A stretch of 63,729 bases of DNA, counting the filler, from Pelomyxa schiedti (lineage: Eukaryota; Protista; Evosea), in assembly GCA_020536535.1 (NCBI GenBank). It is 11 parts of 11 records of this genome, joined end to end, with 100 filler letters (N's around TTAATTAATTAA, not from the genome) between each part and the next. Parts side by side here need not be neighbours in the genome. Positions count along the whole stretch, not along the records: positions 51,032 to 54,226 come from JAHLWZ010001803.1; 10 more parts are not named here. The stretch is one strand, 5' to 3'. The notes under the pieces are model-generated. The model saw only the letters and a list, made by a program, of their open reading frames with translations. It was not told the DNA's origin and searched no databases. Positions 1-63,729 of this stretch are shown here, one piece after another. Position 1 is the first letter of the stretch. Each line of letters opens with the position of its first letter. A program made the translations under genes and the position numbers.

Positions 1-171
1 ATGGTTGTGTAGAGAATTAATCGCTGTGAGTGTTCCTGTGGCTGGGTTGTGAGGATTGTCAGTATTTGCGAAGTTATTTCCACTCCAATCTCCTCCCCCG
101 GGAAGAGGAAAAAAATTCCAACAATAAAACTATTTTTAGTTTGTGTCATTCCCGAGCCGATCGATTGAGTT

Positions 172-1125
172 TTGTCTCATGTGCCTGGGTTGTCGTGGGT
201 GATGGGCGCAGGTCGCAGAGGCGTTGTTCCCTCTCGTTGCCCGGGCCTGCAGGGAGGAACAGCGAGCGCGAGTGCGTGCCGGTGCTGTGTGGCCTCTGCG
301 GCGCCGGGAGGGCCTCGCTGGCCCAGGAGCTGGTGGATATCGCTCGAGTGGTGGGTGCCGCGGAGGGCCTGCGCGGGGGGGAGCAGCGGCGGGGGCTTGT
401 TAGACTACTTTTCTTCCCATTCTCGACGCACCGGTAGATAATTAATCAGGTGGCTTTGTTTAGTTTCTTCAACAATCCAATCATTTCTTCTTCCCTTTCG
501 TCAGGTAATCATCCTCCCGCCAAGTCGGGAGTGACCACTTCATCTGGTGTAGCTCAGGAGACGTTTTCCCTCTTTGCAGGAGGTGCCATTATTTCTTTTA
601 CGTAACACCCGCTACCTTTAGACTACGTATATGTATATAACAACCCGCTTTTGCGGGACGGAAACGTACGGCGAATGCAACGGCGAATGCAACTCTTGAA
701 TTTCTTCTTATTGTAGGTTAAGGACCTTCATGGGAATTTACAATGAAAATGAAAAACTTCCTCCATCACCAGCTGTTACTGCAGACCGCGGTCTTATTTC
801 CTTCCTCCAGGGGTACTTCACATGAATATATAAGTACTACGGATGACGCTTTACTGTTGAACCTGACTGCCTGTGGGCATCAGGTGAATGTTGTTTGTGG
901 CATGTGATACTTTTCCAGATTTTTATCCTGACTCAGTCGAGGTGTTTTGGGAGGCACAAAGGTTGTTACTTCAGTTCTCCTTCCGTCTTCTCAACAACAT
1001 TGTTCCAAATTTTAAAGTACATCATTTCCTGCAGATTCCGGAACACTCATACTGAAGAACAGGCCCTGTGGGATGCATCCAGTTGTGGCCCGAGTGAAAA
1101 GTTCAGCCCTTTGATTACTAGTTAG
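172..1125 (+). CDS. Hypothetical spliced gene, boundaries uncertain
   Basis: GC-rich first segment (about 200-400) followed by several plausible GT..AG introns and short open exons (e.g. RLRTFMGIYNENEKLPPSP, DFYPDSVEVFWEAQRLLL). No family recognised. Confidence 0.3.
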
Positions 1126-1437
1126 TTTTCAACCCAGCCGTGTCAATTATCCCATTTTCATTTGCCTAAACTTCACGTTCACCTTCCTTTATCCCAGAAA
1201 AGCCACCGTTCTCGAACTGAAACAAGTGCAATACCTTATTGGCCAGCAAGCAGCTTCTGCCTGCCCACGGCTCAGCACCTTTCATTTTGGTGCTTCTTAT
1301 GGTAAAGAACAAAAACATAGAAAGAAATTTTCATTTTGATTTTCCCTTGTTCTGGGTTTCATTAGAATGGACTTGCAACAACAGGATTGAGTGGTCGTTG
1401 TTTAGTGGGTGGGATATGACTACTCCAGGGAGTAGGC

Positions 1438-3692
1438 TCAGCCAAGTATTTTCTTGCGAATGTGCATGAGGTAAGGTGTTTTGAATGTAGTGTCACTGAG
1501 ATAGGGCAGTATTTGCTTCACGAGGTTCGCGTGGTGCTCGGGGTTGCTCACGGCGACATCGAGTGCGGTCTGCACAACAAAGTTGCCGTACTGGTCTTGC
1601 AACAGTGCCCCAAGTGCGGAAGTGCTTGCTATTTCACCAATTAGCCTCTCAAAGCAAGCCTTGTCGGCCACCTTCAAGCACTTTTTTGCATAGAATTGAG
1701 TTGATGGAAAAGAGTGTGTGTCCGGTACCTTCTCTATCACGTTGGAGCTGAATTTCTGTGTGCATAGGCGAGGAATGCTGCCATACAGGGCGCCAATGAC
1801 TCGGCTGATGTACAACGGGCAGTGAGAGAGTATGTGCTGGATCACATAGTTTCCATACTGGTCTTGAACCAGGTCAAGTTCATTGGCAATGAGAACTCGC
1901 ATTAGATCTTCCTGTTTTTTTGAATGCAAGAAAGCACTATCTGAATGGAGTCATACCAACTGTTCAGAGCTTGCATAGTCAATGCAACGGCTTACAACGG
2001 TGCAACCCACTTTATGTGTGCTGACATCCAGGCAATGGCCCTTGACAAATTCATACAAAAATTCCACTTGGGAATGACTGTATGTTTTCAAGAAGGATTG
2101 TAACAAGTAATTTCCTTTGGGATCTTTGATGAGGAGCATCATGTTCGGCTTAATCGTTTCTGTGATGAGTGAAACCTGTGTGAGTTTTTAGTGCTTTGTC
2201 GGATGGAGAATATTTTGCCAAGTACCTGCTCTTCATTGAGGAATTCCAATATTTTCTGCACACCATGGCTCCCATATGGGTTACAGGCAAAACTGACAAC
2301 ATGTGATGATATTTTGGAAACAATCATGTAACGTTGCTTTGAGCTGCAGTATTGCATCAATTTTGGTACCAAGTACTGTCCATATGGATCTGCAAAAGAA
2401 AGAGACACTGTCAGTATGCAAAATACCCAATGAAATATGAGTAAGAGGGAGGCACCAGTCATCATGTCAACAATGTGGTCATACACCTCGTTGAAAATTA
2501 TGGTTACATTTTCAGGGCAGTTATAAGACTCTTCCAATTGCTTTTGAAGGAAGCGGCAGCCGGCTTGGTATTTTGTCAAGTGGTATATTTGACCTTGCAT
2601 TTCAAAGAGAGAGGCACCGGATTTTGAATCGTCCATAGTGAATTTGCCATATTTTATTTCCTCGGAGGCTTTGGAGAGCTTTTGTTGCTTTGGGGAAGTG
2701 TTTGCTGGGGAAAGGCCCACTGGAGGCGGAGGTGGTGCAGGAGAAAGTTTCGTTGCTGTGGATAGAAACTGTTCTCGTGGAAATGGAGCCCAGGTTTCTT
2801 CCAAGGCAGAGGGTACAACTTGAATCATGACAGGTTTCTGTGATGTCTTGACGTTGCCGTTAGTATTTACAACTGTCGGCAGTGCGCTGCTAGCTGTGGT
2901 CACATTATATACCTCTGAGTCGAGAGTCTTTACCATGGTCGGGAAACTGTCACACATTACTCCATGTGCTACTTAATGATTTTATTTACCTGGGAAAGAT
3001 AATATCACTTGGTTTCCCTTGCTCAGCAGGTTTTGTGAGTTTCAATGGCAACGCAGTGGTGCCTTTTGCATGTGGCTTAAATACACTGTCAATCACATCA
3101 CTCAGTGGTCGAGGAGTGGGAAGAAAAGAGGTATTGAGAATTGCAGGGGGGGGTGCTGGTGTTGGAGGTTCTTGTAAAATTGTCAACTCTGATGCACGGT
3201 TTTGTGTGGTTGCTTGTGTGAATGTGACAGTCGTTGCAGAAGGTGATAATACAGGGGAAGGAGGCATATTAAGTGGTGGACCAGTCCAAATGTTGTGTGG
3301 TGATACAGGCGGTGAGTTAGCAATTCCTGAGAAGACATAGAATTGGTCAGATTTGTACAAATACTGAGATACATACCCAGAGAACGGGCAGTCAAGTCGC
3401 CCAGTGTCCTTGAAGGTGACAGGGCAAAAGTACTGTTGCTGCACACATCAAGCCTCTTTCCCTCAGCAGTTTCGTTCATCAACTCCTTCAGGCGCTCAAG
3501 CTCGATCGACCTCTCTTCCAAAATGAGGTCTTGCAATTGTACGACGAGATGTTCGAGACGGTCTATTTGCATGTCCTTCTCGTAAATGAGTTGTTGCTGT
3601 TGTTGAATTTGCCGCTTCAGTCCCTCCAGTGCAATCGAGTCAGATGATGAAGGCAGTGACACAGTCCGATCAGGTGATCGAATTGAATGCAT
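1438..3692 (-). CDS. Pumilio/PUF RNA-binding protein, Puf4/5 (APUM7-like) type, 8 C-terminal Puf repeats
   Basis: Spliced ORFs give eight repeats: YQAGCRFLQ, DPYGQYLVP, NPYGSHGVQ, DPKGNYLLQ, HKVGCTVVS, DQYGNYVIQ, QKFSSNVIE, DQYGNFVVQ. N-terminal coiled-coil and Pro/Ser-rich region. TGA at 1438-1440. Confidence 0.92.
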
Positions 3693-4291
3693 GGCACCTG
3701 TGTCTACTCCAAAACGAAACTCTGGAGGGCAAAAGCATAAAAAATGAGTGTTAAATGACGAGGAGGCAAAAAAAAAAAAAAAAAAGTGACACACCTCCGT
3801 CCATATGTTGCGTGGGTGATGTTTTACTATGATGTCACTGATGCTACACTATACGCGTACCGACAACGGAGATCCCGACGAACGTGCGGTCCTCGCACAA
3901 GCGCGATTTGTTTGATCGTGATTTGTTGTAGCACTTCGAAACGAGTCATTCTCTGAGGAAATATTTTTTTGGCACTGAGCACGCGATTACGTGCTCCATC
4001 ACTGCCCCTTCAATCGTTTTTTTTTTTTTCTGTTGTTCGTTTCCTCCTTAGTCCCAACCTTTCAAGACGAGAACAAGCTGTGAGGTGTCTACGCATGTGG
4101 ATCTGACGCCCCTGGGGTGGCTCATGATGGTCTCAGACTAGAGACCATCAATCTAAAAAAGTCCCCGACAAGAAGAAGAAAATCTGTTGGGTTGGTGGAC
4201 AGCCACGAGCAGTCGCTACTACAGCTAGTCTCTAGTGTACCACGTGGCCGCCAGGGGGAGGAGGAGGAGGAGCGGGGGCAGGGGAGTTTCC

Positions 4292-4539
4292 ATGTCTGTG
4301 GTAGTAGGGGAATCGTCTCCGCCGCCGCCGCCGTCGTCGTGGAGCGACGACGAGCCGCCTCACAACAAGGCGTACATTGGGTCGCATGTCGCGCTGGCTG
4401 TTGTTTACGTGGTGCTGTCGGCCGTGAGCCTCGCTGCTTTGGTGAAAAGGTGCACTAGGAAACTCAGTGGCACAAAGAAAAACACTTGGCAGGTATGTGT
4501 TGTGTTTTGTTGACACTATTTTCGATTTTGTTCCACTTC

Positions 4540-4593
<54 letters not shown>

Positions 4594-5699
4594 TTTGTTG
4601 TGGTTTTTGTTGTGTGGGTGATTGTGAACAACTCCATTTTTGTTTCTCAATACAAACTATCATAGATATGGTTTCACTGCCTATTTGTTCTTGGGTGCTG
4701 GAGTATGCCATATTATTTTCAAAATATAGTGGTTAACTAGTAAGGGGGAAACAGCCCGAGCCTCCTTTTTTGCATATCTTTGTTGGGAAGACCGCTTTTT
4801 CCCTTCTGCACTTGCAGTGTTTTTGAATTATGTTCCAAGTTATATGTACTTCTCATGCTACTTCATTGTAATTATATGCTGGTTGGAAAGACCTCATCCT
4901 TTCGTACTCTCTAATATGCCTTTTGGTAGGGCAGAGGTCTATCATGCAAAACTTTCCTCTAGCGGCTCAGCTGACCGCACCTATGCCGCACTACAAGTCA
5001 CACTTATTGTGCGCATTTCTCTTCATTCTAAGAAAGTGACATTAAACATGCTGTAAGGTTGCCAATGCTGTTATTTATTCCTTCCTTGTGGCCCTATTCA
5101 CCTGTTTTACCATTCTTTTTGCAATTGACCGCCCACAAAGTTCCAGTGACATGTGGTCAGGTAGCATGCCACCTCCAAGTGATATGGCGAGCTCTGATGA
5201 ACAGTGGCAGCAAAGATTACAATTGGCTCTGATTTCCGTAGAATTGCCTTTTGGAAATGCCCTCTTACCATTATTAGGGCACAATAGCACTGTACTATTT
5301 ACTTGCTGGAGGGTTTGCCCTCTATGGGGGATTGATTCTTCACAAAATTATTTCACAGCACACGCGCAGCTACCTGCGAACCTGCAGTGTCTTGCATGAC
5401 GTGCTTCCGCGAGTAATTGCCATAACACTTCTTTGCACATGTTGCTTTATATGCCGGGGGACTATTATGGTACGTATTTCATGTTTGTAAGCCAGTAACT
5501 AACATGTATTGAGTGGGTGTGCATAGATACCCCTGTATCACAGTCACTGTGGTGGTTTGACTTGGTGTACTTTACGGGTCTTGAAGTTGTGCCTCTGGCA
5601 ATGATGCTTGTTTTATTGAGAGTTCAGAATACCAGAAGTAAAACTCCCTCATTCAATTTGCCTTACTTACTCCCTTGCCAGATAAAGACCAACCATTAA
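4292..5699 (+). CDS. Multi-pass membrane protein, GPR137 / THH1-TOM1-TOM3-like
   Basis: Hydrophobic exons (SHVALAVVYVVLSAVSLAALV; LNYVPSYMYFSCYFIVIICW; WWFDLVYFTGLEVVPLAMMLVLL). The last helix matches the pattern I recall for this 7TM-like family. Confidence 0.55.
4542..4590 (+). repeat. Poly-T tract (T49) in the first intron of the membrane-protein gene
   Basis: Directly visible homopolymer. Confidence 0.95.
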
Positions 5700-5864
5700 T
5701 TGGCAAAGACAAATCTATACAAAATGTATTTAATACTAGATAACTTTTTCCCACAACTTACAACCATAATCCGTATGGTCACCACGACTGTTCTCACGGT
5801 CTCCCTGCCGGGATTCCCAGAATCCTGGTTTCCGGGAAGAACGAACCGGTTTGGTAAGTAGGCG

Positions 5865-7328
5865 ATGCGACGAGCGGCGTTTGACGACAGCGACGCGTCA
5901 GTTTTGATCGCGGCGGACGTCGGGGACGTTGGCTGGCTGCGGGCCAAGTTGGGGTCAGCCGACTGCGACGTGGCGGCGACTGTGAACAGGGCGTACAGGC
6001 ACTCGCGGTTCAACAAGTTGGTCACCCCGCTGCACGTCGCTTGTAGGTTTGTGCGTGCGCGTGTGTTTGTGTGCATCCTGCTTGCGTGCTTGCTTGTTGG
6101 CGATTTGTGGTGGTTACTCTTTTCTTGCATTTGTGGCTCATTGGGAAAGGTAGATCGGGGCACCTTGGCACTGCTGCGTACTTGATTGAGAGGGGAGCTT
6201 CCTTGGGTATCTTTTTTTTTTTTTTATTCTCGTTGACTTGCAATGGGCGACGTTTTGAAGTGACGGACACCTTCCTTTTATCTTTTTTTTTTTTTTCTTT
6301 CCTTTTTTGGGTATGTGAGAGGGGAGGGATGTGGAGAATTGGACTGCACTGTATTATGCTGCAAATAGTGGGTTAGTTGTGCCCATTTTTTATGCCTCCA
6401 CGTGGGTTTCTAACTCGCAAAAAGACACACCAACATCGTGAAAATGCTTATTGAGCGCGGCGCCAATGCCAACATTCAAGACAACTTGTTTCATCGATCT
6501 CCATTGGATGTGGCAAAATACAAACAGTTTGAGGACCTTGTGGACTTGTTGGCACCACCCGGAACGCCGCGGGGAAATTACATCCCCAGAGCCGCACAGG
6601 ACATTGAAAAGGAAGGAAACAAGCCAGTTATCCAAGGAATTCACTTCAACTTGCATTCGGATTTATTTCTTGGAAGGTTTGGTTTTTCAACCTCTCTCGA
6701 CACCCTCTCCATAAAGGTCATCATGAATTGATTTGATCACCCAGATACCGGCTCTCACCGCAGGATGTTTCCACAGTTACTGTGTTTAGAAAATCCCTGT
6801 CAGCACCAGATATAACTGTTCCTGACGCAATGGATGAGTTGATTAGCGCCAAAGTGAGCATGAGGTTTACCCACAGCAGAGAAAGACATTTGACTGAAAC
6901 CATTGCACTCCAGCAGGATGACGGCTGTGACATATTCCTCCGCTCTTTCACTCTCAGCACTTCAGAACACATTCTGATCCAACCGGCCTCATCACACCCC
7001 TCAACAACCAACACCATAGTAGTAAACTCAGGGCTGTGACAACCAGGCCAACATAATGTGGAATCAAAAAAAAAAATTCTGGTTTTTTGTTTGTTTGATT
7101 TATTTACTAGAACGGTGGTGCTTCGCACCACGTAATGGGAGCGAAGCGCGGAGAATAACTGTGCATCTAAGTCTGATTCTCAGTGATTCCCTAAGAATCA
7201 GAGATGATGGGTTCAGAAAAGCAACTGTCAGTGCATGGAGATGGACGCATGTGTGTTGGTTAAACACAATGATAGCAACCTTTAGGGACATTGTAGTGCT
7301 GACCTGGTTCTTACAACATGAATACTAA
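5865..7328 (+). CDS. Ankyrin-repeat protein
   Basis: Ankyrin motifs in successive exons: VTPLHVACR, GHLGTAAYLIERGASL, IVKMLIERGANANIQD..RSPLDVA. C-terminal exons unrecognised, so the end is approximate. Confidence 0.75.
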
Positions 7329-7354
7329 CTCCTTACAATAACTGCTGTTCACAA

Positions 7355-8250
7355 CCTCTTTAAGAGGCCCAGCCTATGCGCCTCGTTGAGGGAGAGGCAG
7401 CCTCCTGGCCGCAGGAGAGCAGCAGCGAGCTCCGCCGGTGCCGCATCGCAGGGGGAGGGGCGCCGCCCCTCCCCCTGTCCCCCTCCCACTGATGCCGGCC
7501 GCGAGCAGCGCCACATCGCAGGGGGAGGGGCTGCGCCCCTCCCCCTGACCCCCTCCCTCACAGCAACCAGTTGCAGACTACTGTCATTACAGCCAGACCC
7601 TTATGGACCGGGGATTCTCAGTCCGACACTCTTCCTCATTGAGCGCGGACACAAGTGGAACGTACCCTGTATTATGCTGACGGTGATGCACTGATTGCTG
7701 TAATGAGGCGATTCCTGGACGTCGTACGCATAGTCCACATACCACTCGCCCACTACTGTATCACAGAACGCACTATGGTAGATACGCCACAACAGGAAGT
7801 CCTCTGACGTTCATCTGCAACTGGTACACGAAACAAGCCAATTCCCAACTGGCGACGTCTGCCCCTTGGCAGTCGCAGGCGCGTACGTCTAACGTTAAGC
7901 GGCACCAAGCGTCTTGTGTCCGAGCCACAAATTCGAAAATCCCATAATCGGAAAAGGAGATACAGATACAGATCGCAGTGGCGATGCGGCAGTAGTCCCG
8001 AAGGCCACCCGCTCTATGACGACATGCAAGGCACGCCACGGACCGCCCCGCGACCTCTCCCTCGGCGGCTGTCGCAAATCGCTTTCTCCCTCAGAAAGGG
8101 CTTATGCCGCTCCAGTTTGCCCGAAAAGTTGTTTCCTTCCGAAAAAACGGAGGAAAAAATTGAATTATTTATTATTCAGCATATCCCCCCTCCCCGGACC
8201 TCTTCCCCCCTTTAGGCAGAGTGTCGCTTCGCTCCCATTACTCGCAGCCT
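7355..8250. mobile_element. CpG-rich, intron-free segment with twin GC hairpins; candidate non-autonomous element relic
   Basis: Two copies of CAGGGGGAGGGG-N5-CCCCTCCCCCTG (7449-7477, 7519-7547), a 12-bp palindrome CCTCTTAAGAGG (7355-7366), a CGCTTCGCTC motif near 8225, and no coherent long ORF. Confidence 0.35.
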
Positions 8251-8614
8251 ATAGGGAAGCTGTTTCAACTTGCCCTATTTGCGTGCATATTTTGTATTTA
8301 TTTTTGTATTTTTGTATTTTTGTGTGTGTTTTGGCTGGCTGTATTTGTGTGGTGTTGGTGTTTGGTTGTTTGTTGATGACTTGAGTGTGCTCAAAATTTG
8401 GGAGAGATTGCTGTGGTAGCCTTTCATGTACGAAGACAAGGTAAGGTGTCATGGGCCTCTTGGGCGCGTTGACGCCCCGGCGAATTTTGTGCTTTGCTGG
8501 AGTCTTCTTTGCCGGCAGATTATTGGAGTTGAACATAGTAGTAGCAGAAAGAGGCGGTGCTGCAGTTCCTGCTACTATGCCGCCCCCGCCTCTTTCTGCT
8601 ACTACTATGCTCAA
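8249..8614 (-). pseudogene. Truncated HMG-box-like gene
   Basis: RRGVNAPKRPMTPYLVFVHERLPQ matches helix 1 of an HMG box, but no helix 2/3 (..LGE.W) follows in any frame I could splice. Confidence 0.45.
8534..8609. repeat. 24-bp perfect inverted repeat with 28-nt spacer
   Basis: CATAGTAGTAGCAGAAAGAGGCGG (8534-8557) and its reverse complement (8586-8609). Confidence 0.95.
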
Positions 8615-8805
8615 TGCAATTCAGCCTACACTTACATGGAAAAGCGCCATTGGCCGTAATCGTAGTAGTCCTAAGGTGTGTTGTTGTCGTAGTCGGTTGT
8701 CACCAGAGGAGCGAGGACGGCTGTTGTGTTACCGCCGGTGGTGGTGTTGGTCGTGGTGAATGTACCATTCACTTTGACCAGAAGCCCAAGACTTTGTCCC
8801 CCTGA

Positions 8806-8881
8806 TGATCAATCTCCTGTGTCGCTTCCTCAAGTGCTCAGGCTCTGCCACACAGGAGATTGATCAGCTCATAGCTATGAG
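8806..8881. repeat. 17-bp perfect inverted repeat plus adjacent 14-bp palindrome
   Basis: TGATCAATCTCCTGTGT (8806-8822) / ACACAGGAGATTGATCA (8850-8866); CTCATAGCTATGAG (8868-8881). Confidence 0.95.
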
Positions 8882-9028
8882 TACAAATAAAATTGTGTCT
8901 TGTCTACCCCAGCACCACCAACGTCACCACTGATGCCGCCCAGTCATGCCACCTTTGCCGTGGTGCCACGACAATCAACTATCACCAGACCCAGCTGTGT
9001 ATAAAAACATTTTCACAGAACTCCGAGA

Positions 9029-9176
9029 ATGTTAGGGTGCGCCCGCGTGGACGGCGCAATCGACGCACGTGCGCAGTTCGTGGCTGTGGGCGCCGGGGTA
9101 ATTGTGGGACGGTGCGGGGCGCACAGCGCGGCGCGGATGCTGAGCCCGCAGCTGGCGTCGGACCTGGGCCGGCAGT
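9029..9176 (+). CDS. 5' fragment of an orphan-family protein (truncated by scaffold end)
   Basis: ATG at 9029, GC-rich, encodes ARAQFVAVGAGVIVGRCGAHSAARMLSPQL, a variant of the motif seen near 51500 and 53200. Confidence 0.5.
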
Positions 9177-9276
9177 NNNNNNNNNNNNNNNNNNNNNNNN
9201 NNNNNNNNNNNNNNNNNNNNTTAATTAATTAANNNNNNNNNNNNNNNNNNNNNNNNNNNNNNNNNNNNNNNNNNNN
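9177..9276. other. Artificial scaffold-join spacer
   Basis: N44-TTAATTAATTAA-N44; stops in all six frames. Confidence 0.98.
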
Positions 9277-9585
9277 CAATGGACCCAAATGATTCCACCC
9301 TATGCACCAGTTCAGACCCTTCCCTCTTCTCGCTCTCACTTGTGCCTTGTTGATGTGATGGAAATGAACTTCTAATAACAAGTCTAAGTTTTGAATGTGT
9401 TAATTTACTGGCAGCTGTCTAGACCCACACAGCATCGAACTTGTTTGGCAAGAAAGAAACAACGAAATCCTCAAAGTCCGAAAAGGCCGCAATATCTTTA
9501 TTATTGCGGCTCTGATCACCCTGAGTTCTTCCACTCTGATGCTGGGTTCACCACTTCCCTGCCTCCCGACTTTCAACGAATTCTG

Positions 9586-12016
9586 ATGATGGAACACACG
9601 GCCCAACTTCGCAAGGGACGTTCAAAGACACCGACCCATAAGTGTGCCGTTGATACCAGGGGAGATGGCCGAGCGCATGCGGAAGGGTGGCGATGGTCAG
9701 CGGCCGTGATTATGGGTTGTATAGTTACGGGTGTGGTGTGCTTGAGGTGGTGCGTGTCAATGTCTCCTTATTCAGGTGGGGGGTTTTTGGGTTTTTGTTT
9801 TTTTTCCCCCCTTCATCCCAAAGAATATTATCACTCATTTGAGTGGCAGGATATGGTGTTGAACCTATGCATGGTGACTATGAGGCACAAAGGCACTGGA
9901 TGGAGATAACTACCGCTTTGCCATTGCATTTGTGGTGGGCACGTTATCATATTCTTTCGTTACAGTGATATGAAATTCACGTTCGGAAAAGGTATGTCAA
10001 TGGAACTGATAATGACTTGATGTATTGGGGTCTTGACTACCCTCCATTGACTGCTTATTTCAGCTGGATTTGGGGCAAAGTGTATGTTCTTGGTTCTTTC
10101 TTTTTAATTCTTAATCGGATACCTCCTGATTCCACCACTTTAAAGAGTGGGTAGTGTCAAATGTGTTAACACTCATTGCAAAGTGCCCAGGCTTTTGTAC
10201 CCTCGTTGGTTGAGCTGCATAAATCACGAGGAATTGAAACAGCAGAAACCAAGCTATTCATGAGATCCAGTGTGATTATCAGTGAGCTTATCACATATAT
10301 TCCGGCTGCTTTATTTTTTACTTTCTTATACTACAATGGAAGAAGAACTACCCTTCTGGTACTTTTTCAGTCAGTACTCCACTTTAACTCACTCCAAGAC
10401 CAGCACATCTTTCTCCTCTTATTTTTGTTGCAACCATCTCTCATTCTGATTGACCACGGCCATTTTCAGTGCGTACTAGTCTTTTTTTTACCTGTATCTG
10501 ATCCTCTTCCAATAGGTACAATGCCTGCAGCCTTGGTCTCTCTCTCCTTGCTGTTGATGCTTTACTGAGTGACATTGACATACTTGCACCAGTATTTTTN
10601 NNNNNNNNNNNNNNNNNNNNNNNNNNNNNNNNNNNNNNNNNNNNNNNNNNNNNNNNNNNNNNNNNNNNNNNNNNNNNNNNNNNNNNNNNNNNNNNNNNNG
10701 TCTTTTTTTTACCTGTATCTGATCCTCTTCCAATAGGTACAATGCCTGCAGCCTTGGTCTCTCTCTCCTTGCTGTTGATGCTTTACTGAGTGACATTGAC
10801 ATACTTGCACCAGTATTTTTCACTCTTTCGTTATCGTACAAGCAAATGGCTTTATATTTCGCCCCAGCAATGTTCTTTTGGACAACAGGCAAGGCACTGA
10901 CCAAAGAAAACAGGCAAGTATTGGCGTTCCCTTCTTTGAGTGATTTCTTATTGTTTGCCTTTCTCCAATAGATTCTTGAGACTCTTATCGTTCGCGGTCA
11001 TAACAATACTCACCTTTGTGATTTCCTGGGCACCATTTCTCACTTCAAAGGAAGTCTTTTTCCAAGTAATAACCAAACCAAACAACTTTATGAAGAGCAC
11101 TAAGAGTTCTGGCAGGTCGTTCACAGAGTATTTCCGCTTGCAAGGGGCCTTTATGAAGACAAAGTTGCCAATTTCTGGTGTGTCATATCGCCGGTTTTGA
11201 AACTAAAATACATATTTTCCCAGTCGCAGCTCGCCTTCATCAGGTTCATAAAAAATCCTAGCCGGGAAGTTCCAAAAACTCAAATTTATCTTCTTTAGCT
11301 TGATTGTCACACTGGCGGCGCTACTTCCGATTGCATATCCACTTTTGAGATATCCAAACAAGAAAAACTTGCTTCTGGGTTTAGCGGCTTCCAGTTTCGC
11401 GTTCTTTTTGTTCTCTTATCAGGTTAAAATAAAGGAGAGTTAACTGCAAAAACCCCTAACGACAATATCTTGTAGGTTCACGAGAAAACTATTTTGTTCC
11501 CTATGCTTCCGGTTTCCCTTTTGATTTTGGCATTCCCGGCATTCTCCACATGGCTCAATCTCCTCTCTCTTTTCAGGTTTTCTTTTTTTGTCGAATTCAA
11601 CCAAAACACTCACTCACCTCATCATTTCAGCCTGTATCCACTGCTGACCAAAGATGGACTTGTTATACCTTACGCGGTTCTTTTCCTCCTCTACCTCAGT
11701 GCATGCCTCTGGCTGTTGCCCATAAAACCAGCTCACAAGATTCGAATAATGGTACTCCTAAAACAAATAACAAACCAAACAAACAAATAACAAATAGAGA
11801 TTGACACTAGTACCACAGGTAATGGCACTTGCCGCCGGGGTTGTGCACTGGGCCGAGGCAACTTTTCCGCCGCCGGGGCGGTACCCGGACTTATGGGTTG
11901 TTGCTCACGCCACTCTGTCATTCCTCGGGTTCACAGTCGCCTACATTTATTCCATCATCTCGCTATATACCAACAACAACAACAACAAACCCACCCCACA
12001 CCCCCACTCACACTGA
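9586..12016 (+). CDS. ALG6: Dolichyl-PP-Man9GlcNAc2 alpha-1,3-glucosyltransferase
   Basis: Spliced motifs [66 protein letters not shown]. Contains an N gap at 10600-10699. Confidence 0.93.
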
Positions 12017-12213
12017 CTCCAAGTGATTTTAATTAATACTCCCAACACACAAACAGGGAACACAAACCCTACCATCCGTATCACCTTTTTTGGGCTTCTT
12101 CTAAATGGCAGAATCATAACAAAATTCTGTTTTTTGTTGGAACCGTTTGGCCAGCAGGTTGCTGTTGTTGTGCAAACAAAGAAGTAGTGACCACAGTTAT
12201 AGTGTTTTATATA

Positions 12214-15200
12214 ATGGCAACATCATCGTCGGCTACGGCAGTTTCGGCACAACAAGAACAGACGTGTGAAGGCGATGATGGCGCTGATAGTGTGACGTCG
12301 TCAATGACATCAATAGGCAGGTCCGTGCACTACAACGTTAACTTTTTTTTTCTTTTTAAATTTCATCTCCTTTCTCCTTTGGTTTAATGCCACTGTACTT
12401 ACTATCAGCTAATGAGAAAAATACTGCCTTGGAGATGAAGGTAGACACAACGTTAAATACAGGCCTGATGCAACTTACCGGGCTTTTTGCTTTTTGCAGT
12501 TGCGAGAGAAACAAAGTCAGCTGGCGTCTTTAGTAGAGAAAATTAATGACAACAAGGAGAGATGCGGGTATTCCTATTTTTTATGTGGCCTATCGATTCT
12601 TGGCTCATTGAATTTTTTTGTTAGATTCATGGTACAGCACACAAAGAACTTGGAAGCACAAATAACTTCATCTCAAACTCTCTTGGATATGAAAAAAGGG
12701 GCTGTGCTGGAGGAAACACGTAATGCCAAGCTGACAAAACGGCAAATAGAAAAGTTACAAATTGACATCTCAAATTGGAAAAAAGAGTACGCTGCCACTG
12801 AAGAAAAGGTAACCAAACGGAATGTGCCCCACTACTCAACCATACTCTCGCAGATAAGAATTCTGACTCTTCAGGAGCAGCAATCGCAAAACCAAATAGA
12901 CTCCTTTGCAACCACCAGGCAGTGTACAGAAGACCAAATTTCCAGGTGGGCTGAAGAGGAAAAAAAAAAAGATGAGGACATGCTCACTATCCTGAGGTAG
13001 TTCACTGGTTTAATTACAGATACTCATTTTTGGCAGGTACGCACACTCTGATAACTCAAAAATCAAGGAGTTCACTCTCGGCATTGAAAAGATGTCCCAA
13101 GAAATATCGTCAAAACAAAAAACTCTCGAAAAACATGAAACTGAAGCTCGGACATTGCAGATAGAAACTAATATTGCAAGACAACAATGCCGGTATGCTA
13201 AGCCAATTCTTTCTATTGACTCAGCCTGTATCAGTACTCTTCATCAAGAACACCAGCAATTAATTCGTCAATGCGAAGAGTCATTATCTTCCATTCAGGC
13301 ACGAAGTGAACAAACTGAAATGCTTCGGCAAGAATTGTCCGCCCTTGAAAAGAGTATCCAGCACAACACCCAAGTAAATTTCTTTCCTCTATGTTGAAGA
13401 TAACGCATCACTTTAAAGTTGCTTAAAGAGAAACAAGCTGCTCTCGAGAAGGATATTCTCAGTGGACAACACATCCAGAGTAAGATATCAGTTCGGGAAA
13501 GGTACTTTCTTATTTTATGTTTTTATGCTTTTATATCTCAAGTCCTGATAACTTAGCCAACTCAATAAACTACGACTCGCATTTGGTGCATCACACCAAA
13601 GACTACAACCGCTGCGTGACAAAATTGATACGCTGAAAATGACTCTGCAAGCTACAAAAGTAGCACAACAAACTCGAATGCAAGTATTCATTACCACACC
13701 ACATATATAGTATTTGCTAAAAGAATTAACCGTTTGTACCAGAGAAGAAGTTCAGTCCCTCAAAACGGAGATTACCGATCAAATGGAGTTGGTGGCAGCT
13801 GCTAGGGCAAAGCTAGATGCCACAAGAAATCGGGCCTCGCAAGAAGCCAATTGTACAAATTCCCACAAACAGGAAGCAGATAATGTAATTTATACCAGCA
13901 CCTCTCTTTAGAAGACCCTCAATGGCAATTGATAAAAATTTCAACAGGAAAGTGTTTTGCACCAGCAACAAGAGGATACCTTGAATCAACGAATAAAAGA
14001 GATTGTTTCTGCCAAACAAGAAATCCTGGCTTCTTCACAAGGTATTAACGCTCACCTTCATCCGTTTCTCATGATACCAAAGAGCTATCCCGTCTCAAAA
14101 GAGAGGAGACTCACTTAGTGTCTGAGCTGGAGTCAACAAAAGCTCAAGCTACGAATTTACAATCACGCATTGCTCAATATCCATTGAATGTTGATTTGTG
14201 CAATATAACGTTATTGTCCTTGACAATCACCCAAATTGGAAAAAGAGTTAGATCAAAAGCGGGACTCTGTGGATGACCTTGATCTTCGAGCACAGCAAAT
14301 CACTTTCACTTTATCACGAGTCCAAGGTTCTTTGCCAAGCACTCTTCCAATATTTCTAACTTAATCAGGGAAAATTACTGTCGAGGAGAAGACTTCCCTC
14401 ACATCCAAAGTTCAAACTCTGGAGCAAGAGTTGAGAAGAGAATCTGAGAAACTTCGATTGATATCAGAGCAGCAAAGTCATCTCACTTGCAACCTCAGGT
14501 AATAGCTTCGAATTTCATTTTCTCTTTGAAGTAAGTGAGTGCTAAGAAAAGCAAAGCGGAATGCCAGCCAGGGTACTATTGATCAAGAACAGCTCGCCAT
14601 TAAGCTCAGGACCATGCAGTCCGAAATTGAGAATGAAAAAAGATTGTGAGTATCTGAGAAAGTATTCCTCCCTATAACCTGTATCCCAGGATCCGGCAAA
14701 CTGTACAACGTAAAGAACGGCTTCAGGCACAGGAAAATACTGTTCGTTCTGATGTAAATCGTCTAAGCGATTTACTGTGGGGTCACACTAATGATGTATT
14801 CACAATGGAAAGTCTGAAGCAGCATCAAATCACCGAGATGGAAGCTGCAGTCCGAACATCCAACATGGAGGCTGAGACACTAAAGGTGAAACTACGAACA
14901 CTTCGTGAAGAAAAGCACACAAGGACCTTAGAACTGAAATCAAGAGAATCCAAGGTTCTCTGCACCAGTCATATTATTATTTTAATTCTCTCAGGTGAAG
15001 GCGCTGCAAAAGCGATATGAACTCCTCATTGGAAATATGGCAGATATGGACACGGTCGAACAACCAACACAGGAGTTTTTCCTTCAAAAATCGGAAGCAG
15101 AGAAACAACAACTGAAGCAAGAAGTTTCCACTCTGCTTACAGCAATTCAGAAAGCTGAAGCCGATGTGACTGGACTAGAAAAGACAATAGAATCTCTTTC

Positions 15201-16434
15201 TGTGCAAAATCAGAGGCAAGTATCTATGGCCATAGCACAACTAAATTTGCAAACACAGGTTGTTCAGCGCAAACTCAATGAGTATATTTTCTCCCCGAGA
15301 TTTAGAAGAAAAAAGTACTCTTGAGATGGTTTGAGATGCCCCAATTTAACCTTAAACGATGACTTGACCGTAAATTAGCAATTGGATACCACATCTGGTG
15401 CTCTGAATGCTGCAAAAGAAAAGCTCGAACCTTTACAGCGGCAATTTGAAAATATGTGCAGACAACACGGTTGCCTTTCCTCAGAAACCAGCCAGTAAGT
15501 TGTATTACCAAAAAAAACCCTTCCCTGATGTTACCATTCAGATTGCAGCAGCAGAATGGCAACCAAGAACACCAAATCACTCTTATTAATGCAGATCTTG
15601 GGGAACTTCAAGGTCAAGTCGCAAGAGCAAAACAAATGTTTTCAAGGTGAACAACACCACCGTTCTTTCATTGATTTGACCTTTTCTGGCAGAATTTCCG
15701 AAGACCAAAGAAAATCAAAGAAGAATTCCATCATAGAGAAGGAGTTTGAGGTTGCGTCCATTCAGCACCACCTTGACGAGATGCTTTTGCGGCTCTCCGA
15801 TTTTGCCCAAGAACATTCTGACCTCTCTGCGGTAACCGCTTTTTTATTCCCGCCAACACTGAATACATACATTCACAGTACCTCGCCGGCGAACTCGCGG
15901 CGCAACTTCAATTGCAATTGCCGGAACCACCATCATCACAACCACAAAGCCGGCCGTCTTCTGGGTCCACTGCACAAAGGTAATTGCCTTTATTCTTCCA
16001 GTAGTTAATTCCACACACAGTATAAAAACCAGTGCAAGAGGGAGGCCACAATCCCAACAACACACCACCACAACAGGAATAAACCGCAACAACAACACCG
16101 CATCACCACTCCATAGGCAAANNNNNNNNNNNNNNNNNNNNNNNNNNNNNNNNNNNNNNNNNNNNNNNNNNNNNNNNNNNNNNNNNNNNNNNNNNNNNNN
16201 NNNNNNNNNNNNNNNNNNNNNGTAGTTAATTCCACACACAGTATAAAAACCAGTGCAAGAGGGAGGCCACAATCCCAACAACACACCACCACAACAGGAA
16301 TAAACCGCAACAACAACACCGCATCACCACTCCATAGGCAAAACACACCCCAAAACCGGCAAACAAACACATCACACAGAGCAACCTCCACACCAACACC
16401 AACTCATTCTGCCCGCAACAATCGCCGTTCATAG
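12214..16434 (+). CDS. CCDC39: Coiled-coil domain-containing protein 39 (FAP59, axonemal 96-nm ruler)
   Basis: AEEEKKKDEDMLTILRYAHSDNSKIKEFTLGIEKM, HQEHQQLIRQCEESL and LQKRYELL..QKAEADVTGLEKTIESL are colinear with the corresponding CCDC39 segments as I recall them. Many short introns; N gap at 16122-16221. Confidence 0.85.
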
Positions 16435-16553
16435 ATAGATGACTTCCCGAACACCACCTTTCAACACACCACAATGTACATAATAATACATTTTCGTGGT
16501 ATATATTAATTGCCAGTTGCTTCTTTAAATACCAACAATCAGGACCCTGACCT

Positions 16554-17029
16554 TCAGCAAGAATAAGGCCTTGAGAGTGACACTGAACTTGTGGCACCCA
16601 CAATCCCGAACGACACTATGTTCATTCCCGTGAGTGCCTCGGTGCACGCAACCGTCCCATCATCGCACTTTGTGAACAGCAGGCCGGAGCCACCACCACC
16701 CCACACCCGCGTCCTGCACTCCCTCCACTCCACGACCATCCTGTTGGTCCCAGTCTCGAAGATTCCACTGGCCTGTGGGTTACTCTGGTGGTTCTGCCCG
16801 GGGCCGAGGTTGGTGCAGACTCCAAAGTGGGTGTCATCCACAGGCGAAACTCCAAACGCGCGAATGACGGTGCAGGCCCCAGAACTCACGCACTGGACAA
16901 CAGTGACTGGCTCGGTTGGGTAGGAGACCCACAGAATGACAAACAGGCCCTTGTGCCGGTCACCAAACACGTGGAACACGGTGGCTTGTGCCCACGGAGC
17001 GTACCGGGCTACACTGTGCTCAGTGGTGA
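16554..17029 (-). CDS. 3' part of an orphan protein (5' truncated by scaffold end)
   Basis: Reading frame is open from the scaffold edge (TTEHSVARYAPW..FHVFGDRHKGLFVILWVSYP..) to the stop at 16554. Confidence 0.55.
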
Positions 17030-17129
17030 NNNNNNNNNNNNNNNNNNNNNNNNNNNNNNNNNNNNNNNNNNNNTTAATTAATTAANNNNNNNNNNNNNNN
17101 NNNNNNNNNNNNNNNNNNNNNNNNNNNNN
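17030..17129. other. Artificial scaffold-join spacer
   Basis: N44-TTAATTAATTAA-N44. Confidence 0.98.
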
Positions 17130-18936
17130 AAGAAGAGAAACTGCAAGAACAAGTCTGCGTTGTAGAAATATCAAATCAGGAAATTGCTGCTGAGCAAAAG
17201 AAGGATCCAGAACTGAAGATACTTTCTGAAGTAGTCAAAGGCAATTATTCCGTATTGAAAGACATGCCTGAAGATAAACGCTTCAAATACATGGTTCAGA
17301 AAGATCTTTATCCTTGACCATGATACTTTATGGAAGGTACCTAAACCGGCTAAGTTAGTAAAACGAACTCCAAGATGGCGATTATGCATACCTAGAGGAA
17401 ACATCAAGCTCCGGTTGATGCAAAATCACCATGATGACTTAAAAGGTGGTGGTCATAGAAGTAGTGCCAAGATGTACATTGTTCTGTCCGAAAAATATTG
17501 GTGGCCAACTATGTTTCAAGACCTTAAAGAATGGGTCAAGAGCTGTCCTGAATGTCAGAAATTTCGAAAACACAAGCCAAGTTATCAACCAAAAAGTATA
17601 TTAGCTACTGAACCAAATGAGTATGTAGCTATTGACTTATGGGGACCATTTCCAGAAACCAAGTCCGGAAAGACACTTGGATGTGTTATGGTTGACTTGC
17701 ATACTAAAGCTGAAAACCTTGCGTAATAAGGAAGCTTCTACATTGGTAAGATGTATTGAGAAACATTGGATTGTTCCACAAGGAGGATTGAAATACCTGG
17801 TTTGTGATAGAGATTCTGCCTTTGTGAACGATCTAAATACCGAAATGTGTCGAAGCTGGGGTATACATCGCAATACCGTGACAGCTTATCATCCACAGTC
17901 AAATGGAGCTGCTGAGAATGCTGTCAAAAATGTAAAACATTGTGTGGAGAAATACATTGAGAAACATCCTACTGATTGGGATCAACAATTGCACTGGATA
18001 GAATTCGATATCAATACAACACCATCAGTTCTAACCGGTGAAACTCCTTTCTTTCTTGATCACATTAGAGATCCAAGAATACCCGTTAATACATTGTTAT
18101 TGGAGAATTATCCAATCGAGAAGAGTGACACTATGTCCAGAATGCAACAACAACTGCATGAGAGACAAATGATTCGAGCTATTGTACAAGAGCAACAGAT
18201 CATAGAAAAGTCAAAACAGCAGATAAAGATGCTATCACGCTTGAAGAAAGCAAGTGATAACTTAGATGTTGGTGTAAGAGTTTGGTTACAAATACCAATG
18301 ACAAGGCAACAATCTGGAAAGCCAAAATATACTGGACCATACAGAATTGTTGACAAGCCTCCTGAGTTGTATAGAACATTGACAGGACTACCTGAAGGGA
18401 TACACCCAGTAATTCATATTGATAGACTTAAACCATATCTGGATAGTGAGCTTAGAGTTAAAGCGGCTGAAGAAGAGCAAAAGTATTAGATACCGCAATA
18501 ACCAGTGATGAAACAAGAGAGAATTACATCAGCAAAGGTGATAGATGGAGGTTTGAAATTTAGAGTCAAATGGGAAGGATTGTCTATCAAGAATTCAACC
18601 TGGATGACAAAAGAAGAAGTCGATGCTAAGGTAATGGAAGTATATGAGAGAAAAGAGGCATACAAGAAGGCAAAGCAAGCCACTACGAGGAAACGGAAAC
18701 CGCCTGCCAATGCAAAAGCGAAACCAAAGATGCCGAAACGTGCGCGAGGTAAAACCCAACAAGTTGCTACGCGTAAACAACAAGTTGGAGACGGTATTCT
18801 AAACGCATCAGAACCGCAAGTAAAATCTCCAATATGCGTAACACCGACACCACCTCCGCCCGTATGGTCACAATTATTCCAGTTCGGCCAATTACCCACA
18901 AAGCGATCTACCAACCACGCCTATGAAAATATATAA
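17130..18936 (+). mobile_element. Degenerate Ty3/Gypsy pol 3' end: HHCC zinc finger, DDE integrase, GPY, chromodomain, basic tail
   Basis: HHDDLKGGGH..CPEC, VAIDLWGP, LVCDRDS, QSNGAAE, YTGPYRI, FRVKWEGLSIKNSTW. Frameshifts near 17303 and 17706; in-frame TAG (18487) and TAA (18499). Confidence 0.92.
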
Positions 18937-19105
18937 CAGCCACAAAGGCCGCCAACATTAATTGTTGGTACAGTTACCACTAATACTGTACGTATTTATT
19001 TATATAGGGTCACACACGAGCAGCAGCACCACCAGCACGTCAGCAACGATGACGAGGTCCGCTAATGTAATATTAATAATAATCAAAGCGCCAGTACCGC
19101 ACCCA

Positions 19106-21672
19106 ATGGCCCCTTGTTTGGTACAACAGCAGCAACGACAACAAATGGGACTTATGCCAACACCTTCCTGTATGAACTCCTCAACTGGTTACCCACTTTT
19201 GCCGTCAGGGGTTCCGGTATGATGCCAATGATGCCTATGATGGGGGGACTCCCTATGGGAATGATGGGTATGCCTGGTGGAATGCCAATGATGTTCCTGA
19301 TGGGTATGCAGGGAAAGCCAATGACTCCCGGCGGTACACCACCACCACCTCCTCCGCCTCCAGTTCCTCCACCTCCTTCACTCCCGCCGCCACCACCTCC
19401 TCCTCCTCCTGTGGTTTCTGTTGGTGGGTCACCTTTGGTCATCTCTGTTGTGTCTTCTCCTCCTGTTCCACCTGACAAGGCCAATATCAACCAACCTATC
19501 ACTGTTTATGTGGGCAAAATCGCGGCCAACTTGGAGGATGACTTCATGAGAGCCCTACTTGAGGTGAGTGCAATACATCCTTGATGACAGGATTATCTTA
19601 CTACTATCCAGCTTTGCGGTGTCGTTCGAACTTGGCGCCGAGTCGTTGATCCTGTCTCTGGGCAGATGAAGTGCTTTGGATTCTGTGAATTTGGACATGT
19701 TTTTAATTCTTTTGAACCAGTAACCCACAAGTGATAAAATGTGGTGTGTTTGTTTTTTATGTGGTCAATACTGTATATCCATTGCACCATCACACCATCT
19801 AAATCACCTAATGTTATCACATAACTCTACCTCTTCCCCACTTCATAACTATTTCACTGTCTAGATGTACTGCCAGCTTAAAGCAGATGAAAAAAATAGA
19901 GCTCTACTTGAAGAATATGTTGCCCGCCCTAAAGATAGTACTGAACTTCTTTTTGCAACTTCTTTGTAATCCCTGAAAACAGAAGCTGCTGTTGATGCAG
20001 AAGCTGCAGTTGAAGAAAAAATTAAGCAGAAGGTCAATGCTCTTGTTTATGAACGTGCACATCGGTTGGAAATTGCACATACCAATAAGACAGCTGCCGC
20101 GAACCTTGAAAAAGAGCTCATTGAGGTTTTTTCTATTGTCTTCCTTTGGTGTTAAAATAATTCAAAGAACTAATTCCCCAAAAGGGCAAATCTTCAGGGG
20201 TACTTTATCCATTGGAATCTTATTGTTAAAACTTCTTAGGAGCATGTTCGAGGCCCTCCTTCAACTGGTTACTCCATTTTTTCACGTATTGATAGATTCT
20301 AACTGACATAGAAATTGACAAAGATCAACTAGTTTCCAGAGAAATTCAGGCATTCAGAGAAAGAGCAAAGTGTGAAACCAAGACATCAAAACCTGAGTAT
20401 TAGTCCTCACCATAGTTTTGTTTTTTTCACAGTAATTAAATCAGCGGGGAGAAGGAAGAGGGGGAACGGGAATCATCAGATCGCAAACATGGACACTCAA
20501 GAGATAGGCGTGATAGAGACAGAGATAGGGACAGCGAACGGGATAGAGACAGAGATCGAGATAGATACTCAAGGCATCATAATAGGCAGTACAACAGACA
20601 GTCCGAAAGAGATAGAAGGTATCAACAAAAGCCTATCATCAAAATAATAAGCTGCAACCAGGAGTGACAGAAGGGCTCGTGACGACTCTAGGTATGCTTT
20701 TCCTCACGTAATTTCTTTAACTGACTCTATGTAGAGAAGAAAAATCCACCAAAGATTCAAGGTGAATTGCATTATTTGCCATTCACCTCTACTTAATTTC
20801 CTTCAGTTCTGCGGAGAAAAATACTACAGGATCAACAACACCTTCCACTTCCACCACAACCACAACAACGTCAGAGGCAAAGACAACGCCACAACATACT
20901 GACGAGGCAGCCCGGATCCGGCTTCAACAAAACGCGCGAAGTGGAGACTATGTCTCATTTGCTACAACTGGTATGGAGAAATTACACAGGCACTGTAGAA
21001 AACTTAATGACAAATAGAAATCCTTGAATTCTTCCGAAAGGGCTTGGGGTTCACACTGGGTGCAGCAAATGTACCTGCCAAGCGCATACAACCTGTTATG
21101 CTGGGTTCAATGACGATTATGTAGATTATGATGCAGCTTTGTCCGGACCTGTTGCAAAAAGAAAGCGCGAGCTGATACGAGTTGATTGTCCACCACCTTT
21201 TCACTTTCTTAATTGCTTCTAGTTGGACGACTCAAATGTTCCACCGCAAGGTGACACTATAGCGCAGCTGATAAACAGTATACCTACCGATAAAGAAGAA
21301 CTAATGAAGTATCCCATCAACTATTGGGCCATAGTAGAACAGGTTGACCTGTAAATTGAAATACTGGAGTTAACGGGGAATTACAGCACCAAATTATCGA
21401 CAAAAGAATTAAACCATGGGTTGCTAATAAGAAAATTGTGGAATATCTTGGAGAAGAGGAAGATACTTTAATGGAATTTGTAATTGGTGAGCAACCAAAA
21501 TCCGACAAACAACACTAACAAACATTGAATTATAAAAGGGAAACTCCAAGAGCACACTACATGCGAGTCTCTCCTAGAACATCTCATATCCAGTGCACTA
21601 ACTGATGAAGCGGAAATGTTTGTCATCAAGCTATGGGGATGCTAATATTTGAATACCTTCGAATATAGTCGC
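19106..21672 (+). pseudogene. RBM25: RBM25/Snu71-like splicing factor (RRM, RE/RD region, PWI) with lesions
   Basis: TVYVGKIAANLEDDFMRALLE|LCGVVRTWRRVVDP..FGFCEF, (RD)n tract, PWI RIKPWVANKKIVEYLGEEE..EAEMFVIKLW. -1 frameshifts near 19218 and 21647; RRM helix-2 coding segment not found. Confidence 0.75.
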
Positions 21673-21950
21673 TAAACCGAAATCCTCCCCAACTCTACAC
21701 CCTAAACAAAACCACACACACATTTCCACAAGCCGCATATATATCCTCTCACACAAACCACCCTCTCTTTCCACACACACACACACCGTACCCTCCTCGA
21801 TGATACCCTTTTCCAGTAAATCGATTCCAAAAAAGAACCAACTTTGCAACAACAAGTACGATTGGAAAAAATGGCCGGAACGACGCCAACTCCCGCAATA
21901 GAAAGAGTGTGTTTATGCTCCACCACTTCTTAATACACAAAGTCAACATA

Positions 21951-23812
21951 ATGGCATTGGCAAATACTAACTGCAATTGCATCGGCGGTGGTGGTGGTTG
22001 TGGGTTGCGGCCTCTTGTAAAGTCCGGGACGTGGTTCCAGTATGTGACGGGATCGGTTGAGAAACAACTTGGGACGAGTGACGGCGGTAAGTGCAAGTGC
22101 GAAGTGTGTTTGGCTCCAGCTTATCACCCTGTTATACATGAATGTACCGCTTGGTTCTGCTTCTCGTGTTCAAATGTACACCCTGTCATCTCTAGCATTT
22201 TGCCGCAATGCGGTACTTACTTATTTGGTTTGGTGCAGAGAGTGACGTGCCCTGTATGTGAAGAACCAATGGAGGGCAATGTAAAATCAGTGGCAATTAA
22301 GCCATTGCTTGCAAAGTTGAGTGCAATTGAAGTTCACTGCCCTGTATGCAAAGTAGCGATTGTAAAGAGGGACTTACTTGATTCGCACATGTGGGAGTGT
22401 CCAATTGGTGTGTCTTTGTACTTCCAGTCATTCCCAAGCTTTAACTGTGAATGTAACAGAGTGCCCTAAAAATTGTGGAATGGAAATACCACCAAAGAAC
22501 CAAACTGAGCATGAAAAAACTGATTGCTTGAGTGTACTTGTTGAATGTGACCTTTGCCATGAGTATGTGACAAGAAAGTCTATCAAAGATCTTTCCCACA
22601 AACAGTTGGATTGCCCTATAGGTACCTCCCTTACTTTTTCCTTTTTTTGACCCAAAAAAAAAAAAAAAAGTGTGCCCAAAGGGATGCGGCATCAAAGTGA
22701 AACCAAGCCAAATGGAACACCATAGTTCCACATGTACCCACGAATTGGTGAATTGCTCTGCACAGCAGTTTTGCACATGGTCTGGGCGTAGATGTGACCT
22801 CGTTGACCACACGGAGTCATGCGTATTTGTTAAAATGAACACTGTGCTTCTGTCCCTCACACATCAGAACGCAACTCTGGCAACAAGAAGCAGTCAATTG
22901 GAATTGAGAGTGAGCGAATTGACAAAAGAAACGCAGCAGCTGAAAGCACAACTTCTACTGATGGCACCCATCAACTTTACACCATGCGATCATGGCCCAA
23001 AAGGAAGAATTCTACATTGGGTTGTTCCTTTTGGTGGGACATACAGGATCACTGCTTATGGTGCAAGTGGTGGAAACACTGACAAGCCACCTGGCCTTGG
23101 TGGACTGGGTGCTTTTGTATCATCAATTGTGATACTGGAGGGAGGGAAAACAATCAACATCATGGTTGGCCAAGAAGGTGAATGGAAAGAGCACACAGGA
23201 GGAGGAGGTGGTGGTACATTTGTGTGGGAGGACGGTGTGACGCTCACAGATGCATCGCCACCAACAACAACAGTACCTGGCATGCTTTTGATTTGTGCTG
23301 GAGGAGGTGGTGGTGCCAGTGTTAGTACCGATGATGAGTCGGACCTGGGAAGTGGAATGGATGCTAGTGTGACACCAAATGGCACACATGGCCATGGGCG
23401 AACAAGTGGAGGTGGTACAGATGGCCAAGGTGGGCAGCCAAGCAGTAACACTCCCTGGTCTGGGGGTGGTGCTGGTTGGCTTTCAGATGGGTGCTATGCC
23501 AAACCTACATCTAAATACAATGCGGCACGTGGAGGGTGCTCACCACTGAATGGTGGCCGTGGCGGGAAGCGTGGCACATATGGGTACCACACACAGTCCA
23601 AATTGACAAATGGCAGTGGTGGGTTTGGGGGTGGAGGAGGGGCACAAGTTGGAGCAGGAGGAGGTGGTGGTGGAGGGTTCAGTGGAGGTGGTCCCGCAAG
23701 CGGCGGTGGGGGAGGTGGTGGAGGAGGATCATTTTCCAGCTACCCCATGCCGTGCCTAGGCTTGAATACAAAACACGAGCACGGACATGTCGAGATTCTA
23801 AGATTGGGCTAG
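21951..23812 (+). CDS. RING-like + TRAF-type zinc fingers + coiled coil + ALK/LTK-type glycine-rich domain
   Basis: CEVC..HECTAWFCFSC..CPVC; repeated C-x3-C..H-x3-C fingers; then GTYRITAYGASGG..IMVGQEG..LLICAGGGGGAS..GGFGGGGG..GGGGSFS..HGHVEI. An upstream mini-exon from ATG 21871 is possible. Confidence 0.85.
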
Positions 23813-24043
23813 AGTCCAAGATAGATACTAGATAAAAAAAACATGACTGCGACGAACACGGTGCTACTCACAACGAGTTGTCGTCGTAGCGACTTGATGA
23901 CTTCCCGAAAAAGGGAATCACGGTGTAGGGCAGTACTACAGGGGTGCCGTGTTCAAGTTCTGGGTCACTTTCCCTGGTTGGTTTTGCCTGCCACAGAAAA
24001 AGAAAGACAGAAATTTGTTTGTTTTCAAAACGGAGGAAGCACG

Positions 24044-24466
24044 ATGACCACCAGCATCACTTGTTGTGTTTCGGCCATAAGGAACGAGCGGGACGGCGGT
24101 GGCGTGAGCGACATCGTGAGACTGAATGTTGGTGGTCGCGTGTTCGCCACAACGAGGACGACACTCACGATGATGACGATGGGATCCGAGTCGCCGCCGT
24201 CGTCGTCGTTCTTCACTGTCCTGCTCTCGGGGAAATTCACGAGCACAATGTATGCAATGGCACACTTAATTCTCAAACAACACACTGACACTTCTCTCTC
24301 TCTCTCAATTACATCGAAAACAAACACAAACACAAACCAAAGGGATGAAACAGGAGCATTCTTCATTGACAGGGATGGGGACTTGTTTGCACCCATCCTG
24401 AATTTCATGAGGACTGGAAAGCTGTTTGTGCCACCGAGTGTAAACCCTGATGCAGTTTACAATTAA
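24044..24466 (+). CDS. BTB/POZ (KCTD/T1-type) domain
   Basis: [46 protein letters not shown]. Ends at an in-frame TAA where the last BTB helix is expected; probably once spliced to the MORN ORF. Confidence 0.85.
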
Positions 24467-24557
24467 ATGTGAGTTATGTTGTTGGTAGCCAATACCGTCT
24501 TTTAAACAAACTGTGATTGTTCTTCAACCAACTCTGTGAAAAAACAAAAGTTTGTAG

Positions 24558-25410
24558 ATGTCTACAGAGCCTGGCATCATTGAATTTGTTGACAACGCGG
24601 TGCAACCCGGTGGTGTGTACACTGGACGTATTGTAAACAACAAGCGAGATGGCAGGGGCAAGTTCACGTACATGGCCGCGGGCGAGGTCCAGCAGATCTA
24701 CAACGGCGGCTGGAGCGACGGGCTGAGGAACGGCCGGGGGGTGCTCACATGGCCAGACGGTGGTACCTACGACGGCGAGTGGAGGAACGGCGCCCAAGAC
24801 GGGTGGGGTGTTCGGCGCCGGCCAGACGGCTCGTGGTACGAGGGGCTGTGGCGTGGCGGGTACTGGTGCAGGGGGACGTGGCACGACCCCAACGGCGTAG
24901 ACGTGATGGAGGGCGAGTGGGCATGGGATGCCTCGGCACAATCTCACAACATGCAAGGATGGGGAGTGTGGAGGAAGAGGATGACCAGGGGTGATGATGG
25001 GAGGTACATCGAGGCCAAGACGACCCAACCTCCTCGTGGTGGTGACGCGGTGGTGCCACAGGCCGGCGCCACCACAGAGGCGATGGTGACTGTGTATGAG
25101 GGTGAGTGGGACAAAGATCAGATGCACGGGCATGGAATGCGGAAGAGAGTAGAGACAGGCACAATCTGGTGTGGTGAGTTTCGACGCGGTGCTGAAAATG
25201 GAAAAGGGAGGATGCTCATTGGCGAGAACAGCCCCCACAACGACCCAGGAGGGAGCTACGTGGGTGAGATGAGGAACGGGAGGTTCCATGGGGAGGGTGT
25301 GAGGTTGTGGTCAAACGGTGACAGGTATCAGGGAAACTGGGTGGATGGCATGGAGCACGGTAACGGGACGAAGAAGTGGGCCAGGGATGGGTCATCATTC
25401 ACTGGTGTGT
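24558..25410 (+). CDS. MORN-repeat protein (3' truncated by scaffold end)
   Basis: Repeated YxGxWxxGxxxGxG motifs. Confidence 0.9.
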
Positions 25411-25510
25411 NNNNNNNNNNNNNNNNNNNNNNNNNNNNNNNNNNNNNNNNNNNNTTAATTAATTAANNNNNNNNNNNNNNNNNNNNNNNNNNNNNNNNNN
25501 NNNNNNNNNN
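25411..25510. other. Artificial scaffold-join spacer
   Basis: N44-TTAATTAATTAA-N44. Confidence 0.98.
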
Positions 25511-25697
25511 CAAACATGCACATGAAAGTGAATGTTGTGCCTGTCCAATGTAATTGAAACTTTCTTCAACAAGCAGCTGGTGTCTTGAGTGACATTGCTG
25601 GGGGTAACAATTGATTTCACCCACACTCCCCGTTGTATGTGTTGTAATGTATGGGCACTGTCTTTTTGCTTTATAAGAAGAAGTACTTCGCAAAAGG

Positions 25698-28600
25698 CTA
25701 ACTTACCCGATTTAATTTGTTGTAGTTCAGTCTTGAGTTCTTTAAGATATTTCTTAGCAGCTTAGGGAGATTAGAGATTGTAAAAAAAAAGGCACTTGTG
25801 CTCACACGAGCCCAGATCCAGCTCTCTCGAATCTGTGAGTTCTTTTTTAGCAAATGATTCATCTTTAGCAGAAACACACCTGTGGTTGACTCCCTTTGCT
25901 GGCGTACTCCATCCACGTATGTGAACTTTGTGACCTCGCCGGTACTCACATTTATTGATGCACCCTTTCCGTGGAACACAGGCATAAAGTCCGGGCCATC
26001 AGGTTTCCATTGGCAATAACTACTGAGTTCGTTTTCCATCAAAACTGCATTTGGTCTTACGGGATCCGGCTTATCGTTTACCCAGTGGCAGATGATTTCC
26101 CTGTCACCTTTCAACGCGAATCTGCCCAGTCCATTCCTCAGTCCCTTCACAAATCCGCAGTTGAATGTCAGAAAATCACCGGAAGCTGCGGCGTTGTAAG
26201 TCCAAACGCCGGATCCTTCTGCCATCCCTTCTTTGAAATTGCCCTTGAAAACGTGTCTGCTCCCTTCTCGAGTGACAGTACCCTCGCCGTGCATCTTTCC
26301 AAGTACCCACTCCCCCATATGGACGTCCCCATTTTTCATCCTCATCTCTCCGTTGCCTGCCTGCATGTCATTCATCCATTTCCCGATATAGTACTCCCCG
26401 GTTTCTCCCCATTCCATTAGTCCGACTCCTTCCCTTTTTCCTGCGGCCCATTCGCCATTGTACTTGTCGCCATTGGCCTTGGTGTCAATGCCGTGTCCGC
26501 TGCGCTTGCCGTTGTCCCATGATCCCCTGTAGGCGTACCCGTTTGTGTAGCTTATAACGCCCTCGCCGTGCTTCTAGTCGTTTTCCCACATCCCATCATA
26601 GATGTAGCCTTTCGCCTTGTTCTGCATTACCCCTTGCCCGTGGCGTTTGTCTCGGTGCCACATGCCGTCGTAGACCGACCCGTCTGGCCACTTATGGGTT
26701 CCGTGTCCCTCCTTCATTCCGCCGACCCATAATCCGCTGTACGCTTCCCCTGTAGATGCGCACGTGTAGGTGCCGAGTCCCTCGAACTTGCCGGACTTCC
26801 AGGACCCATAATATTATGGGACTGGTCGCCGTCCAGACCAGACCTGGTCAACTTCCCCTGGCCGTGTTGTTTTCCTTTGACCCAGTCCCCTTCGTACACC
26901 GAGCCGTTCGTGAAAATCATCGTGCCACTGCCGTGCCGCATAGCGCCTAACAGATCGCCGGTGTATTTGCCCTCGGCGAACTGCCTCTCTCCCTGTCTCG
27001 TCAATGCCTGCTCACAGACTTGGTACAGTGCCGACAACCTCATTGGAGAAAACGAAAACCGTTTCAAAACAAAGTTTCAAAAGTTTTTCCTTGTCTTCTG
27101 TTTTCTGATCAACTGGTATCAACATACCAGAAAGGGTGTTTCGTAGCTCAGGATCGGCGGTCTGGTGGTTTTGTATTCTGCCAAATGAATGTAATTCTCT
27201 TACAAGACTTTGTTGATGAGGGAAAAGCCACTCTGAGGCTCAAATTGCAATTATTTGGAGTAGGTGTACATCCAGAGGCAATGTGTCGAAGATGGAGTCA
27301 ATAATTGCACCATTGAATATTTCAGTCAATAGAACGGCAAATTCCCACACATCCCCTGTTGTGGATCAATTGGAATAAGAAAAAAAAAAAGATACAACCT
27401 TCAATTGAATAATGATCCGTGAACATCTGGGGAGCCATGTGGACTGAGGTACCAGGAACAATAGATTGTGGCTGTTGGGTGTTCATTCCGTGGGATACCC
27501 CTTTGGAGGAGGTTAGCTTATATCAAAGAAGAAAGTCCACAGTACCAAAATCACAGATTTTTGGAGTTCCATCAATATCCATGAGTACGTTGTTGCTACT
27601 GAGATCCCGGTGCATATAATTTTGCCTTTTTATTGTGAATGAGAGTATGATAGTGCAATATGCACGCACCTATGAAGGCAATCTTCAGCCGCCTAGTACT
27701 TGTTATACATGTACCAATGCACTTCGACGTTGGGGTGCCGCAATCCACTCAGAATCTTGTTTTGGTTTTTTGGTTATCGGGTTATATTTGAAGCCATTGT
27801 AACCTCTGCCTCCCAGAAAAACCGTTCAGAATTATGGTTTGACATGATCACCTCGTGAAGGGTTTTAACAGCGACATCCCTTCCCGACGGAATGTGGCTG
27901 CATACTGAATACTGTGCCATAACTCCCAGTACCCAACGAGAGTTTAGCTTCTAAATGTGCCTCTTGAATGGTAATCACAGGAACGAGTTGCACTTTAAAT
28001 TGTGCTACAACATCTTTTTTGTTTCCGTTAGGAATGATACGATATTTCATAAGAATCATCACCTGATATCGGCGGAGGCAGAAGGGACTCCAAATTCAAT
28101 AGTGTTGATGAAGTACCAGTGAGTGGTACCAAGACCTCCCTTTCCAACAAGGAGAAGATCCTGCTGGCTTTCATCCACTTTGAACCGCTTTTCCACTTGC
28201 ATCTTCACAACCTTTATTTCTTGAGTTTTTTTTTTTTTGAAAGGACCGGACATTTACCTTCTCGAGCGGGCATTTACAGCAAACATGTTTGCTTGTCTAA
28301 TGGTGTCAATTCAATTCAATTGGTGCGTTTTTGGCACCAGCTTGAGGGTCGGTGTGCTGTGTCGGCGTCGGCGTCGGTTCTGTGGTAGGCGTAGGCCTCG
28401 GCGCAGATGACGCTGGCTTCGGCGCCGGTGGTTGGTGTCTCCGGGCGGAGCCGCGGTGGTGTAGGCGTCGTTGGTCTACCAACGTAACGCTCGATCCGTT
28501 GCCCTGGTGGTGATCCGCCGCCGCTTACGTTCTCAACACCACCGCTCGACGCTGACCACCGCGGCGCCACACGGCGACGGCAAAGAACCCTTTCTGATCG

Positions 28601-28705
28601 TTTTGCGAATGTGACTGTGGGACGAATCTGTTGGCTCGGGTTTTTTCTTCCGTTGTTATGTACAGCACTGTTGTTTGGAACAGGCACTTTCCAGCCAGAA
28701 CACAC
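25698..28705 (-). pseudogene. Protein kinase (TKL-like) + MORN-repeat gene, disabled
   Basis: LGTGSYGTV, DVAVK, LRHPN, HRDLSSNN, DF|G, PGTSVHMAPQ, then many MORN repeats. Frameshifts near 27905, 27725 and 26812; in-frame TAG at 26574-26576. Confidence 0.85.
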
Positions 28706-28908
28706 TTCAGTTACTCACCTTCCTGCATCAACCTAAGGCTCTTTGATTTCGATTTCCAAGATCTAGATCTGCCACTGTACCAACAAACAAATGCGACACT
28801 AGGCCGGTGACGTGCCCGTTCGAAAAAATGGCGGATGGCGGAGTGTGTCATTAGGGCTTTGTTTGTTTTTTTTAGTCAGCAATTGTCACTCCCAACTGTT
28901 CTCCATTA

Positions 28909-29154
28909 TCTTCTGCTGCAATCTCTCCCTCTCTGCTTCCTTCTTCTTCTCAACCACAACAACTACAACTCCTTCTCCATTCCGGGTACAACCTTCTAAT
29001 CCCTCCCTCCTCTAGATTCCCCAACCCTTGGGCAGAGTGGGGAGGGTACGGTGTACACTGGGCATCATCACGGCAATCTCTGCAATCTTCTGCTGCAATC
29101 TCTCCCTCTTCTTCTCAACCACAACAACTACAACTCCTTCTCCATTCCGGGTAC
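28909..29154 (+). repeat. Imperfect direct repeat (28909-28989 / 29086-29154)
   Basis: TCTTCTGCTGCAATCTCTCCCTC..CAACCACAACAACTACAACTCCTTCTCCATTCCGGGTAC occurs twice; the second copy has an internal deletion. Confidence 0.9.
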
Positions 29155-29775
29155 TTGTTCATGCTCACCCTCCATATGGATAGAGTCCGCTTCTTCCGCA
29201 GTCCTGTTCAAGACTTGTACTGTCATGTTAAAATTACAACTGTATCTCCAAGAGGTTATCTCAGCAACCACATTTACAACAATTAATTGTGTTTTAGCTC
29301 TTATTGGGGACCTGGTTATATTCACTGAGTCTGGTGAGCCAATTGCCTGCATTGATGGCTTCCGTTGCAATTATGTTGAAGACACACGAAGATCCACAGA
29401 TGTGTTTTATCACACAGAGTGGGCCCCAATTACCACTTCCCCAGCTCCACCCACCAAACCCAATGGCAAGTTTGTTGTATTTTCTGAAGGGGCTTATGGG
29501 GATGAGCTTGTAAGCATTTTACGCAAGTCTGGAGGATCTGTTTTTTCAATTCGCAAGGCCAACAGCGTCGAATTGAATGGTCAAGACTTGACATGTCCTT
29601 CCAATGAGTTGCCGTCTGTGATTAGCCATATTGAGGCACAGGTTTTCCCATTTCCCCATTTCCAAGTATTGATATTTACAGGCTGACGGGCAACCCATCT
29701 TCATGGTGTTCATGTGGGCTGTAAAACAACCCGCCAACGAGGGACTGCTGGATGCCATTTTGTTCTTGCAAGCAC
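29151..29775 (+). CDS. Type I polyketide/fatty-acid synthase fragment (C-terminal half of DH, linker, start of KR structural subdomain), with introns
   Basis: MDRVRFFRSPVQDLYCHVKI..PR|ALIGDLVIFTESGEPIACIDGFRC..VFYHTEWAP..KFVVFSEGAYGDELVSILRKSG..|FMVFMWAV..LLDAILFLQA. Two GT-AG introns restore the frame. Confidence 0.7.
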
Positions 29776-29875
29776 NNNNNNNNNNNNNNNNNNNNNNNNN
29801 NNNNNNNNNNNNNNNNNNNTTAATTAATTAANNNNNNNNNNNNNNNNNNNNNNNNNNNNNNNNNNNNNNNNNNNN
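29776..29875. other. Artificial scaffold-join spacer
   Basis: N44-TTAATTAATTAA-N44. Confidence 0.98.
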
Positions 29876-31384
29876 CACTGTAGTCATTGGGAATGAAGCA
29901 TTCCGGTGATGCCGGTGGTGATATGCTTTGGAATGATTCCGGCGTGCAGAGTGCGGAGAATATCGCGGTGGCATTGCAGGAGGATTTCGGGATGGCGAAG
30001 GAGGTGTTGGTGTAGCCGGTGGAGTCTGTTAGTGGAATGTCGTCGATGGATAGCCAGGCGTTGCTGGATATAAGCCAGGCATCTATGTCCTCAATTTCGC
30101 CGGCCCACCACTTGTTGGAAATGTAGAATACATTGTTGCGGAGCTCATTTCCGCTAGATATGCCTTGCGTTGGGTTCTCGGGGAAATAGACACCTCACCA
30201 CAATTTGAGCGTCGAATATCGAGCGTGGTATTTGCTTACCTGCACCAGTTGTGTTCCAAAATGTATTGTAGTATGCTTTGATCTCGGAATAGTAATTCTC
30301 TTCTCCGTAATAGGCAATCCCATTGCCTCCACCGATTCTATACAAAGGTGAGAAAGAGATAGATGGAGTTGCATCTTACCCAAGGTTATTTCTTATAGTT
30401 AGGTTAACTGTTGGGATTGGGTGAGTTGGCCACGACTCTGTTCCGATAAGAAGTATTGTTGGCCTATTTCCATTTCTATTGTGCTCGTCACTGGTACAAT
30501 ATAAAACATTGCGTTCAATCAAGATGTTCCTCACATTATCTGAATACAGAAGGACAGACCAGGAGTCGTAAACAGTGTTGTCACGAGCAGTGCAACCATC
30601 ACATTGAATTAAGTCTAGCCCTTCACCCCAAGTGTCGTGTATTGTATTGAACTCCCAGAGTACACCACTGGATAACGTATTGGCAGCTGAATCTATAGCC
30701 CATGATGCAACACACTGGGACCAACCATGTGTCGATTTCCCATCTTCATTTTCCAGGACGCAACGGTACATCTCATTGTGGTGAATGTGAATATCCACAC
30801 CGGAGGTAGCAAGTGCCCACTTTTGAGTTTCATGAATAGTCAGATTACAAATTTCCATATGAGTTCCATTCAACACCTAGACAAGTTGACTTTACAATAA
30901 ATACTACATCGTTGCGAAACATACATTCATACCATTTCCCGAGCTGGACCTGATTTCAATAGGGCCTTGCACTACAAGGTAACCGACTTGATAGAATGAT
31001 AAAATCGGTGTTGAACCAGAGAGAGTCAGAGATGACCCATCAAACACAACACCTCCATCCGCACCAGCCCTTATCGTAATCGGCATGTCACGAGTCCCAT
31101 ACAACTTATATATTTGCTCTTTGGCAGTGTAAGTCCCAGCCATCAACTGGTTTTTATTTTCTTCTGATTAGAAAAAAAATGAAAGAGGGAGTTTTTTGCA
31201 TAAAGTGTTGTTTGGTTTGTTAAAATAATAAAGAAAAAACCTCAATGACATCGCCTGGTCTCGCGATTTTTGACGCGGCAGTTATGTTGGCAATCTGACC
31301 ACTTGGTGACACCACGATAGTAACACCGCAGATTGCCCGGCACATCAACGCAACCACTATCGCCCGCACAACTCCGCCCCTCAT
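29876..31384 (-). CDS. Secreted right-handed parallel beta-helix protein (pectate-lyase-like fold; 3' truncated)
   Basis: Signal-like N-terminus, VVSPSG..AASKIARPGDVIE|LMAGTY, and beta-helix coils (FNTIHDTWGEGLDL, DNTVYDSWSVLLYSDN, ERNVLY, IRNNL, YNTFWN). Confidence 0.8.
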
Positions 31385-31444
31385 TTGTTGTTTTCCTTTG
31401 TTGGTTGTTTGGGCTTTCCATTCCAAAATCTGGGTTAGAGTAAT

Positions 31445-31534
31445 GTCAGTGTGGCTCAGTTGGTGAGTAGAGTGGATGTTGGTGAATCATCACTCCCTTG
31501 GGTCGGGTGGAGTCAACTTGCCCACTTGGCTGAC
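31445..31534 (+). tRNA. Degenerate class II (Leu/Ser-like) tRNA-shaped sequence, probably a pseudogene
   Basis: GTCAGT..GCTGAC acceptor-like pairing, TGGCTCAGTTGG A box, GATG/CATC anticodon-like stem, long variable arm and GTGG..CCAC T stem, but the T loop is non-canonical. Confidence 0.3.
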
Positions 31535-31803
31535 TAAAATAATCAACGGACCGGAACGCTGTCATTTTCCTTGTCGTCACTCAGGGTCGGCGGTCTGGTG
31601 TTTTTTTTATTCAGCCACTTGAGCTCATTGTTGGCCCCAATTTCCCAGATTTCGTCGGGAAAGATTTTGTGCATGCGGAGAACCGGCGCAGAAACAGCGA
31701 AAACTGGCGTGTAATCGGAAGAAGAAACAAGAAAGGCAATAACAATCAAACAAACAAACAAAAAAAAAAACCCAAACCGCAGAGGTGGTCCCCCACTAAA
31801 GAC

Positions 31804-33346
31804 ATGAAGGCAGCGTGTTGGTTAGCTGTGCTTATGGGATGCCTTGTGGCCCTCAATGAGGCCGCAGCTCCGTTCAAAATAACTCTTTTTGACGTCGGTC
31901 AGGCCGATAGTCAACTTATTCGTGCGTCCCTATTCGTGTTTTTGTGGGTTTTTTTTATATTCTAAAAAATACAGAAGTTTTAGTTTTTTTGTTCGAAAAT
32001 CGCATCTTTTTGACCAAACTTTCAATAGAGTTTCCGTCAGGGTTCAGTATTTTGATTGATTGTGGTGAAACAGCGTATAATTACAATACCAATGCGAAGG
32101 CAGTCGCAGCCAAGCTTAAAACAATGCTGGGCGGGACTCACATAGACGTTGTAATCGCTACTCATATGGTATTCCTCTTCACCTCCATCATATATGGTTA
32201 AAGGAAATACCTATATGTGTTAGCACACGGATCACGTTGGATACGTTGGATTTGGAGGATTGTGGTGGCTGTTTGAGAAGGAGGGCTTTGTTACTGATAA
32301 GCTCCTAAACAGAGCTGCTGGAAACTGGGTTGGTGTGCATTTCCATTTTTCTTTAGATGTTACCAACATGAGTGCTATCAGACGCAAATAAGAATTCAGT
32401 CTGCGATTACGCAACCGAAATCGATTGGATTTACGCAGGCGTTCTGTCAGGTACCATAGAGAACTGGCAGTGTTATGTCACAGACCCAAGGACCAAGGTA
32501 AACACCTTTTCACACTGTCAGAGCAAACTAAACTGCTATAGGCCTATCCGTGGGTCGAGATTCCGCAGCTTTGCTCCACAACGCAGATAGATCCCCCTGA
32601 CGCAACAGCCTCTGTCACGATAGTTGCAGTTGATGGCCGTGATGCACTGATGCTTGATGGCACCCCTGTAACGGCGGATCACACCCAGGATGCGTATGTA
32701 TCTGTTGGGTAATTGTATTGTTTGACATATGTGAAGGGATCCACCCAACGAGAACGATTTCTCAGTTGGAATTGTTGTACGCTATGGCGCGTTCACCTAT
32801 GGTACATTTGGTGACCTTGATGGGTCATATACAAGCTCCGGTTATGACTATGTCTATGACGGTGAGCTTTTTTTTGATGTATCTCCAGTTAGGACTCATC
32901 ATCAAATTAGACATCGAGACAGTTGTGGCACCTAGGGTTGGCAAAGTGGACCTCATGAAAGTAAATCACCACGGTTCAGCATATTCATCCAACCAGTACT
33001 TCATAGACACTCTGAATCCACAGATTTCCATGATTTCATGTGGTATGTTGCTATTCCCATTCACTATGCATTATCTTATAACAACATTCACACAGGATAT
33101 AACAACTCATATGGGCACCCTGATCAGGAAATCGTGACCAGGCTGCTTAACTCAGGAGCCCTGTACTTAACCGAGAAGGGCAACCTAAACGACAACTACG
33201 GGTCAGCAGTCATTGCCAACAGTGACATTGTAATACAGTCAACAGACGGAGGTAGTACATTCTCTGTGACTGGCGGGGGAAAGACAATGATGTTCAGTTC
33301 ACGCAAGGCAACACCACCTGCTTGTGCTGCGGCACCAAGGAGGTAG
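31804..33346 (+). CDS. Secreted ComEC/Rec2-like metallo-beta-lactamase-fold hydrolase (putative nuclease)
   Basis: Signal peptide, then FDVGQADSQL, ILIDCG, ATHM|HTDH (HxHxDH), NENDFSVG, FGDL, KVNHHGS, ISCG..YGHP. Confidence 0.88.
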
Positions 33347-33505
33347 CCAGTAAAACAATCCACTACTGTACAACATACAAAGAATTTGCTGGAAGTAAAA
33401 GTAAAAGAAGAAGAAAGAGGAAATGATTTGGTGAAGTGGGTTTTTTTTTATTGTTAGTGACAAGATAGATAACAAACAAGAGAGCGGTCCAACAGTGAGG
33501 AGTGT

Positions 33506-34125
33506 TCATACACCTAAAAGTGTGGAGAATGCTTCGAGGTTGAGAACGGCATCCTCAGCAATTTGTCCTTCTTGGAATAGCCTAGTCACTTGGTCGTCAG
33601 TAAGCTTGTCGCCAATGGTGGTGAGGAAATGACGCAAGTCCGCCGCGGTGATACTGCCGGTGTGGTTCTGGTCCATGCACTCAAAGGCGTGCTTGGCGCG
33701 TGCCGCTTTATCAATTGGGTGTGCATACATTCGCTCCATACAAGCCGTAACCTGAGGAAAAACTTATTTTCATAATAACCATTATAATTACTTCATAGTG
33801 GTTGCTTTACAATATTTTTGCGGAGGTTTTTTTTTTATATGTTAGTTATTAGTACCTGATTTACATCGACTTTGCCCACATTCTTGGTGTCAGTTGCGGC
33901 GATAATTTGTCGTAGTTCCGCTTCCGTCGGCGCTGTGCATTTAATTTTCAAGTCAGTCACAACAAAAGATTGTGCAGCGATGCTCTAATGCCTTGTCCCA
34001 GCGATCTAATGAGTCGCGCCAACTCCTCGTGTGACAGCTTTGCGTCTTTGTCTCTGTCATAGAAATCAAACGCCTCAGCGATCTCAGCGTATTGTTGCTT
34101 CGTCAATGGCGCTTGTGACGCTGTC
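33506..34125 (-). CDS. Calmodulin/myosin light chain-like EF-hand protein (5' end lost in N gap)
   Basis: EIAEAFDFYDRDKDAKLSHEELARLIRSLGQ|PTEAELRQII..AFECMDQNHTGSITAADLRHFLTTIGDKLTDDQV. Confidence 0.85.
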
Positions 34126-34278
34126 NNNNNNNNNNNNNNNNNNNNNNNNNNNNNNNNNNNNNNNNNNNNNNNNNNNNNNNNNNNNNNNNNNNNNNNNNNN
34201 NNNNNNNNNNNNNNNNNNNNNNNNNTTTTTTTTCGTTGACTCCTCTTTCTGGATCTCATGGATGGTGCTACTGTGTAG

Positions 34279-36445
34279 GTAGAGAGTTTGTTGCTTACAT
34301 TGGGGGGTAGTGAACCGAACGGAGTCAAATTGTGCAGGCTGGAACGCCCTGATCAAACCCTCTCCCCTAATTCCACAGTGGCATCTCTTTCACTCAAGTT
34401 TGTAATATGTTTATAAGATTAAAATTTACTACTACTTTAGACATGGGGATATGATTTGTCTGTACACTCCACGGTCTACCCCACAAAAACCAAACACATC
34501 CTCCACCCCGTCTGCGGCACCCCCAACATCCACCTCAACAAGTACAACTTCAAGTTCCACCACAGCATCAACGCAAATGACCACATCCACCCCAACTTCA
34601 TCTACTGCTACTTATAAGGATCCAGCGTGAGTTAACAGCTTTACCCGATGTCCCAAATCTCACATTCTTTCCAGTCTCTGTCCTAACAATCACGGTCCTA
34701 ACGCATCATGTATCATGTGCTCAAATGTACAAGCCCCACCTGTTGCCTGCATGCACCCGGCAAATATGACTTGCCCACAGTGCATGCCAAAAAATGTCAC
34801 TGGTATTTTTCGTTCCCACACAGTAGAATTCTTGTAACTCATTTGTAAGGTAGGGATATGTCTTGGATGTGCACTCATCCTCCAGGAGCTAAATGTGTTA
34901 ACTGTTTACCTCCTCCAAAATCAGCATCCACTAGTGCAGCAGCTAACAGTAGGCCTCCAACCGAAACCCACATGCAGTGCAGGCATCCCCCAAATATGAA
35001 ATGTCCACGATGCTTTGTTACCACTGATGTATGTTCCTAACCAGTTTTCACTCCTTACCAGACAATGTACTAAAGAAACCACTGGAGAGAAAATGTGAAC
35101 ATGGACCCCTGGGCCGCTGTGAGCATTGCCTTCCAAAGGCAATTTCTCCTCTCTTGTGACATGTGCGCTCACAAATCTAAGGAAGCACCCTCTGCTGCTC
35201 CACCAAATATCAGCAATTGTCCAAATCATGGCCCTCATGGTTGTTGTTCAGCTTGTCTACAAAGAATTACGGAATCCAAGTTGAATATTAAGAGACAAGT
35301 AAGTATCTTACCGAAAAGCACTGTGCACTAATAACATTATTATAGGCAGAAGTCCACAGCTCAGGGGCGGTCCTGAACCATACTGCTGTTGATGCTTTTC
35401 AGCAATATGTCTCCCACACCCTTAATTATTCTGAACAGCGGTGCGCCTGGTTGTACGGTACTTACTCACCTGCCAACGCCACAATTGTTCATGCTATTTA
35501 TGAACCTCCCCAAAAGGTCTCAAGTCCCTGTTATCCCGCACATAAATAACTTTCATCAAGGGCAGTAAAGGCGGCTTTTCTCTACTTGCAGATAAGTTCT
35601 CAGATACTGTTGATGCCCTAGCAAATACATTCGGACTAAAAAGAGTCGGCTGGATTTTTACACACTCTCCTCGGCGGTTAATACTAACTGCATCGGAAAT
35701 AGCATTTGCGGCCAAGCAGCAAGCAAAATATGGGGATAAATTTATTACTGTGGCTCTGATATGCCCTCCCTTAATATATTGAAGTAGCCTAACACCCGAC
35801 AATACAAAGGGGATGTAGGAGTTAAAATGGAAGCCGAGGCTTTTCAAGTTTCAGATCAAGCTGCGCAACTAGCTGTAGCTGGCATGATAGTTCCTTCTCC
35901 AGATGAGGCGTTTGTCTCCTTAAAAGAAACTGTATTCTTGGACAATAGAGAAACTAAACAAGTTGACGACCACTGGTTTATCCACAATGTAAGTACTGTG
36001 ACTCCACAAAAATGGACCGCTTATTGATTCATAGATTCCTGTGACGAGCACAGCTGAGTGTGTATTCCAACAGTGCGTTTTCCCCATTGAAAATAGAAGC
36101 CGGACTCCACAACGACCATCTGATATGATTGTTTCCTTCCACTCCCTGCAAATTCGAACCTAAAACCAAAAAGGTGCATATGAAACAATCAAACAAACCT
36201 TGGCCGAAGAAGCTCTCGGACTTCCACTTCCTCCTCTACCTTGTAACTCAGGAAATATTCACTGTCAATGTAAACTCCACTTCCATCCCATCTGCACCAC
36301 TAACAACAACCAACCCTCAAAGGTGGACCTTCCCGCCTTAGCCCAAGTCATACAAGCCAGAAACCCGGCCCACTGTGACTACGAGGGCTTCGAAGAAATC
36401 CTGGAGGAAAGGCTCAAACCCACATCATCATCGTCGCGCCATTAG
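34279..36445 (+). CDS. NPL4: NPL4 (Cdc48/p97 cofactor): UBL, six CHCC zinc fingers, MPN-like core (5' end in gap)
   Basis: UBL end SLSLK|HGDMICL; QRCAWLYG, VHAIYEPPQ, GLKRVGWIFTH, EAFQVSDQA, FPIENR, LSDFHFLLYL. Confidence 0.9.
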
Positions 36446-36645
36446 TCGAACACAGACAGAAAAGCAAAACCCACCACCTTTTTGATCACATTTTTTCCCA
36501 TCGATCAGACTTCGCGTACAACACGGAGGCCGCCAACACACAGAGGCTGACAGCGCAGCTCCGCGGCACCAACTTGGCCGAGGCCCAAGATGACGAGACC
36601 GGCCCGGACGGCGGGGCGAAGGGGGAGGTCGTCCGCGCGATCGGG

Positions 36646-38016
36646 ATGCTGGCCAGGGGTGACCTGGTGTCCTGCGACGCCTGGTGCGCCTCAATTGTGG
36701 GCGCGCGTTGCCCCACCAGCAGCAGCAGCATCAACGGCAACGGCAACGGCGGCACCGCCGGCGGCGCACGGTGCGACAAGCGAAAGTGCGCGGCGCATAT
36801 GCTCGCGAGGTGCGTGTTCGCGGAAAAACCCAAGGTGCCGAACGCGAGGCAGCCATACAGAGAAGTGGATCCCATGATCGAGGAGATGAAGCTGGCGCAG
36901 AGCTGCTCGTGGGAGTCCAAGGAGGTGCTCGTCGGCGCCGCGATCGACGTTGCGAGGTGTGGCACAATCAGAGGCGCGGACACGAGGTTGCTACTTATGG
37001 GTGGTTGTGGGGGCTGTGCCACGGAATATGCAACAGGAACGGACAACAACACTGGCAAGTACGTGGGGACTGGGTACTATCTCATGGGGCTGATGTTTGA
37101 GAATGGACTTGGCGTGGTGCGGGATTCTACAAAGTCAGTTGAGGCCAACAAGATATCGGCATCGCTGGGACACAGCATGGGGCAGCATAATCTGGCACGG
37201 GCTATGAGTAAATGCGAAGGAGGAGCCGAACAGAATCCCGTGGAGGTTGTAAGGTTGTTGGAATTATCTGCTGCCCAGGGCAATGCCCGGGGGCAGCTGA
37301 ACCTTTCTATTGCCCTCAGGCAGGGCATTGGAACTCCTGTGAATGTGGAGCGCTCATTGCAACTTCTCAGATTGTCTGCAAACCAAGGATATTCCTATGC
37401 TCAGATGAACCTTGCAATCTGGGTGAAGGAAACAAACCCAGAGGAGGCATTCCAGTTGTTCACAAGTGCTGCTGTTCAGGGATGTCCCCCTGCACAAAAC
37501 CACCTTGGCATTGCTTACTGTAAGGGGCTANNNNNNNNNNNNNNNNNNNNNNNNNNNNNNNNNNNNNNNNNNNNNNNNNNNNNNNNNNNNNNNNNNNNNN
37601 NNNNNNNNNNNNNNNNNNNNNNNNNNNNNNCCTTGCAATCTGGGTGAAGGAAACAAACCCAGAGGAGGCATTCCAGTTGTTCACAAGTGCTGCTGTTCAG
37701 GGATGTCCCCCTGCACAAAACCACCTTGGCATTGCTTACTGTAAGGGGCTAAATGTGCACACTGACAGAAAGGAGGGAGTGAAATGGTTCAGGCTGAGTG
37801 CCTCACAAGGAGACATCCCAGCACTGAGGAACCTTGCAGGGTACTACCAGGGAGTAACCAATAGGGACATCAAGGAAGCATTCCGGCTGTACTTGCTTGC
37901 TGAAAGCAAAGGTATTCTGACAAATAAAACCAGGTCTTAATTACCTTAACTTGTTTTTCTCAGGTGACAAAAAGTCTAGCCAGGATCTCTTTGCACTTAG
38001 GGAGAGTTACACTTAA
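36646..38016 (+). CDS. Sel1-repeat (SLR/TPR-like) protein
   Basis: YLMGLMFENGLGVVRD, LELSAAQGNARGQLNL, AQNHLGIAYCKG, GVKWFRLSASQGDIPALRNLA. N gap at 37531-37630; start codon uncertain (frame open from 36574). Confidence 0.9.
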
Positions 38017-38154
38017 AGTACAAGTGGTACTCCTTTTCTCTGTTTTTTCATAAATGGGAGCAAAACGTTACCTACTTTATTCTTAAGGGTTGTGGCGGGT
38101 AACTGCGGGTCACCAGCAAAACAATCACCAAAAAGGTTCGCCAAAAAGTTAGGA

Positions 38155-38236
38155 TGAGCTCTACTGCTTTTGAACCTGCACCCTCTCAGCAACTAAGGCA
38201 TAGAGGCAGTGCTGTGGACAGCTGAGCCAAGCACCC
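38155..38236 (-). tRNA. tRNA-like relic (isotype not determinable)
   Basis: Minus strand: TGGCTCAGCTG A box, GGTTCAAA B-box half, 6 of 7 acceptor pairs possible, T5 tract just downstream; the T stem is broken. Confidence 0.35.
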
Positions 38237-38513
38237 TAGCTTAAACTAAGTAAAGGTGCGGCAGGTTGTTATACTATTATAGCCTTTGGGAAAAGTCATT
38301 ATTATTTTTAAACTTAAGGCCTGAGTGTGTCTGTCCCCTTTCCATTTGTTCTTTCTTATTGATGGTGTGTGGTGGTGTCAAGTGGGTGGAGAGAGTGAGC
38401 CCTTCCTTTGACAAAAAAGAGTAGTAGTAGTCATGGTGGGTTTTTAGTGATGCTTGTCGTGGTGGGTTTCTGTGAGGATACTCAAGTTTCTACTCAAACC
38501 CCTCAACTCAAAT

Positions 38514-38672
38514 GTGGATCTACTCGGATTTCGTTCGACCCGTTTGTGGGTCTACTCGACCCGTTTGTGGATCTACTCGGATTTCGTTCGACCCCTTTGT
38601 GGGTCTACTCGATCCATTTGTGGATCTACTCGGATTTCGTTCGACCCCTTTGTGGGTCTACTCGACCCGTTC
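38514..38672 (+). repeat. Tandem repeat, 3 x 53 bp, with internal GGGTC-TACTC-GACCC hairpins
   Basis: Units start at 38514, 38567 and 38620; each is made of related 32-bp and 21-bp subunits. Confidence 0.95.
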
Positions 38673-40108
38673 GTGAAAGTTGCTGTGGACTTTTGTGAGG
38701 GTCGTGGCGGGTAACTGCGGGTCACCAGCAAAACAATCACCAACCCACTGATTTCCATTGGAAAATCAAGCCAAAAACAGCCATCAAGGGATGAGGGGTT
38801 GGAACCAACAGGCATAACCAAGAAAACAGGGGTAAACAGTAATTAAGTGGACTTGGGGATTTGCAACAGCAAGGAAAGCAGAGTTGTGAGTCTGTGATTG
38901 TTCCCTTAAAACTTCTCTTTTTTTTTCCTTCTTCGACTGTTGGGCTGTGTCGTAGATTTGGCAACAACACTCTTGTGTGGCTCTTACTCCTGACACAACA
39001 AGGGAACAGGACTGGCATGTCACAGCCCACACTCCAGCTGTCCTTGCATCTTGGATGCACAATAAGGGAACAACAATACCTTTCCTTCTGCTAACAGATG
39101 GTGTCAGTGCAGGTACTGCACTGATGCTGCTGGGAGGCAGTATTCCTATCTTCATGGGTCTCATGGTAGTTGGTAAGGGTCACAGGTCCTCTCAGTTGGT
39201 TACCCCCTCTGACCAGTATGCTCTTGTCTAATCGTATGACTATGTCCAATCTAACCTTCTAAATTCAATCTCTTAAGCCTATTACCCTGTTTGGACCCCC
39301 TTGGGACTTCTTTATATGGAGCCTTGTTGGAATTTGAATCGAAAGAAAAACAATAAGTGGGGGTCTGCAAAAATCCTTGTGGGTTTTTTGATAGATTTTC
39401 AAGCCAAATAAAGGTCAAGAGTCATTGAGACATTGAGAGAAAGCCATAGATGTGGTCTTACATCATTTCAATGCAATGTACATTGAAACCCTTTTGGGGG
39501 CTGTACCCAAAAACTTTGTTTTCAAGAGTCTGGGAAGTGCTGATGTTTTTTCTGTGGAGCATACTTGTGGGACAGTAAATACCAGGTACTTCTGGTTCTG
39601 CCTATGTGTTTTGGTGGTGACCCCCTCACTACTGGCCAGAAGTGCAGGACAAATGGTGAAGAAGAAAACTCCTCCAAAGGACGATCAAGTTTCTTTTGAT
39701 TTGTGGTTGTGCCGCTTTCGGTCTTCCCCTTGTGTGGATTACGTCGCGGTCATCGACTTGTGTTGCTGCTATTGGCATCAGAAGCAGCAACATCGGACAA
39801 AGCCAATGTGCACAGCCCCACCCTCCCCGTCCCACCAACAACGCGAGAATGCGCACCCATAAGTGCGGAAGAGACATTCAGGTAGTGGGTGGGTGGCACG
39901 AGTAAGGCAAGAAGCACAAGAACATGCTCGTGGCCATACAAAAAGTGGGTATATAATATTCCCCATTTCCCTATATATTTATCTACATGTCTGTGCAGAT
40001 ACATGCGTTGTTGTTTGCACTAAATATTTTATATATTTTATGATAACAACAAAATACACAATGTAAGTACTGTAGTGCGACAAAACTGGACCACATATTA
40101 AATGACCC

Positions 40109-40537
40109 GTTACAAGCACAGCTGAGTGTATTCCATCAGTGTTTTACCCATCCAATATGATTGTTTACTCACTCCCTGCAACTTCCAACCTAAAACCAAA
40201 AAAGTGCATATGAAACAATCAAACAAATCTTGGCCGAAAAAGCTTGGATTCCACTTCCTCCTCTACCTTGTAACTGAGGGAATATTCTATGTCAATGTAA
40301 GTGTTACTTCTATCCCATCTCCACCAATGACAACTCTTAGCCCAGATGGCGGCGGAGGTCGCCGGCACGATCGGGATGCTGGCGAGGTGTGGCGGAAAGT
40401 ATACTTTCCGGCTGTACTTGCTTGCTGAAAGCAAAGGTATTCTGCCAAAATCAGTCCTTGCTGGCTCTTACTTACTTTCTCTAGGTGACAAAATGTCCAG
40501 TCAGTCTGTATCCGCTCTTAGGGAGAAGTACACCTAA
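40109..40537 (+). pseudogene. Internally deleted, diverged duplicate of the NPL4 3' end plus the Sel1 gene ends
   Basis: Colinear similarity to about 36041-36300, then about 36625-36660 (GATCGGGATGCTGGC), then about 37880-38016 (TTCCGGCTGTACTTGCTTGCTGAAAGCAAAGGTATTCTG..). Confidence 0.88.
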
Positions 40538-40579
40538 TTTCAAAAAAACAAAGGATGTGGGATCTTTGGGGTCCCAAGT

Positions 40580-43156
40580 TTATTCCATGTTGGATGTTGG
40601 TTTAGGTATTGGCGTTGTGTTTGTGGTAGTACTAGGTTGTTCTGCAGAGGTAGTAGCAATTGCTTTTCCAAGGGGTGTTGTGTTGATTTGTGTTGTTGCT
40701 GGTGTGTCACTACTGTATAACACTGCTAGTACGTTCTTGGGAACCTCGCATAGGAGCGGTGTGGGAGTCTCACCGAATGCATAGAGGCCTTGCCGGTGGT
40801 ACAGGAAGTACTTGTCCCGGAAGAAAGGCATTTCGTCGGTCCGGCAGGAATGTAGGCCCTCCGGTGTGCATTGGAAGTGCGGAAGTATGGTGAACACATA
40901 AGGGCTCACTGACGGGTTCCGGCTCTGGGCTCGGGTCTCTCCGAGTTTTGTGTATTTCCAAAAAAACCTGGATGGAGAAAACGTTGGTGTTTCTGCGGAA
41001 AAACAGAAACTAACCTAAAATCAGTGTCACAGTCATAAAGGGAGTAGTCCTTCCAGGTCATAACATCGAGAACAAAAAAAGTGAGTGTCTCTCTATGGAA
41101 AATGCAGTCAAGGATGCAGCACGTATGTTGTGCCTTGCCTTTCTCTTCTCTAAATAATGTAAGAAAGAATGGGGAGGAAAATTGGTACGCACGACTCCTT
41201 TGAGCCATTGGGAAGAAGGGAAGAAAATGGTTGCATGAGTGGATAACCATTTACTCTCAGTGCCACAGTGCTTGAGTGAGAGGAAATGACAAGGCAACGC
41301 GTGCCACCGGGAAGGGCCACAGCACACCACATTGTGGCCAAATCGCCTGGTATTGCACGTAGTGGCTCAGGAATCATAAGCTGGTTCCTATACAAATCAG
41401 TCTCAACACTGAAATGTTGTACATACACTACATACATGTATTTTGGTGGCTTTTGTTTCCGTGGGGAAGGTTTGGTTACGGTTGTAGTTGTGGGTGAATT
41501 TGTTGCGCTCACTGCTGTTGTTTTTGTGGCATCAGCAGATTCAGTGGTCTTGGCAGGTTCTATTACAGATTCCGGTTCTACTGGCAGTTGAACTTCACAC
41601 GTGTCCATCTCCGAAGTATGTACAGTAGGAATAGCAGTGATAATTGCATTAGCAAGCTGTCTCGCGTGCTTTGTAAAGTCAAGCCTTCTTTGCCTCTAAA
41701 AAAGAATGTTAATTTCAGTACTCAAATACACCCACACATGAAAGGAGTTTTACCCCTTCATTCATTCATTACAGAATAGCATTATTAAATACCCTACCCC
41801 CACCCACAATCCCAAAATGACAGTGGTGACAATAGCAACAGTGGCTCGCCCACCTAACGTGTGCGTGTGGGTGTGGCCGCGTAATCAATCACAATTGCAC
41901 CTGTCGGTCCAGGGCCTCCTGCCTCCTCACAGCCTGGTCTCTCTCGGTCTTTTTCTTGAACATGGCCACCCTCCCCTCGGGTACTTTTTCCTTGTTCCCG
42001 CCCTCCGCCGCGGCGTCCAAGCTGCCATTGTGGGACGGCGAGGCCGCCGCGGGTGTTGGTGTCGACGGTGTAGTGGTTGTGGTTGGGGGTAGGGTATTTA
42101 ATAATGCTATTCTGTAATGAATGAATGAAGGGGTAAAACTCCTTTCATGTGTGGGTGAATTTGTTGCGCTCACTGCTGTTGTTTTTGTGGCATCAGCAGA
42201 TTCAGTGGTCTTGGCAGGTTCTATTACAGATTCCGGTTCTACTGGCAGTTGAACTTCACACGTGTCCATCNNNNNNNNNNNNNNNNNNNNNNNNNNNNNN
42301 NNNNNNNNNNNNNNNNNNNNNNNNNNNNNNNNNNNNNNNNNNNNNNNNNNNNNNNNNNNNNNNNNNNNNNTGTGGGTGAATTTGTTGCGCTCACTGCTGT
42401 TGTTTTTGTGGCATCAGCAGATTCAGTGGTCTTGGCAGGTTCTATTACAGATTCCGGTTCTACTGGCAGTTGAACTTCACACGTGTCCATCTCCGAAGTA
42501 TGTACAGTAGGGATAGCAGTGATAGTTGCATTAGCAAGCTGTCTCGCGTGCTTTGTAAAGTCAAGCCTTCTTTGCCTCTAAAAAAGAATGTTAATTTCAG
42601 TACTCAAATACACTCACACATGAAAGGAGTTTTACCCCTTCATTCATTCATTACAGAATAGCATTATCAAATAGCCTACCCCCACCCACAATCCCAAAAT
42701 GACAGTGGTGACAATAGCAGCAGTGGCTCGCCCACCTAAGTGTGCGTGTGGGTGTGGCCGCGTAATCAATCACAATTGCACCTGTCGGTCCAGAGCCTCC
42801 TGCCTCCTCACAGCCTGGTCTCTCTCGGTCTTTTTCTTGAACATAGCCACCCTCCCCTCGGGTACTTTTTCCTTGTTCCCGCCCTCCGCCGCGGCGTCCA
42901 AGCTGCCATTGTGGGACGGCGAGGCCGTCGCCGCCGCCGCCGCGGGTGTTGGTGTCGACGACGGTGGTGGTGCCGACGGTGTAGTGGTGGTGGTGGTGGT
43001 GGTGGAGATGGCGCGGAGCACGGCGGCCTCGCTGTAGTCGTACGGCACGAACATCGATGTAGACGAGGACGTGACACCCCCAGTGGCCGCCATCAGATCG
43101 CTCAGCTCGTCGTCCACCGACGCCGCGCTGCTGCCACTCCCGACGCTGCCAGACAT
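40580..43156 (-). CDS. SNUPN: Snurportin-1 (m3G-cap snRNP import adaptor) with internal tandem duplication
   Basis: IBB-like GRVAMFKKKTERDQAVRRQEALDRQ; NQLMIPEPL..GTRCLVISS, FSSLLPNG, ILDCIF..FVLDVMTWKDYSLYDCDTDFR, FQCTPE. Confidence 0.9.
41490..42270. repeat. Tandem duplication of about 590 bp joined by a 72-bp inverted segment
   Basis: 41490-42080 is a slightly diverged copy of about 42372-42990; 42085-42156 is the exact reverse complement of 41730-41801. Confidence 0.9.
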
Positions 43157-43355
43157 TTGTTTCCCTGTGTGTTTACTGAAGAAATTTCCTGAATGGACAA
43201 GTTGCTGCATCCTTGTTCTTTGGATGCCCGACATTCTCCCACCTCCACAAACCAAGAGAGAGTGGATCCACTGGGCCGGCCCTATGCACAACCATCCACT
43301 CTCAGAGTTCGGGTGCCTTTCTCAGAAAGATAGGCGAAATCGTTTCGACAAACAA

Positions 43356-43844
43356 ATGTACCAGGCAGCAGCGTCTGTTGAGAGCGAGTACCGGGTGTGC
43401 ATGTTTGACTTTGCGGGGACGGTCCTGGCTACCACGAACAACAAGCCTGCCTTCCCTGCCACAACCAAGGCTGAACGTGAAGCCATCGTCAAGTGCTTCG
43501 CTGTGCGATCCTGGTCATTCGTCACTAAACAAAACAGCGCAATAACTTCCGCTATTCGAATACTACAACCCTTAGAAGCTAGTTAACAACATAACAATAC
43601 AAACAATGTTTAGGATAACGACCTGGCCCAGAGGGAGGGCATCACTCTAGGGGGAACCAAGTACCTGTGCCTGCAGGCCACACCATCATCTGTATACGGC
43701 ATGCGAGGCAAGCACTACTGCGTGTGTGTTAAGAGTGTGACGGCCATAGCTGTGTGCGTGGACAACACCGACGATCACGTCATGAACAACGTAGTCAACA
43801 GGATGGAGTCGGTCGCTGCTTACATGGTCCAAAACAACATCTGA
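43356..43844 (+). CDS. Divergent profilin
   Basis: GITLGGTKYLCLQATPSSVYGMRGKHYCVCVKSVTAIAV..VVNRMESVAAYMVQNNI. One intron; the start may lie further upstream. Confidence 0.8.
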
Positions 43845-44043
43845 TACCCACGATCTCGTGATGTTATCCTATGCAACCAAACGCAGGCTCTTTCCATAAC
43901 CCATTGCCCGCAATCACATTTGTTAGTTTGCTCAGCACCACGCAAAGAAGAGTGGTCGCGGTTCGTAGTGGGGCCTGTAGACGTTCGAATAACTACACCC
44001 ATAGAAAAATAGGCGCCACAAATCTTTCGGTTCAAACTGCCGA

Positions 44044-46063
44044 ATGAAAAAGAACGACGAGTACGTAGTTGACGTGGCGGAGGGGGGACATCAACCGGGG
44101 GATGATGGTGGCGATGGCGACGGGGCACGCGGTCACGGCCACCGGAGCGACGACGAGGCCGCGAGGGGCTCGGCCTCCGCGTCACTGTGGACCCCTGTTA
44201 CTGCCAACAAACGGCGTGACAAGGAGGACTCGCTGATGCCTGCTGGCCCTCGTATTGTAATCATATGATACCCATTTCCTAGCTTCTGCCGTGCTTACGG
44301 TCCTTCTCCCCACCAGTTTTCCGCGCAGACGGGATATAACTTCTTTGAACGACACAAGAAGGCTATATGCCTTGTTATGCTGTCCGTGCAGAACACTGCT
44401 CTCACCCTTTTAGTCTCCTACTCCAGAAATATCCGAAAAGAATCTGTACTCGTTGTGTTTTCTTTTCCATTTACCTCAACTCCCTGCAGTATATCTTGAG
44501 TGTAAATATTCTACTCACCGAGTTACTTAAATGTGGTATGACTCCTTTTTCTTATGAATTTAATAAAATTTTGACTTCAAATCAGCTATATCCGCTGCAG
44601 TTATCCTGAAAACAACGAGAAAAACATTGAAGGTAAAAACTAGACTATGGCTTGTATTCACTTCTAATTTGCTTAAGAGTGCTATGGCGTCCTCTTCAAA
44701 GACCTTTATTCCTGCCGCATTGTTTTTCCTTCAAAATACTCTTCTGTTTGTGGCACTTGGAAATTTAGATGCAGGAGTATACATTGTAATAAACCAGTTG
44801 AAGACTGTGACTGCCGCTATATGTTCTGTGATTATACTAAGTATATTTCGTTATCCCATGGCTTTCTCATAGCTCAAAATATTCAAGGAAAAGTATTCAC
44901 GATAACACAGTGGCGTGCTCTCTTTGTACTAGTTTTAGCTGTGGTATTGGTTCAAGCGCCACGAAATACTAATTGCAACCCCGACGAGGCGGCAGCGAAA
45001 TCCAAAACAAACTTCATTGGGGTATTCTCAGTAGCATCTCTCGATGGGACTTACAGTATTCATAGGTTGTGGCTGCTATTTCAATGACATTAACGTCTGG
45101 AGTGGCCAATGTGACACTGGAGAAATTATTCAAGAGCGGTGAAATGACGTTATGGGAGCGTAACCTCCAGCTTGGTCTATTCAGCAGCATATTTGCCGTA
45201 TTCAATATATTCAGTGATTTGTCCCTTGTCAGAGAAAAGGGCTTATTTGGCGGCTTCTCCGCTACCGCTTTTCTTATTGTACTGTTTGTCCATCCTGACT
45301 CTTTCGCATGATTGCCTTCCTAACACTGTTTTTCCTAAGTAGGTTTTAACCCAGGCTGTTGGAGGAATTCTTGTAGCCATGGTTATGAAGTACGCAGACA
45401 ACATAGTGAAAGTATTTCCCAAACCCAAGCAATCTCCCCTACTAATCACACACAGGGCTTTGCCGTGAGCGTTGCCATAGTGGCCACTTCTATTCTCAGT
45501 TCTGTTCTATTTGGGGCCTCCATTGACCTGGTGTTCTGCGTTGGAGCGGTGCTGGTCATCATCGCCATATTCAACTACCAAGACCCCAAAGCACAGCCCG
45601 AGAGGAAGCCACCCCCTCCCGACCTCCCTCTCACCCAACAACAACAACAGCAAGATCAGAAGCACCAACAGCAGCTGGCACTNNNNNNNNNNNNNNNNNN
45701 NNNNNNNNNNNNNNNNNNNNNNNNNNNNNNNNNNNNNNNNNNNNNNNNNNNNNNNNNNNNNNNNNNNNNNNNNNNNNNNNNNTCGCCATATTCAACTACC
45801 AAGACCCCAAAGCACAGCCCGAGAGGAAGCCACCCCCTCCCGACCTCCCTCTCACCCAACAACAACAACAGCAAGATCAGAAGCACCAACAGCAGCTGGC
45901 ACTGGCCACCACCCTCGAGACCGCCGCTGCTGCTCAACAACCCACAACAACCACTACACCTGGGGACCCCACTAACACAACAGTAACACCCACCAACACC
46001 AGCTCGTCAATGACCGCTCTATTGCCATCAGGCACCCCAACTGACAATAATGAAAAACCATAA
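44044..46063 (+). CDS. Nucleotide-sugar transporter, SLC35A family
   Basis: IPAALFFLQNTLLFVALGNLDAGVYIVINQLKTVTAA, QWRAL, LEKLFK..LWERNLQL, GILVAMVMKYADNIVK|GFA. N gap at 45683-45782. Confidence 0.92.
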
Positions 46064-46129
46064 ATTTGTCTTCAAAAGAACTGAATTGAAGAATTTTTAA
46101 AAAAGAAATTCAATTTGGGCCCACATCAC

Positions 46130-46320
46130 AGCTGGTTGGTGAGGAGCCAAAAATACGGCTGGCAGAGTGACCGCCACCATCTGGGTTCAGACCCTACCCG
46201 GGATGGTGGTTGAGAGCACAATGAGACTTGCACCCTCGCCCATCAACTGGGGGTCTGACACAATGGGGAAGCTACTGGAGCCAGCCACCCGAGGCTCTGG
46301 TTCCAAAGAGGAGGTTTTTC
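46130..46320. ncRNA. Structured intergenic segment, candidate ncRNA
   Basis: 13-bp hairpin (46174-46209) and 10-bp hairpin (46277-46304), followed by T5 on the + strand; ATTTTTGG Sm-like site on the - strand. No family recognised. Confidence 0.25.
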
Positions 46321-46379
46321 TCAAAAGAACCTTATGCTGAAAACCAGTTGTGGGAGAAAGGATTTTTTTTATTTCGTTA

Positions 46380-47805
<1,426 letters not shown>

Positions 47806-47953
47806 CCCCCCCCCGCCCCCGCCACCACCGCCGCCGTTTGCGGGGAAAAAAAAACAAAAAACGTACTACTCCGTAGTAGACATTGCTGTTTCTACTTTTA
47901 ATAACCAAACCCTATTACGACGCGTCAATTGCAGAAAATTTCTTTGTTTTTTA

Positions 47954-48053
47954 NNNNNNNNNNNNNNNNNNNNNNNNNNNNNNNNNNNNNNNNNNNNTTA
48001 ATTAATTAANNNNNNNNNNNNNNNNNNNNNNNNNNNNNNNNNNNNNNNNNNNN
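47954..48053. other. Artificial scaffold-join spacer
   Basis: N44-TTAATTAATTAA-N44. Confidence 0.98.
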
Positions 48054-50931
48054 GTTGTGGTACAGAGTGAGCGATGTTCCCCTTGGAGCTGTGGCAGAAA
48101 TATGTTCACACATGATGCAAAAGACATTCCTCCACCAGGCATCACTATATTTTTTTGCCCCAGGTGCTCTGCACTCATCATTACAGCCTTTTGGTTCTTC
48201 ATCATCGTCAAGTACATCAGTTTGAAGCTACCAAAGCCTTGATCAAGGTAAAAGACCCTGCGTGGCAGATTGACAGCATTGCGTCCACGCCTTTTCTTGC
48301 TTGTGTCTGAGGCTAGTACTTTTGGAATATTGGCGGTGATATCTTCGGAATGTGGTGCTTCTTGTGCAGACCGCTTTTCCGGTTGTTGTTTATAAGATTG
48401 TCTAGTTCTCCACGAATTCATCAATGCAGGAGGTATGTATTTCTCTTCATACCATCGTGCATCTTTTGCTTTCCCGTGTCTCAACTTCACTAAATAGTAT
48501 ATTGTGCCATCTTGTTCCTTCTGATTTAGAACTCTTTCCATTACCGGTTCTTTCTGAACTCTTGGTGCTTCAATGCCTTGTGGATGTTTGGCTTGCTTTT
48601 GCAGTTCTGAGCTCTCGTAGTAAGGTTTGAGCTTATCCAGATGAAATATTTCATACTGATTCCCCACTGTTCCCAAATCTAGTTCTCTTGTTAACTCTGT
48701 GGGCTTTCCTACTACTCGGTAAGGGCCTTTCCATTTAGGCTGCATTGGCCTTTGTTCTCCTGGTGTAACTTTTACCCATACCCTTGTTCCTATCTCAAGG
48801 TTATCTCTCCTTTGTTTTAACCTTTTCTTCATCTCTTCTTGCTGTCTTTTCTTTTCCTTTTCTTGTTGAACTTTGACTATCTTCCTTATCTCTGTTCTGA
48901 CATGTAAAGTCTCTTCAATATATGGATGAACTGAAATATCTTCCTCTAGTGGTTCAGTACTTAGCATTTCTGTATCAACAGGTAACAATGGATCCCGCAT
49001 GTGGTCAAGGAAAAATGGGGTTTCTCCTGTCAATACAGCCATACTTGTGTTGATATCAAACTCTACCCAATGAAGGTTTTGTTTCCACGTCTCTGGATTC
49101 TTGATGATGTATTTGCTCATTACTCTCTTTACAGATTGGACTGCATTTTCAACTGCTCCATTACTTTGAGGCTGATAAGCTGTCACAGTGATCTTGTTCA
49201 TGCCCCAAGCTTGATAGAACTTCTCATTCAGCTCACTGATGAATTATGGATCGCGGTCACTGAGTAAATGTTTTGGGCATCCTTGATATCTTATCCATTC
49301 CTTTTCAATAGCTCGCAAAACTGTAGGTGTCTCCCTATCCTTCAATGCTTTCATCTTCACTAATCTGGTGTACAGGTCTACCATCAGTAAGACTACTGAA
49401 TGTCCTTCAGGGGATTTTGCTGTTGGGAAAAAGAAATCAATAGCCACATAATCTCCCGGGTATTGTGCGTAGATGCTCTTTGGTGTGTATGCTGGTCTGT
49501 ATCTACTGAATTGCTGACAAACTTCACAGTGTTTGACCCAATTCCTGACATCGGTCCACAGATCGGGCCACCAGTACTTTTGTGAGATAGCGAGGACCAT
49601 CTTAGCTTCACCTCTGTGGCCTCCTCCTTGTAGAGCATCATGGTATCCTCTTAGCACTTCTGCCTTCTCCTGATCAGTTTCCAGACAAAGTTTCATTACT
49701 CGACTTTGATTAGGATGCTTCAAGGGTCGTTGGAGCTTGTAGAGTCTTCCATCTTTGACAGTGAATAGCTCCTTAGCTGCAATGTATTTCCAAGCTTGCG
49801 TTGGTTCCATACCTTCTAGTGCTTGCTCTCCGCTAGTACACAAAGATTTCATCGTAGGTATGTAGTCTGGGTTTGATGGTGTCAATGTCATCGGTGCGAT
49901 GATGTAATGATGTGTTGATGGTTCCAATAAATACTTATCTTCAACAGTCTCTTCTTGTGCTGGCGCTCTAGTAAAGCCATCAGCCCAATTAAGAACTCCC
50001 GGTCTATGATGTACTTCAAAATCGAACTCTTGTAGTGCTAGTGCCCATCTCCCTAGCCTTGATTTTCCAGCTGTGGTCAAGAGTGAGGAGACTGCAGTTG
50101 CATCCAACAATAATGTGAAATGAACTCCCCAAATGTATGGTTCGAATTTCGTAATACAGAACAAAGCTGCAAGACATTCTTGTTCGGTAATATGGTAATT
50201 ACGCTCCGCTCCTTGCATCTTTCGGCTCACAAAAGAAATAGGCACGTAATCGCCATCTGCATCTTTTTGAAGCAATATTCCCCCAATCGTATGTGCAGAA
50301 GCATCAGGGATAATCGTGAATTCCTTACTCCAATCTGGATAGTGTAGAACTGGTGCTTTCATCAAGGCTCCCTTCAAACTTTCAAATGCCTTTTGATGTT
50401 CATACGTCCATTCCCAAGGTTTGTTCCTCTTTTTGAGTTCCTCCATAACCCATGCTTTTTCAGCGAACTGATCAATAAAACGTCGATAATAGCCAATGAG
50501 ACCTAAGAAGCTACGAACTTCTCTCACATTCTTTGGTGGAGTGAGATCTCGTACTGCTTGAACTTTTCTTGGATCAACTTCAATTCCTGTACTAGAGATG
50601 ATATGTCCAAGATATCGAAGTTTCTTCTTTGCAAACTGGCATTTGGCAATGCCTACTTGTAAACCTGCCTTTCTCAAACACTCAAAAACCTTATTTACCG
50701 TTACTAGATGTTCTTTCAAATTGCCTTTGGTGAACACGACAATATCATCGAGATATACCATCGCCGTTAAGGGTGATACACCACTTAACACAACGTTCAT
50801 CAACCGTTGAAAGGTTGCGGGCGCATTCACGAGCCCAAATGGCATCACTTTGAATTGATGCAGGCCACTTCTGGTTCGGAAACCGCTTCTTTCTTTTGCT
50901 GCATCGGTCATTCCGACCTGCCAATATCCAC
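48054..50931 (-). mobile_element. Ty3/Gypsy LTR-retrotransposon pol (RT, RNase H, integrase, chromodomain) with one nonsense codon
   Basis: GYWQV..MPFGLVNAPATFQR..YLDD; DASAHTIGGIL; HDALQGGGH..CEVC; VAIDFF, LSDRDP*, QSNGAVE; KWKGPYRV; YYLVKLRHG..DARW. In-frame TAA at 49244-49246. Both ends are cut by scaffold edges. Confidence 0.97.
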
Positions 50932-51031
50932 NNNNNNNNNNNNNNNNNNNNNNNNNNNNNNNNNNNNNNNNNNNNTTAATTAATTAANNNNNNNNNNNNN
51001 NNNNNNNNNNNNNNNNNNNNNNNNNNNNNNN
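50932..51031. other. Artificial scaffold-join spacer
   Basis: N44-TTAATTAATTAA-N44. Confidence 0.98.
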
Positions 51032-51689
51032 TCACCGCCCCGGGCAGTGCTTTTTCACAGCTTTTTGACTGGATCACCGCCCAAAAAAACGGGGCAGAGC
51101 CGTTTACAGGAACTTGATCGGGAAAAAAAATCACCGCCCATTGATCCAGATATGCTTCTTTGTCCTGAATGTAGAACTTGTTGCTTGTCTGCATCACCAA
51201 AAAGTGCTCATTGGCACCAAGCACTTTGCCAAGCCTTTTCGCCCACCACTTCATTTCATGAGTCAATGTCAGCAACAGTGGCGCCACACCAAACGTGATC
51301 ACCACATCATCTCCGGACTTAACTGTCCACATCACACAGTAGTACCTCGCATTTGCAATGATCCACGCCCACAGCACCCTCAACACCAAAGTGCTGTCAC
51401 CAGATCCACCACAACCCACCGTCATTTCCATTGGCATTGTTGATGCCATCCTCAGCACCACCAACAACAGCAGCGAACAACGCGCACCGCAGCGAGGGTG
51501 TGTGCCAACGACCAACGCCATCATCTGCTCCCTCGCTGTCCATTCCCTCGTTGTGGTTGCCTCCGTGTTATGTGACAATTGCACTGTGAGTGACAGGGGC
51601 TTCACTGTGACCACTCGGCCGATTTGTTTGTGCCTCCTCCTGGTCGCCGGTGCCGGGGTTGCTGTAGTGAGGTGGTGGCCATCGCACAC
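51032..51689 (-). CDS. Orphan protein with GTHPRCG motif (3' truncated)
   Basis: Long open frame to the scaffold edge with AREQMMALVVGTHPRCGARCSLL; true ATG uncertain. Confidence 0.55.
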
Positions 51690-51900
51690 AACTAAAATGA
51701 TGGTGATTCCTCAAACACTTTCTTCATTGAAGAGTGGAGGCCTAGCGTCGCTGGACAACAGTTACAATCAAAGGGCAGGAACACAGATAACACTGACCAA
51801 GTGTTGGTGGTCTTGTTTTGTTGTTTTTGCCTTCTTGAGTTTCAAGAACAACCTCCTCCCTGGGAGAGCGACCCACTGAATTCTGACAACTTCTTGGAAT

Positions 51901-54010
51901 TCAATGACACGTGATGCTGTGCCGTAGGTGATAAGGAAGGAGGGAACGAGACCAAGAGGAGGAACCGTTTCTCCAATAACCAGTTCCAGCCAGTTGGTCG
52001 GCCTTTGGCCACCCTCCCACAATCCTCTTCCCACAGTCTTTCCCCAGTGTGCACACCTGTAAGCAGTCAGTGTGGTAAAAGAAGATAAAATGATGAATGA
52101 AATCATTTACCAGGAGACCGTTGATGAACACAGAGTGGTCAGGCGACATTGGGCCACCTGACAGCTCAAAGTTGAACAGTTCATCGACAAACACTGTTCT
52201 CACTCTGGTGATCTCAAATGGGTGCTTCCACGTTCCGTCCTGTGGAAGTGTTGGTTGTGCAATTTTTTTTTTGTTGTTGTTTGGGGACACTTATGTACAC
52301 ACCATGAAAACGGGATGACCTGGAGTCAACCAAACACCAGCGACATTGCACATTGACAGAAGTTGGTTTACTTGTTTCTTCTCAACCTGGACCACTTTCT
52401 TGATTCCTGATTCCGTTTTGACCCAGTCCCCAATGTTGATGTCTCTCACACGTCTGTGTGTGTTGTTAGTGATTGAGGAATGGTTAAAGAGTGTACTTTT
52501 TGTGTCCACCTGCCATTGCCACAAAGCCATGGCCAGTGAAGCACTTGAGGAACTGCGGTCAATGTGTTAGTTGAGTGATACAGCCAGGTGATGACCTTTG
52601 ATTCCTCATTGTCATTCAATGTGCCAAATAAAGTTTCATGCAACCTAATGGCCATGAACCTTTCTTGTGGTGTGTGAAAGTATGCCCCACTTCTGAAAAA
52701 CGCAAAGCATTGGAGGTTCCCAACATTTCCAAGCTCTTTGTGGCATGTTCAATGTTGGAAAGAAAAAAGGGACCTGCTGATACCAACAGCGGTAACAAAG
52801 TCATCAAGAGCAACCCAGGGTCCAAAGTCATACAAAAGTGTGTATGCTGAGAGAACTATATTTTTGGTGATTAGTAAGAAAATGATAAAATTAAGTACTT
52901 GTTTAATAAATCAATGATAATGAAAGTTAGTGTATTTTTTGTCCAATTACCAGTGCAGAACGCCATTCCACTCTTATGCTCAACAGGGTTGAAGTTTCCA
53001 AATGCTAGTACCTGGAATTTATCCACTGATGTCAGCAATCGGTGCAAGGAATGCCAATAAGATTCTGTCAAGGAGGCCTCAAATTCAGTTTGCCTGGGCT
53101 CTCTCTGTAACCCATCGAGGTCAGAACAGTTGTTGAACCCCCTGCAGAGCATAAGTATGCTCACTAGGATGTCAGATCCCAGGACCAACAGTGGGCTGTC
53201 CTTCCCGGCGCGTGGATGAGCCCCACACAGAAATGCAATTGACCGTGATGCAGTTGTTTTGCACGATCCTGGTTTATGCCTAAATGAGATTAGGAAGGGA
53301 GCGAAGAAACACTCACTGAGTATCAGTTTCCAAGCGGGAGAATGTTTCATCAAAACCCGGGTTTGTTTTGGGAACCACTCCGACCATGCGTGCTTGCACG
53401 CGGCTGAAAGAAGAGCGACATCCCGACCTGAAGCCATGAGTCCCCTGGCCCACCCAACGCATTTTCTTTGCCGGAACCACTTGATCCTGCTTTCCACACA
53501 CTGAATTTCTGTTTCCTGTGAAATTGTTAATGCAGGAGGGATACTACCCAGTGCATACACATGCAGTGGGAAAAAAAAAAAAATAAAATAAAACATGCCC
53601 TAACAAGCCACTACATCCACATCGACACGTACAATCAGAGGAGGGAGCCCCGACGTGTTCGGCCTCATGCACTCTGGCTCCTCGTTATAAAGCCCAACCG
53701 TGGCGTCGTTGATCTCGGGCCTCGTCATGTGGAACCCCCTCATCGCCCCCTCCATCGCGGGGCCGTCCCCCCCCGTCAGCCCGGGCACCCGCTCCTCCGG
53801 CGCCCGCCACGCCCCGTCGGGGCCCCGCACCCCGCGGAACGGCGCGCGCTTGGTCCCGCGGTAGGGCCCCAGCAGCGACGTGTAGGAGCGCCCCTGCTCC
53901 TTGGACGTGCAGTAGGTGGCCATGCTGTGGGGGTTGGGCGCGGCCCACGGCGGCCCCCGCTCCAAGATGGCCGCGATGGCCTTTTTCCTGGCCTTGCTGC
54001 ACTCGCGCAT
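51901..54010 (-). CDS. Hint-domain (Vint-type) autoprocessing protein with uncharacterised N-terminal region
   Basis: Spliced C-terminus: ..NDNEESK|FLK-CFTGHGFVAMAGGHK|KRVRDINIGDWVKTESG..GVWLTPGHPVFM|DGTWKHP..LFNFEL..HSVFINGLL|VCTLG. The N-terminal region contains AFLCGAHPRAGKDSPLLVL. Confidence 0.82.
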
Positions 54011-54066
54011 CCGGCGCCACTCGTCCTGCTCGGCGGCGGGGGTCTCGCTGTCACACGCCTTGTGTT

Positions 54067-54226
54067 CGGTTCACTGGTTTCTTCTCGACTTTGACCACTT
54101 TCTTGATTCCCGATTCCGTTTTGACCCAGTCGCCTACGTTGATGTCACTCACACGCCTGTGCGTGTGTAGTTATTTGAAGAATGGCTGGTGAAAGAACAT
54201 ACGTTTTGTGTCCACTTGCCATTGCA
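54067..54226 (-). pseudogene. Truncated second copy of the Hint domain N-terminus
   Basis: AMASGHK|..RRVSDINVGDWVKTESGIKKVVKVEKKPVN is clearly paralogous to about 52360-52525, with an intron at the same position; it then switches abruptly to GC-rich sequence and stops. Confidence 0.85.
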
Positions 54227-54326
54227 NNNNNNNNNNNNNNNNNNNNNNNNNNNNNNNNNNNNNNNNNNNNTTAATTAATTAANNNNNNNNNNNNNNNNNN
54301 NNNNNNNNNNNNNNNNNNNNNNNNNN
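54227..54326. other. Artificial scaffold-join spacer
   Basis: N44-TTAATTAATTAA-N44. Confidence 0.98.
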
Positions 54327-54625
54327 ACTCCGTTTTAGAATCAAAAAGGAAAAAAAAATTCGGTTCGTTAGAAGTGTAGGGGGGAGGCTGTCGAATTTTT
54401 TCTAAGCTAAAACCTCGCGGTCTGGTATTGAAAAAATTTAGCCAATTACATCTGGTTGAAGCACAAAATGTGGGGCCCAATGGCACGTTCGCTCGGTCTC
54501 CGCTCCTCAAAAACGTGAAAGGTCATTGTGGGCGCTCTACGTGGTGATAGAGGGAATGTGATCCGACGAGAAGATACTGAAAAATCAACTGTTTTCTGGC
54601 AGGTAAAATCTTAGTGTTGGCTTTC

Positions 54626-56011
54626 TCACCAGGAAGCATCGCCATTAAGCACATCAAGAATAAAGGCGGCCCCAGTACATTTAGCAACGAGGTTGAGCCA
54701 ACAAGTGCGCTGTGCTTCAGTTTCATTTGGGCAGCCAGACAGTTCCATAACTTGCTTCATTCTTGGTGATTCGGCCAGAGTCTTTTTAACTGGTGGTTCT
54801 GGGAACGAAAAAGGCCTAGGAATTCCACCGAATGTCGCCATCATTGCCAACTGCTGCTGGAAGAGAAGTTGTTCCAGTTGTGGCAAAGTAGGCATTCCTG
54901 GGTTCAATCTGGAATCCATTGTAAAAGCCTGTACTTGTGCAGCTGGTACTTGCAGTGGTGCCGGTACTTGTACTTGTAGGGGTGGTGGCGGTACCGGTAA
55001 TTGTACTTGCGTTTGTTGTTCGTACACCGGTACTAGTATTGTGGCCGGTTTTGATGTCCAGGTTTCATCGGTTTCTGCTGTCGTCCACATGTGCCATCCC
55101 GGGGTTAGATCGTATTCCAGACGTGCTAATGGAACCCATGGAGGAGTTACTTCCAGGTATGACGGAGGAGGAAAAGGGGCGCCGCGGTCCACAACGCAGA
55201 ACCCCACTCTCATATCACCATCTGACACCTCTTCTTCTTTGTCCACTTCAAGGAAAGCCTTGCAGAACACAAGCACCTTCTGGGTTCGTGTTTGGCTAGC
55301 ATCAGCGGCATCAAACATAATGACTCCCGAGCATTTTTTCTTGCGGTTTTTGCTTTTCTCTCTCCGTCTCAGCACCAGTATTTTCTTATATAAAGCTTGC
55401 ATCCTCGCTTTTGACTCTGGGTCCAAATCTTGGTAGCACTGTTGTTCCTCATCCTGAGTCAATGCAACTGGTGCTGCAGCCCTTACTTCCAATTCCCACC
55501 TCTTTCTCTCTATGCGCGCTTCTGCTAATTCACGCAAGGCCTGCAGTTCGACCATTTCCCTTCCCATAAGCTCGCGCAGGAGTGCTTCGCCGCCGTCGCC
55601 ACCCTCGGACGCCGCTTTCCTCCTGTAGGTGATCTCGCGCCACGCAAATTGGAACTTGACGGCGAACAGTAGGCTCACCCTGGTGCACGCTTCCAAGCAC
55701 TTATGGGAGCACTGGGCGAACGGCAGCAGTAAGCTCGCGGACGGCGGTGGCTTGGCGCCCCAGCTCCGGCTAAGCGGCGGGACGAACGGGGGCAAGAGGA
55801 GCATTCCCACAATGGTGTCCAGCACCGACTGTGGCATAGTGTCCAGCCCACATACTACGGACGCGGCGGTGCTGTGGTCCGGCGCAGCAACCTCACGTAT
55901 GGGAGTACCCGCTGTCGTAGGAGTAGAATCTTCTTCTGCGCTTAGCGCGGACGAATGTTGTACAACCCTACGGCGCTTCGCCGTCGTTGGTTGAGAAACC
56001 TGTTCGGACAT
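54626..56011 (-). CDS. Hypothetical protein with NLS-like basic patch, F-box-like segment and possible C-terminal UBA-like helix
   Basis: 461-codon ORF with ATG. AKRRR; LDTMPQSVLDTIVGML (F-box-like spacing); MKQVMELSGCPNETEAQ (UBA-like). Domain calls are weak. Confidence 0.65.
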   Translation of the reverse strand: MSEQVSQPTTAKRRRVVQHSSALSAEEDSTPTTAGTPIREVAAPDHSTAASVVCGLDTMPQSVLDTIVGMLLLPPFVPPLSRSWGAKPPPSASLLLPFAQCSHKCLEACTRVSLLFAVKFQFAWREITYRRKAASEGGDGGEALLRELMGREMVELQALRELAEARIERKRWELEVRAAAPVALTQDEEQQCYQDLDPESKARMQALYKKILVLRRREKSKNRKKKCSGVIMFDAADASQTRTQKVLVFCKAFLEVDKEEEVSDGDMRVGFCVVDRGAPFPPPSYLEVTPPWVPLARLEYDLTPGWHMWTTAETDETWTSKPATILVPVYEQQTQVQLPVPPPPLQVQVPAPLQVPAAQVQAFTMDSRLNPGMPTLPQLEQLLFQQQLAMMATFGGIPRPFSFPEPPVKKTLAESPRMKQVMELSGCPNETEAQRTCWLNLVAKCTGAAFILDVLNGDASW

Positions 56012-56717
56012 TTCGTTTCATATGAAATCCGTCAAAAGTTTTTTTTGCTTTAATTCCTGTTGGATAACAGTAAGTTCTGTTGCACGTGACCACTCGAGTT
56101 GGGGCCTGAATCTCCAGGGGTCCTTGAGATGATTCTAACCGGTGGAAAATGCGAAACGCCGAGGAGCGTCTGAGGGGTGGTAGGGAGCCCCAGTGAACCA
56201 CCACACACACACAAAAAAAAAAAAATAGGTCAGACCTCCACACAAGCCATCCCCATTAGTAGACCATTTGGTTGGCATCCAATTGGGCATGGGGAACGAT
56301 CTTCACAAGTTCACGCTCTGACTTGCGGGAATCAATGGCGGTCATCATCCCTATTTCACTTATGGACTTATTACTTGGATTCGGCACAATACTCCAGAAA
56401 TGATCTTGAGAGTATGTCCAGAAGCTGTTTTCTCGCATTGGCTTTTTCTTTTTCGAAATTTGTCCCGTGCAGCATTATGGGTGTTTAAAAAAAACAAAAC
56501 GAAATACCAGTCATGGGTACTGCCTGGGACCAACAACCTCCAATTCACAATAGAGGTGGAAAACTTACGGGCAGGCTGTGGTTCGAGATCAACATCAGAG
56601 TTGAGACCCCAATCCCCCAATAGATGCAAAAAAAAAAACAGAACAACAATCTTCTTCTTGTTCGTTTTCTTTTTACACAAAACAACGGTTGTGTTTCTGT
56701 TGGGCCTGTGTGGTAGA

Positions 56718-57591
56718 ATGACGAACGTCGGCGTCGTTGTCTTATCGGTGGTTTTGTTGTCCACAGTGTGCCACGCAATATGGGAGAATGTGGGCGTATA
56801 CAACGACGATTGTAATTTTTTTTATTTTTGCTTTTTGTAAATGTAACGGTCTATTAACCATCACCCCCTTTAGCATGTGCTACTGATGTCGGTATGAAGT
56901 TCGGGTGGGACTTGTTGCCGGCCGATTGTATGGAAATTGATTGCTCAGTCTACCCTGGATTTTTGGCTGAGTGCAAGTCTAACCCAGAATACCCAACCTC
57001 TGGCGGGTTAGTATTTTCATTACTTTGTTTTTGCCTGCGATTGCTAACAAAACTCAGTGTTCTTCTCAAGGCCTACACTGATTCTTCTTGCTCCGAGGTT
57101 ATTGGTGTGTATACATGCCTTGCACATTAATAGTTTGACACTCGAACAGCACAGTACTTCTGGATTCAAACAGGGTGCAACTTTGGTTATTACATGAAGT
57201 GTGAGGGAGACACAGTACTGGCAGCTGATTGTGCCTATTCCCCCGGCTGTGATTTAGACCAGTGCAACTATACTATCAACTATCCAGTGAACCAGTGTGA
57301 CTATGTGAGTGATGGACTCTACGCCACCATCGAATGCCAATCTGTATGTTTCTCCCAACAACAGGAAAAAGGGTGGGGTGGTCACCTCTTTTCTTTCTAA
57401 CCATTCCCCTGCAGCAGCAAGATAATGGCCTCAGTGCCGGGGCCACAGTCGGCATTGTCATTAGTGTTATTTGCATTCTGGGAGCTGCAGCTGGAGGTGC
57501 CATTGGAGCCGTGTGGTTCTTCATGTATCGTAAACCAACTACCTATGCCCCAGTATCCCAGACAGAGACCAGTGTCCAGACAGCAGAGTAA
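56718..57591 (+). CDS. Type I membrane protein with cysteine-rich ectodomain
   Basis: Signal peptide MTNVGVVVLSVVLLSTVCHA, Cys-rich exons, TM LSAGATVGIVISVICILGAAAGGAIGAVWFF, short cytoplasmic tail with YAPV. Confidence 0.8.
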
Positions 57592-57779
57592 AAAGAAAGA
57601 AATATTTATGTGGGGGTTGCCCTCCACTAGTCTATACCCTTAAAAAAAGTTTGTGTGCAACGGAACAGGTCAATGGTTGTGGTGCTGTTGGGTGGAAAAG
57701 GAATTGGTAGGGGTGCTTAGAATAGGGGGTATTTTTAGTCTGAGGAGGTCCCTGGAATTGGGTGAGAAGAAAAAAAGCT

Positions 57780-58774
57780 TCTGAAAGGGAAAAAAAACCT
57801 GAACTCCGTTGCATCTTGATCTGGAAGTAATATGGGACGTTTAAATGGCCTTTCTCTTCCACCAAACCTAAGCTGTCCTGATTCCTTTTTCCCGCCAAGC
57901 CCGCCACCTTTGTATGTTACTGATGTTATCATAGAGACGAATTACTACCTAATCGTCGTGGAACCCAGCCGGGCATTGTGCGTGCTCTCTCATAGTCAAC
58001 AATGATTTGATAGCCGTCAATAAGAAGGTGATGACAATGCTTGAAGGCCACCTCTCATTTCAACAATTCGTTTTTTAGTAGTTTCCATACCAAAAAGGCT
58101 GTATTAAGGTCTCGCAGATCGGAAAACGTGACAAATGCATATCGTTTGGAAATCCCAGTCACTGTGTGACATCAGTGTTGCAAGGGGTGAAAGTTGAGTT
58201 CGCGGCACACACCAATGTCTCTGACAAGATGAACACTGCTAATTCTTCCAAACTGGCCAAATATTTGCTTTAGCTCAGGTTCACCAGTGTGAGGGCTCAG
58301 CCGGCCAACAAAAAGAGTCAAGTAAGCCTCGGGCTCTTTACACCAAGCAGTCTGTTGACCCCGCGTTCTATCGACATCTCTGTCTGCCTCATCACTTCCA
58401 CTTTCTCTTCTTCCTCGCCTTCTTCCATCCCCGTCCCTATCTCCATCTCTATCTCTATCCCTCTCCCGAGAGCTATTTCTATCCCTATCCCTACACCTAT
58501 ACCTGTCCCTATCCCGAGCTCTGCTGTCTCTGTTTTTGTCTCTGTCACTGTCTCTGCTGCGCATATAGTGCGATGTTGTCGGTGTGGTATCGGCGCTCTC
58601 CCGCAACGCCTGTGCCCTTTCGTATTCCTTCCGGGTAAAACAAGTCCCTGTCGCGATGTGAGGTCAACACACACCACACCACACCACACCACACCACACC
58701 ACACCACACCACACCACACCACACCACACCACACCACACCACACCACACCACAGAAGATACTGGGGTCAAGGTA
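57780..58774 (-). CDS. SNRNP35: U11/U12 snRNP 35 kDa protein (minor spliceosome), 5' truncated
   Basis: [15 protein letters not shown]|[28 protein letters not shown]|[25 protein letters not shown]. The [13 protein letters not shown] motif distinguishes U11-35K from U1-70K. Confidence 0.9.
58671..58753 (+). repeat. Pentanucleotide microsatellite (ACACC)16 in an SNRNP35 intron
   Basis: Directly visible. Confidence 0.97.
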
Positions 58775-58874
58775 NNNNNNNNNNNNNNNNNNNNNNNNNN
58801 NNNNNNNNNNNNNNNNNNTTAATTAATTAANNNNNNNNNNNNNNNNNNNNNNNNNNNNNNNNNNNNNNNNNNNN
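58775..58874. other. Artificial scaffold-join spacer
   Basis: N44-TTAATTAATTAA-N44. Confidence 0.98.
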
Positions 58875-59068
58875 ACCACCAACACTTCCCAACAAAGCAC
58901 ATGCACCGGCAACACTCAACAACAAGGATCAAACACTACAACAACACACCCACAAACAGCCACTGATAACAAATCAAATTAAATAAATACTACAAGGGTA
59001 CAAGCCCTCTATCTCTTTCTTTATAAAAAAAAAACCAACGTTCAAAAGAATAGATAAACAACAAGCAC

Positions 59069-60931
59069 TTATTTATTCTGTTCTTTTTTTCCCTGGGTTG
59101 CTGGTGTGTTGAATCGCAGTCCCAACACCTTGCTTGATACCTTCTCATGTAGTGGTGTTGCTCTCACGCAGTCCGCGAAGTGTTGCATAGCAAATGGGCC
59201 TGTAATCTCAGGGAACACACGCAGTAGCATCCTCCATGTGTCCCATTTGGGTACCAGAAGGTACTGTTGCTTCATGGCCACTACCTGTGTGTGTCGGGTC
59301 AGAGTTGGTGTTAGAAGTACTACTAACCATCAAACATTCATTTTTGTTACCTCGTTCAAAGCCACTTGGAATGTGTGGATGAACCACTCGGCACAGCCTG
59401 TCTTGTTGCTTGAAATCAATGCCCCCAGTAAGAGGTGGCTAGTTGCCTTGGAAGTTCTTCCTGCAAATGGTAGTCTTCTATCAACCACTTCACCACCTTG
59501 CCAGATTGGACAGACCAACTGTGTGACAAACCGTGCACAATGTCACTCAATGAGAACTGCCCGTGCATAAACTTCTTGGCCGCGGAGAGAGCACAGTGTT
59601 CAACTATTCCTTCTATAACCGCACTGTCAGAGACTGTTTTGTAAACATTGAATGTATTCCACAAGAGCAAAGCGGGCCTGAATCACTGCATTTACACTGA
59701 TGTTGATCACTGTGCAATGTGAAAGGAACCATTGAACCCCAGCCACGCACTCAGTCTCACCGGAATTGCAAATCTTCTTGAAGACTTGCTCTGTTACACT
59801 GGGAGTTGCATTGACGTGGTCCATCACATGGAAGGTGCTTTCAAGCCAGTCTGCAACTGATGTGTTGTTGTGGTAAAGAGACACCACGAGACCCTCAACG
59901 ATATCCTTTTGCGAGAGAGCCCGTGCCACGTGCGTCAGCAGGAATTCCATCAGTGAAACAGAGTCTTTACTGTTCCCACATGCTGCAACAAATATGGGCG
60001 TTGTGACAGAACCAACAGTGCCTGCCTGTTTTCTCAGCAACCACTCAACAAGTTCATCATCTGCAATGTCTGTGCAGGCAACTTTCAGATCCTTTTCTCT
60101 TGGCCTGTCTGAGGAATTTTCAATATACCACCTGAAAGCCTTTGCATTCTTGATCCAAAAGGAGAAGTCAGGGCAGCTGGGAACTCTGAATTTTGCCCGT
60201 ATCTGATCCCAGCCTTCTCTCAATTCAGATTCGCTTTCACTTGCTGAAGAACAATAAGCCACAAACTGAGGAAGTACCCTGCCCTTCAGCCTTCCCCTAC
60301 TGAAGAGACTAACACAGAACTTTGTGACTTCCAAGTTTTGGCTGGCAATCAGTTCACCAACGTCAGCGTAATCAACACTGGTGAGGTAGTCCCTCAGACC
60401 TTTCTTTGTGCAAGCAGCAATGACTCCAGTGGTGGAAGCCAACCACTTCACCACGTTGAGATGCCCCCACCTCACAGCCGCGTGGAATGCCATCAGAAGC
60501 TCCCAAGGCTCAGTGCCCACACCACGGAACTTTGACATCACCCACTTGACAACATCCAGGTTCCCTCCCTTGCATGCAAGATACAGCAGACTGTGCGGGA
60601 TTTCCTTAGTCTTGACCGGCATCTCCCTGATGTCATCAATCAGAGTGGGGTCATCCTTTGGCCACGTCAACAGTCTGCAGCCACTCCACCGCCCATCGTC
60701 ACCACCATCACCACCGCCGTCAACAAGTTGCTTTGCCATCTCAATGTGTCCTCCTGTCAAACAATTAATCCGGGTCACCAGGGGGAACAGCGCATCGGCT
60801 ACGCCCAGCAGCCAAATGCACTGGCCTGCCGTGACGCGCTTGTGGGACGGCACCACCGCCAACTCGGGGACGACGACGATTTCCCACACCACCCGCGACA
60901 CCATCAGCGTCCACGCAGCACGGTTCTCCAT
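59069..60931 (-). pseudogene. Intronless ankyrin-like repeat gene, frameshifted
   Basis: LACKGGNLDVVKWV, AVRWGHLNVVKWL. Coding continues in shifted frames after about 59680 and about 59450, plus an in-frame TGA at 59330. Confidence 0.7.
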
Positions 60932-60956
60932 TGGCGCAAATGACTAATGAATGATG

Positions 60957-61056
60957 NNNNNNNNNNNNNNNNNNNNNNNNNNNNNNNNNNNNNNNNNNNN
61001 TTAATTAATTAANNNNNNNNNNNNNNNNNNNNNNNNNNNNNNNNNNNNNNNNNNNN
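60957..61056. other. Artificial scaffold-join spacer
   Basis: N44-TTAATTAATTAA-N44. Confidence 0.98.
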
Positions 61057-61525
61057 CGGACAAGTGTGCATGTAATCAAAACCGCCTGCCACGTTGTTGT
61101 TGCTGTATTTGTGCGCCCAGCTGCGCTGTGCGCTGATCATTACCTTCGCTGTCTCATTCTGGTAATAGTCCAGATTCAGCTCAGTCCTCAGTCTCTCCAA
61201 TCCCGCTAAAGTGCGCCAGGACTTCAGAGCCTCGCGAGCAAGGCCAAGTTTGTGTACTTTGTGGAAGTACACAGTAACTACACCTAAATAATATCTTGAG
61301 CCTGGAGAAAAAGTCAAAAAAAAAAAAAAAAAGAAGAAGAAGAAGCCACCTACCAAGGAGAATGAGTGCCTGGTTCGGGTATTTGCGTTCTACAATAACA
61401 GCACATCGTAACTCGAGTGTAAAGGTTCTCTTGCTTGTTCTTGTGCTTGGGTTGCACGTGCTCAAAGGATAATTAATTTTGGTGCAGTTAGGTGTGGTTA
61501 GCTTTGAAGCCACGCTGTTGTCCAA
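61057..61525 (-). CDS. Hypothetical spliced protein, partial
   Basis: ELRCAVIVERKYPNQALILLG|RYYLGVVTVYFHKVHKLGLAREALKSWRTL.. open to the scaffold edge. Confidence 0.5.
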
Positions 61526-61785
61526 TTCTCAGTCGAGATTGCCTCGGAATCAATCACCACTGCAGTCCGCATTAGTGCGTTCCGTGTCTCAGAAGATCGT
61601 CACTGCCTTATTCCAGTAATTCCATCAAGCCCACATTGGATCTCAAGAGTCGAGATTCGTACAGAGTCTGCAGAGTGTCCATAGAACAGCTTGGAACCCA
61701 CTCTGGGTGTTTCGAAATCACAGTGTGGAAATATACAGTTCTGTCCTGGCTGAGCATGCATGCCATTCCACTCACATCACTGCAC

Positions 61786-62574
61786 ATGGCAGCTGCAACC
61801 AACAAACGAGTGGGTGCTGCGACCACGGTTGTCGACGACACCTCGGCGGTGCCTGGTGGCCCAACATACACTGGTCGGGTGGTCAATGGCAAACCCAACG
61901 GCAGGGGCACCGCAAAATGGCCAGACGGCGACACGTACAACGGTGTGTGGCTCAACGGAGCCAGGACAGGCAGAGGTGTGTTAAGGTGGTCTGATGGCAA
62001 CACCCATGAGGGAGAGTGGCTCAACAACAAGGCGGATGGGTGGGGTGTGTACCACTGTGCCGATGGCCGGTGGTTCGAGGGGCTGTGGAGGGACAGCCAC
62101 TGGAAAAGGGGAACCTTGCACCACAGCAACGATGTGGATGTGTGGGATGGCGAGTGGGTGTGGAATGCAACAGAAAATACTAATGAGATGCAGGGGTGGG
62201 GTGTGCAAAGGTGGACGACAACCAAGGGGGGGGCCACAGGAGCAATGGTCATGGTGTATGAGGGTGAGTGGGACAGGGGCAAGTGGCACGGTGTGGGAAT
62301 GTGGAAGTCACCTGATGGCTCGGGTGACATCTACCATGGTCAATTCGATCACGGAATGAAATGTGGAACAGGGAGTATCCTGTTTGGCGGTGGTGGCGAT
62401 GGAGGCAACAACAGCAAGGGTGGGAGTTATGTTGGTGAGTGGAAGGATGACGCGTTCCATGGTCGGGGTGTGAGGCTGTGGGCAAACGGTGACAGGTATG
62501 ATGGCCAGTGGGTCGGTGGCAAGGAGAATGGTGAAGGAACAAAGACATGGAGCAGGGGTGAATCATCATTCACT
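61786..62574 (+). CDS. MORN-repeat protein (3' truncated), paralog of 24558-25410
   Basis: Repeated YxGxW motifs with the same diagnostic blocks (MQGWGV, VYEGEWD, GGSYVGE, GVRLWxNGDRY, SSFT). Confidence 0.9.
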
Positions 62575-62674
62575 NNNNNNNNNNNNNNNNNNNNNNNNNN
62601 NNNNNNNNNNNNNNNNNNTTAATTAATTAANNNNNNNNNNNNNNNNNNNNNNNNNNNNNNNNNNNNNNNNNNNN
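62575..62674. other. Artificial scaffold-join spacer
   Basis: N44-TTAATTAATTAA-N44. Confidence 0.98.
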
Positions 62675-62792
62675 CTTTGGGTTTCGACTACCAATTTGGG
62701 TACAAATTCAGCTCCCCAATGTTCACACAAATTGTCTTGAATCTCCCCGATCCCATCCAAATTGGGGAACTTGCACACACTTTGGAATCAGG

Positions 62793-63395
62793 GTGCTGCT
62801 GTACTACCAGAACCTCGTCCGCGACACTGATGGCCCAGCAACGGGTCGGATGTGGGTTCTGCGAAGCTGCGCTTATGGTGCCAACAATCTGGATTCAATG
62901 AGTGTGATGATTGCGTGGACTTGTTCAAGGAGCCACTGTCTTGTGATTTCTGCAGCAGCAGATGTGATGCAGTCAATTACAAGTGGGTTGTTGCGTTTGG
63001 TGCTGACGTCGATTGGAGGTATGCCATTCGGATTTACTGTTTCAACAGGTGCAGCAAGACGATCTGACTTGGTGCTGAGAGTGTGGATTTTCGGGGAACA
63101 TGTTGTTTCTGAATCTTACAGATCCAGTTGCAAAGAAGAAGAACAAATAAAATTTAATGCCGTTTGGTTGCCAGAGGCCGGTGTGGTGCGTGTCACGCAG
63201 GTGGGTCGGTATCGGTTTTTTTCCCGATGTTTTCTTTGTTTGTTTATAATTTTATTGTGTTTTGTCCACCGGTCTTTTGTTGTTGTTTCTCGGTTTTGCT
63301 TTTGTTTTTTTTTCTTGTTGAGGCAACGCTTCAATAAGTTCTTTTTGTTTTGCTTTGTTTTTCGTGTTTGTTTTATTTCGTTTTCGTTTACTTAG
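62793..63395 (+). CDS. Hypothetical protein fragment
   Basis: Open frame of about 135 protein-like codons, then a GT donor into a T-rich intron; no family recognised. Confidence 0.35.
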   Translation: MLLYYQNLVRDTDGPATGRMWVLRSCAYGANNLDSMSVMIAWTCSRSHCLVISAAADVMQSITSGLLRLVLTSIGGMPFGFTVSTGAARRSDLVLRVWIFGEHVVSESYRSSCKEEEQIKFNAVWLPEAGVVRVTQVGRYRFFSRCFLCLFIILLCFVHRSFVVVSRFCFCFFFLLRQRFNKFFLFCFVFRVCFISFSFT

Positions 63396-63729
63396 TCTTC
63401 TTTCTGTTTTTGTTCTTGTTCTCACAACAACACAGGTCATTGAAGATTCCATGACGAGGAGAAGGGGCACAGTGGTATGTTTCCATTTCTCTTCTCCATT
63501 TTTCTTTTTCGACTTCTCACATTTGAAAACCAGGTGGTGTTGCCAATGTCAGCGGAATGTGTGTGTGTGGGTCGGCTCCATTCCACCAGTATTCCTCTTC
63601 TTGAGTCCCCCCCCCCAAATATATAACTCCCCTCTAGGTCCTTTTCTGCATTCACGCTGTATGAACATGGGAGTGTTGGCATTGGGGCCCTCTTGACTTT
63701 CAGCAGCTCAGCCAGCCACTGGTATGGTT

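Follow-up and report, generated by a model that had tools for sequence, protein, structure and literature searches.

Of the three Hint lineages in eukaryotes, Vint has, to our knowledge, received the least study. The Hint domain of Hedgehog transfers the N-terminal domain onto cholesterol, and the sterol-recognition region of Hedgehog occupies the same place as the C-terminal helical region of Vint. For the Tetrahymena Vint domain (PDB 8r2c), the corresponding C-terminal part is reportedly called an adduct-recognition region and has been proposed to regulate cleavage. Vint genes have been defined as those encoding VWA-Vwaint-Vint proteins, for which intracellular processing was proposed (Bürglin 2008, PMC2362128), and this was the sole description of such genes found in a literature search. 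The search located no description of Hint genes in Pelomyxa, and Vint genes are not mentioned in the paper on the P. schiedti genome (PMC8887013). Within the papers searched, biochemical evidence of cleavage was located for no member of the Vint subfamily described here.

Pelomyxa schiedti is an anaerobic amoeba (archamoeba), and the window analysed here is the whole stretch of 63,729 nucleotides, filler included, assembled from parts of its genome sequence. Positions 51032-54226 of the window are the reverse complement of a complete short contig, JAHLWZ010001803.1 (3,195 bp), and window positions 54010-51901, read on the minus strand, probably constitute one gene of a family specific to Pelomyxa and Mastigella, the product of which would release an N-terminal fragment by the chemistry of Cys379. 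The product begins with a disordered GC-rich N-terminus (~130 aa), continues with an all-helical domain (~250 aa) and ends with a Vint-type Hint domain (~160 aa). With this gene a known family gains a domain combination; the domain itself and its fold, like the chemistry that it probably has, were known before.

The C-terminal domain is the same as that of the VWA-Vwaint-Vint proteins (PF14623, 8r2c), with a score above the Vint threshold and with both Cys1 and TxxH. As in those proteins, a Hint fold is followed by a C-terminal helical region, the C-terminal motifs of inteins are absent, and there is no signal peptide, so that processing is presumably intracellular. In contrast, the Pelomyxa protein is without vWA, Vwaint and U-box, and its N-terminal partner is a helical domain confined to Pelomyxa and Mastigella. 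The Hint fold, Cys1 and TxxH are shared also with the Hog domain of Hedgehog (PF01079; 1at0, 6tyy), as are an extra C-terminal region after the Hint module and cleavage at the N-terminus only, which is predicted here. Unlike Hedgehog, the protein has no secretion signal and no known sterol link, and a paralog scores 22.5 bits with the Pfam Hint profile PF01079 against a cut-off of 29.7. Inteins and bacterial or ciliate BIL domains (6y75, the BIL2 domain of the Tetrahymena BUBL locus) likewise combine the Hint fold with N-terminal Cys chemistry, whereas the domain described here lacks both a C-extein and a terminal His-Asn with a subsequent Cys/Ser/Thr, and does not interrupt a host protein.

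Gene model and product

The gene was modelled with nine exons (Table 1) by keeping the upstream exons of the publicly annotated Pelo_18372 and replacing its donor near 52510 by the donor proposed in a first-pass annotation of the sequence. The joined exons translate as 538 codons, giving a 538-aa product, and all eight introns, of 43-99 nt, are of the GT-AG type. According to the first-pass annotation, introns divide a Vint-type Hint domain at this locus, and joining of exons 6 to 9 reproduced exactly the peptide that it gave, from FLK-CFTGHG via TPGH to VCTLG. The region before Cys379 comprises ~378 aa and is in frame with the Hint domain. Paralogs with 60-85% identity have the same exon structure and protein, which puts the observation far beyond chance.

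Table 1. Exons of the gene and the adjoining fragment at the 5' end of the contig, in window coordinates.
Feature	Position	Strand	Description
Foreign fragment, outside gene	54062..54226	-	Paralog Hint exons A/B with their intron; broken mid-exon; joined to 5' region of gene
Exon 1	53615..54010	-	132 codons; 72-77% GC; residues 1-132 of Pelo_18372; conserved in paralogs P0005, P0008 and P0007; predicted disordered, pLDDT <50
Exon 2	53317..53515	-	Helical N-domain begins (ETEIQCVE..RIKW..R..C..WAR); conserved block in alignment A3; pLDDT 66-89
Exon 3	52951..53268	-	Family motif FLCGAHPRAGKDSPL; His216 codon 53218-53216
Exon 4	52784..52855	-	VLSAYTLLYDFGPWVALDDFVTAV
Exon 5	52596..52735	-	Conserved pre-Hint block E.GNVGNL.C.AF..SGAY.HTPQERFMAIRL.ETLFG..ESK
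Exon 6 (Hint exon A)	52497..52552	-	FLK, then Cys379 (TGC codon 52543-52541); Hint block A; predicted scissile bond Lys378-Cys379
Exon 7 (Hint exon B)	52303..52453	-	Block B TPGH, with Thr437 at 52326-52324 and His440 at 52317-52315; Pfam Vint 31.9 bits alone
Exon 8 (Hint exon C)	52111..52239	-	DGTWKHPF..LFNFELSGGP..DHSVFINGLL; Pfam Vint profile positions 68-117; aligned with paralogs
Exon 9 (Hint exon D)	51901..52056	-	VCTLGKDCGKRIVGGWPKAD..GTGYW and tail; TGA stop 51903-51901; last Hint strand and C-terminal helical region

The first in-frame ATG is that at 54010, but the frame upstream of it is open to about 54070 and in the alignment longer paralogs carry 60-110 extra N-terminal residues. 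For this reason, and since a foreign Hint fragment adjoins the 5' region of the gene at the end of the contig, the N-terminus and the true start of the 538-aa protein are uncertain.

The Hint domain

Exon 7 alone (50 aa) scored above the gathering cut-off of 27 bits for Pfam Vint PF14623 with an E of 1.4e-7, exon 8 extended the match, and the paralog Pelo_18870 gave 74.6 bits. The match spans profile positions 1 to ~118 of 166, a partial coverage that is due to the C-terminal region (LGKDCG..GWP..GTGYW) being of a divergent subtype. In the Hint alignment A2, the C, H and P of Cys1/TPGH are invariant, and the near-invariant residues of the family, which are Cys1, G, the H-P of TPGH, W, two Asn, T-L-G and G.G, are all kept in the window protein.

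The fold was assessed on the Hint domain of the paralog Pelo_15031 (P0125:357-522), taken as a proxy since it is 71% identical to that of the window. Its AF2 model has a pLDDT of 94.2, and the top PDB match in a Foldseek search was 8r2c, 'Crystal structure of the Vint domain from Tetrahymena thermophila', with an E of 7.6e-9, a TM of 0.64 and an rmsd of 2.0 Å over 126 columns. Behind it ranked the BIL2 domain of Tetrahymena, mini-inteins and Hedgehog, and the family profile matched the sequence of 8r2c with an E of 6e-23. As judged by the paralog model, the domain in the window has a Hint fold of the Vint type, in agreement with the first-pass assignment.

Four short helices (residues 130-164) lie beyond the last β-strand (..LLVC-TLG) in the Pelo_15031 model and are formed by the conserved segment LGKDCG.R...WP..D...G.GYW. 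The protein ends ~50 residues past the last Hint strand with the helical tail and a stop, and neither His-Asn nor a C-extein is present. The absence of an intein-type C-terminus had been recognised in the first-pass annotation, and protein splicing is not expected from such a sequence.

The N-terminal region and its family

No Pfam match at E ≤ 10, including VWA and Vwaint (PF14624), was found for the upstream region among the window ORFs, P0002 and P0003, and a motif scan of this region detected no DxSxS (MIDAS) motif. The N-terminus, MRECSKARKK, is charged and has no hydrophobic leader. In an AF2 model of the N-region built from a nine-member alignment, the first ~130 residues are disordered and helices extend over residues ~133-377; the model is weak, with a mean pLDDT of 55.8 and local values of up to 89. 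Residues L212, G214, R218 and G220 in the motif region of exon 3 are invariant among nine family members. A Foldseek search with the N-domain model gave nothing at E ≤ 0.001, the family profile of the N-region gave only a chance match to PDB sequences (E 1.8), and the best Z of an exhaustive VIA-align search with the N-domain was 4.7, for EF-hand or PONY-like arrangements of helices, a value too low to carry meaning with helical proteins. No vWA structure was among the fold matches of the N-domain in either Foldseek or VIA-align. Since there is no Pfam VWA match and no DxSxS, and the model is all-helical instead of alpha/beta, the N-domain is not a vWA domain, which bears out the first-pass view of the upstream region.

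A degenerate F-box in the segment HPRAG/SPL..L..D.L..I was considered as a candidate and rejected, since an hhalign comparison with the F-box regions in other Vint proteins of Pelomyxa gave a probability of <1% and aligned only SPLLVLGSDILVSILML with the first F-box helix. The F-box profiles PF00646 and PF12937 had no Pfam match in this protein.

The N-terminal partner had been described as an orphan region. It is uncharacterised, but it is not an orphan, as phmmer and profile searches recovered the region, GC-rich part and FLCGAHPRAGK motif included, from at least 13 proteins of P. schiedti and from the Mastigella eilhardi transcript P0011, with Vint following it in all of them. Members include Pelo_8821, 3772, 14740, 680, 17995, 16849, 9027, 17233, 15031 and 18870, and one, KAH3742917.1, is annotated 'Hint-domain'. 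Three blocks are conserved, the first in the product of the GC-rich exon 1 (APN..SM, VM.GF.M.RP, EPEC.RP.T.GLPPL), the second reading FLCGAHPRAGKxSPL..L..D.L..I, and the third a long stretch immediately before the Hint domain. An origin of the 75% GC stretch from bacterial contamination was rejected, since the same GC-rich exon 1, with its protein conserved, is present on other paralog contigs.

An exhaustive search with a Hint profile (139 columns of P0001, to which exon B added no columns) gave 119 representatives at E ≤ 0.001. Thirty of the 119 were checked, and the 21 that had a named source were all pelomyxid (15 from P. schiedti, two from Pelomyxa sp. JSP and four from Mastigella eilhardi), the remainder being metagenome or Logan sequences. 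In a Pfam scan of 56 relatives, Vint was found in every one, vWA or Vwaint in only three, and other partners were F-box (nine), Kelch (seven), WWE (four) and Ras (three). Individual architectures were Ras-Kelch-F-box-Vint, Kelch-F-box-Vint, WWE-Vint and WD40-Vint. The statement that Hint domains of this pattern are known from vWA-Vwaint-Vint proteins was thus too narrow.

The other Vint proteins of Pelomyxa and Mastigella, such as Pelo_13499, the 'galactose oxidase' KAH3762413.1 and Mastigella P0017, have [Ras]-Kelch-F-box-Vint, F-box-like-Vint, WWE-Vint or WD40-Vint architectures. They resemble the window protein in having the same Vint subtype at the extreme C-terminus, with 40-55% identity in the Hint domain and the same C-terminal motif. 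They differ from it in having recognisable N-terminal partners, the relation of which to the present N-domain was not significant in hhalign. Two genera of Archamoebae contain a large expansion of one Vint subtype with many unrelated partners, this helical domain included. With its various N-terminal "cargo" domains, the expansion provides a natural panel for asking what purpose Vint cleavage serves and whether any adduct is transferred.

Proposed cleavage and alternative readings

Since the conserved residues and the fold match established Hint chemistry, we infer cleavage, a nucleophile and a biological role as follows. Cys379 would attack the carbonyl of Lys378 in an N-to-S acyl shift, aided by Thr437 and His440 of the TPGH motif, with formation of a thioester, which would then be resolved either by water or by a nucleophile that the C-terminal helical region recruits. 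The N-terminal fragment of ~378 aa would thereby be released, either free or with an adduct, and given the lack of a signal peptide this would take place in the cytosol. The proposal in the first-pass annotation of a new class of self-cleaving, self-ligating protein was overstated, given a family of at least 13 paralogs with a known domain and a solved structure (8r2c), and a chemistry deduced from residues and fold only.

Beyond simple cleavage, the Vint domain might transfer the N-terminal domain onto a lipid, a small molecule or a protein amine in a Hedgehog-like manner. The C-terminal helical region that follows the last Hint strand is strongly conserved and is placed where Hedgehog has the sterol-recognition region; both points are consistent with such a transfer, as is the proposal that Vint proteins are processed inside the cell, but there is no known adduct, binding partner or ligand, the sequence points to no nucleophile, and hydrolysis is the default fate of an unresolved thioester. 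Transfer is accordingly regarded as a tentative and rather unlikely extension of the scheme. A broader and improbable reading, to which we would give less credence, is that in Pelomyxidae Vint serves as a general C-terminal module on dozens of proteins, for regulated release through a thioester or for covalent attachment to other molecules free of E1/E2. Its partners would range from the present helical domain and Kelch/F-box substrate receptors to Ras-like GTPases and proteins with WWE or WD40, and the arrangement, if true, would provide an intracellular, lineage-specific counterpart of Hedgehog lipidation, in which the conserved C-terminal helical region selects the nucleophile.

The 5' end of the contig has a bearing on whether this copy is functional. 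Over its first 165 nt (54226-54062), the contig shares 99.4% identity with L002:1245-1409, which is part of the Hint domain of a paralog. The P. schiedti assembly was built from phi29-amplified single cells (PMC8887013), and as the DNA was amplified before sequencing, the junction at 54062 is likely to be a chimera, a real rearrangement being the alternative. The repeat at 54062-54226 was also recovered as repeat families D1 and D2.

The whole copy might be dead or artefactual, that is, a recent duplicate, a rearranged fragment or a chimera of whole-genome amplification that is not expressed, with function residing in the paralogs on long contigs. Such a reading would account for the mid-exon junction with the paralog fragment in an assembly from amplified cells, and for the finding that no transcript or transcript-derived protein of this copy was detected, the database matches being genome-derived predictions only. 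It would also fit the unusual His at Hint position +5, which is mostly Asp or Glu in relatives, although Asn, Ser and Gly also occur. Against it, the nine exons are open across 538 codons with all introns GT-AG and with the near-invariant residues of the family intact, and homology to the paralog L003 extends along the gene from end to end and past the ATG into the 5' region. The dN/dS values against the two nearest paralogs are 0.33-0.39, with 0.25-0.29 for the helical N-domain and 0.40-0.47 for the Hint domain, and therefore these genes are under purifying selection. Taken with the range of 0.25-0.40 against the nearest paralogs, these data make a dead copy improbable.

A single gene is at variance with the public record, in which the locus carries two genes, Pelo_18372 (391 aa, 54010-52446) and Pelo_18371 (139 aa). 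Gene prediction for P. schiedti was by Augustus, PASA and EVM, with a mean of 7.4 introns per gene (PMC8887013). Pelo_18372 already includes ...ESK-FLKCFTGHGFVAMA, which is FLK with the first 11 Hint residues (CFTGHGFVAMA), and terminates via the donor near 52510, which is used by no paralog. The first residue of Pelo_18371 is an internal Met of exon B; this model is without Cys1 and block A and carries an additional intron near its 3' end. This intron deletes a tail that is conserved in paralogs, and the annotated 3' alternative did not agree with the paralog tails in the alignment, whereas the tail of exon 9 left unspliced, GYWRNGSSSWSRS, does so (GYWRSGTSHW.., GYWRKASSNWSK..).

The N-region and Vint are in a single frame in paralogs and in a spliced transcript. 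In Pelo_18870 (P0003, contig L002; 76% nucleotide identity), both are annotated as one protein, and the annotation uses the homologous donor. For the paralog Pelo_680, a spliced transcript is present as Logan contig L005 (run SRR23919873), in which the exon blocks match the genomic locus L007 with 100% identity and from which nine introns, of 41-52 nt, have been removed. Its junctions follow ..EEKEN, ..GDGTRK, ..GHPVFI and ..INGLL, which correspond to the four Hint positions given in the first-pass annotation, and no intron is present in the C-terminal tail of this transcript. The splice junctions put forward there, all with GT...AG introns, thus have the backing of the paralogs and of one paralog's transcript, and this splicing is better than that of the public annotation. 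Although the two-gene record is the product of the above prediction pipeline, it is therefore very improbable that Pelo_18372, without a Hint domain, and Pelo_18371, as a Vint fragment, are separate genes. The annotation wrongly splits a single gene in two through one incorrect splice donor, and in practice the present analysis corrects a split P. schiedti gene model and flags a probable chimeric contig end.

Tandem arrangement and the 5' junction of the contig

Two genes of the same Vint subfamily as the window gene are held by a single P. schiedti contig of 9.6 kb, L003 (Table), and the subfamily is, at least partly, tandemly arranged. The second gene matches the window gene in several places, and its annotation may be a merged prediction.

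Positions of Vint genes of the window gene's subfamily and of neighbouring open frames
Feature	Sequence	Position	Strand	Remarks
Vint gene 1	L003 (JAHLWZ010001289.1)	1468-3617
Vint gene 2	L003 (JAHLWZ010001289.1)	5213-9416		annotated 1,057 aa
ORF with ALLMTTHPRCG	L003	5075-4701	opposite	adjoins paralog
Open frame, 226 codons	window	51033-51710	minus	3' of Vint gene; continues past contig end

Upstream of the window gene, positions 54062-54226 are a 99.4% copy of a stretch of the paralog contig L002 (1245-1409), which runs from the end of Hint exon A through the intron and two thirds of the way into exon B. The copy ends after ...GTGAACCGAACA, and the window gene's 5' region abuts it directly. 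This junction is probably a chimera of whole-genome amplification or assembly, though it could be a genuine rearrangement within a tandem array. Owing to the junction, the start position of the window gene is uncertain.

No gene is annotated at the open frame downstream of the window gene, which contains the motif ALVVGTHPRCG and is 26% identical (E 2e-5) to the ORF adjoining the L003 paralog. Its HPRxG motif is similar to FLCGAHPRAG in the N-domain of the Vint gene itself.

Composition and a possible internal repeat of the window gene

Exon 1 and its upstream flank (53615-54050) have a GC content of 72-77%, as compared with 44-50% in the remainder of the gene. A GC-rich first exon is also present in the L003 paralog (71-79% at 1450-1750), and the enrichment is weaker, at about 60%, in the paralog on L004. 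The exon 1 product is predicted to be disordered and evolves faster, with dN/dS of 0.4-0.6.

The repeat search (family D2) related the 39 nt at the exon 3/intron 3 boundary (52918-52956, AFCT/gtaattggacaaaaaatacactaac) to the Hint exon A/intron boundary with 64% identity, a likeness that may be due to chance or represent a decayed remnant.

N-terminal regions of other Vint proteins

In five P. schiedti proteins (P0019, P0020, P0024, P0025 and P0033), a Kelch propeller is followed by an F-box and then Vint, and in two of these a Ras-like GTPase domain precedes Kelch. The F-box lies 45-60 residues ahead of the Hint cysteine. In usual F-box proteins the F-box is N-terminal to the Kelch repeats, whereas these Vint proteins place Kelch ahead of the F-box, an unusual order.

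Pelo_8821 (P0005), a paralog longer than the window gene product, begins with MGQTGSK (residues 1-7), a candidate N-myristoylation site as judged by its fit to the usual pattern (Gly2, Ser6).
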